Source: Setoptus koraiensis (Eukaryota; Animalia; Arthropoda). Taken from it: a stretch of 64,000 nt of DNA. The stretch lies in contig CM106585.1 in the NCBI GenBank assembly GCA_048013815.1, forward strand, positions 3,968,001-4,032,000, in the 5' to 3' direction. Position numbers and translations under genes: made by a program. Under the pieces are notes generated by a model. That model worked only from the letters and a program-made list of their open reading frames with translations. It had not been told where the DNA came from and did no database searches. This document shows, in pieces, positions 1-64,000 of the stretch. Within the stretch, counting starts at the first letter, position 1; every line of letters begins with the position of its first letter.

Positions 1-1719
1 ATTGTTGATGGTCACGACAAACGAGAGAATTACCTACGGAATGTGCAGCGGCCAATGGGCAATGTCAATGGCGCTGGCGATGGCTAATCAGCAGAAATGG
101 CCAAGAGACAAAAGAGGAATGAATGAGGACGACGGCAGTGCTGCTGATGGTGGTCGTGATTATGATGGTGGCGCTCGAGCGAACGCTTCTTCGGCCTCTC
201 TCTTTCTCTCTCACACACATTCGCGCACTGATATTTTGTTATGCTGCTAACAAAATATTCACAGTAGATTTGCTGTTGCCCGTAGCTTCGACGCGGCCAG
301 TGTTTTAGTTACACAACGCACAACTGGTATCGCTGGTTCTGGCTCACGTTGGTGCCCGTTCGCGGACGCCGAACAGCGAACACCGAACAAGATGGTGACG
401 GACAACGGAAGGCAAAGAGGGCACCAACAGAGAGCAACATTTGAGTAGCGGTTATATTAACTGCGTTCTTTCTATTTTCACTGCTTGCATGGCGCTGACA
501 CACACACACACTCATTGTGAATAGTAGCCGACGTAACGTGCTGTAACGTTGTGACCAACCATAACTGTTTATCAATGCCAGTTGAATGAATGAATGCGTG
601 TAGCACTGGTTGTAGTGTAGTATATAACAGTGGTGTGGGCCCTCGAACGCGAGCTGAGGGGCGACGAACATGAATGGACCAACGAAACGAACAATCATCG
701 CTGACGCTTCAGCGCATTTGAGCGCGCGTTACGTAAGTTCAAACGGACAGGCACAGCAATATGAGGGCTGCTGCTGCCGCCTCGATGGTACAGCTACAGC
801 ACCTAATGCTCACTAGTGGTGGCACCACCACTATGTACTACGTATGGCACCTCAAAGAATCATCACAATGGAGTAGTGGCGGCGTGCCACCGTTACGTAC
901 CACTACGCCAGCGATGATTATGACGGCCCATGTGATGGGACGGATGGGCACCGTCTAACAACGCGTCGGCCATCCAAATTTATTTTGTTTGCCAGTCGAC
1001 TCATATCAGCTATTCTCAGTGTCGCCAACTGATGAGCCAACAACAGTTTTAGCCAACCAACTATGTTCGCTCTGTCCTCTCTTAGTCGATGCAAGTCAAG
1101 CGACAATTGATACACTTAAACATTGAAACAATTATAACACAATTACGAAATTATGTCATCGATTGTTTTATCACTCAAACTAGCCAGTGGCCAGCAGCAC
1201 CACAACTCGACAACACTCAGAGACAACCAAACTAAACGATATTAACCACTAGTGATGACCATCCAAATAACCGAATCAATATGTGTTGTATTTTCTTTCT
1301 CTAGTCCGTCTTTTGATTGTTGCTCAATCGGTGTTCATCAATGATAATTGTTTCATCTTCAACAGTCACACTCACCGTTGAGTAGTAATCAAATGCTGAG
1401 ATATGAGAATTGTCGTCTTTTTTGTGCGTAACAAACGTAGTAATCAATAATAATAACCAACAATGATTGAATTTGTGGAAGTCATCGATCCTACTATTTA
1501 ACACAAACAAAATTACTTGAAATACACATAATGATGATATAAATATATTTATATTATGTAATAACATTCTATCATCATCACGCTCTATCATCAATTTTTC
1601 ATCTTGAATGTTCCATTTTTGTTAGTCTGTCAGTTTCATAGTCACTCTAGGTTTGTACATTATTTTCATAAGTATTGCAGTATAAGGCGCAACTTTAATC
1701 AATTATAAGTGTGTGTCAT

Positions 1720-4700
1720 TCACTTTGCTGTTGTTGCTGTATCGCATTTAGTATCCGAATTAATAATAGGCCTAAATAGGTAGTTATGCAAACCAGATTT
1801 GTCTTTTGTCACCTTGTAATTATTACTAATCTCTAGAATTTTGAGTCTTCTTTTAACGTGCGGCGGCTGGTAACTATCAGTGTCCAGTCTCCTTCTTCTG
1901 CAGCTATTCAAAACAGAACAACGGACCAAATCGGCAAGCATAGTGCGACTGACTGTCATGCCATCAATTAGTGGTAGAGCCAACCAATGCCTAAGAGGAT
2001 GATGAGACAATGAAACAATTTAAATATTCACGTTAGTTACTCAATTAATCAAGAACAATGGAAGAGAATCATAGTTATAGCACATTGGATGGACAGAGCC
2101 CATTACTTACTTTCCAAACGAAGTGTGGACGTTGATTTTGTATAAACCGTTCTTCATGGGGCAGATGAATAACTTAACAAAGTCACGAGCCTTCAATTTG
2201 GGTGGCTGAATATTAGTCTTGCCATCCGCCGACGCATTTGATTTGTCAACATAATATACGCCTGTTTCGGCAATCGAGAGTAGCCAATCGGTTGGAACTT
2301 TAACCAGATCTTCGTGACACTCTAGCCAACATATTATTATGGTCGTGTCGCATCCAATATTAGCGCACAAATTCGTCGACTTTTTCTTGGATCTAGATGA
2401 TGCCAAACTGTTACCATTCTGACCTTGACCTCTCTCAGATGTCGCATTGTGATGAGCCTGAGATTGCTGTTGTTGTCGATTACTCGAGGAAGACATCAAC
2501 ATGGAGTGGCTTGTTTGACTAGAGGCATCATCACTCGCCATACTAGATATAGATCTTCCGTCCAAATTATCAGCATTATAGGAATGATTTTCAGTGGAAC
2601 TCCTGGATCTGGATCGTAGTAATTGCTTGTCATTATCTGATCTACATTCACCGCAACTGGAATCATCGACGCCTGCCTGGTTTGTTTCAGTGGCTGGATT
2701 ATTTTCATTACTATCCTCCAATTCGATGACTTTGTGAGGTAAAATAAAGGCCAATTCTTGTGCCATATCGGTCCAATATAATGTCATGCACTCACCGTCG
2801 AAGACAGAACCACCGGTGTCTCCATTCAAATATTCACTTTTCGTGATGTGATTATCAGCTGGTGAATTATTCTCCTTGCTGTGGCAATCGTAATATTTAT
2901 TCCAGGATGTTGAAGCTTTACCAGTCCATCTACAATGACCATTGACCATGGTAGCTTGACCAAGTTGTAGAAGAAATTCAAAGAAACTTCTACTGACAAA
3001 TCGACGCCTGGTAGAGCTCTCTAGTATCTCTGCAGGGCTCACCTTATTCTTACGTATGTAGTAAACATAAGAAGTATCACAAGTTTGAACTGAAATTTTG
3101 TCTAAAGCCCTCAAATCTGATCCCAACTTGTGACGATCTTTCATATTCATGGTGACTAGAGACGTAGCATAGCCTAGTTGAGATATAATCAATCTTGCCG
3201 CCTCTAGATCGCTGGTAGGCTGAGGCTCTTCGCACTCCACCCGTTTTGTGCGAATAGACGATTCACGTTGAACTTTTTGTTCTGCCATCATTTGATGATT
3301 GTATATTTTGACCATCTTTTCACTATCAGAACGAATTTGATTTTGCATTTGTTCCAAAAGTTGAATCTGTGAAGCATCTATTACTTGGTCATTGATACAG
3401 GCAATGTCGAGCGATTTGGCTCTAGAAAGATAGGTTTCAAGCGATGGTACAAACGAGTCCAGTTCTATCCTAGGCAGCTTATCTAAAGAATCCGGGAAGA
3501 ACTTTGCCACATGATGATGATGATGGTGACTATTGCTCAAAAGGTGAGGCGAATATTGTTGGTGATGAGGTTGTGGCCTTTTGACCAGACCAGGTATTCT
3601 GTTTGCTAAAACTTTATCTTTCGACTTGGTCGAGTAGCGCTTGAATTTAAATTGCCAACAATGTTTTCCGAAAGGAGATCTTATAAGGCATATAACTGAG
3701 TCCTTGAAACTGGGTCCTTCGAAACAATCCATAAAAGCGAAAATGGTCAAGTTGTCATCGCAAAAATACTTGAAACAATCAAATGGGTCCTTCGAATCCG
3801 TAAGGTCATGACATTTCGTTTTGTCACAGTTACGTGTCGCTTTGAGAATTTCAAATAGAGATCTTTCATCCATGTCACTATCTATTGTCTTAAAGATATT
3901 CTTTCCCGATATGTTGGTTTCAGAAAAATCTATCCTCGAGCGAACCATACAAGAGTTGAGAAGAGATTCAGCAGCTTCCCTGACACGCATGGAAGACGGT
4001 TTCATACTCTTCTCTTCTCTACTTATCACCGAAGTGATTACTCCCTTCGCGCCTGGTACAGTTATTTTTGACTTTTGACCAGATACGCCAAGTTCAATTG
4101 TCTCCATGACGGTATTGACACAGATCTGATCTTGAAGTAAATAAGGATGATTGTAGAACCATACGGATAGACAATGATAGGCTGCTACAATAGTCGAATG
4201 CATATCTTTGGAATGGGCCGGCGGTGGACGAGAACATTGGTTGCTTATGTAATCGCAGATCCATTTCGTAGCCTGTTTATATTCCTGCTTCATATTGATG
4301 GTCATCTGACTGCCAGTGCTAGAAATATCATTATAGGTACTGTTCATGACGATTTTATTGAGATTGGTAAGCCTTGCGATGCTGGTCAGTAGTTCCAATG
4401 CCGATAAACTAACTTGAGTGTCGTGTTTCCAGACATTTATTAGTAAATGGCAAACTACATGAAGCGATTTTATGATAAACCCTTCAGTGGACCCATATAT
4501 GAAGCTCTGGCTAGTGTTTGTATCATTCATATTGTTCCTTTGATCTGTTGAATTAGAATATGTTGAACTAGCAACAGAAATACTATCTGAAACTTTGCTT
4601 TCAATACTTTTCTGATTTCTATTGGTTTTTGTCGTATTTGTTGTGTGCGACACGGTCGATGATTGACTAACAGTGGAGCATGACCGTGTTCTGGAATCTA

Positions 4701-7700
4701 TCTTGGTCACATTGCACTTTAAAAACTTAGGTTCTGTAGCTTGACTATCTTGAACTTGTTGTTCGTTGGAATATGATGAATATAGAGTTGTTGATGATGT
4801 TGTCGACGACAGAAGATTATCGTGTATTGATAAGGATAGGCCTCCAAATAGCATTTGCATATTCAATGGATCGGTTTCAGTTTGTAAGGCTATCATCAGA
4901 AGTCTGACTAAACGAGGTCGCAACGACGCAAAGGTTGTTGTTGGCGACGTTTCGTTAAGGCAATTTCTAATTGGTAATGTTCGGAAATGTAATGGATAAG
5001 CCAATAATGTCAACAACATGGAAATACAGGCCCGGCGTAATTCACTATTACGTGGTACAACAATTGGTTTCGTTTGTTGTTTAGATTGTTGACGAGGCTG
5101 TTGCGGGTTTGATATATCACGCTCGTAACATTCGAAAACTATCTCCATGGCTTTGATAAATAGAGGTATTAAAATATTTATACCATCTAGGTCATGTTGT
5201 AACAGATTGGTTGAATTCACTAAGACACTAGTCAATATCTGAGTCTTCATGACACCTGTATCCTCGCCAAAGCCATAAGTTAGACAATGCTGCAGGCATA
5301 AGTAGAAACGTGACAGATACACCGGGGATATATCCTCATCAGATAATTTGGAAGAGAACAGTTTACAGAGGATTCCGATAGCCTCAGATTGACCTGCCTC
5401 AAACGAGTCTGGAGTCAATTGTTGCTCCAAAAGAACTCGCTCTGGGTATTGCTGATTTCCGGATTGCTGTAAATGAGAATTTTTGACTGTGGAGAGCGAT
5501 GAAGGCGACTGACCAGTGCGTAACATCCGGGCACTGCCAGACGCGATCGATTGACCACTCGTCGTCGGTGATGGTGGTTGCCGATTTGAACCAGATCCTG
5601 CTAAAGAAGAGTTGGGTGTAGTAATGATAAGATCTGTTGGGTCATCACTCATAGTTATCTCTGAGTCTAAATCGGAACCGATTAGAGCGACACTAAACAA
5701 CCAGTCACCGAATATATGTAAGATAGTATTGCACTTTGGTCTATTGCGAGATAATCGCAATTCATTGTGATGAAAATTAGCAGAAACTAAAGTTCGAGAT
5801 CTATCGTATTGTTGTTGCATTGAGCGCTGACTTGAACCAGATACCGCGGACAATGGATACTGGAACTCATTGTTAGCTGTGCCTGTAAGAGATGAGTTGG
5901 TTATCTGGGTGTGCTGCTGACCAGATACGCTTGATTGCTTTAAGATTTGGTTGTTGTTGTTTGTTGCAGATAACGATCCCGTTTGTTGGCTAGAATATGG
6001 CACTGCTTTATGACTACCCTTCATGGAGGTTATAGATTTGATGCTATTTACAACTTTTCTGGAGTTTGTTGGAGTTTGGGCAATGTTAGTTGTGTTAGTA
6101 GCCGATTGCACTGTAGAACTATTTGGATTTGCATTATTCAATAAAGTATTGGCATCGTTATTTATACTTTGGCCTTGTGACTGAGCTGGATACATAGAAT
6201 TGCTAACATTGGATGCTAGAGACATGATAGATCCTCTGGGTTGTTGGTGGGCTTGCTTGTTGATGAATACTTCTGGGTCATCTTCAGCAGTGGAATACTG
6301 ATCTGTTTTTAGAAAAGTCTCTATGAAATCTGTTATGCCTTTCAATGACTTATGAAACACGGCAGGTAATATATTTAAACATGGATGCTGTCTAGGATCA
6401 ACAACGTTGTCTGAGGCACAAGCGTAGTGATAAAATTCGTCAGTTTTACTAATTATGTCTGGATTGGAAAGTTCCACAGGATTACCAATCAAATTTAGAA
6501 ACCTGTACCAAGCTTGCACAACTAGATCATAGCTCATTTCATCTATAACTGACTCTATTGATGGTGTCACGTTTGCCTGCTGTTGGTTGTTGGACATTAT
6601 ATTAGATTGCATAACATTTAGTGAAATTTTCTGTCCGGCTTCGGAATTCTTTTTAGACTTGTCCAAATTATAGCCATTTGAATATTCAGGCATCTGGGAC
6701 AATCTTTTTGTTAACATCAAAGTTATGCGACGCCAATGATCTATAAGGGCTGGACGGTGTCTCCAATTTAAACTGAGTTGATGGAATGTTTTCCAAAGGC
6801 TAGGAGTCGGTAAAGATCTACTACAAGCTAAAAGCATTAGCTCAAATAGAACTCCCAGTATTCGATCGCATAACTGAGTGCCAATATCATCTGGCTCAGT
6901 AGGTGATGATAATAGCTTGTCATTAATAGTTAAGAGAAAAGCCAATAAGTGGTCCCAAGTCTTATTTTCCATCAGATTGGCTGGATTGTGTGCAATTGTC
7001 TCAATCGTCCTCAATACTCTGTGGCATAACACGGCTTGTCTTGAGACGGAGGTAAGTAAAGCTTGCTGTTGCTCTTGGAGAGAAAGGCCAAAGAGGTTGA
7101 TCTGCCTGGGTAAAAAGATATTGTAAAGGTGACTTAACATCTTTCTAGCGTATCTATTGGGATCATCACGTATTGGAATAGGTAGCAGTTTAGACAATTG
7201 CTTATATCTGCTATCTTCATTATCGTCTTGATAAGGTATAAGTGCTGAGGTTAACCATTCACAATAGATGGTGCAGCAATCTTTGACCGAGTCCTGTTCA
7301 CCAGTTAACGAAAAAGGCATTGATAAACCGTAACCGATAATTTCCATGAGCCAATTGACATCTCTGTCGGTATCTAGGCGCGCGATCAAAGCTTGGACAG
7401 TATCTGGACTCATCATATAAGTACTTGTTGATGATAGGGCTGAGTTAGCATTAGAATTTTTGTTTATATTTTGACTTTGAGCTGATGAATTGGAATTATT
7501 GTTGTTGGACAAGGAATGGGAAGAGACTAAATTGGCTAAATTAGTCGGGTTAAACAGCTTTGCCAGAGGCTGGACAACGACTTGCACTAATTGTAAACCA
7601 TTGACTTGATCATGTAGCTTATGTAAGACACTAAGGCAATCACGTTCGATGGCTTCAGCTACATTTAGTGTGCTGCAATCTTGATATCCCGTATAAGATG

Positions 7701-7872
7701 ATATGCTATTAAATAATTGGGATTTACACGACACACTATGGGCGTGTGACGATACAGAGCCCATGGAAGGCGTGGGTGACACATTTGGCCTAATCATTTG
7801 ATTGTTGGCTGTTGCTTGGACAGTCATAATTGTAGGATTAGCGGCTTTTGACAAACTGTTAATTGCTAGCAT
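1720..7872 (-). CDS. RALGAPB: Ral GTPase-activating protein subunit beta; exons 7872-2111 and 1990-1720 (stop), 120-bp intron 2110-1991
   Basis: The 1921-aa ORF has RALGAPB-like segments: LSVLHKL..VVVQPL, WLMEIIGYGLSMP..CCTIYCEWL, FEAGQSEAIGILCKLFSSK, RPPPAHSKDMHSTIVAAYHCLSVW, and a Rap-GAP-like C-terminal part (FFEFLLQLG, LYWTDMAQELAFILP). The GTAAGT donor at 2110 and TTAG acceptor at 1991 join in frame (SFGK-HWLALPLIDG). The last exon gives the RALGAPB C-terminus PLIDGMTVSR..LVR..CRRRRLDTDSYQPPHVKRR. Confidence 0.93.
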
Positions 7873-9666
7873 TTGATATTAAGTTGTCAACATTGTCCGG
7901 GGAATAATGTAATTAAGTAAGTAGCTGACCGGGGGGCAATCTTCTTAGTGCGTCCTCTTATCTGTGTGTGTTTGGCAGTCTCATTATATTGTTGTTATTA
8001 TTGTTATATCAAAAAATGATATTCCAAATGTGTGTTCCAAAATGGTCGTTTTGTCTAGTTTGAGTGGGCTCCGTAATGAAGCTCGCCATTTGTTGTTATG
8101 GTGAGAAAATTATTCGCTTGTGTTGATGATAATGTATGTGTAGTGTTGTGATATTTTTAGGTTGCTGTTGTTATACGAAGATCCAATGCAGATTGGGCGA
8201 ATCATATAACAAGTGCTAGCGATTGGTAATAGTGCCAGTGGTGCTGTTGTGGCTTCTGATAATAATAATACTGGATAACGCACACAACAATAATACAGAT
8301 AATAATGGATATAGTAATAATAACTATAGTTATAATAAATAATAATGATGTTAAGGGTTTGTATGGCTTCCACTGTTGTTGGTACCATACATTGTTGTGA
8401 ATTTAAGTACTGACATAGGTATACATAATAATAATAATAATAATAATAATTTCATTAGTCAGGTGTGTTGCAGAAGCTAGCTGGCTATTGTTTCAATATT
8501 GGCAAAAGAATTTCTCTCGTTTCATTCATTTATTCCACTTCTTGCTCGCTACCGTCTGCGCAGTGTGCACCATCACACACAATGTTTTAGTTACGGCTGA
8601 TCTTGTGAATACATTGTGTACCACAAAAGAGAGCATTGAACTCTCATGCCAGACGCCGGACTAGAGCATCCAATCGAATTGTATCACGCAAACACATGTT
8701 TTGGCACATCGATTCTATGCTGCAATTCTGCACTGGACACTTCTGTGCTCGCATCGCACAGATTGTCCGCTTTGCGCACAATATCTTGATCGATTCCAAC
8801 AAAATGAGTTACAAGGCACACACGAACACACACTCACACAACTACTTGTTGTTGTTGTTACATATATTTTATTATATAATAGTTGCAATGAATTGTCGTT
8901 ATGTAACGTAGATATACGAACACACACACACACACACACACAACTAAACAAACACCTACCTGACGCTGACGCAATGCATTTATGCAATTGAACATTGTTT
9001 TTTGTATCTCCCCTACTCAATATGTATTTATGTGTGTAGCAAGGCTAAACTAGAAGGTCTTGAATTATCTGTCTCGAGTTATTGAATGAAAAATTCACTT
9101 CTATTTGTATCGTCCATTTCTGCCGCAAGTCCGAAAATTATGACCGTTCGCCGGCGTCCACAGTCGTTCTGTGCCGAGACAATCTTGAACCCTAATCGGT
9201 CGAGGTCAGGGAGTCTCGTAATCGTTGTTGGTGTCGTTCCCCACAACAACTCGCAAGACCATCGAGGATGCGATGGCCAGTAGCATTAAGTGTCACTATG
9301 TTTGCAAGAAACAAACGACAAAAAAGAAAAAGAATGGAACTCTCACACGCAATTCCATTTGATATGTAGACGAATTGATGTGAGACGATAGGTGTGTGAA
9401 GTCATTTAAATGTTTATGCATGTGTAACTGACAGGTATTATGATAAGCGCTTGGCAACAATTGAACATCGACAAAAAACAAAGTTATCGTCTTTGATAGT
9501 AACAAAATTTAAACTCTTCTCTATATCACATTTAATGATATCACAATTACATGGTAATCACACAGTGTTGTTGCTATCTTCAGATGCAGATAAGCGCAAT
9601 GCTGCAAAAAACAACCATCGACGTAATACACGTCGGACGTATAACAATTATGTCATCTATTGTTGT

Positions 9667-12600
9667 TCAGCCATTGATGTTGTTGTTGCTGTTGTTCAAA
9701 TAGCAAACGCTATTCCCATCAAATGTGAGTGTCTCATTTTTCATTGCGTCCAAAACGTTGATAGTGTTAGCACGGTTGAAATCCGGCGTTTCACAACTTG
9801 TTGTCATTGGGGTGATGCTACTATCATGAGAGTTTTGATCAAATGACGATGAATACATATGATGGTGGCCATTGCATATTCGCATCATGGCACTTTTTCT
9901 ATTTGTTGTATTAGTTGCTGTTGATCCCAACACAGTGACATCATCGATCATGTTATTAATCATGGAAACAGTGGATGTTGTACAATTTGATGAAGGCGAC
10001 ACCTGAGCAATTTGGTGCAAGGGCAAATTATTGTTATTAATATTCGAAACTAAACTATCGATAAGGCAAGTTTCGTTTTGATTATATCCTGTCGAAACTT
10101 GGTGGTGATTACAATTTTGTGGCTCAAGCAGCTCGGTTCGTTCAGTGGGCAAAGCTATGTCATCAAATATGACGTGCTTCTTATTATTCTGGTCCTTGTG
10201 ACATCTATGGATGCTGGTATGGTTTTTATCATCGTTGAATTCGATAAAACTGTTACTGTTTGCTCGTTGGCAATCGCAATTGATGCCGTCTTTGTTGTCG
10301 TTCCATGGCTTGATACTTGCACTTAAATCATGGTTTGTTTGGATAAACAAATCGAGAGGATGAATGTGATGGTCCATCAGAGCGATATGATTGTCTTTGC
10401 CTTGTCGATTTGATCGCTTTTCCATTGAAATCGCATGGTGACCAATAGTGTGGAAAGCGGCAGCGTATGGAGTGTGGCTGTTTGGAGCAAATAACTGGCC
10501 ATCGTTTGCATGATAAAATGATTGAGTACTGTTCATAGGCTTCTTCCTTTTTATAGTAGCATCAATGTCAGTTTGATCAAACAGTTTTGTCTGTTCACTG
10601 GGACATTCAAGACAATCATTGTAATTTTGATTATGCTGATCATTGGTGAGCAGGTGATGATGCATCAACGATGAAGTATCGCTAGTGCTTTGGTAAGCGA
10701 TCAATTTTGCGCCGACATTTATGCGATTCGCTTCATCCTCTAATATGTGATTAAATTTCCTCACATGGCCAACATGCATCTCCAATTGATTTTGGCTGTC
10801 ATTATCCAGTTGACTGGCTTCTTGAGTTGAGCTTGAATTATTACTACTACTCTGGTTGCTATTTGTAGTTACGGTGCTGGAGATGATTGATGATTGACTT
10901 TTTTGTGTCTTGGAGCGCTTCACGTAGGCTATTATGATGAACACAATCAAGAAACTCGATGAGCTCATAATTACATACATCATGTTTCGTGCTTGTACCT
11001 CGTCTTTGAACAAATGACCTGCAATTATAAGCATACATATGGGCAATAGAAGCAAGAGTTTGCTATTAGTCCCGACAGCAAAGTGTGCAAAAGTTGATTT
11101 CGAAAAGAAAATATTCAAAATATCAGATTTGTTTATGCTACCTTGATCGCCTGTGCGAAGAGGCACAGGTACAATTTTCGAGCTATCAATCATGACCGCT
11201 CTACTGTTGCCGTTCTTGTTCGAGGCATACACAATTAGCGAATATTGATTCTTAGTGAAATAGATTGATTCCAATGCAAAATGGGGCCTACTAGAACTGA
11301 GCAAATTCTTCACAACGCTCCTCGTCTTTGTGTCATATATGGCCCCGTGGAAGCTCTGATTGGAGCCCCCGTTGACGCCCGGCTGGCACTCAACCATCAA
11401 AATGGCACCATCGGTTAGAGTGTTCCAGGAATCGTTTCCTTCCGGGCCCCCGGGCGCTCTGCGACAATCGATTGGTGGATCCGGCATGCCTATGTAGAGC
11501 AGATGTGGTGGTAGCATTGCGATGTTAGTAATATATAGCCGTGTGTTGGTTGGCTAGTTCATCGATGCCAGTCAGTACTTACCTGGTGGTTGTAGGGTTA
11601 TTTCGCACGGCTCGGATTGTTTGTGGATCGAGTTGGAGGCGAAACACTTTATAGTGCCGTACATGGAATCGGATGTTATGGTCAAGTTGAGCGAGTTGTC
11701 TTTTGTGGCGCCCAATTCTCGCGTTCCGTTAGACGAGGTTTCATTTTGCCCACTCTCCATATACCAATGGAAATCGTGTGCAGGTGGATCGCTAATAATT
11801 GGGCAGATAATCTCAGTCGCCTCGCCTAGTGCCCCAATAAAGGTGGTGCGATTGTTTGCGTCCAATATTTCATCGGTGAACGCCGACAAGCACATAGGTG
11901 GAACTGCCACAATATACAATAACACACAACAATATATATATATGTTTATAATTGATTATTATTGAGACATAAAATGAGGAGTGATGAAAAGTGACTTCGC
12001 TCCACTCGCTGCCCATCGTTCTGACGCAACAAAACCATGGGCAATATAGAGCAGGCGCGAAGTAATTGGGTTAGCAAGTAAAGTGGCAGCAATAGTTACA
12101 TTTTATGTCTAGCTTGATGGTTTTGCTCTGTCCGAGGCCGATGCTATTTTTTGCCTCGCAACGGTAATCCACTTCATCCATCAATGAGACATTCTTAATT
12201 ATCAATGAGCTGCCTGTTTGCTCGTAAATTGTAGCGGCCGATTGCTCATATAGACTACCATTTATCGACCATCTAACGTTGTTTGCTTCAATGGGCGGGT
12301 TTGCCTGAGGCGGATAATTTTTGGCCGGCGAATGCAGATGGAACAACGAAACAACAATGACAAGATGATTGATTTGTTGGCCAAATTTCAAAGATGCAGA
12401 CTGTATCGTAGTCATACTCACCGATATTTCGCAATCCAGCGCCACATTTTCCTTCATTAGGATGGCGGTTGGCTTGTGCTCTGAGCTGTGTCTTATGCTC
12501 AACGAAGCAATTGGCGCATCTACATGACATAATGATATAATTGTCCATGACATAATAATAGTTAGCGATCGGTTAAACATTTCAGCGGGCTATATCTGCT

Positions 12601-15600
12601 CTAGCTCAAAGTACTTACATAGAACGTTCAACTTGATGCTTGTGCCGATACGGGACGGATTGTTTTCGAAAATTGTCGCTGCCTCGTTGCCGTTTGAATT
12701 TGATGTCGAGCCGGAAAATTTTGGATTGACAGCTTGGCACGCTAATGTCACTTGATCATCTTCCGGTCTGACGATAAAACTCAACAAACTGCTGCTGCTT
12801 TGGCCAACCACCGACTCAGATATTGATTGGGCCTGAAAATGGGCCTGCGTTTGCGACAACAGTTTGTCATTTCTGAACCAATTAATGACGGCGCCAGGTT
12901 TAGAGCCGCTCGTAAGGCACACAAATTCCACTCTGTCGCCATGAGATACCGTGTGGGGGCCGGCCTCATGATCAGTTTGCTGCTGATGCTGTTGCTGTTG
13001 CTCTTGCGACACCTTGTAATAGCTCAATTTTCTCCTGCTCAATTGGTCCGTTATCTCTATATACTTTGGTTTGGCTGTGGTGTACGCGTATGGCACATGC
13101 CAAAAAGAGTTTGCATTCGTGATGCAACCATGTGTTATAAAGGTACATTCGATTAGAACAAGTGTCAAGTTGTGTTGTGTGGTAGTATTCAGGTGTAATA
13201 GGTTGTGCAGTTATGAAAGGCGAGCCCCATCTCATTCGCCAACAGAGAGAGAAGGCGGAAGTGGATCAATTGCACAACTTTGCGACGCCGAGACCAAGCA
13301 CGGACAGTCGCTGGTATTATACCAGTGGTACAGTGCAACAGCATAGACTGCATTGTGAAATCCACAATCGGATATCCACGATGGAAGGTGGCGACCAAAA
13401 ACGGCGATATTCACCGTGGATATTCACCTGGGGCTGTCCACTTTGCAGCCGTTTTAGATATCGGAGACCGTATCGCATAATACATGATATGACATAATAC
13501 ACGATATCACATAATACACGATATTGCATTATATCACAGAGCACACGATGTCACATGATGATAATATATCTAGAGCTCTACTGATACGGACTGGTCAGCG
13601 AGCATTTGTATCAATTGGCGATTGTGTTTTTGTCAAATCTAGTGTGCCGATGAGAAGTGGACAGTCGCTCGGGGCTACTCGGGGTGAACTTACTGTTAAT
13701 GTCCATTATGATTGACTTATACACGGGCGGCCTCAGATTGGTATTAGTGGCCTGGCAAGTGTAAACATAGTTGGCGAGCTCTTCCGTGATAGATGCAAAT
13801 GATAATGTTGCGCTCGCGGAGATACGCTCGCCCATGGTAAAATTTAAAGCAGTGGCACTTGTCGGGTGCACTATGGGGCTATTATTGGGGTTTGTCGTTG
13901 TTGTTGTTGTCGTTGTTGCGCTACCATTGGTAGTGTGTAGTGTCTGTTTTGGTCTGCGCCACCAGCTAATGTTTGCGTTTGGGCGCCCTAAATAAAGTGA
14001 GCCAGTGAGCGAGATAATGCACCAGATAGAGAGATGAGAGTAACGGTTAAGTATGTAGCTTGCGTAACAAGCTACATGTGTATCTATTTGTGCACTATTA
14101 AAACGCTTTCTGGCAGTCTGGTCACACACACACACACACACACACACTGGTCCTCAGAACTCTGGAATCTAGTGACTGGCCCCAAACTTTGCATCCAGTC
14201 ACTAGGTTCCAGCGTGCGCTTGTTGCAACCACTTTATGTGTGGTTGCATTAAAACTTTATCTGGCTCGTCGCTTTCCACAACTTACCGTCTAAGGCTGAA
14301 CAGGTCAAATTGAGTTTGGTGGCTTCATTGAAGGATTGAATGGTGGAAGAGGCACTTGTACGCATCAGTGTTTGTCCATTATCATAGATGTTCAGTTTGG
14401 TCACAGGCACTGTGTTCACATCGGCCACGATATGGTCACGTACGCGGATATAATGCGGATAGCGCGCATAATACGGATAGTGCGGATAATGTGGATAGTA
14501 CGGGTAATATGGATAGCACGGATGTGGCGCGGGGGCCAAACGGATATTCAAAGGGCAACAAAGCGACATTATTAGCATATATATGAGAAGAAGCGATATT
14601 AAATCATGATCAGCGTCATAGGCGGCCGTTTTGCGGGCCGCTTTTTGGGGCCCACCACATCATGAGCGAGATGGCACGGATTGATAGTGACAGCGCACCA
14701 TCGAGCAAACCGCCATTCGGTTGGAAACATTTGCGCCGTCGAGCAGACCATTAGCGCGGCCAGGCGATAGGCCATTATATTCATTTGGATCATCTATCAG
14801 GCATAAATATATTTGCCGCTGATATAGTTGATAATTAAGCGACTACTCACCTATAATTGATAGTCTAGTCAGCTGGTTGGTGGTGCGGGCATGACGGAAG
14901 TCCACGCGGCACCTATAGAGGCCCGCGTCCAGGTTGTTAACTTTACTTATCACGAGATAGGTCGACGGGAACTGTGACCAGTCAAATTGGCCCCTCTGGT
15001 CACTGTACGACGAGTAGTGTTTCGCTTTGGCCAGCCGGTTGCTGATTCTGGCCGCATTATCGCCGCTTGTGCCCGCTGTTGTTGTTGTTGTTGTTGCGGC
15101 CGAGCTATGGTACACGAGCTTGTTGTTGTTGTCGTTGCTGTTGTTGTTGCTGTCGGCTGTTTGCGGCTGGCCGCCGGACTGACCGTAGTGCTGGCGCGGT
15201 TTAAATTCAATTATTGCGAGCTTGCCGTCGCCATTAACCTGTTTTAGTGGGGGCTTTGTTTCTGGCGCTGGCCGCCAGCCCGTTGTCGCACCGTCGCCAT
15301 GATGCGTCGGGTGCGTCGGGTGCGGCCACCCGTCGGCGGCCCCCTCCGACGCGGACCGATTGCCGGCGGTGCCGCCTGATTTAGTTAGCGCATAATGGCG
15401 TGCGTCAATATTGTATATTGGCCTCAAATTATCATTGTGATACCAGAGCACAAATTGAACGCTGTCACGAGCCGTATCAAAATCGTCGCTGTCCCTGTCG
15501 TCGTCGTCGGCGCCCTCGAACGCGTTGCCCAGGGGACTCGCCGGCGAGCGCTTATCTCTCATTATTGTTTGCCCGCCCGCGTCCGGCTCTCCGGTGTCCG

Positions 15601-16662
15601 GCTCTCTGGTGTCCGGCTGTCGCGCAGCGCGCGAATTCGAATGCCAATTCGAATCGGGCTCCAAAGCCGCGCCACCTGTGCCGTTCGTGGGCCAATTTGT
15701 GAGCCGTCGTCGGCTCGCACATCCATTTGTGTCATCATCAATCATATCAATTGTTCGCCTGTGCCGCTGCTGCTGCGACTGTGCCGATTGTTGCTGTTGT
15801 TGTCGTTGCTGTAGTTGTTGCTGCTGCTGTCGTTGCTGCTGTTGTTGTCGCTGTTGTTGTTTCGCGACACCGAGCTCGCGCGAATAATGATTCCTGTTCC
15901 GTTGTTCCAGCGACCGCAGGCGACCCGCTGCCCGCGCGCCCCAATCTCCGTCTCGCGCCCCAATTGATACTAGCTCGGCCAACTGACCGCTTGCCGTCCA
16001 CCTGGCGATTTCACTGTCCGTCTGTGGTCGTTGTTGTTGTTGCTGCCGTTGTCGCTCGCTCGCCAGCGGGCTCGAAATTGAATATTTGCGCCCCACTGGG
16101 CGCCGCTCGCAATCGTTAGCTGGCCGACTGTGTCTTATCTTGGCTTGTGTGTGCGGCACGTATTTGTCGTCGCCACTACTTGAGCCGCTACCTGTGTCAA
16201 CAACAAAATAACCGTTTTCGGCATTATCCAGGCTCCTCTTGGCCAGGCCGGCAACGGCGCTGGCCGACGACGACGCCGCCGCCGCCGCCGCTGACGGTAA
16301 TGATGTTTCCATGGGCTCGATCACATCTTCTTCTTGGGCGCTGCTACTGCTGCTGTCCGACAGCTCTGGCGAGTCGTTGAAATTATCCAGTCTCGTGTCC
16401 AGTGGGTCGTCTGTTTTGGGCGACTGTTGCGCCCTCGGCTCGTCGCCGGCCAGCCCGAGCGATAATGATCTGGCCTCTTTAAATGGCGCGGTGGATACAA
16501 GTGGCAACTGCTCGGCACCACCGACGGCATCATCATAATCGGTGCTGCTCACCGAAGGCATTGTATTGTGGACAGGCGGTGTTAAATCACACGGAAGTCT
16601 GACAGTTGTGCCCAGCAAGGCGCTTATGACAACAATGTTATCTTTGCCGCTATCACTTGTCA
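9667..16662 (-). CDS. Sidestep/nephrin-like Ig-superfamily single-pass cell-adhesion receptor (V-set Ig + 4 Ig + FN3 + TM + low-complexity tail), gene body
   Basis: Inferred exons, all joining in frame with GT-AG boundaries: 16662-14851, 14409-14287, 13987-13694, 13074-12619, 12519-12422, 12304-12100, 11903-11583, 11489-9667 (possible extra intron 11141-11019). Ig motifs: LPCDL..LWY..DAGLYRCRVDF, LNLTCSALDG-GRPNANISWW..YTCQATN, VEFVCLTSGSKPGAVINWF..LACQAVN, LDCEIS-ANPP..YRCEAKNSIG, IICPIISDPP..IKCFASN. FN3: PDPPIDC..VECQPGVNGG..YSLIVYASNKNG. TM: MMYVIMSSSSFLIVFIIIAYV followed by KRSK. Confidence 0.88.
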
Positions 16663-17048
16663 CTGTTTGTCTGGTTGTGTGCTGGTTGGTGTCAATTGGT
16701 GACCGGGCTGTCATTGTTGGGCGCGCATATTGCGTCACATGGGCAATTTAAATGATGATATTAAACATACATGTTAGTTGGTTGGTTGGCAAGCAAACAA
16801 AAAAAGATTTTGTTAAAAAAAGTTAATTTGTCACAGGCGCGTTGTTTTAGCAAAACAATAAATAAATCACACCGAATAAAAGTTGCGCAATTTGTGGGGG
16901 CGCGATGGGCTGACATTCGGACCGTCCGAATCGGACGAGCAGTTATGGCACCGTGAGGCCATTTGCGGTTCGCCGTTGCATCGTTTGTTGCTGGCCGGTG
17001 CACGAATTGTCGACGCCGGGTGACGTCAGACCGTCGGCCAGCGTCAGA

Positions 17049-17191
17049 TTGTCGTCAGATTTTCGTCTGAATGTCGTCGGATTGTCGTCAGATTTTCGTT
17101 TGAATGTCGTCGGATTGTCGTCAGATTTTCGTCTGAATGTCGTCGGATTTTCGTCAGATTTTCGTCTGAATGTCGTCGGATTTTCGTCAGA
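17049..17191. repeat. 33-bp tandem repeat (about 4.3 copies) built of three 11-bp subunits
   Basis: Unit TTGTCGTCAGA-TTTTCGTCTGA-ATGTCGTCGGA, starting at 17049, 17082, 17115 and 17148. Confidence 0.9.
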
Positions 17192-18004
17192 TTGGGGCAC
17201 AACAGTGTCTGTGCGACTGTTCTTGTCGACACTCGACGGCGCCCCAGACAGACAAAAGGTCACCCACACCGTAAACTGTTGTTATGTAACAGTGAATGGT
17301 CTCGCCGACCGGTCATCGCGATGATGCAACAACAAAATATATCAACAACAACAACAACAACAAAATATATAAACAACAACAAAATATATAAACAACAAAA
17401 TCTATAACCAACAAAGTGTATAAACAACGAAATATATAAACAACAAGCGAATGATTGATGGCAATTAGCGAAAGTATTAGCCACGTTGCGCGATCATCAG
17501 CGTCACGCTGCAATCAGTAGAGAGGCCCCAACGAGCCCTCGATAGTATCGAGTCGATACTGGCCCAATAGCGACCCGGCTGCGGCCATAGCGGCCCGACA
17601 AACAAATGCTAGCCGACTAATTTATAGTCTAAATTGGTAGCCACGGCCGGCAGTTGGCACGTGATGGCGAGTATTTGTTGTTGTTGTTATTGCCATTATT
17701 GAGTGATGATGACCCAAAGAAATACAATATCTTGCCAGATCACGTATTCACTTGACTGCTATTGCGCATCGGATATTATTGCTGGCGCCAATGGTGCTAC
17801 AGCAATAATATCCGATACAAATGATATATACTGCTCGGCTGGTTTACGTTGCCACGCTATTGCTTGGCATGCTTTGGCTTGCCAAATTTTCCCCTCGGCC
17901 GCGCTGCCAACGGTGCGCCACAGCGGCGGCTTAAGCGGCAATTAAGAGCCTACATTGTATCCTGTTTATTTGCCAACCGAGCCGCTCGATACATGCATCT
18001 CGAT

Positions 18005-18120
18005 GTGTATATCTGGGCATATCTGGGTGTATATATCTGGGTGTATATATATATATATATCCAGATATATACACCCAGATATATATGCACCCAGATATAT
18101 ATATATACCCAGATATATAT
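18005..18120. repeat. inverted array of ATATCTGGGTGT-type units around a (TA)n core
   Basis: 18019-18040 is the exact reverse complement of 18061-18082 (22 bp). Confidence 0.85.
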
Positions 18121-19819
18121 AGAATATACGCCGAATATAGCGCATGTACCGTATATGCTACGAATAACGAGAAACAAAGTGCACACATAACGACCGACGA
18201 GCTGGGGCTCCCGTCGCGAACCGCGAGCCCTCAGTTGCAGCGACTGGCAACAAACAAAAAAGCGTCTCTATACGAGTCTTTACTTAGATACACAAGTTGC
18301 GTAGATGAGTTGTGGCGCAAGTTGCGTGTCTAATGGATATCAATTTGTTTTACAATCACACACAATTTGCGAGCGCATTCTCGACCGATTGTTTGCGGGC
18401 CCATCTTGGCAATCGTTGCCAGACCCGCTGTGAATGTTTGCCAATTCGTCCCCCCCCTCCCATTTCCAGTCCATGTTCGAGATGTGCCACTGGCGAGCTT
18501 CGAGCTCCAAGCTACAAGCCTCGAGCCACAAGCTTCGAGTTTTCGAGCCTCAAGCCCCAGTCCCGAGCCCCCAGCCAGATATCTGGCAAGTAGCGCGAGC
18601 GAACAACGACTCTTTTTTGTGGGACAATGGTCAATTATCCGTCCACTTGTCTCAATTTAGCCGGCCCGCCTTGTTTGGCCTCGGTCGCCCTCTTTCGGCC
18701 TCGTTCGGCCCTGTTCAGACACTTAAAACGAGCCGTCCCATTCATGGCTTCGTCGGCGGCCCCCATTAGGCCAATTTTCTGCGCGAGTGAAACAAATTGT
18801 CAGACTCGATCCGCCGTCTGAGCCGCCTCTTGAGTGTTATTGGCGCAACCTGTTAATATCCAGGTATCGGCCAGACAGTGGCCAGCGCCGGCACTGAGTG
18901 CGATCACTCGAGACTGACTGCGCCCACTTGCGCCGTGCTCATGTAAATATTACTCGAGAGTGTTGAGTCTAGACTGACCGTCGGTTGACATCGTTTTGAG
19001 CCGGCGTGTCGATTCGGCGATTCGGCAATTCGGCGATTTGGCGATTTGGTGATTTGGCGCACAAACAATAGCGCCAATAGGTCGAGAATAACTCTCGAAT
19101 AAGTCGCGAATGAGTCGCGAATAAGTGGCGAATAAGCGGCGATTGAGTCGCGAACAATCGCAAATAAGTTGTCGTGCGGCCGGCGACATTTGTCACATCG
19201 ATGCCGGCAACACTTGTTATCGGTTGGCCCGTTGGTGCCTAGCAGCGGTCACTACACAACGTGTGATATATTGTTAATGATAATAATAAATGACGATTTG
19301 CCTGTCCCTGGCCGTTGGCAGTTTGTCGCTGTTAAACTGTGCATGTTGCACGTATATTGGTTATGAATGGCGCCCTCTACGCGTTTAGTCAAGTAGACAA
19401 ACCAGACCAGCACGCATGATGCAATGTGTGCTTGCAAACACAACACTGAAGTCACTAAAGTCACTGAAGTCACTGAGGTCTCAACAACTGTTATGCAACA
19501 ACACACAAATGACTAATGATAATCTTATCGCAACCGGCAGCAAATGTGGCCAGCCAGCCAGCCGGTCAGCAAGACAGCCGGTCGGCAAGACAGCGAGCGA
19601 TACAAGCAGAGCAAAACTTGCAACAGTGGCGAAAGCAGTTTACCGGCCAGAGCATAACGGTTTCGATTTGTCAATGGCATTTGCATGCTTGCTCAACTTG
19701 TCAGCCCGCCGGACTCTCAGTGGCCGACAAGTGGCGCCCCCGGTCGCTCGCTCATCGGCGCTGGCCACCGATGACAATGCATGACCAGTTTGGCTTCAGT
19801 CTCGTCTGGCAAGACGCAC

Positions 19820-19973
19820 CATAAATCAGCGGTCGTTGTTGCCGCTGTTGTTGTTGCCGTCGTTGTTGGTGCCGCTGTTGTTGTTGCCGCTGTTGTTGTT
19901 GTTGTCGATGCCGCTGTTGGGCCAAGCAAACAATAATGACCAATAACTGACCAGAGGCAGCGCTGGGCCGCAT
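19820..19973 (-). CDS. candidate alternative first coding exon of the Ig receptor (signal-peptide-like N-terminus + poly-Q/R)
   Basis: ATG at 19973 gives MRPSAASGQLLVIIVCLAQQRHRQQQ...PLIY. It ends at a phase-1 G|GTGCGT donor (19819), compatible with the phase-1 acceptor at 16663. Sequence-only inference. Confidence 0.3.
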
Positions 19974-22029
19974 CTGATTTACGCCCGCCCGAGGAGCGCC
20001 ACGGAACGCGGAAACGCGCCCCAACGGCGGCCAGAGGATGCAGGCCAGCGCCACCCGGCGGCAGCTAGGCGGCAAGCCAATGAAGCGTCGAGCATGCAAC
20101 AACGGGCAACATCTCATTATTATGTAACCTTGTCGTTGTTTTAGCGCGCTCTTGCTCGCGCCATCTAATGAAGTCCGACCGGACATTGCGTTACAATGAA
20201 TCGAGCGCATGTTACATAACAAACGTTAGCACAGTATTGATGTGGCTGCCGGCGCGAGTGGGCCATCATGATTATCAGTAATTACAATTGCTTGTAATGT
20301 TATAATCAGTAGCGGCAGCCGATACCATCGAATAAATATCAAATGGTAGTAACGACCAACAGCGGCCATTCATTGGCCGATTAATGCCCCGTTACATAGT
20401 GGCAATATCATCATTATTGTTATATAACGTGGGCTGGCGTGAGCTGTTGGTACAGAGAGTTTTCGTCGCTCGCTGGCTTGTTTCTGGTCTTTACAAGTAG
20501 TGCAAGTGTTTGCAACGTGTCGTCGCTTGTTTTGTCACTGTTGGCGCTTTGTTATTATTGTAATTATTTATTGTTCGTTGTCGCTAGCGGCCAGTGGAGA
20601 GAAAAAGTTAATCATGACAAGATTAATTATGCGAACATGATCGCTAACGTGCTCATTGTTTGCCACTTGCCCGCCACGGGCATCGACGCCAGCAAAAACA
20701 AGGAATCACGGCCAACAAGATGACTCGTGCAAGCGACTCGTGGTCACCTTTCGTCTCTCACCAGCGTATGAGTCACACGTTGCGCGCTCTCACAATATAA
20801 GACTAGACTCATATGCCGCTCGCATGCAACATCAATGGCAGCATCAATGCATTGCACGTGCTGGCGCGGCGCGCCATATCGCACCGCGACAAATCGGTCG
20901 CATCACTAACGCGGCGTGTCCGGCAACATATCAACATATCAACGTTTGGCCGCATTAGTGTGCGATATGTTGCGGCCAGTAATGGTCGTTGCAGCAGCGA
21001 GATACTGCAGCATAATGATGTATTAGATAGCAAATGATACACTCTTGTGATATATTATACACAGTGGCGACGCGCACAGTGGAGCGTCGCTTTTGAACAA
21101 ATGCTAATGCACTGCAGTCGACTGTAATGCTAATGTTCCTAATCTTTGGCTTGTGGGCCCCAAATCGGGCTTTCCGGGGCTGCAACGCGCGCCAGAGGGC
21201 GCAAAGAAGGCGCAAAGCACGCGCAAGTCGCCGCACGAGCTGCACGCGATTCCGGGCGGGCCCGGCAAGCGAGCAAACGAGCCAGCGAGCCAGCGGCAAA
21301 CGGGCTGTCGCGAATCGCGATGCTCCGACGGTCGCCTGTCTCGGCACAATATCCCGCGCCGAGCCGCACCGAGCCTGACAGCGACGCAGCCGACGGGGCG
21401 ACTTGTTTGCACGAGGACGCTGGCACGACACGGTCGGCGGCAGGAAGAGCGGCCCAGCGAGCAAAAGGGCCAACCAAAAATGGCAAGCTCACGCAAAGAC
21501 ACACCAAAGAGCCCAAAACACACAACGTTTTGTTTTCGCCACGAGCTTGCCATTCATGCCTCGGCCACACAGCTAACAAGCGGGCGCGCCGGCGAGTTTC
21601 GCTGTCATGGTCGAGCGAGTTTGGGGCGCATCGCGATCTGATACGGCGGCGATACTGATACAGTCTAATGCGGCCACAATGTTGGGCACAGTGGCATTGG
21701 TGGCCGCGAGTCGTCGGCCCGCAACACAGCGAGTCCGCGGGCCGCGACACAACCGGATTCGGCCCGGTTGCGGGCGCCAAACTGAGACGCTAATCTGCAT
21801 ATATATTTGTTTGACGCGTGATTATTGTTTCAGCGACCGGGCCCAAAATTAAACCAATTGGACGCCAGGTGACGAGTGTCGGCGAATGTCTCGGCACTTG
21901 TTACGGGCGCGCTCGCCGGAGCGGCACTTGTCGCGCAGACTGTGCTGCTGTGATATCATGCTGTAGCTGCACCGACCGGCCAGATTCACAAGTGACTGGT
22001 GGCACATATCCGCAATACGCGTGCCATAC

Positions 22030-22119
22030 ACGTGCAATATAACGTGCAATATAACGTGCAATACACGCGCAATATAACGTGCAATGTAACGCGCAATATA
22101 ACGTGCAATGTAACGCGCA
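22030..22119. repeat. 12-bp tandem repeat (ACGTGCAATATA-like, about 7 copies)
   Basis: Read directly from the sequence. Confidence 0.8.
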
Positions 22120-23234
22120 GCGATAAAACGCGCGCTGGCAAACACACTGTGCGACGCACACAGACAGTGGGGCCCCTCGGCAGCCGAGCCTCGGCTGCCT
22201 GTTAATGGTGGCCAAGTGGAGCATGCCGGACGACGACATCGCACTCATTAGACGGTTTGGCTCGCTCTTTGGCTGGTGTCTTGCGAGCGGGCGCGCGCAC
22301 GAACAAAATCAATTTAAATAGACAAATTACAGAGATAACGAGCCAGCGATAAAAGCAGACGAAAGTTTTATTTTACAACTTTGCCAGGCCAGTGCACACT
22401 TGAGGCGCCGCCAATCATCAGGTGACAGGCGAGCGGGCGACAACGAGTTGCGGCCGGTATCGCGAAATCGCTACATCGCCGAGTCGCCGAGTCGCTGCAT
22501 CGCTGCATCGCGGGCCAGCCTGATCAAGCGACGAGCGGGGCCAACTTGATGAAGCGACAAGACGAGCCAGCAAACAAACAATTCAATTTGGATAATTCCG
22601 TCGCGAGTCGCGACGGTCGCACGCAGTCGCTGGCAGTCGCTGGCAGTCGGCAGTCACCAATGAGCAGTGAGCGGACAGTGCTGTAAATGGGCAGTAACGA
22701 CTGTTTAACGGCGGCCGCCGCATGCAAATTGGGGCCGGTTGGCGGCCGTTGCGAGCCGCTTCGAACGGCTTCGAGCTGCTTCGAATGGCTGCGAGAACGA
22801 GAATTAGAGTGGTCGCCGCGTTGGCTGCGTGGCTCCAATCATCAGTCAGCGCGCTGCAACCCAAATTAAGCGAGACAGGCCCACGCGCAGGGACAGACGC
22901 ACGACGGACGGCCAGCCAGCCAGCGACTAATGGCAGATCCGCGCCCCAGATAAAGCGGCTTTATAATGGGGCCTCTTATCTCGCTTGTCGGCGTCACTGT
23001 TGCCGTTGCCGCTGTTGCTGCTGTTGAAAATTGGCGAATTTCCCAATTGGACGAGTTGCCGCGAGTTGCCGCGAGTTGCCGCGAGTTGGCGCGAGTTGGC
23101 GCGAGTTGGCACGAGTGGACACAGTTGCAAGTTGGCTGCGATGAGCTCGCACGAGACGAGATGAGCGCTGGGCGAGATAGGCGAGCCACGAGAGCGCCAA
23201 CTCGACGACACAAACGAGCCACTTGAGCTCGCCA

Positions 23235-23399
23235 TCTCGAGTCTCCGTCCCGCCGTCTCGAGTCTCCGTCCCGCCGTCTCGAGTCTCGCTACTAGCGAGT
23301 CGCCAGAGATGCTGTTATCCCCGAAATGGAGTCGCTCTCTGTACACAGTCCGCATAGAGTCCGCATAGAGTCCGCATAGAGTCCGCATAGAGTGCGCAT
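23235..23399. repeat. 21-bp repeat (TCTCGAGTCTCCGTCCCGCCG, x2.5) and 11-bp repeat (AGTCCGCATAG, x4-5)
   Basis: The 21-mer starts at 23235, 23256 and 23277; the 11-mer runs from 23347. Confidence 0.85.
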
Positions 23400-24194
23400 G
23401 CAGTTGAGATACAGTCCGCGGCAATTTTGCATAATTTATTAGTTGGCCCAAACAACATATTTCAAGCTAATGAGCTACCATTGTCGTTGGCCGTGCTGTC
23501 GTCTAGTGGCGCTTTGCGGCAGCAGCACCGGCACTATGTGGCAGCAGTAACGTGCTGCGAAACAAGCTGCAGTTGATAACGGTACAAGGTAACGGTTATT
23601 AGGTAATACTTGGCGGCTGTTTAAATTTGCATCTGTTCGCTGCGGATACCTTAATGTTGTTTGCGTATGCAAATGAACGCGCCCAAGACAAGACAACAAA
23701 TTGCTGGGGCCGTGCTTCAAATTGACTCAACTGTTACGTCACTATTACGTTACGATGCTTGCTATAACTGTTACAAATACGCCCGCTGTATAACTGTATT
23801 GGCCTCTGGATAGTCCACATCTAACAAGTGCATGCAAACCCGCCAAACACGCCGGGTCTCACGGCAAGAGGCGCTGCAAAACATTAGCATGTCAATTGTG
23901 TAACATGATACACACTTTAAGTGCGTTGCATTTAATGTATCTATAATGTGTTTATACATACATTCTAAACATTACAAGCACATGATTATAGTTTGTTGTG
24001 TGACTTGCTGAATGTAATCGTCGATTTGATTAATGGCCAGCGACTTTATATTGACTTGGATCGCTATTATTCAAATTGACGGCCATCTGACGCCGCCAAA
24101 TGGGACGTCGGTGTTTTGTCGACTTTTGGCCCCCGAACTTGAGGGCCCAAAGTGAAAACGCGCCCAGCCAAACACAATCCACCTTGCCGAGCAA

Positions 24195-24310
24195 TTTGTA
24201 AATTTGTAAATTCGTAAATTTGTAAATTCGTAAATTCGTAAATTTGTAAATTCGTAAATTCGTAAATTTGTAAATTTGTTAAATTTGTAAATTTGTAAAT
24301 TTGTTAAATT
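24195..24310. repeat. 8-bp tandem repeat (TT[T/C]GTAAA)n
   Basis: Read directly from the sequence. Confidence 0.85.
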
Positions 24311-27300
24311 TGTGCGCCAATTGTCAAATGACAACTAGCACAAATTAGTGCAAATTTACACAAATTTGTAACATACAAACTGTCAGCAATTAGCCACCAG
24401 TTACCGCATATGTCGTGATCACAACCAACCAACATTGTCAGCGGCACATTTTCAATTATTGCAAAGCGCACTTGTTTTTTAGTTGCAATTGTTTTAAAAT
24501 CATCGTCATAATTGATACAGATAAATTGATATAGATGCGCGACATTGTCGAGACACTTGCTGTGAATGCAGCACTGGCCAGTTGGCACTTGATGTCACGC
24601 GATTATTGCGTAACATTGAGTGCCACTGGTCAGCGATGACACGACACGATCACGCCAACGGTGCCGAGACTCTCGGCCCGAGAGTGATTCACACAATTCC
24701 TGTTCACCTGTCAGCTGGCGTGCGATTCCATTCAATTATATTGTCGTGCGTGCAATAAATGGGGCGCTCTCAAACATTCCAACATGCCGTACAAATATCA
24801 CATTGATTGTGTGTCGCGGCCTCAAAGTAGCTGACATTCGTCGACTCGTTACCTGCTGTCACACAATCACGTTATATTATTAATTCATCAACTTTCATTA
24901 TTTTCATGCGCTCGCCAGTTGTTTTGGGTAGTTGGCAGTGGTTGTATTCAGTGATTGGCAGTGGTTGTTTTCAGCTGTCGGCAGCGGAGTTGGGCCCCAA
25001 CTCTGCTGCGGGCCCAACGGTTGAGCCCGCAGCAGAGTGGCCGGTACTGATAGCGGGGCGCGTTCAATTTTGTCCGACGCAAACGCGCGAGCGTGACTTG
25101 TTTGGCCTCTCGGCATCTGGCTCCGTTGGCAGGGGTGCTACCGACCGGGCAAATCAGCGGCCAATTTCGGCGGGCAATTTGAGCAATTTTTTGTCGCTTG
25201 GCCCGGCAACAGTTTGCAGCGAGTTGAATGGAGAGCGCATCAAATAGTAATTGGATAATCGCTGTTGCTCGCGCTTCGCAAAGCTTGTTTACGCGCGTGG
25301 GCGTACTCAATGAGTCCATTCAATCATTCTTGTTTGCTGGCGAAATGATGATTGAAACGACGCAAGGGCAACTGCCAATTAGGTAACAGACAAACGCACT
25401 CACAGACTAAAACAGTTGTGGGCGCCCCCTGTATTTGGGCGCCTTTATTTTGGGCGCAATTTGTCTGGCCGGGTTAAGGTAAATTGATGATGCATAAATT
25501 ATATTATATCTTGCCTTCATGCGATTTCGTCGGGCGCGCGCATGGCTGGCCGGCCTCTAGTCGGCCTCTAGTCAGCCAGCTATTCAGCTAGCCAACCAGC
25601 CGATAGCGGCAACAACCGCTTGCTCGCCGTCTGAGATGTCGAATGAATAAAAAAGCATCAATCCATCTTATTTGACTTTGATTGCATTCATGGAGTGAGT
25701 GAACAATTTCACTCTCAACGGGCAGCCTCAACGCAACGCTCGCCAGCCACCAAAATGTCAGCGCTGACACATTTGTCATGTTGTAATTTGCATTTTACCT
25801 GATAACTTTACCGTTTTCATTCGCTGCCTCAACAGATTAAATTGGGCCCCGTCTGAATTGTAAATTGTTGTTGTTGTTTGTCTTGAATGATGAATTAATT
25901 ACGTCAGCATATGGATTCGCCGGGGTCGCACGGCGCGCGCAACTAGGCTTCGCGCGGCATTATAGCGAGGGTATAAATCAGCGGGCTTATACCCTCACCG
26001 TTGGTATGCACCGTTTATATACCGCCGTATAAGCCCGCTCTCATATACCCAGCTATATATAATAATGCTGGCCGCAATGAGGAATAACGCAATCAACTGC
26101 GTGCAACCCCGTCGAGCACGTTACATAACAACAACAACAGCAACAACAAGCCCGGCTTATATGTTGATTACAACAAGTTTGTACGAGTCGTATGATTTCG
26201 ATATGTCGGCCACTGATAATCGGGGTGATGATATTTGGCTGCATCTCGCTCGATGACTGGCGCCATCTCATTTGTATCACGTCCGGGCCAAAAGTTTGCA
26301 AATTGCAGCCGAATGGGGCCAAACAAAAAACGCCATCCCGACAGGTTGGGGCCGGATAAATGCGCGCACTGGCGATGTTTTCAGTTCGCGTTGCAGCGAC
26401 AAATTGTCGAGTGGCATCAAATGAACGGGGCCAGAAAAGGGCAGGGTTTTTTGTTGGCCCAATGGAGGGCCAGAGTTTTTTGTTGGCCCAATGAAAGGCC
26501 AGAGTTTTTTTCTTGGAAGAAAAAAGTGCAACGGAAAACGGATTGCGCCCGTGATTTGTTTGGCGAGACGCGAGGTGCAAATGCCGCCAAGCGGGCAACT
26601 GATCCTCGTGGCTCACAAGTTGTGGCTCACAAGTTGTGACTCACAAGTTGTGAGGCGCCTGACGTGTCGCTGGCCGAGTCGCCGTTAATTACGGGGCGCC
26701 CGGCAGCAAAAACGGGGCCACAGCGAACGCAAAAAAAAGTTTTGCAACTTGGGCTCCTTTGCTTGCTTACACTCTAATAACACTAATGAAGTGTCTGGCA
26801 ATGAGTTTGCGGTTTCTTGATTGTCGGCGGCGTGCTGTTGCGCGCCACGACACATCTACTAATTAAGGGCTTCGTGGCGACCAGAGCGACAGGGCGACAA
26901 AGCGACCAGTCGACCGCGAGCGCGAGAAATGACAGCAATTTATCCGCGCTCGCATAGATAAATAAAATAAACGGGGCCGCACGAATCAATGAATTGATGA
27001 TGGACTGGCTGGCACGCGGACGCGGACGCCAAACGCATTTGCATAATAATACGCATTTGCAAACATTTGTCGCCGTATGTCCGCCGTTTGTTTGTCGGTG
27101 CGAACGTGGAATGTCGGAGGGGCACTGGCCGGCGAGATGTGCGCTTGCGAGGGGGCCCCAGTTGTCGCTATATTGAGTGTGATTGCAAATGCCGTTTGTT
27201 GGCGCCGTCAGGTGCCGTCAACAACGGACCACCGATGATCAGCATGCGCCGTGTGTCTCATTAGCATTTCATTAGGGCCGCCATGGAGTGTCGTAATTTT

Positions 27301-30300
27301 TGTTGGCCAGCTCAACTGGGGCCAGCTCAACTGGGGCCAGCTCAACTGGAGCCAGCTCGGCAAATGGCCCGAGTGGTCGCCACACAATGGTGGCGACACA
27401 AAGGCTGGCGCGCTTTGCCAGCTTTGGCCGGAGCCCGGATAGGTTGCCCATTGGCTGCACAAGTTGCTCAGATCATCCGATGATGATATTACATAATGAG
27501 CGGTATGATAACGGCATGCTAATAATAAGCAATAACAGTGGCTCAGATTAAGCCGCCGCCGGCAGCCAGCAAACAGCCGCGCAAGCAAAGGGGCCCATCA
27601 GTGAAAATAAGCCGCCCATCGATCAATAATAAACAGTAATGAGAATATTGGCGCAACTTACTATTTTCACAGTTATTATCTCAGCTGGGCGATATTATTA
27701 TCCCGACTCAATATATACTCAATATTATTAGTGGTATTTGTGAGCATAATTGATGGCGACTTTGCCGGGCTTGCGACCAGCCGGGCATCTGGATCTGGCA
27801 AGTATGCAACTATGCACACTTGACTGAAACGTTCCAGATGATCCCGTTATAAATTGATTGTGTGACAATAGTAACGAGCTAATATGGCTAATACCCACGC
27901 TCAATGCCGGCCCAACCCAAAGCGGCTCAAATGTCTATTCATGGGGCCCGTCATTTGATGGTGATCGGCCTCTCGCAGCAGAGCGGCCCCACTGAAATGG
28001 CGGCGCAGCTTATGCCACCATTCGACACCCCAACGGTCTCTCTAGCCTAGAGACCCGACCTAGAGACTCGACCTAGAGACTCGAGGTACCGCACGCACTG
28101 TCCGATAGTCGGGCCGTGAGCGGGGCATCTCTCGTCGCTGCTGTCGGGGCATTTCTCACGGTCACATACTTGCCCAACGACGACACAAATCGCCCATTAT
28201 TGGCCCCAAAATTTATGACAATATCCCGGCAATGGGTATTGGTTCGCTGGTAAGCAGCGGCTGGTTCGGGCCATGCGTGCCATCGGCCCGGCTCTGGCAA
28301 TTATGTGCCAAGATTGCCAACTGCTGAGCCGCTCAGATCAGAATCTGATCATCAGATCGACGCCAGCGCCATTCGGGCAATATGGGTAATGAAGGTGCCG
28401 CCGTGATTATATTGGAGATGTGGCCACGCAATTGCTTCGAACTGTTCCCGCCGAAATGCCGTGTGCCGCACAAGTCGGCCGGGCCCGGCGTTGATTGCGG
28501 CTGCCATCGTTCGCTTTGGGGCCCAATTGCTCGCTCTCATATCACCAGTGGATTGATTCAATACGGCGGCCGGAGTGGGGGCGAAATCTCGATTACAAGC
28601 TTTAACAAATTTTCGTGAAGGCGCGCCCCGCGAATTGTGTGTGAAGTTTGGCATGCACAAACGGTATACACGGCGACCAGTATGCAGATTAGACGAAATG
28701 CCCTTGCGTTGCTTGGGGCGAAAAAGGGCATTTTGGCGGGGTGCCCCCGCCAAAATGCCGCCGCCTGACTCGTGGGGCCGGCCGACTCGCGACTCGCGAG
28801 TCTTGTCAGTGGCATCCATCTACTCAGTAGATTCTACTGGCAGATCCGCACATCTAGTTGGGCCCGCCTGCCAGCCAGCGGTTGTTTTGGAAGTGACACG
28901 AACGAGCAATTCAATTGCCGACAATCCGCCGCTGCAACCGCCCAGCGATTTGCCAATCGAACAGTCTGAGCGCTCCGACAATCCGAGCTAGTTGAACAAT
29001 ATCCCAGGATCCGACAATCCGAGGCGCAATTCAAACTAACCCCCGCCCGCCGCCGCCGCCGCCCAAACCTCGTTTCGGGCTCGAGGCCCGCTTTTAAACC
29101 AATTGTCACCGGCAGTGCGCGAAAGTGAACGAAAGTGGCCAGCTAGATCTCGGCTAAGCTCGGCTGGCATCACCTGGTTGCATCATCATCGTCTTAGCAG
29201 TTGGCCTCAATTTGCGCGCCCGACAACAACAGTGACGACGACGGCGACGCCGATGATGACGATATAGAGTTAGAGACAGAGAGATAAGTTTAGCCTCTTG
29301 TACTTATCTTTTTACCGTTCGCTGCAGCTTGGCTGCAGGCTGGCTGCCAAAAAAACAGAGCGAAATGTTTCTGCCGCAAAGAGATAATAATCACGATCAT
29401 GTTTGTGCCACAACTAATGCCCCCTCTAGCCGGCGCATTAGCGATGGCATTCGTGATGGCATTGGGCTGTTGGAGGCACAACACAATTGTCGGGGCCCCC
29501 GCCATTGTAGCCAAAATTGATACCGAACGCTGATCTGGTTGCACGCCGGCCGAATATCGGTGCAGCGGCAGTGTGCGCCGGCTAGAGGCGATATTATTGT
29601 CGAATGGGCCCAGACGCCCAGTGAGTGATATAGTCAGATTAGGATAAGATGGCCAGGTAGTGATGATGATTGTCGCTCGACGCTCGTCGCCCCACGACTG
29701 ACAAGTGCACGGGCCAAATAGACTTAAGTTACTTTGCACTGCAAAGTTTAGAGCGGGCGCTTTTAAATTGCCACGATGTAACTCTAACCGGCAAGCTGTC
29801 TGCCACTTTTGAACTCACGGGCAACCTTTGAGCTTATTTGGGCCCCCGCTCGCTCGCTGTGTGTGCCATTACTGCGCAAAAGAGCGGCCAGGGCCCCACT
29901 TTTGCGGCGCTATTGGGCGCACGGGCACAAGAGGGAGCTGGGGGAGGTTGAGGCGGCGGCGATGCTGATGTGATTGAGTCCTTTTGGCCTTTATCCCCTT
30001 TTTGCCAGCCCGACGTCGGCCCGATATACGCGAGACAGATATACCAGCTCGACGGATATGCGCTCGCGCAATCTATACCAGCTCGATACACACACACACT
30101 GTCGCATATCACAAGCCCAAATGGGGCCCAAAATATAACATGCAGCCAGAGTGGATAAAGTGGGCACCGCTAAATGGTCGTCGTTTATTTTGTTCTTGGG
30201 CAAATCTTGTTCAGCTGCCAAATGTTCTTAGCGGATAAAACAGAGAGATAGCGAGCTTGCTTTATTTGATAATTTAAAACTTGCTATCTATTGCTGTTTT

Positions 30301-33300
30301 ATTCGCGGCTCTATTCTGGCTGGTCTGTTGGCTTGGCCCTTCTCGACTGGAGAATCTCGAGCGCTTAGTCCGGCTCTCGATTCGAGAGTCTCGAAGCGCC
30401 CATTGCCAGTGGCAGCAATAACAGTAATCTCCTCACCTTGGTGTACAATCGTTCACTTTGTTCTTTATCTCTGGCGAGCTCTGGTGCGCCTTTATCTCGC
30501 AACTATCTATTCTGCTCTGTCTTGCGACTATCTGTCGGCTGTCGGCTGCCGACTGCCGGCTGCGATGTGATGCGATGGGGCCCAAGGAGTTGTGCATGTC
30601 ACCTAGTGTCTCTATATACTTACTGTGCTGGCAGTGCTGCTGTGAATTTATCGGGCAAGTCGGCCGATTGTCGCCTCTCAGCGACAATCTTGTCAAATCT
30701 AACTAATACACATGCACATGGTGACAAACATTTGACTAGAGAAGAGATTGATTGTCTTTGACACTGGCTTGTCACTGGCTTGTCTCTGCGATTTCTAATA
30801 CATACACTGTACACTTGTCACACTCTCTCTCTCTCTCAACATACTTATATAACCATAGACCAACGAAAAAGCGGGCCCAATTTAACAACAAGACACCAAT
30901 CAATCTTGGCAAGACGTTCGAGAGCTCGCCGGGCTCGTTCACTTGGTGGCCTGCCGACTGGTTACGACTGACTCATCGGATCAGTCAGTCAGTGATCAAT
31001 GATTGCTTGAATTGCAAATTTTGATTAGATAGTGCCCACTGTTGTAAGCCAGTCGTCGGCTCGGCTGGCTAGCTTGACTGGCTAGCAGCCACCAATGGAT
31101 AAAATGAGACCAACTGCCAGCCACTGCAACTGACTTAAGCCCTTAAAGGAGCCTCCGCGCGTTGCACCTCATCTAACCTATTTTGAATAATGTCCCCCCC
31201 AGCCCCCTCATGCACATACTGGCTGGTTGTTGTCGGTTTGTTAATAAGGCTTGCGAGAATCGGGGGCCAGTGGGCCCCAACTGTCGGCTCAACAAAATGT
31301 GCTGCTGTTGTCATTGCATGGGGCGGCCCATTAAATGGAGTGAGAGAGAATCGATGATATGTGACTCTTTGATTCTTGCTCACTCTGTGATTTTTCTCTT
31401 TTATCCATCTTTTATCTGTGCCTGCATTTCTGACACCGCAGACGTGGGCATGGGCGCCAACACCGGCCCATACTGGCAGTGAGCAGTTCAAATAATAGAG
31501 TTGCGAAAATTGTTATTGGATAGATTAACAAGATTGCACATGTAACCGGAGGCACCGGCATCTGTGCCAGATATCTGTGCGAACAGTTGGTTAATGATTA
31601 ACGCTTATCGTGCCGTATATTTATACCGCGCACCCCCCCCAGCGCTAGTCTGGCTAGTTGGGCCGGGCCCCTCCCGAGGCTGAAATGCCATGTTGGCGCT
31701 GCTCATGGGGCCAGTTGCAGCTAATGAGAAGTGGACTCACTTCCGCTGCTAATCTGCTTCTCGCCATGTAGTCGCCGTATACTCGCTATGTAATCGGCAC
31801 AAACTCGGCATGTACTCGGCACAAACTCGGCATGTACCTCTACATGGGCGCCCACAGATACATCTGAAGCAGATACTTGGGGGCACCCCAAACAGATTAC
31901 AGTTCAAGGGTCTCGGATAGAAATCAGATAAAAAGGGCAACTGGTCTCAGTCAGGTTGCCCAGCGACCATAGAGTGATCATGGCGAGGGGCCAACTGCTC
32001 TGGATTTTCTTCTTCTAATTGAAAGAGACTGCAGCGCCCCGCAAACTGCCTAAACCGGCGCCTCTTCGGGTGCAGTCGGGCTCGAGTGCGCTGATAAATC
32101 CCGCCCTTTGTTGTCACTGTGATTAGATCTCATCAAGGTGATTTTGTATGATGTTTGGGCGTGTGCGAGGGGCCCCAAAGCACCAGACTGCAAATAAGAC
32201 GCACTTTTTGCCCACTCAAACTGCTTTCTCATTATTTTCTGCCCTGTTTCTGTCCGTGCCACTGCGACTACCTTTACTGTGCGCTCGAGCCACACCGCCA
32301 CTCACATAGCCGGGCTTTTTTGGGGCCAAAGTGACGAAAAGTTCGTGTCAGTTTTATCCGCGAACGCACTAATGATTCATCCGCCGCCACCGTAGGTGCA
32401 TCTCATTACGAACAGTCTGTAGATCGCCTTTGGTGGCCAAAGTTTGGTTGCTGCTTGTCGAGCTGCGAATCACAAGATTCACAGATCACGCGAGGCCAGA
32501 TTTATTCATGCGTGGATGTGAACTGGCCACAACAGTGTGAGCCGATAATGGGCTCTTGTTTTGTGAATATCCATTATTAAATCTGGCCTGGTGATGGTCT
32601 GGTGGCAGCGGTGAGACACATACATTGGTCAGATATATATATATATTATAGTCTATAGACTCTATAGTATAGATAGTATAGTAGAGAGAGAGAGAGAGAG
32701 AGGCGAGAATTGGCCGGTTTGTGCTGGTCAACTGGTGGCGCAAGTGCGCAACTATCTATTATGCAGTGGGGCCCCAGCCTAATGGGGTCAATAGTGAGAC
32801 GCATTACAATCATATGGGCCAGCCAACCGAGCGCCTAAATCTAATATAATATATCCGCGTTCATCACCACGTTTGCACTTGCACTGTTCGTCGGGGCCAA
32901 AACCAACAACAACAACATGTTATTATTATTATCATGTTGTTGTTTTTGCCTATAGGCCGCTGCGTCCGCCGGCCAGATCAGGCGTCGGCGTTCGCACGTG
33001 CATAACGGTGGCTGTGAGTTTGCACGCGCACGCTGGCAAGTTATGCAAGATTATCTAGCCGGCGGTGAGGCCAGCGAGCGAGCTAGCCAGCCCAAGAGCG
33101 AGCTAACCAGCCCACGAGCGAGCCAACCAGTCAGCGAGCCAGTGAGCGGCACAAAGGCCACTTTGCGCCTTATTCCGGCACCGAGAGCTTATTAGAGGAG
33201 CCGGCGAGTGCCGCCGCCGCAATGTGTTGCTGGTGGCCGATTTTGTACAAACAGCACAACACTATATAGAAAGACAAGAGAGTTCAAGACGGGCTGGCGG

Positions 33301-33384
33301 GCGTGCAATTTTATATAGACACGTCGGCGGGCACATGTAAGAGAAAACCGGCCCGCCATTGGATGGGCCCCATCTGAGCAACCG

Positions 33385-33466
33385 GGCCCCATTCGAACGA
33401 CTGAGGCCCGGCATTCGAACGACTGGGGTCCGGCATTCGAACGACTGGGGCCCAGCATTCGAACAG
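33385..33466. repeat. 22-bp tandem repeat (ATTCGAACGACTGGGGCCCGGC-like, about 3.5 copies)
   Basis: ATTCGAAC recurs at 33391, 33413, 33435 and 33457. Confidence 0.85.
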
Positions 33467-36400
33467 TGCGGAGGCCGGTTCAAATGGATATTTGCATTTG
33501 TTTGTTGGCGGGCCGCACTGCTCGGCACGGTTAGCTAATACAATCTAATACAGTCCAATACAGTCTAACACAGTCAAATACAGTCTAATACAGTGTTTGA
33601 GTGTCTTGGGTCCGCCGGCGAGCCAGTGGAAGCATGCGGCCCGGCCGGCCCGGCTAATAATAATAACGCTAACATATTTAGCGCGTCGGCCAGATAACAA
33701 TTGTCGTCATGTCGTTAGTTTGCTCAGCCACTTGCCCCTGCAACGGCCAGTGGCCGCGCAAAAATCCTTTGTTTGGCCCCACACGGCCCCACACGGCCCC
33801 ACACGGCCGCACATAGGCCAACATGGCTCCGCATAGCCCCATAGCACGTGCTTTGGGGCCCGTCTTTTGTTTGTGGGTGGCGCGCGAATCAGTTTTTTCA
33901 TGCGCTCACAATATCCATATATCACTCCATATATACGAGCATGTATGACCAGCTATACACACAAAGAGCAATCTAGTCACTGTTGGCTGCGTGTTTGGCA
34001 TATATCACGCTGGCCGGCCACTCCAGATTGGCGGTTGCAACAAACATTTGATATTATCGATGCTTGGCGGTGCTTGACGGTGCTCGCGCTAGCGATTATC
34101 CAGCGTTGGCCAGGTAAGGCCGACACTGGCCAGCGGCCAATTATTGTTGTGCATGCGGCCTGGCGGGCACAATTGCCACCGAACAAATAAATCGGATGTT
34201 ACCTTCGGCGGCCCGTGCACGCCGAAGCGCGGCGCTGCGAGGTGTCGGGTGAAGGGGCCCGCCAATTGCTTGTCGGAACTCGTCATGGCGCCTCTAGATG
34301 CAGCAGCAAACGGCGAGACAGACGGTGAGTCGCCTGTCCGTCCAGATTTGTGTCCGCTGTCTGTCAACGGCAGCGTGTTCTGATTTTTGCCCGTCCGCCT
34401 GGCTCGCCGTAATCCAGTCCGGTTGCTGTTATACTGGCCGGCGTTGTTTGGGGCTCTCGTTCGGGGCCCTTGTTTGGGGCCCTTGTTTGGGGCCAATAGC
34501 GGGCGAGCTGGCCAAAAACGGGCTGTCCCGTGGCGGGGCCAAACGGGGGCCCTTTTTGTATTCTTGTTGCGTCACATCAAATAAAATCAAACATACGATG
34601 GAATAAAAGCTCGCACTAGCTGGCACATGTAGCGGCGGCGGCCGCCAAAGGGCGCAGTTGCAGCGCGCGCCATGATTTCACACGATGAAGATGGCTCACT
34701 TCCGTTTGCTAACAAACATCAGTCTGGCTGGCATGGGGGGCCCTTCCGATTGCTCGTGTCTCATCTTGTTGCCGCTGCTTGTTAGTTAGGCAGCAAAACA
34801 CACAAGCTCTCAATGGCATGAGAGCAACAATCACACAAGACAGAATGACAAACAAGTACAAGTATTAACCGTTATTTAGTGACAATCTTGCCAATGGCTG
34901 TCGACACAACAATTTTCAACAAATAACATGTTGTATTACAATAATAAGACTATAATACTTTATTAGGACATTTTTCACTTGTGCTTGCTCCGTTTATTTG
35001 CCCGCTGTCCACTCACCATGACAAACTGAACTGGCGGACATTTCATTTTTGCCACAGCCCGACAACTTGTCGGCGACAGGGCGACCGTCGGCGCCCCAAA
35101 CAACCCCGAACACAATGTCTCACACAGTCTGTCGGTCCGCGGGTACGAGCGTCGCCGGCTGCGAGCGTCGCCGGCCACTAGCTGGGGCCCGAGCTAATCA
35201 AAATTCGAGCCTCCGCAGCGCCCGTAGAGGCCTCTGTATGCTGGCCTCTGCATGCTGGCCTCTGTATGCTCGCCTCTATATTTTTGCCGTTAGCCCGAGC
35301 GAGCGGCGGCCAGCGAGCTTGCCAAAACTTTTGTTCAACTTGTTCAACTTGGCTTGTTCGCATGCGAGTGCCGTCTAAACAAATGAGAAACAACATTGTG
35401 CGCGCAGTAATCACGATATGAGCCTGAGAGGGGCAAGCCGCAACGATGACGACCACGACAAAGAGACATTGGCAGCTCAATGGTCCATAATCAATGCCAA
35501 ATATAGAAATGAGATGGCCAGCGATATGAGATGGCGCCCGGCTCGAACGGACAGAGTGGCGAGCGCCGGACAGACAGAGACATGTCGGCCAGCAGCACAT
35601 TGTCATCATTGTCGTTGTTGTTGTTCACCATTAGAGTGGGAACATCCATAAACATTAGATTAGATTATGTAATAATGATCAATGCCGTCTCATTCGTTTC
35701 TCGCTGCTCTCCATCAACTCGGACCGTTGCTCGGCCGACTGTCCGGCTGGCCAGTCGGCGAGTCAGTCCCAGCAACGAGCCAGTCAGCCCGAGCAACGAG
35801 CCAGCTAGCGAAACAAGACGGCCCGCGAAACAAGTGCCAGCCAGTGGACACAAGCGGACGGCATTATCATCCAGCGTTCGCTGATAATGGGACCACTATG
35901 CGAGCGAGCGCGCCCATTTGAGTGGCCCGCTCAGCCAGCTCGGAATGAGCTGTCGTCGGGAAGCGTCGCATGAAAGCCGCTGCCAATTGTGGTGGCCGGA
36001 CAAAGAAGAAGAATGACCACTCATCTGGTCAATAGTCCTGGCCAGATCGCCGACTTCATTTTATTCCGAGTTCGAGCCAGCTCAAGTTTCCTCTGTTCAC
36101 CTTGTGCGCCCCTTCGCCGCGTCCAGATTCGTGCCATCATCACTCTTGCCGCTTGTCGCGGCGAGCCGGCCAGCCAGCCGAGCCAACTAGCGCCACACCG
36201 ACGCCAGCCAGCGGAGCCCGAGCGAAAGCCAGAGAAAGCGAGCGAGAGCCAAAGAAAGCGATAGAAGGCCGCAGAAAGCGATTGCTCAGGCGACGGGGCC
36301 CGCCCAGCACACGCAGGGGGCCCCAAAGTTGATCAAGTGACGCGACTTGGTGAATTAATTTTGTTTTTGTCACCTCTGGTGGCGGGCTGGGCGCGCGAGC

Positions 36401-38797
36401 AATTGTGGCCAGCGTAGGCCAAATGGCCCGATTGCGAAGGTGCCCCAGCGGTGGGGCCACGTTGCACCAGCTTCGCAAGCGAGCCATCTCACCGAGATCA
36501 GATTTACACAATTTCTTGCGGGCCTGCACCAACAAACAGTGTCGTGTCAGCAGGTCACCTATGCACCTATGCTGCTGGCTAGGAATGGGGCCGCGTCCGG
36601 GGCTCACAATGTGCCCCAAGTGCCGGAGCGGCCAACAATGAGATTGTATCTTGGTTTGTTAGTTGGGGCGCCAAGTGAAGCGTCAAAATGACAACAAATC
36701 ATAACTGTTGGCCTGTGACTGTGCTGTGTTTCTTGCTTATCAGCAAGCGCATCAACGGCAGCATTCGCGCTGGTAATTATTAGCAAGTGGGCGCCCCACA
36801 AGCTCACTCCTCGAGCTAGTGGCCACTCGTATACATAGCGGCCAAGTCGTGACCATTTGCCTGGCCTGTCTCAGTGGCAAATACCGCCACTGAGAGATAC
36901 AGCCTTTGAATGATGCAACCTACATGAAGTAGCATACATACTTGTGACCATTATATACTCGATGCAATTTTATATAGACACACCAGCGCAGAGATAATGA
37001 TCATTATGATGTGAAGAGAAAATGTTGAATCAATGCAACTTGCCAGCTGCCGAGTGATACCGCTTGCCCCGGCAAGCTGCTTGCGAGGCTAGCCGGAGCT
37101 AGCGGTATCTCACCTCAGCTTACATAACAAATAAAAGACTGGTCGGCGATTGAGGCGACATGCTGTCGAGACGGTGAGATGACGACACACTTGGCCACGG
37201 AGACCATAGAGTCTCTGTGATAGAGACCAGGAAACAAATACACTGAGAGTGGTGGCAATAAGCGATGGGCAGCCACCGGCGAGCTGGCCCGCAAAGCTGA
37301 ATTAATAATGATGGAAAGGCATTAAATTGAATGAAATGAAAACTCGACCCCGTGACCGGAGGCTGCTCACTTTGTCTCGATGGCCGCTCACTTTTTTGCG
37401 ATAAATTTATCCGCAACAGAATGCACTTACATGTATGGCCGATCAGTGCGAACGTTGGGGCCGGATTGGGCGCAATGTTCGCACAGACATGGGGCGCAGA
37501 CACACGACAGACAGATCAAAACAATTTTCCTCGGGCGTATCGGGAAAGTGATGACCGAGATTAGGTGATTTGTGTTTTTGGTTAACACACACACACACAC
37601 ACACACTACTCACGACGAGAGAGGTCTTGCCAGACGGAGCAATAGAGAGCGCATCGGGTGGTCGCCCGTCGGGGCCCCACGCTGCAACTGCCACTGGCTC
37701 GCACCATGGCGTCCCCGAGATTGAATCCCGGCCACGCGATAGTGTTGCCGGCTATTGTATTGCTGTAGCGGTTGTAGTGGCAGTGGCAGCGCAAATATTG
37801 GGAGCGGATATTGGACGGATATTGGGCGCTGTCTGCTAGAAACTTTCTAGTATTTTAAGCATTTTAGTGCGAGGCCCAAGATGCGGGATTGTCGGCCGGT
37901 GCCGACAAGCGACCACTGGCCAGCAGCAACTTTTTTTTTGTTGTCTGGTCCGAGGGCAAACACTCCGCCGAGGGACGCCACTCTGCAAACAAACAAGTGC
38001 CCAAGTTGACAGGCACTTGTAGGCACCCCAACAGTCCATTTCATTGGCTGGTTGGACGGCCCACGCAATAGACTGGCGTGGCCCCCATTACAATCAAGTT
38101 ATTGTCGTGCCCATCCGTTTTAGATTTTCCATTTGTCGCAACTATTTTCGCATCACCTGCTGGCTGACGCACTATATACATTGATAGTCCATTCTTTTCA
38201 ATTGCACACAATTCTTATTTTTCGCGAGAAAAAAAAACAGAAAGAGATGGAAACGTTTCATCAAGCCTCTCTGGGCGCATTCTCGAGAATTTGCCCAGAA
38301 AGGCCATTTCGGCCGGGTTCAATTCTGCGTATCTTGGCCCCGCACAGATATAGGCGCGATCTGATCTATCTGCGATTCAATCAACGAGCAACGGCAGCCA
38401 GTAACTTTGTCCGCCAGTCAGTGGCCTCCCAGCGGCTCTGGTCGACTCTGCGGACATCCAAGGCGGCGCCACGTTTCCTAGCCAGCGAGTTAATCCGTGC
38501 GGCCGAGGAAGGCTAAAGATTATCGACGACTCGATAATTAAAAATAACGAGTAACGGTCGCCGAGACGGCTTGCGGCTATCTGTTGATCGGATCTCGCTA
38601 CTGGTCGACAAATAACTTGTCGGCCAGCGCCATAAACTTTTGCTCGCCGGAGCCCGTCGCACGCTGATGCAAACAACTGGGCCCACTTGTCAGCCGAAAA
38701 AGACTGGGCACAACTTGAAACAACCGAAGACAGCTGGAAACGACCGAAATTAAGTAAAAAGATTGCTCAAGTTTTGTCCCGACGACACAACACTCAC

Positions 38798-39005
38798 CGG
38801 ATATGCCGGCGCCTTGGTGGGCTGGCTGGCGCCACGGCTGCCAATTGTCGACATTTGAGGTTGATGATTGCTCTTGCTGCTGCTGCTGCTCGACTTGCTG
38901 ATTTCGATTCTCTTCTGCGGCCTCAGTTGATTTTATTATGTAACAATTGTTTAGCACTGCTATTGCCACTGTCGCTATGAGTAGCCGATGATTTGGTGAT
39001 GACAT
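38798..39005 (-). CDS. probable first coding exon (signal peptide) of the Ig receptor
   Basis: ATG at 39005 gives MSSPNHRLLIATVAIAVLNNCYIIKSTEA..QQQQQ..GIS. It ends at a consensus phase-1 donor G|GTGAGT (38797), matching the phase-1 acceptor CAG|TG at 16663/16662. The gene body itself has no signal peptide or in-frame ATG at its start (the ORF-track start at 16738 is GTG). Confidence 0.55.
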
Positions 39006-40957
39006 TGTTGTTTCACATTGCTTTCCGATGATGATCGCACAAAAACTAAACTGTCACTTCATACGGGTTGGCCTGTGATTCGACAAAAGTTTCTCGTTAC
39101 TCATGGCACCATATCAGTGAGACGATATAAATGTGAACCGATAACATTTGAGGCCGACATTTGAGGCCAATGGAATCGTCGTCGTCGTCGCAACTTTAGC
39201 GCCATAGTTCATGCGCGCAATTTAAGCGCGGTATCGCACTATGTGAGCCTTGTTCGCTTTTGTCAGTCCTGCTGAGCAGAGCGTCCGCCAGGGGAGCTGT
39301 TGACGCGATCATGAACACACAGCGATTGCCTGTGTGTTCCGTTACATTCTTCATACAAACACATTGATTCATTTTAGTGTGCACTGGTCGCAGTTACGAA
39401 AACGCATCCTATTCAGTCCAAATGCTATTGGCAATCATTCTGCAGATCGAACAAACTGCCGCTCGCTCGCAATGCTAAATGAAAGCCGCGAGCGCCGCCC
39501 TCGCGGCGCTAATCTCAACTTGTCGTTGCAACAGTGGATTAGCGACACCCACATACACACAGTGCTTGCGCTATATTTTTGCGCCCATAAAGCGCAGCTA
39601 ACTGTGATCTGCACCACTGTGCGAGCATCTGTGTGTGTTTGTATGAGCACAGAATATGGGCAGAGAGCAAGGAGAAAGAGAAGTTTTACGCACCCAAAAG
39701 TATATGAACAAACAAACAACATTGGGTGCGGCGAACAAGTTTTCAACTCAACACAAGAATGTTCCAAGCCGCCAGTTCGGCTAAAGTGCAGCCCTAATGC
39801 TATAGCTTGCGCACACAGTGCCAGAAGGATAAACTTTCAAGAGCGCTCAAGTGGAGGTCATTCGATTATTAGGCACAACGGTGGCACAATGATGCACGGA
39901 GCTATTTTTGGGGGCGATTGGAAAATTTGTTAAAAAATGTCTACGCAAAACTGACTGATTGCCGGTGTGGGGGCGCATCGAACGCTAAAATCCGCATCAC
40001 TTTTCGTTATTATCGCGTTCTTGTTGCAACATACAGCCACTCAGAATTGGCATTTATTGTGCCAACCGTTGTGCGGTGCACATTGCACAGTTTTGGGGTG
40101 CACACCCTGTGCACAAGCTTCACAACGCTTTTGCCGAAATGCACTGTGATTAGTAGCGTAGAACATTTGCCCAGAGTAGAGCTTTTGGTTGTAGCACCCT
40201 TTACGCTCACACAGACAGAGTAGCGCTAATAATAATAATAATAATAGTAATAATAGTTATAGTAATGGTAATAATTACGATAATAATATTATTAATAATA
40301 TCACTGATAATACTGCTAGCTGCTAGTAATAACAAACTATACGACTAGTAGACAAATCAAATATACATACAGACACACACACACAAATATATACAATAGT
40401 ATTAGGCGAGGAAAAGGCAAATATTCAACAACGATCCATAACACAATAGTAACTTGTAATAAAATAAATGAAGATAAGGAAAAAAGAAGAAATGTTTTTC
40501 TAGAGTATGCAACATCGTCATTGCTTTTATTCCTAATCTGATAGAATTATTTTAGCTCATTCTATATTGATGCCGATACCACAATTCATTATCAGGGAAC
40601 AACATCTATTTACTGGACGTTCATTCTAGGCCCATTGTTATCATCATCTGTTATACAATTTACCATATTATTATTATCATCATCACTTTATCCCCATATT
40701 GTTATTATTGTTGGCATATTATTGTTCTTTCTCACCCGAACAATAATCACCACAAATAAGGAAACGCCAAATCGGCCACCACATTATTACACCACATTTG
40801 TAAATAACCAGTCATTACCATAAACCACCAATCATCATTGCGTCATACACAACCAACAATATTAAGTCATTACAAAAACAAACACCATTTCAACCCAAAA
40901 ACACCCCCTCCCACACACACTCACATACACACACAATTAACAACATCGATCATCGTC

Positions 40958-42238
40958 ATGGATTGGCCTGAGTGGTCCTCTTCTCATTCATCATCAATTA
41001 AGTCTATTTCAAGGTGCCCTCTATCATCGACAATTAGCATATTTAGTGATGAACCGCCATTAATATCGCTACTAACATCGCGCAATGCCGATCGCACCAC
41101 ATCATCACCCCATGATAGAGACTTAATAGGATTAACTATCAGCACAGCACCAACAACGACAACATCAACAACAAACCCGACAACAATTACAACCACCGCC
41201 AACAACAACAACAACAACAATACCATCACCTCTGCTACTAAAGATCATTCACCTAGACTTGAAGCAGATTTCACTCATCTTAATAGTCACCTACTTGAAT
41301 TACAAAAGGAAATCAAGGAGGAAGAGGATGAAATATTTGCTGATATTAATAGCGCAATTGATAGTCATACAAACTTCAGATCATCATATTTCAGTTATAA
41401 CCCCCACCATCCCTTAGCTTCGGCTTCTGTAGAATCGGCTCTAAGTCTCAGACAAAACTTGATTAAATCTTCTACTAGCGGCCTCAATAATAGCGATGGC
41501 AACAGCTACGATAGCTCCGATTTTAATACCACCACCAATGACGATGATAACGACCGTCAACAATCAATCTTACTCAAATTCGGAGTCGACGTCGCACATT
41601 CAACACATCAATGGTGGTCAGAGAACGATGGCAGCTCCAGAGAAAGCGAAGAAAAATGCAACACACAAGTAGCGGATGATGAGGACGATGTCTACGATGA
41701 AGAGGATAATAATGTTGCACTTACATATGGTTTCAACAACTATTGTGAGGATCAAAATCAATATTGTTCAAACGATGTCGAGGAACACATGGCGGGCTCT
41801 TATATAGATCAAACTGATCCAGAGTTGCTTAATTACCAAGTCAACAATTTACCTAAACCTTGCGTTTTCTTTCTGGAGGGAAATTGTCGAAGGAGTGATT
41901 GTAAATATTCTCACGATCTTTCTAATATTACTTGCAAATATTGGATCGAAGGGTTCTGTTTCAAGGGTGATTTGTGCCCATTTCTTCATAGCTTCAAGAT
42001 ACCAGGAGAAGGTCAAGATGTTATTATAAATGAAGATGGTTCTGATATCAATTCAAATCATGCAATTAATCCAACCTTCACAATTGAATCTGAGGCCGAT
42101 TTTCCCTCTCTGCCGCTGGATCCGCCAGTTGTCTGTGCCGCCGAGACAGCTCATCTCAGAGATATTAAGGACGAAATACTAAAAGCAAATCCAGCGGTCG
42201 TCTTTAAAATGGCCAAGAAGAAGCGTAAACGAGGCTGA
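40958..42238 (+). CDS. intronless protein with two tandem CCCH zinc fingers, acidic/low-complexity N-terminus and basic C-terminal NLS-like tail
   Basis: CVFFLEGNCRRSDCKYSH and CKYWIEGFCFKGDLCPFLH (C-x7/8-C-x4/5-C-x3-H), then EADFPSL and KKKRKRG. The first ATG is at 40958; the ORF-track start at 40838 is TTG. Confidence 0.85.
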   Translation: MDWPEWSSSHSSSIKSISRCPLSSTISIFSDEPPLISLLTSRNADRTTSSPHDRDLIGLTISTAPTTTTSTTNPTTITTTANNNNNNNTITSATKDHSPRLEADFTHLNSHLLELQKEIKEEEDEIFADINSAIDSHTNFRSSYFSYNPHHPLASASVESALSLRQNLIKSSTSGLNNSDGNSYDSSDFNTTTNDDDNDRQQSILLKFGVDVAHSTHQWWSENDGSSRESEEKCNTQVADDEDDVYDEEDNNVALTYGFNNYCEDQNQYCSNDVEEHMAGSYIDQTDPELLNYQVNNLPKPCVFFLEGNCRRSDCKYSHDLSNITCKYWIEGFCFKGDLCPFLHSFKIPGEGQDVIINEDGSDINSNHAINPTFTIESEADFPSLPLDPPVVCAAETAHLRDIKDEILKANPAVVFKMAKKKRKRG

Positions 42239-42764
42239 AATTGAGAGTCAATTCACATCACCAGCTCAACCTATTATCTTTCCTAGTAGACATCATCTTA
42301 CCTTACCATCATTGATAACGAAGGTTTTAGTGTTGACATCCTGCAACACACATCTACAAGATTGAACCAACCATAAAAAAAAATCATTACATTTTAAATA
42401 TCGAAATTACTATACATTCATCTGTGATATTTGTGGCTTTGTGAATTCGCAAGTTCAAAATAACAAACTTTCATTATGAACCATCATTAATCAATTCACA
42501 CTGTCTCGTGTCTCCATCAATCTATCATAGGATATAAGAGTTAGTTTCCTTGCGACAAGCGAGTTTTTCATGTGATCTTGTTTATTTCTGTTTCATTTTA
42601 TTGGGTCTCGTGAAGGGAGATTTTTCTGTCTCTCGAGTGGGTAATGGAATGCCATAACTTATAAAACTGCATGGGCAACAAGGCATTGTATGAATATGCA
42701 AACAAGACACATTTGTAGTGTCGTTAGAAAGTATATATGTGATCAAGGAGGCCTGTGTGATACA

Positions 42765-44097
42765 TCAATAAAAAATCAACCCTGAGGATACCCTATCCCT
42801 TCTCTCGAAGTAGCTAAGATAAGCGTGTAGCTCAATTACGCCTAGCGCATTGTTGGCTCGTATGAATTTCATTTTGCACCAAACGTAAATATCATCATTT
42901 GCTATAATTCGAGCGGCAGCCCTGGCACAACTTTTGGCACCCAGAACTGTTGTGCAACCAAGACCCGACGGCAATATGAGATTGGCACCAAGTTGTTCAC
43001 GAGGAGTTGTAGGTGGAAAACAATTTATCACGGGTATGTCCGAATTTCCGTTCACTACTTGACCCAATGCGTTACTTTCGTTGCATATTGCGATGATGCA
43101 TTTACATGATGGCCATTGATTCAATCTGGCTACCACTTCCAGCAAGTTTTGAGTTGATTCATGGACCGAGGTGGTAATAGTTGCAACTGTGAAAATTCCA
43201 CACGAATCTTCCAGTTCCTTGACTATTTCCTTGGCAATTTCCTTGGAAATTTCCTCTCCATCGCGATTTTCATCTATTAGGATAGCAATCGATGGCGTAG
43301 ACATTGATTTTGGTGGACTATGTTGTGAGATCAATGTTTCCAATAATTCTTCTTTTACGGTCACAGGAAGGCATAGTTCCCACAATACAATTTTGACTCC
43401 CTCTGATATTCGAATGACTCCGATTCGAACTTCCACATGCGTCAAAAGCTCATGGACGCCCATCAAACAGACCCGCTCCAAAATCTCAAAAACAACTGTT
43501 GCCAAACTATCCACATCCGCCACCATATTCGTTACTACGACTGCCCTGATGGACATGTCCAAATCTGCAAATTTTTTCATTGCCATCTCCTCTCTAGACC
43601 ACAGTCTTCGGTTATCGGGATCATCCAACGTATGGCGCTCTATCAGTAATGGTGCAAACCTAGAAGCTAATTCAATTTTAGGATGACGTTCTACAAATTC
43701 AGGTGTTGCTATACGATAGGGGGACCAAACAGATTCAAATATCTTGCATTTCTTGGCAACAAAACCAATCTCTGAATCAGAGACACACTCAACGAATGAG
43801 GTGCGTACTCCGATAGTATTGAGAAATTTCAAAACAGAAAAGGATTGTCGTATCGCCGGAACATCTTCACCCTTTCTCTCAACAAACCAATAATCTTCGA
43901 TCTCTTTATGCTGATAGAATCGACACCATTCATCCTCATCAATCAGTTCTCCTTTGACCGCTAACAAATCGATATAACAAATTGTGACGAATGGTAAATG
44001 AAACGATTATAAATGATGAATGCGCTATTTAAGTTTCGAGAGGCTCATCTATTCTGTTCACAACCAGCTGGCTAAACTCACCCTCCAAACTACCCAT
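42765..44097 (-). CDS. PAICS-like: divergent PAICS/ADE2-like protein, copy A (SAICAR-synthetase-like + AIR-carboxylase-like scaffold, catalytic motifs lost); exons 44097-44082 and 43960-42765, about 403 aa
   Basis: Matches to the metazoan PAICS scaffold: RIATPEFVERHP, VFEILER, ALGQVVNGNSDIPVINCFPP, LILPSGLGCTTVL..AAARII..VWCKM. The ORF-track start is TTG with no in-frame ATG upstream. A mini-exon ATG GGT AGT TTG GAG G|GTGAGT and the acceptor TTGTTAG| at 43961 give a 121-bp intron and the in-frame N-terminus MGSLEAVKGEL. Confidence 0.85.
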
Positions 44098-44512
44098 GAT
44101 TGCTCTCACAGAAATGTTTTTTCAGTATGAGGTGTGCTTGCAAAGAATTTACAGAGATATCTCGTTTGGGCGACGATTTATTTGAATTTTAATGTTTTCC
44201 TTTCGCTCAGCAACGAGTGTTTGCAGCAACCGACATGTGTGTTGTTTGTTAGATTGGCTTCCATCCAATAAGCCACACACCGAGCCTATCTAACAGTTCG
44301 GTGACAACTACATTCTTTTGCAATTGTCCGTGTCGTATAAATATCGTCAACGTATCGATCAAATATTGCTGCGCGATTCAATGTCACCGCATAAGTCACC
44401 CGTTGAATACCCGGCAAAGAGATTGTCATCATAATTGATCTAGATGATATTCATCATGATACACATCAGATGAAGCTCCCTTGAGGTCCACAGCACGATG
44501 CAGCGGGAGTCA

Positions 44513-44904
44513 GTTGAATGTCCAAATCATTATCAAAGATTACAAAAAAAAAAAAAAACGATTAATATCATATATAGATCATCTCTATAATTCTGATAGC
44601 AAGCGTTGAATTTAGTGTGCCCGTAGAAATGTTTTATTCAATTCTGGTTTCACCCGCACCTGCCTCTATCTACCAATACTGGCAGCAACGGATACCAATT
44701 GGCAGAATCGGCAGAAATACGACAGGAAGTGGTTTGAGCCATTGATTTTCTGCCTACAAGTTAAGCCATTAAAGTGAAACAGTGTGGGGAGGACAGATTG
44801 TCGCTCGTATAGCGCCGAAATATTTTTCCCACGGAAACTGACTATGATAATAAAGAGCGGATTTGACTCAGAACTCGATCATCTTTGATATAAGTTTGTC
44901 CGTA
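44513..44904 (-). pseudogene. decayed partial duplicate of the 3' part of the MFS transporter gene (source about 48314-48770)
   Basis: The minus strand reads YGQTYIKDDRVLSQIRSLLS*SVSVGKIFRRYTSDNLSSPHCFTL versus YGQTFIKDDHFLSQIGSLSSLSVSVGKLFWGYASDKLSYLHCFTL in the intact gene (TTG to TAG at 44842-44844). 44513-44610 matches the last intron/exon junction at 48314-48440. Confidence 0.85.
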
Positions 44905-45182
44905 AGAGTTGGTTCCTCATCTTACAATTCAGCCCCTGAGAATCACCAAAGAATACGATGATTCATTGCGGCAAGCAAGAGTTTTTTCTTGTTATCTTGT
45001 TGCTTCTGTTTCATTTTATTGAGTCCCTCGAAAGAGGTTTCTTCTGTTTCTCGGGTGGCCACCGGTATACCAAAAAGTATAAAACTACGTGGACAACCAG
45101 GCATTGTATGGATATACAAACAAGACACATTTAAGGTGTCGCTAGAAAATATTTATGCTATCGTGGAGGCCTGTGTGACACA

Positions 45183-46482
45183 TCAATAATAAATAGGCCT
45201 ATTTGATACCTTCGATCTCTCATAGTCGTCAGTATGATGCTTCTTCATCGTGTCGAACGCAGCTTGGGATCGTATGAATCTCATTTTAAACCAAACGTTT
45301 ATATCATCATTGGCTACAATTTGAGCCGCAGCCCTGGCACAGTTTTTGGCACCTAAAATTGTGGTGCAACCAAGACAACCAATCGGTAATATCAAATTGG
45401 CGCCGAGTTGTTCGAGATGAGTCGAAGGTGGAAAACAATTTATCACGGGTAGGTCTGAAGTTCCATTCAACACTTGGCCTAGTGCGTTACTTTCATGGCA
45501 TATTGCGATGATGCATTTACATGAAGGTGAATTCAATGAATTCAATCTTGCTACAACGTCAAGCAAGTTTTGAGGTGCTGCATGGGCCGAGATGGAAATT
45601 AATGTAACTTTGAAAATTCCCCAATAATCTTTTAGTTCCTTGATTATTTCCTCGGCAAAATCCCGGCTCTCGAGAATCTCCATCACGATAACAATTGATG
45701 GCGTACACAGTGATTGAGGTGGACCATGATCTGCTATCAGTTTGTCGAAGATTACTTGCGGCATTAACTTACTCAAGAATATCCTCCACAAGATAATCTC
45801 CCTAGATTTTGTAATTGCAAGTTGAAAATATATTTCATCCAAAGACTCATGGTAGGCCAGGCAAACACGCTCTAGAACTTCAAAAACAAGTGCTGACATA
45901 CTGTCTGCTTTTCTACAATTAAAATATCCTCTCAACGAGTCGCTATCAGAGAGCCTACATCCTCTATATCCTTCTGCAGACCGGAGCGTATGGTCATCTG
46001 GATAATGCAGAATACATTGGCCCATCATCAATTTCACAAACCTACAACCTGGTTCAAAATCAGGGTGAAGTTCTACAAAATTAGACGATGCTATACGATG
46101 GGTGGACCAACCAACTGCGAGTACCTTGCATTTCTTGGCAACAAAACCAATCTCTGAATCAGAGACACACTCAACGAATGAGGTGGGTAGTCCAATAGTA
46201 TTGAGTAATTTCAAAAGAGAAATAGATTGCCGTATCATCGGAACATCTTCATTTTCCTCGAACTCAACAAACCAATAATCTTCGATCTCTTTATGCTGAT
46301 AGAATCGACACCAGTCATCCTCATCAATCAGTTCTCCTTTGACCGCTAACAAATCGATATGACAAATTGTGACGAATGGTAGATGAAACGATTATAAATG
46401 ATGAATGCGTTGTTTAAGTTTCGAGAGGCTCATCTATTCTGTTCACAACCAGCTGGCTAAACTCACCCTCCAAACTACCCAT
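45183..46482 (-). CDS. PAICS-like: divergent PAICS/ADE2-like protein, copy B; exons 46482-46467 and 46345-45183, about 392 aa
   Basis: Paralogue of copy A, 2385 bp away, with the same mini-exon and 121-bp intron. Scaffold motifs: RIASSNFVELHP, VFEVLER, SAHAAPQ, ALGQVLNGTSDLPVINCFPP, LILPIGCLGCTTIL..AAAQIV. Confidence 0.85.
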
Positions 46483-48175
46483 GATTGCTCTCACAGAAAT
46501 GTTTTTTCAGTATGAGGTGTGCTTGCAAAGAATTTACAGAGGTATCTCGTTTGGGCGACGATTTATTTGAACTTTAATGTTTTCCTTTCGCTCAACAAAG
46601 AGTGTTTGCAACAACCGACATGTGTGTTGTTTGTTAGATTGGCTTTCATCCAATAGGCCACACACAGAGCCTATCTCGTTGAACACCCGGCAAAGAGATT
46701 GTCATCATAATTGATCCAGATGATATTTATCATGATACACATCAGATGAAGCTCCCTTGAGGTCTACAGCATGATGCAACCTATGCAATACCATTGCAAA
46801 TATTCATGAGAGCAAATTCAAGTGTAAATCTTTTTCGTGGTGCATTGTTATACTGGCGCCGCTATTGTTAAAGTTTAGTATATGTGTCTCGGGTGAGGCT
46901 ACCAACAACATCGCCGGCAGTTGCAATATTTAGGCGATGCTCGCCATTTGATAATTGTTTCGACCGTTTCGATCAAATCAATCACAAGTCGTGAATAACA
47001 AGAACAAAATCATCGTTCGATATGCAGCGAAACTTGTTCTCTAGTGAATTATGTCCAGCTGCTGGCTACAATTGACCCCAGCGATGGTCATTATCGACTG
47101 TAAAAGTATGGTGACAGCAATATGGTTGTGGGCATCAGCATCATTTGCGATTTGACATGGCGATAGTATTCAATATTTGCCATCAAAATCATGGTGCGAT
47201 TGTGCTGCAAGTCAACGAACAATCGGCAGACAGTCGGATGGTCCGCGCATACTGGCATCCTCTGACACCAAATGATATGATATTGTGAGATTAAACAGAC
47301 CACAATTGCGCAATCATATCATCGGTGGCAATCATGACCATCGATTTGTTTATTTCGCGTTTTTCTGTTATCTGTTGGTGAACTTATTTGTTTCCTGGAT
47401 TCGACTTTAGTTCACTCACATGCTGCGGTTCAACTCCCGGTCGGTTTATCCGTCCGTCGTCGCCCCATTTTCGCGTCATCGATCGGCGCTATACAACAAT
47501 TGATGGGCATGGATATGCGTTCGTTGGAGGGAGGCGGAGGTGCAGCATAGGCCAGACCCAATCTAACAACAACAACAACCAGGCAACGTCAAAACAGCGC
47601 CAGACCAACTCGCGACATCAGTCTGATACTGGCAGGCTCTCGTCTAAGGCGTGCTGACGATGATGAACAATAATGATGATAATAGTCGATCGCGCTAATG
47701 AATTTTGTCGCTAACGAACAAGCCCGACAGTTACCGCGTAGGTATATCGATGTTGATATTGTTCGTCCGGCTGTAGTTGTTGTTGTGACCCCTGCTTCCA
47801 AGATAGTAGTGTCTATGATACATGAAGGTGCTCGTGTTTTAATTGCCCAAGTGTACACAGCCAATCTATTACGTAACACCTGATAGCAGTGACCGTATTG
47901 GTAGAGATTTTCCTTCGAAAAGTTATCGCGAACCTTATATAGAAGTGAAAATCGTCTCGCTCTAAACAAACAACTTGTCAATCACAACCATATCGTACTC
48001 ATTAACTAGCGGACAAGGTCGTCAAGTTACATAATTTAATTGACGTTGTGGAAGAATGTATTCACAACAAATACGTATCTGTTGGAATCAACCTATGTGT
48101 ATCACAAACTTGACAAATTATTAAATAAGTATCATAACAGCTTTGGCGATTCTAACTGTAGTTATAAAAGATGTT

Positions 48176-50080
48176 TTAGTTTCTTTTTTTATGATAACAA
48201 GTATACAATATAAGAATAGTTTCTGATATAAGTGTAAACGAACATAACAAGAAACAAGGTAAATATCGGCCACTATTGCTGTACAGGTAGCCAATAAGGA
48301 ATGATGAGGGTATGTTGAACGTCTAAATCATGATCAAAGGTTAGAAAAACAAAAAACAAAAAACGATTAATATTATATATAAATCATCTCTATGATTTTG
48401 GTAACATGCGTTGAATTGTCGGCAAAAACAGACTTACCGCAGAAACCCAAACAAGGCCTGTTATGAAGGCGGCGTGGCGTTGTCCAAATATTTTGAAACA
48501 TTCGACATTAAGAATGACTGAGTAACCGTTCATGGACGAGAAAGCCATCAATATACATATGACGTAAGTGTATCGGCTTGCAAGAACAAAGTCGAATGGC
48601 AACATTAAGACAGTGGTAAACATGATTACACTTATTAAAGTGAAACAGTGTAAGTAAGACAGTTTATCGCTGGCATAACCCCAAAATAGTTTTCCTACTG
48701 AAACGGACAATGATGATAAAGAGCCAATTTGGCTAAGGAAGTGATCATCTTTGATGAAAGTTTGTCCGTATTGTTTTTGCATGGAGCTCAAAAACACGCT
48801 AGCTTGAGAGGATAGAGCGATAGTAATGAATAACACTGCAAACTCTTTAGATAGAACCATAGACCAGGGGCCAGTCGCATTGTGTTCGATTGAATTTGTT
48901 GATAGTTCCCTAGTGTTGATAAGAGGTCTATGTAAATCATCGTCGATGTTCTGATGGTTACTATCACAGTGATTGTGTGGTGTTTTGCCTCCAGCTAAAA
49001 TCAATCTCTGAGACAACTTTTTCTGTTGTTGTTCGTTGGCCGGTGGCCTGAACAAAAGTGAACATCCGATTGTCTGAATGATGAAGTAGGTGAAGCCTAA
49101 CTTCAAGAAGAGATTGGGAACTCTATCAAGTATCTCGTCTTGCACAAAGATTGTCTTTGTGGCAGGCAGATTGTTCGGGTTGACTATGAGCGTAATGATG
49201 AAGTTAAAAAAGAAGGCACCTACCCCGTAACCGGCCATTATGATGCCACCAGCCAGGCCCTTGTTTTTTGGATACCAACCAAATGAGTTGACGATAGTGG
49301 GCGTCCAGGCAATACCACAACCTAAACCGGGCATTATACCATACGTGAGAAGAACATAATAGTAGCCATAATTGATTGTCCATCTCGTGGATATGAGGCC
49401 GATGCAATAACATGCAGATCCGATCATTGTGGCGTACCGTGCCGAGCCGCATCTCAATTCAATGTAACCGCCCAGACCAGAGCTGAGTCCACTTGTTAGA
49501 CTGCATATAGAGCCAATCCACAGAATGTTTGATTCGTCCATCAAATGGCCGCCAGGAGAGTTCTTAATCATATAGGATATGAGATAAGAACCCGTGTTAC
49601 TGTTGTTGTTTACACCGTGAGCAGCAAATGTTTTGGGTTAATGCAGTGTTCGTTATACATGTGCTAAAAAATGACCTCCGTTTAATATATTAATATCCTT
49701 GAATAATAATATTCAACGAGATTGAGAACTCACCTCATTGTTTGTAAATGGATCAGGCACAAGGTTATGAGGAAACCGGCCAAAATGGAGCATTTTGCTT
49801 TGCTCAGCCTGCAACAGCCAAACAACTGAATGTAAGCCCTTTGGAGGTGTCTCTGGTGCTGGCCGCCGGGCGCAATTACTGCGGCCGGCTCTCCGTTATT
49901 GTCCACAGTAATGCGGGCGTCAATCATTAGTAATGGATCGGGGCCATTGTTGATCACAATTGTATCGTCGTTGCCGGCTTGCCTATATTCCGATGTGTCC
50001 CCATTGAAGGATCTGTCATTTATAACTAGATATTTTCCCTTGTTATCATCTTTTTCCGCCGTGTAGCTTCTCCATCTCAT
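48176..50080 (-). CDS. major facilitator superfamily transporter (oxalate:formate antiporter / monocarboxylate-transporter-like); exons 50080-49734, 49599-48438, 48322-48176
   Basis: About 12 hydrophobic segments, with LGGYIELRCGSAR, YGIMPGLGCGIAW, GWYPKNKGLAGGIIMAGYGVGA and LFWGYASDKL motifs. GT-AG introns of 134 and 115 bp restore the frame. The last exon reads TFNIPSSFLIGYLY...LILYTCYHKKRN*. Confidence 0.88.
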
Positions 50081-50810
50081 GGTGTCTGTTATTTGCTCTT
50101 ATTGCAACTGCTTGTTGCATCTCTCGCACGACGCTGTCCAAACTTGCGAGGCCCGATGGATGCCCGGTTATAATTAAATTTTGGCTGGATATTGGCCCCG
50201 CAATATAAATAATATTTCAGCAATATCGACGTTCGGCAGCCAGAATTTTTTACAATTATTTATTTCGGTGTGCCTTAAAAAGAACACACACACACACACA
50301 TTCTTGCTGTGATACTGCCATTTTTCTCATTCTTGCTGTACGTTTTTTCTCTTTACACAGAACCGTGTCTACAGAATTCGTACATACAGTCGCTGCCAAC
50401 AAATAAATTTATCAGCACACATTTCTCTATGCTCTGTTTATGCGCTCTAGTTCGAAACTTGCTCACTGCGCACACACAACAAACACCGTGGTAACAATTT
50501 TATTTTATCCTCTACAAGATTGTTGTGTCTGTCAGACAAACTTGCCAGACATTGTGCGTCAATCATGTTGCATGATAATCTCCGCATGCAACGAAATATC
50601 TTGATATAAACTCGTTGAACACAATGGATGATGAACTTGAGAATGATGTGTCTATCGATGATTGCATGGCACCAATTGTATTGTTGGCGACAATTCAATT
50701 GGTTCATTATCATCAATTGATCTAGCTGACACGACGGCCGCCATCATGATAATTTGCAACTCACAAACTTTCAGACAGGATACACAGCCCTGGCAAATGT
50801 TTCGGCTTCT

Positions 50811-50841
<31 letters not shown>

Positions 50842-51686
50842 GACACTTGACAATCAATCAAAGCAAAAAGATTTGTTCGGTATGTCGGCCCTGAAAGTTG
50901 ATCTTTAGCCTTTTCACGCCATTAGAGATTAGTTTCTTTCGCCATACAATTAGTTCGCTTTGAACACGACTTCTCTGCGTATACTCGCTACAGCTGGAAG
51001 GGTTCGGGTTCGAACAACATCCAAGCCTAGCGAGTCGTCGACGACATGTAAAAGTTATTCGGTTATTAATTCTTGTCTAACCTATCTCGCAGACTGCAAT
51101 CGTAACATCGCCTAGTTTTCGGCGCAATTTCTATCATGAAAGAATTCAGTTATCGGCTGATTTAAATTTGTGCAATAGACAGCGCAAATAAAACATCAAG
51201 AGGCCAGACTCAATTATCCGATCCAACATGAAACAGCATCCAAAAGAGATCATCCTTGACCAAGTTAGAACATAGACTTGTGCTATCATTGCAGGGAGAA
51301 ACACGCGGTGTCATCATTTCCGATGAATCGACACAATTAAAGATGGGTACAAGGTCAAAACCGTCGACTACAGAAATAAAATAAAGAACTCTATATTTTT
51401 TTTCTCTCATCTACTTGCTCTTTTGGAACATTTATTATTCTTATGTATAACACAGTCTGTATTGATAAACATCCATGAGCGGTTTTATGTGCCTTTGGGT
51501 AGAATTTTCATTTCATTTTGTTTTTTTTTGGTGTTATCGATTTTGAATCAAATTCATCTAGCTCAATGTAGGAGGTTACATTACTAGATAACTATAATAG
51601 CAAGCGAAAAAGTTCTGCTGATACTTGCTCACGCCGTCTTGATTAGTGCTAATAAATTGTTTTCCATATTAACTTGAGCAACATAG

Positions 51687-57324
<5,638 letters not shown>

Positions 57325-58485
57325 CTAGTTGGCCGGTTGTCGTATGATTTGTTCTCTGTATGATTACGTAATGGGGGGGCCCAAGCGATAATTGGCTTCA
57401 GTTGGTTCGATAAGTGGCTTGTGACGACTGTTGCAACGAATAATGGAATATCATCAAATTTAAATTTAGAATATTTAATATTGAGATTGTATTAATAATA
57501 AATAGTTTAATAATAGTGGGGGTTGTTTGTATTTGTGTAGCGATGCCTTTGACTATCAATTGAGTGACTTGTTGTTGTCGTGTTTGTTGACTACTGTTAT
57601 AGTTGTCGATGCTGGTTACACGGTGCATGAACTAGCTCGAGAAAGTGTCTCTGACTGTTATCAGATTGTAATGTGAAGTCTTTACACAGTCTTAGTGTTT
57701 GTATTTTGCTCAGCTCCATTTTGTCTAACCCATCGCGATTACATGATGTGATGGCGCTGGATCACAATGGATAAACAACACGCTTTGGTCATTTGGTTGT
57801 GTGGTATCTGCTCGATGGGCAGACCTACAACAACAACATCAACAACGGCGACAGCTACAGCGGTGCAACAACAGTGTATAACAACAATAATTAATATATA
57901 TATTTAATATAATAAATAAATGAATCAGAATATATAATAACAATATACATGAGATAGTAATAGTAATAATAATAATAATATTACTACATCGTCATGGAGC
58001 ATTAGCGTAGCGTTGCTTGTGTTGTGCTGCTAGTGCTGCTGCTGCTGCCACAACCAATAGCCTTCCCCTGTTTGTGTGTGTGTACTAATTCTGTATTTGG
58101 GGTGCAACCAAGCAATTCCCACCAGTCGCAAAGCGCACTGTGCCGCACGTTTCGCACAGAACATGTTGAGCTGAACAGATTTGCGTGCGTCAATTGCATC
58201 ATTGTGTGTGTGTACAGTGAGTAGAGTGAAAGCTGGCTTGTGCAATCTGTCACAGAGCTGAGGTGCTGCAAGCATCACATTGTGCGCTTGCGTAACATGC
58301 AGCCCAGACGCACTGCCAAAGGCGCGTAGAACATGCAGCAGTAAGTGAATGTTTTGCGTTGAACACCCCGCATGCACTTTGTACACTCAATACAGAGCAG
58401 CATTACATATATAAAACAACGGCGCAAACAGTCTCGCAAACAAGCAAACGGAGAAGCCCGAGCTTCATCGTATGCATTCCAGCGA

Positions 58486-58524
<39 letters not shown>

Positions 58525-61500
58525 TGTCTGTTTCAGCACTGTTTGTGTGCACTGTTGCAACGCCAATTTTTAAATGTTACATAACACATTTGTTGTTGTT
58601 GCTGTTGTCGTTGTTGCTGTTGTTGTTGCTGCTGTTGTCGGTGTTGTTGGTGTTGATGGCGTGTCGCGGGTGGCTGCCAGCGCTGCCATACAGCGAGCCT
58701 CGACTCCCACAACCAGCCGACAGCGGCGAGCACGTCAGAAAAGGCCCACAGAGGCGCCACAGCGAGAGGAAGTTGCTCAGAGTGAGAGTGAAGGGCACCA
58801 GCTCGTTACGCGATCAATGGAGGGCGAGCCGAGCTGAACGGTGTGTCAATCAGTGCAAGTTGTTTGCCTACACCAAACGTGACATTTTTTTTTTCTTGAG
58901 AAATAACACCCCTGCGCTTGCTGACTCGCTGACTAACAACAGCAGCAGCAACAACAACAACGACAACAGCAACAACAACGACAACAACGACAACAATAAC
59001 TGCTGTGCCAAACAGTGTAGAGCGCACACACGTGAGACAGCTCGAGGCTCGGGGTGCGCGCTAACATGCCCAATAATATCAGCGCAATAATAGCAAATGA
59101 TGCAATGTTGAAAAGTGCACCAATTAATTTGTCTGCTGTGCTCACCTGAGCTGCCTACTACTTTTGGCGCAGTAGTTGCAGCACTACTGCACTACTGCTG
59201 CAACCACCGCCACTACCGATGCACTTCCGTCACTACAAACAATCAAACTAATACCAGGCAGCAGCAGCAGACGTGCATACACATAACGACCTATAGAAGC
59301 ACGGTCTGCGTATTGCCGCCTAGCCAGCCACCGATTCTTGCTCTCAATGATTGCATCACGATGAACAACAAAAATCGTCCATTGCACTGTCCGTTGTTTT
59401 TGCACATTTTTTATTCCTGTTTATATCGCAGCAGCAGCGGCAGCAGGCGTTTGACTTTTAACGGTTTCTCCTCTGCTGCCTCTCGTTGGCACAGCGAGCG
59501 GTCTTGGCGAGGCGCACAAAATCCCATCTATCTATCCAGATAGATCGGGCTCATGACGATCGCAGCAAGAGTAGTATGCAATAAAACAAAAGCTGTTGTC
59601 TCGAGACGCATTTCAATAGAAATTCAATTTTTGCCCAGCCGACCCTTTATTTACGCATTGTAATTTTCTCTCAATGACTGTCGCCTCTGCAAACTGGCAG
59701 CAGCGGCAGCAGCAGCAGTAACTGTATCACACTATTATTTACAGCTATCCATGCCTGTCTGCATAGCTATTCTCTCGCTGTATGTTATGTAACAGTACAA
59801 GCGAGCATGAGGTTCAAGTTTCCAGCGAATGCAGCGATGCCGTAATGTGCACATACCAATAGTACACTGATACAGTACAGATTCTACAGTCTCTGATGCA
59901 CAAATGCAGTATCGTTTCGCGATACCCCCCTCACTGTGTCGCTCGCCGAGACAGAGCGAGGGTATCACAAAACGGCGAGTGGAGACATTTTCAAAAATAA
60001 TCTTTTGTGCGCTATGTGCCATCATGCGCTAATATAAAGAAACTATCACCAACTAACTAGACAGGGCATGTCGACCATGTTCGCGATGTTGTGTCCAACG
60101 GCGACGACGCTAGGCAAAAAACATAAACAAGAGCAACAACTTGTGCTAATAGGAAAAAAAGCAACCAACAAGAAGAAGAAGAAGCTACTTCCATTACATA
60201 ATATATAGATGTAAGATGGTGGCACATCAAAGTGTGCAGTGTTGAGATGCGGCGACACTAAGCTCGCCAGCATTGGCAACGCACCACAAAACCTAGGGCA
60301 AACAAACTTTGCTGCAATCATTACACTCATGATGACCCAGGCCCGAGAAACGAGACGACATGTCGACGTTATCTTTCATCTGCAGGGCTTTGTCTAGCAG
60401 TCGCCGGGGTTCATCACTTGTGCGACATATGGGTGACTCGGTGACACAAGTCCCTTTCCGTCTAAATATTCTATATATAACATATATAATCTATATGTTT
60501 ATATCTTCGCTCGTTATTAAATTTAGTCATTAGACAAATGACACAACTGATACAATACAAGTAGCCGGAGTGTTATCTTTGTCAGTGTCGCGAAACAATC
60601 TCCAATGTATTAATGCCACTACAACAGATTTGATAGATTGCATGAGGCGCGCGTTCAATATTCCCGGCAACGACATCCGACGCCGTCGTGTGTGTATCTG
60701 TTGGTGACATTTTAATTTAATATTAATCGCCACCATTGCCTTGGATGTATTTATTTTTATATTATATTTATTTATTATGATGCGGCCCGCAACGCGACTC
60801 TCAACGGCCACTCCGACGAACACAATGAGAGCCTCAATAAGAGCAATCACACCATTATAATACCATAATGCAATGAACGAGTTGAATACACTCTCACTGT
60901 ACACATCTAACCTATTGTATGTTATATCATATAACTATATAACTTATATGTGCCTCGATAGCGAGCTTGGCCATTGACTTCACTGACACAACCGCTACTT
61001 TTATGGACAGTGCGGCACCATTGTTTCATCATACAAATGTAAATGTATTTACCGGGTGCGATATGATTTGATGTTGCATTATTGTTGTCTCATGTAATTA
61101 AGCAACATTGAGCTACAACAATAGCAATGAAACTCAAGCCTCATTTGTAGCGAGGTTCATGGCACAGGGTCGATTTTTTACGAAAGCACGATATATTTTA
61201 TTCATGGTTCATGTCTGAAAGAATCACATTCGCAGCTAGATTAAGACGTTCATGTCAATGTCTTCATTCATTGTGTCAAACAGAAACAACTTCTTGACAA
61301 CGAGCTCACTCTGCTCAGTGAGGCCAGTACAATTTCCTAGTGAATGATCCGTGTTGGGATTCAAACTTTAGGCTTACACAACAGATGATACGTCAATGGT
61401 AGGCTCACTGTAATAATTAATGTTAGTTGCATCATCTGTCTGTTGCGAATACTGTGCTAATCTGTGAGGACTCAATGACTTATTAATTGATTGGCTCGAT

Positions 61501-61838
61501 AGAAGCGGATGGCATTCGAGTTGGATCGACGAACTTGTGCTTGACGATACTAATGGCAATGATATTGTGCCATTACACTTTTAATTTAACGAACATTGTT
61601 CTTGGTTGTTGGCCGCTATGATAAGACTGGCTCATCACAATAATGAGGATAACGAAAGGTAGCCGCGGTGACGATTATAATTGTTTTCGCCACAGTCACA
61701 GATCACATCTTATGGAAATATCTCTGCCAGCGTGTGTGCTGACCCTCAAGCGAACGGTGAGGGAATGGCATCAAGAAGCCCCCGGTGCTGCCCTATAGTG
61801 TCAACGACACAAGCCGAAAGAAGCTCAAGCGGAATGAC

Positions 61839-61839
<1 letters not shown>

Positions 61840-61902
<63 letters not shown>
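61840..61902. repeat. perfect (CAA)21 microsatellite
   Basis: Read directly from the sequence. Confidence 0.95.
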
Positions 61903-61904
<2 letters not shown>

Positions 61905-62430
61905 ACTGCTGCGCGCATATAGGGCCGCCATGATTCCGCAAGTCTTTGGCTCGGATATGGATGCAAGAGCAATTAATGGCTGGATATTATGTGAATAATA
62001 TAAATGATAATTAGTTTTGCGTAGTTTGTGGCGCATCTTTTCGCACAGCCATATCGCACACGACTAGCGGCAACGAGTGGCACCTATGTGGGCGCCACTC
62101 GTTGCCGCCAGCTGGGGGGGGATCTTGGTGGGCGCAGTTGTGCAGTCTATTTTGAGAGCAGTTCATTTTAATTGCAATGTAATCTGGCGCTTTTGCAGTG
62201 GCGCTAGATGCCAAGCGCGACACATCTGATCAGATGTGAGTGGATAGTGGTTGCCCGATGGTTGAACAGGGCCAACATTTGGGCGGCCACGAGCGCGCAT
62301 TTATTACATGTGTGCGCAATTTATAATATAAATCGTCACATATACACACATATCACGAACGAATAACGCGCTAATATATACATATTGCTGACAACTTCCG
62401 GTTGTTTGCACGCGCCCAGCACAACAGTTC

Positions 62431-62506
62431 CGGGAACAGACAGATATTCTGGAAACAGACAGATATTTCGGAAACAGACAGATATTTCGGAAACAGACAG
62501 ATATGC
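62431..62506. repeat. 19-bp tandem repeat x4 (CGGAAACAGACAGATATTT)
   Basis: Units start at 62431, 62450, 62469 and 62488. Confidence 0.9.
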
Positions 62507-64000
62507 TGCTCTTATAGTATGTGGTCGGGTACATTCGATCAGAGTTATTATTGACATTGGCATTTGCTGATCGGAATAACGCTGTCGGCACAACACGAGC
62601 TGTGTGCTGTTGTTGTTGTTGCTGGTCGCGTTATCCAATCAGACACGCCGACACTGGAGTGTACAATTACCGTTAACTTTTCTCGCGACTCGCTAACTGC
62701 ACTACACACACCAGACGCGATTCACTGTAACAGCTCATGAATATACACTGACAACTTGTGAGTGCGCCGTATGTTTCAAATTGGTACCTCGAGCTTGCCG
62801 GCTCGACGATCGGCCGGCTGGCGAGCTAAGCCAAAACTGCATCTTGTCGTGAATGTCGCGTGAATGTGGCTGCGCGATCCGATGCGACTCGCTCAAGGTC
62901 ACCCCAGCCAATCAGCCAGCTCGATCAGCCAATGCTCACAGAGCGATCGAGAGGTGCGTGCCTCAAGTCCAATTGTTACTCGCTCATCATTGGCAAGTTA
63001 CGTCATTGGTGTCAAACTGTAACGACATGCCGCCTTGTACATATGGCATAACGGTCACACGTTAGCTTGTGCAAGACACACGGCTTGTTGTGCTCGTTGC
63101 CAGATTTGCCAATGCGGACCAATAAGTATGTCAACACCCATAATGTACCAATTAAATTTAACAAGATTGACATCTGTCGGATAACGATGACGACAATAAA
63201 TAAATTCTAAAATGACCTTTAGACTCTGATCATTACTTATCTATTTCTGGGCCCAGCCCCAGCATACGCACAACAAATAAATGTGTAATGGTGGTTGAGC
63301 ACGGCACACAATTGATTGCACGAGCAACGAAAAAACAATTCTCCTCGTCGGCAACTAAACACACACTTATCGGGCCTCGCCACGCCAACGTCGCCGCTTC
63401 TTTTTGGTGGCGCCCCCTAAACATGACAGATTGCATTTTTGTTGGCGCATTCTCTCAATTTTTCACTCCATTAAACCGGCCGCACCGCAACCTGATCTCT
63501 CGAAAGTCCGACCAGATTCTCTGTTACACGATGCTCGCTTGTCGTCCAAATTACCTTGTCTCTTGTTTCGCGCTCGCGGCCCGAATCGGGCGTAAATGCA
63601 ATAGTTTGCCGCTCTCCATCAACTGGCTTTCGATCAAATGCACTTGGCCTAATTCCTCGATGGCCTTCCGCCGAATTCGGAGCCAAGTGCCCAAAGTCCG
63701 CGAGCTTGTCCCATCCGGCGATGCCCGCAATCATCAGCTGCCATCGAAACGGCACAACATGAGAATGGCGCCCAGATTTCATTGATTCGAGTGCTCACCT
63801 GTCCTATATGGCACGAACGAACGCCAACATCTGCTACTGTCTTATCATCTGCTGCTGTCCTTCGAATCGGAATTTGGGGCCCCAGTATCTCGCTCCTTGT
63901 GTTTATATATGTATGTGTGTGTGTGTGTGCTGTTGTCGAAGTGGGGCGTGGGCGCCTCATACATGTGCGCCATTATCACTACATACTGTATACATTAATG

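Follow-up and report, generated by a model that had tools for sequence, protein, structure and literature searches.

PAICS, which is central to purine synthesis and targeted by drugs, forms part of the purinosome core. Its AIR carboxylase (AIRc) part forms the core of an octamer, and in octamers of the PurE type the AIRc sites lie at subunit interfaces. The PurE-type fold is also found in LarB, an active bacterial enzyme that works in the nickel-pincer cofactor pathway, has a single domain and arose long ago. Eriophyoid-type mites, tiny parasites of plants, have strongly reduced genomes. Dead paralogues have been recognised as a class among metabolic enzymes, and a catalytically dead paralogue that partners an active enzyme, such as the AdoMetDC prozyme of Trypanosoma brucei, is known as a prozyme (PMC5201418). 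No description of a PAICS pseudoenzyme was found in the literature, in agreement with the first-pass annotation of the locus described here.

We analyzed two tandem genes, A and B, in a 64,000-nucleotide stretch of the Setoptus koraiensis genome (the window). Compared with canonical PAICS (human 2H31/6YB8, insect 4JA0, and the eriophyoid proteins P0001-P0009, including Aceria tosichella A0A6G1S5Z1), A and B have the same domain order, modelled fold and start-proximal intron, but they have lost 22 of the 24 SAICAR synthetase (SAICARs) site residues and 11-12 of the 18 AIRc site residues. They also differ at both ends, where the N-terminus (MGSLEA) is new and about 20 residues are added as a C-terminal tail, in being multi-copy and tandem, in a stem branch about 14 times longer, and in the absence of a Pfam SAICAR_synt match. 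Like LarB, they combine a PurE-type fold and a retained conserved His region with different substrate-binding residues; unlike LarB, they are recent animal derivatives of a fused PAICS gene and are without the phosphate-binding residues. As with the T. brucei prozyme, they would be dead duplicates of an oligomeric metabolic enzyme that kept the oligomerisation part and were selected alongside an active copy, which for A and B has been seen just in the sister species. In contrast to that prozyme, a single conserved partner, A and B form a multi-copy, fast-evolving tandem family.

Structure, expression and homology of the two genes

The first-pass annotation had described two full-length, stop-free, spliced genes of about 400 codons. 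Both frames are indeed open over their whole length (Table 1), and the splicing is real, although each gene has just a single small intron, which follows a first exon of 16 nt. The intron of gene A begins and ends with CT..AC on the plus strand, which corresponds to GT..AG on the coding strand. The last residues of the products are I-F-Y in A and I-Y-Y in B. At the other end, the Gly2 N-terminus of both proteins is a possible myristoylation site. An antisense ORF of 171 aa at 43171-43686 was without support and was set aside.

Table 1. Positions of the two genes and of associated features in the window
Feature	Position	Strand	Remarks
Gene A	42765-44097	minus	spliced product 403 aa
Gene A, exon 1	44082-44097	minus	16 nt (ATG + 13 nt); codes M-G-S-L-E and first base of Ala6; GT donor adjoins
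Gene A, intron	43961-44081	minus	121 nt, GT..AG, phase 1; X7 contig skips exactly these 121 nt
Gene A, exon 2	42765-43960	minus	stop codon included
Gene A, SAICAR synthetase-derived half	43332-43960	minus	about residues 6-215; heavily eroded
Gene A, AIR carboxylase (class II PurE)-derived half	42843-43295	minus	conserved core; Pfam AIRC 2e-13
Gene A, C-terminal extension	42768-42842	minus	without counterpart in canonical PAICS (alignments)
AATAAA 3' of gene A	42597-42602	minus	163 nt past the A stop codon
Homogenised tract of A	43655-44291	minus	first ~100 codons, intron, exon 1, 5' UTR, proximal promoter
Relic of 3' end of neighbouring MFS transporter gene	44513-44900		copied along with the tandem duplication
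Gene B	45183-46482	minus	spliced product 392 aa
Gene B, exon 1	46467-46482	minus	16 nt; same sequence as A exon 1
Gene B, intron	46346-46466	minus	121 nt, GT..AG; near-identical to A intron
Gene B, exon 2	45183-46345	minus	stop codon included; Pfam AIRC 1.7e-12
AATAAA 3' of gene B	45015-45020	minus	same distance past the B stop as in A

Gene A is transcribed and correctly spliced. A contig of run X7, whose RNA nature was deduced from this spliced contig and not from the run record, joins position 44082 to 43960 exactly at the intron with no mismatches, and further exact contigs on A were detected in X7 and X8. Among the RNA-type contigs of these two public runs, none was seen on the coding part of B.

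A and B, which share 55% identity (E 1e-147), are full-length PAICS homologues with a SAICARs-type half followed by a class II PurE half in one chain. Profile searches gave a divided answer: the Pfam AIRC profile matched both products (50.6 bits for A and 47.5 bits for B, gathering cutoff 30), whereas SAICAR_synt (PF01259), which is present in 10 of the 10 nearest canonical relatives, had no match at E≤1 in either. More sensitive comparisons did recover the N-terminal half. PDB PAICS chains matched both halves in phmmer (4ja0, 3.5e-31; 2h31, 1.6e-27), with 45 bits for the SAICARs-derived half of A, and an HMM built from canonical N-halves matched A and B with E-values of 2e-23 and 2e-17, respectively. 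The nearest relatives are canonical PAICS of eriophyoid mites, at 37-42% identity overall and 50% in the AIRc half. An AF2 model (pLDDT 88.8, pTM 0.86) predicted a PAICS fold with confidence, and its top Foldseek matches were the full-length PAICS structures 6yb8, 4ja0 and 2h31 (TM 0.73-0.81). The model thus supports the earlier proposal that the fold is kept, a result partly built in because the AF2 alignment consisted mostly of canonical PAICS.

Active-site residues in the SAICARs- and AIRc-derived halves

We aligned A and B with eight canonical eriophyoid PAICS, in all of which the motifs are intact, and used the published list of human PAICS active-site residues as reference (PMC9376930). 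By that list and its human numbering, each copy retains only 2 of 24 SAICARs residues. The ATP loop EGKTK (Gly16-Lys17-Thr18-Lys19) reads EDEWC in A and EDDWC in B, IEWVTRR reads SVWSPYR and VGWSTHR, and DMKVEFG reads HVEVRIG and EIYFQLA, respectively. Three deletions (about 15, 8 and 36 residues) take out substrate-binding segments: both copies lack SKDRITAGDG with its flank, SDVIDNDS, and about 36 residues around PNGDKRLMLDKQ. Thr40-Asn43, Asp207-Ser213, Lys228 and Arg232 are deleted in A and B, and Glu97, Lys131, Lys191 and Glu193 are replaced.

The AIRc site is less completely eroded: of its 18 residues, A keeps 6 and B keeps 7. SAHK has become SVHE in A and SAHA in B, AGRSNG has become CNESNA and CHESNA, and the MGSxSD loop is unrecognisable in both, with 5-7 additional residues there in A. 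Ser274, Ser276, Lys304 and Arg331 are lost, and neither copy has the complement of phosphate and ribose binders (Ser274, Ser276, Asp277, Lys304, Arg331) and Gly-rich loops expected of an active PAICS. Both copies keep Ser301 and the general base His303 (Ser-x-His), as well as Ser332 and Asn333 (the Ser-Asn of the 70s loop). Retention of Ser301 and His303 is by itself insufficient for activity. All motif changes listed in the first-pass annotation were seen in the alignment, except that EDEWC is not common to both copies; its statement that both active sites are lost applies to most of their residues, but the AIRc site has not been wiped out. Judged from these residue losses, A and B probably lack the ancestral catalytic activity.

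Given that His303, Ser301, Ser332 and Asn333 are kept, a changed chemistry is possible, and A and B might still be enzymes whose remodelled PurE-type pocket has turned to another substrate, one that is non-phosphorylated or cationic. The general base His is universally conserved and stands in both copies with its adjoining Ser and the 70s-loop Ser-Asn, and LarB is an example of a PurE fold put to a different chemical use. Moreover, A and B show the same pocket replacements (Ala329 to Cys, Arg331 to Glu, Gly334 to Ala), and on this reading these would be under selection. Nevertheless, we regard a surviving enzyme as unlikely: all four of the lost residues named above hold the ribose phosphate, three backbone-critical glycines are likewise replaced, and the sequence suggests no ligand or reaction. 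The P-loop is also unlike between A and B, against the prediction of a shared new active site.

Origin, gene conversion and constraint

In a quick phylogenetic run under LG+G4, A and B together were sister to P0001 (SH-aLRT 93) inside the eriophyoid clade (99), on a stem of 1.34 compared with 0.093 for P0001. The latter is the canonical PAICS of the sister species, from which the dS of two flanking genes is 0.55. As for a canonical PAICS with all motifs to set beside A and B, one was found solely in this sister species (P0001 on L001, sample SRR33593474). The intron inferred for P0001 agrees in phase with the A intron and lies one codon away from its position. The retention of this intron near the start indicates duplication at the DNA level; a processed pseudogene would have lost the introns of its parent, but here the phase-1 intron remains. 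It is extremely improbable that A and B arose by retrocopying, or as PAICS fragments carried by transposons or acquired horizontally, and not by local duplication of the host gene, since the retained intron and the nesting of both copies beside the enzyme of the sister species already contradict that origin. In addition, the duplication unit includes a piece of the neighbouring MFS gene, and the products of A and B carry no transposon domains.

That piece is recognisable at 44513-44612 and 44768-44900, which match 48314-48417 and 48634-48766 at 80-84%. The relic lies beside A and so identifies the A unit as derived. Synteny in the sister species could be followed only on a contig with the CCCH neighbour, which stops 205 nt past the stop codon of that gene, and on a RalGAPB contig that spans just window positions 823-8041; an exact look-up of the MFS protein of the window matched no contig.

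The synonymous divergence between A and B is about 0.55 overall, so that the age of the pair matches that of the sister-species split, but the divergence is uneven along the gene. The homogenised tract of A (Table 1) matches B 46037-46676 at 91.6%, and, as judged by eye, at ≥97% between the ATG region and codon 35; dS is 0.12-0.15 within the tract and 0.4-1.1 elsewhere in the gene. We considered whether the conservation of the 5' non-coding DNA meant that the coding part was under diversifying selection and rejected this idea, as over the first ~35 codons the synonymous sites are just as frozen. This pattern fits gene conversion.

Relatives sharing the residue losses were not found among about 15 billion proteins or in JGI metagenomes. 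A word-index search and an exhaustive HMMER search of 1.84 billion representatives returned canonical PAICS only; 45 of these matches, short fragments included, were aligned or inspected, and all had SAHK and GRSNG except P0043. The latter, a vertebrate-like degenerate prediction unrelated to A and B, was rejected as a family member. JGI metagenome contigs were scanned twice with peptides specific to the family; the first scan yielded no match and the second one canonical eriophyoid PAICS (L005). An ESM Atlas feature search with A yielded just one unrelated match (score 0.75). A/B-type members are expected in the sister species, and none was present in the protein collections; the check for orthologues in relatives returned the canonical enzyme of the sister species but no A/B-type gene.

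Outside the converted tract, ω between A and B is 0.60 (CI 0.45-0.79), and in the AIRc-derived core it is 0.32 (CI 0.18-0.64); both copies are intact genes under purifying selection. In the SAICARs half, ω is indistinguishable from 1 (0.60, CI 0.33-1.05; 1.19, CI 0.47-3.8). Canonical-invariant columns follow the same division, with 38 of 69 kept in the AIRc half versus 31 of 159 in the SAICARs half, which bears out the earlier remark that the C-terminal AIRc region is the best kept. Departures from canonical-invariant residues in the AIRc half are common to A and B in 16 cases and differ in 4; the derived state itself is conserved.

These values also bear on the possibility that A and B are duplicates decaying to pseudogenes, whose intact appearance reflects youth or patching by gene conversion from other copies. 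Constraint on the pair is far weaker overall than on neighbouring genes (ω 0.06-0.08), and decay would agree with ω about 1 in the SAICARs-derived half, with the clear 5' conversion and mosaic dS, with the lack of an RNA-type contig for B in X7 and X8, and with the absence of orthologues from protein collections and JGI metagenomes. On the other hand, both 400-codon frames are open at a divergence as old as the species split, although, when neutral substitution was simulated with K=0.2-0.27 per lineage, no more than 0.05% of copies stayed open. All ten indels between A and B are multiples of three and in frame, the CI of ω in the AIRc core lies below 1, derived residues common to both copies are conserved, and A is transcribed and correctly spliced. 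We therefore consider decay quite unlikely; in particular, the young pseudogenes that the first-pass annotation had named as a refuting alternative are contradicted by the open frames, the in-frame indels, ω below 1 and the spliced transcript.

Candidate non-catalytic subunits derived from PAICS

Taken as a reading of the sequences, our findings make it probable that A and B represent a non-catalytic family, derived from PAICS and specific to this lineage, in which the octamer-forming half has been kept, and that they are a pair of oligomeric non-enzymatic subunits. The mite's own bifunctional PAICS gene would have been duplicated at the DNA level, intron included. A burst of change may then have stripped the ATP- and substrate-binding elements from the SAICARs half and swapped the phosphate-binding residues of the AIRc half, mostly for acidic ones. 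The new state of the AIRc-derived half would have been conserved thereafter, while the SAICARs-derived half continued to drift or diversify, yet in frame. Local tandem duplication, copying part of the neighbouring MFS gene too, would have produced the present pair, whose 5' ends were presumably homogenised later by gene conversion. The proteins would no longer produce CAIR or SAICAR but would retain the PurE-like core from which the PAICS octamer is built. They could therefore be expected to serve as oligomeric subunits without enzyme activity, either in homo-oligomers whose pocket is remodelled or together with the canonical enzyme in its octamer. Their cellular role may be that of a regulator, a sensor or a structural protein.

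A more specific proposal, of low probability, is that A and B are prozyme-like and use the conserved PurE-like core to join the octamer of canonical PAICS. As dead subunits they could then adjust or switch off de novo purine synthesis in a plant-feeding mite able to draw purines from its host, and the fast-evolving SAICARs-derived half and the new Gly2 N-terminus could give each copy its own partners or locations.

Automatic annotation will name A and B bifunctional PAICS and wrongly count them towards an intact pathway. As a natural experiment in which both active sites have been stripped and the octamer-forming half conserved, the pair may reveal which parts of PAICS matter beyond catalysis, and it is a candidate regulator of purine synthesis that would act through subunit poisoning or scaffolding.

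Structure, expression and homology of the gene pair

Genes A and B, whose products are 55% identical, lie exactly where the first-pass annotation had placed them, and its description of both as spliced is correct with the qualification that each contains a single small intron. An AATAAA signal is conserved 163 nt past the stop codon in both genes.

Positions of A, B and neighbouring features in the window
Feature	Position	Strand	Remark
A long open frame	42765-43967	-	400 codons
A exon 1	44082-44097	-	16 nt, ATG + 13 nt, then GTGAGT
A intron	43961-44081	-	121 nt, TTAG directly before long exon
A exon 2	42765-43960	-	spliced product 403 aa
A C-terminal extension	42768-42842	-	past canonical end
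B long open frame	45183-46352	-	389 codons
B exon 1	46467-46482	-	same 16-nt exon as A, then GTGAGT
B intron	46346-46466	-	121 nt, TTAG directly before long exon
B exon 2	45183-46345	-	spliced product 392 aa
B C-terminal extension	45186-45250	-	past canonical end
Near-identical 5' tract, A	43655-44502		additional 109 nt at ~44292-44400
Near-identical 5' tract, B	46037-46778
Relic of MFS gene 3' end	44513-44900		matches 48314-48766
CCCH zinc-finger gene	40838-42238	+	converges on A
Antisense open frame	43171-43686	+	171 codons, antisense to A

None of the sequencing runs that contain the stretch is recorded as RNA, and the RNA nature of run X7 is read from one spliced contig. This 296-nt contig covers 43745-43960 and 44082-44161 with no mismatches, skipping exactly the A intron. 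Such a contig cannot derive from genomic DNA, which shows that transcription and splicing of A follow the gene model; the 5' UTR is 64 nt or longer. Exact contigs also lie on further parts of A in X7 and X8 (a second run). The first-pass annotation had named RNA as a check on the pair; the spliced contig provides it for A, whereas neither run has a contig on the B coding sequence. The open frame antisense to A found no support as a gene.

Full-length homology to two-domain PAICS, proposed in the first-pass annotation, was borne out for both halves. A and B each exceed the Pfam AIRC gathering score, while Pfam SAICAR_synt gave no match at E<=1 in either. A phmmer search of PDB sequences matched both halves of PAICS (insect 4ja0, 3.5e-31; human 2h31, 1.6e-27), and an HMM of canonical N-terminal halves recognised the corresponding halves of A (2e-23) and B (2e-17). 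The AlphaFold2 model of A (pLDDT 88.8, pTM 0.86), built from an alignment of mostly canonical PAICS, has PAICS structures as its first matches (TM 0.73-0.81). The nearest proteins to A and B are canonical PAICS of eriophyoid mites, including Aceria tosichella. The first-pass observation of two intact PAICS-like genes is confirmed.

Both products begin M-G-S-L-E-A-V-K, which matches a loose pattern for N-myristoylation (Gly2 and a small side chain at position 6); canonical PAICS of the sister species described below is inferred to begin M-I-K-G. The first exon, new to A and B, may supply a lipid anchor. At the other end, the C-terminal extension (about 20 residues) shows little conservation outside R-x-(K/R)-V-S and a terminal I-(F/Y)-Y.

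Active-site residues

Active-site residues of human PAICS (PMC9376930) were mapped onto A and B through the HMMER alignment to 2h31 and an alignment with eight canonical eriophyoid enzymes. In the N-terminal, SAICAR synthetase-derived (SAICARs) half, each copy keeps two of 24. In the EGKTK loop, D-E-W-C (A) and D-D-W-C (B) stand in place of Gly16-Lys19; a 15-residue deletion takes out Thr40-Asn43, Asp207, Asp212 and Ser213 are deleted, and Lys228 and Arg232 lie within a deletion of about 36 residues. Glu97 is replaced by V in A and G in B, Val99 by S in both, and Met190, Lys191 and Glu193 by V-E-R in A and I-Y-Q in B. Phe129, Lys131 and Asp137 are likewise replaced. Trp214 is retained in both, Asp133 only in A and Arg215 only in B.

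The C-terminal, AIR carboxylase-derived (AIRc) half keeps six of 18 site residues in A and seven in B. The Met272-Asp277 loop, where A has 5-7 additional residues, is unrecognisable in both, and any placement restores at most one motif residue. Ser301, His303, Ser332, Asn333 and Leu335 are retained, while Lys304 is changed to E in A and A in B, Ala329 to Cys, Gly330 to N in A and H in B, Arg331 to Glu and Gly334 to Ala. Ser274, Ser276, Lys304 and Arg331 are said to hold the AIR phosphate, and the histidine base is called universally conserved (PMC9376930). Because all four phosphate-holding side chains are gone, several positions now being acidic, the residues argue strongly that both ancestral activities have been lost. 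The dead-enzyme reading of the first-pass annotation is thus supported as far as sequence analysis reaches. Since the histidine base survives, a different chemistry is conceivable.

Origin and duplication of the family

For the neighbouring RalGAPB gene, the top named matches come from Fragariocoptes setiger and A. tosichella, and a further match, 92% identical, comes from Logan sample SRR33593474. Contigs of this sample share 84% DNA identity with window positions 823-8041, and dS is 0.55-0.56 (omega 0.06-0.08) for RalGAPB and the CCCH gene beside A; the sample therefore represents a sister species. The CCCH protein, which contains long Thr/Asn-rich low-complexity runs, is 93% identical to its sister counterpart over 415 aligned codons, and X7 and X8 contigs lie on the 3' flank of its gene (42300-42485).

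Canonical PAICS of the sister species (P0001, contig L001) has every catalytic motif. Its gene lies at 6806-8193 of the contig. Translation probably begins at the ATG at 6806, with an intron of about 100 nt after it; the automatic prediction missed this first intron and ran straight through it. A quick maximum-likelihood tree (LG+G4) places A+B (SH-aLRT 100) as sister to P0001 (93) within an eriophyoid clade (99), on a stem of 1.34 changes per site versus 0.093 for P0001. Because the family branched off canonical PAICS well before the two species parted, the sister species is expected to have members; Logan contigs break within repeated units, and sister contigs next to the locus are short. 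In the canonical gene, the first intron is predicted to share the phase of the A/B intron and to sit one codon away, so the family arose by DNA duplication rather than retroposition.

Between A and B lies a relic of the MFS gene 3' end (80-84% identity), and the MFS gene is intact beyond B. The pair is a local tandem duplication that copied B and part of the neighbouring MFS gene. The relic seems to be transcribed, since X7 contains an exact contig over 44742-44933. Near-identity between A and B (97% or more by eye) extends over 300 nt of promoter-proximal DNA, the 5' UTR, exon 1, the intron and the first ~35 codons, with synonymous sites equally frozen. Along the coding sequence, dS rises from 0.12-0.15 (codons 1-100) to 1.1 in the central part and falls to 0.40-0.45 in the 3' third. 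Such a mosaic suits gene conversion among paralogues better than selection on non-coding DNA. Contigs of two DNA runs (X1, X2) join A-like 43127 to B-like 45587 through 38 foreign letters, indicating that further paralogues are likely elsewhere in the genome; several 85-95% pieces with loose ends also lie near 42866-43047.

Selection, relatives and proposed role

Young pseudogenes would be the alternative to retained proteins. Nei-Gojobori estimates between A and B (bootstrap CI) disfavour it, with omega below 1 both outside the homogenised 5' tract (0.60, 0.45-0.79) and in the AIRc core (0.32, 0.18-0.64); values are 0.60 (0.33-1.05) for the C-part and 1.19 (0.47-3.8) for the N-part of the SAICARs half. 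All ten indel events are in frame, and when neutral substitution was simulated on its own, with each lineage given half the observed dS, the open frame survived in at most 0.05% of copies. A and B are not decaying pseudogenes. Among 69 AIRc-half columns invariant in canonical eriophyoid enzymes, 38 are kept in both copies, 16 have changed to an identical new residue and four differently; for the SAICARs half, 31 of 159 are kept and 40 deleted. Over the AIRc half, identity to P0001 is 50% for A and B, compared with 59% between P0001 and the Aceria enzyme, so outside the active site this half is not unusually diverged. The pattern is one of rapid early change, then conservation of the remodelled PurE-like half, with erosion or diversification continuing in the SAICARs-derived half.

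No A/B-like member was found by a word-index protein search (canonical PAICS only) or in two metagenome scans (one empty, one with a single canonical PAICS locus). An exhaustive HMMER protein search gave 92 matches, the best at 35-45% identity, and those inspected were canonical apart from XP_072263227.1. This vertebrate-like predicted 'PAICS' (374 aa) has EGINQ for EGKTK and SAYT for SAHK, and residues are deleted around DNDSW. It has no relationship to the mite family and probably represents a retrocopy that was given a protein annotation. The literature search found no PAICS pseudoenzyme, in agreement with the first-pass annotation, and no mite PAICS expansion. Dead enzyme paralogues are already known, and PAICS-derived ones were not found in that literature. 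Most likely, A and B would represent a non-catalytic subunit in which the octamer core of PAICS is retained and which would work either by itself or in mixture with the active enzyme.
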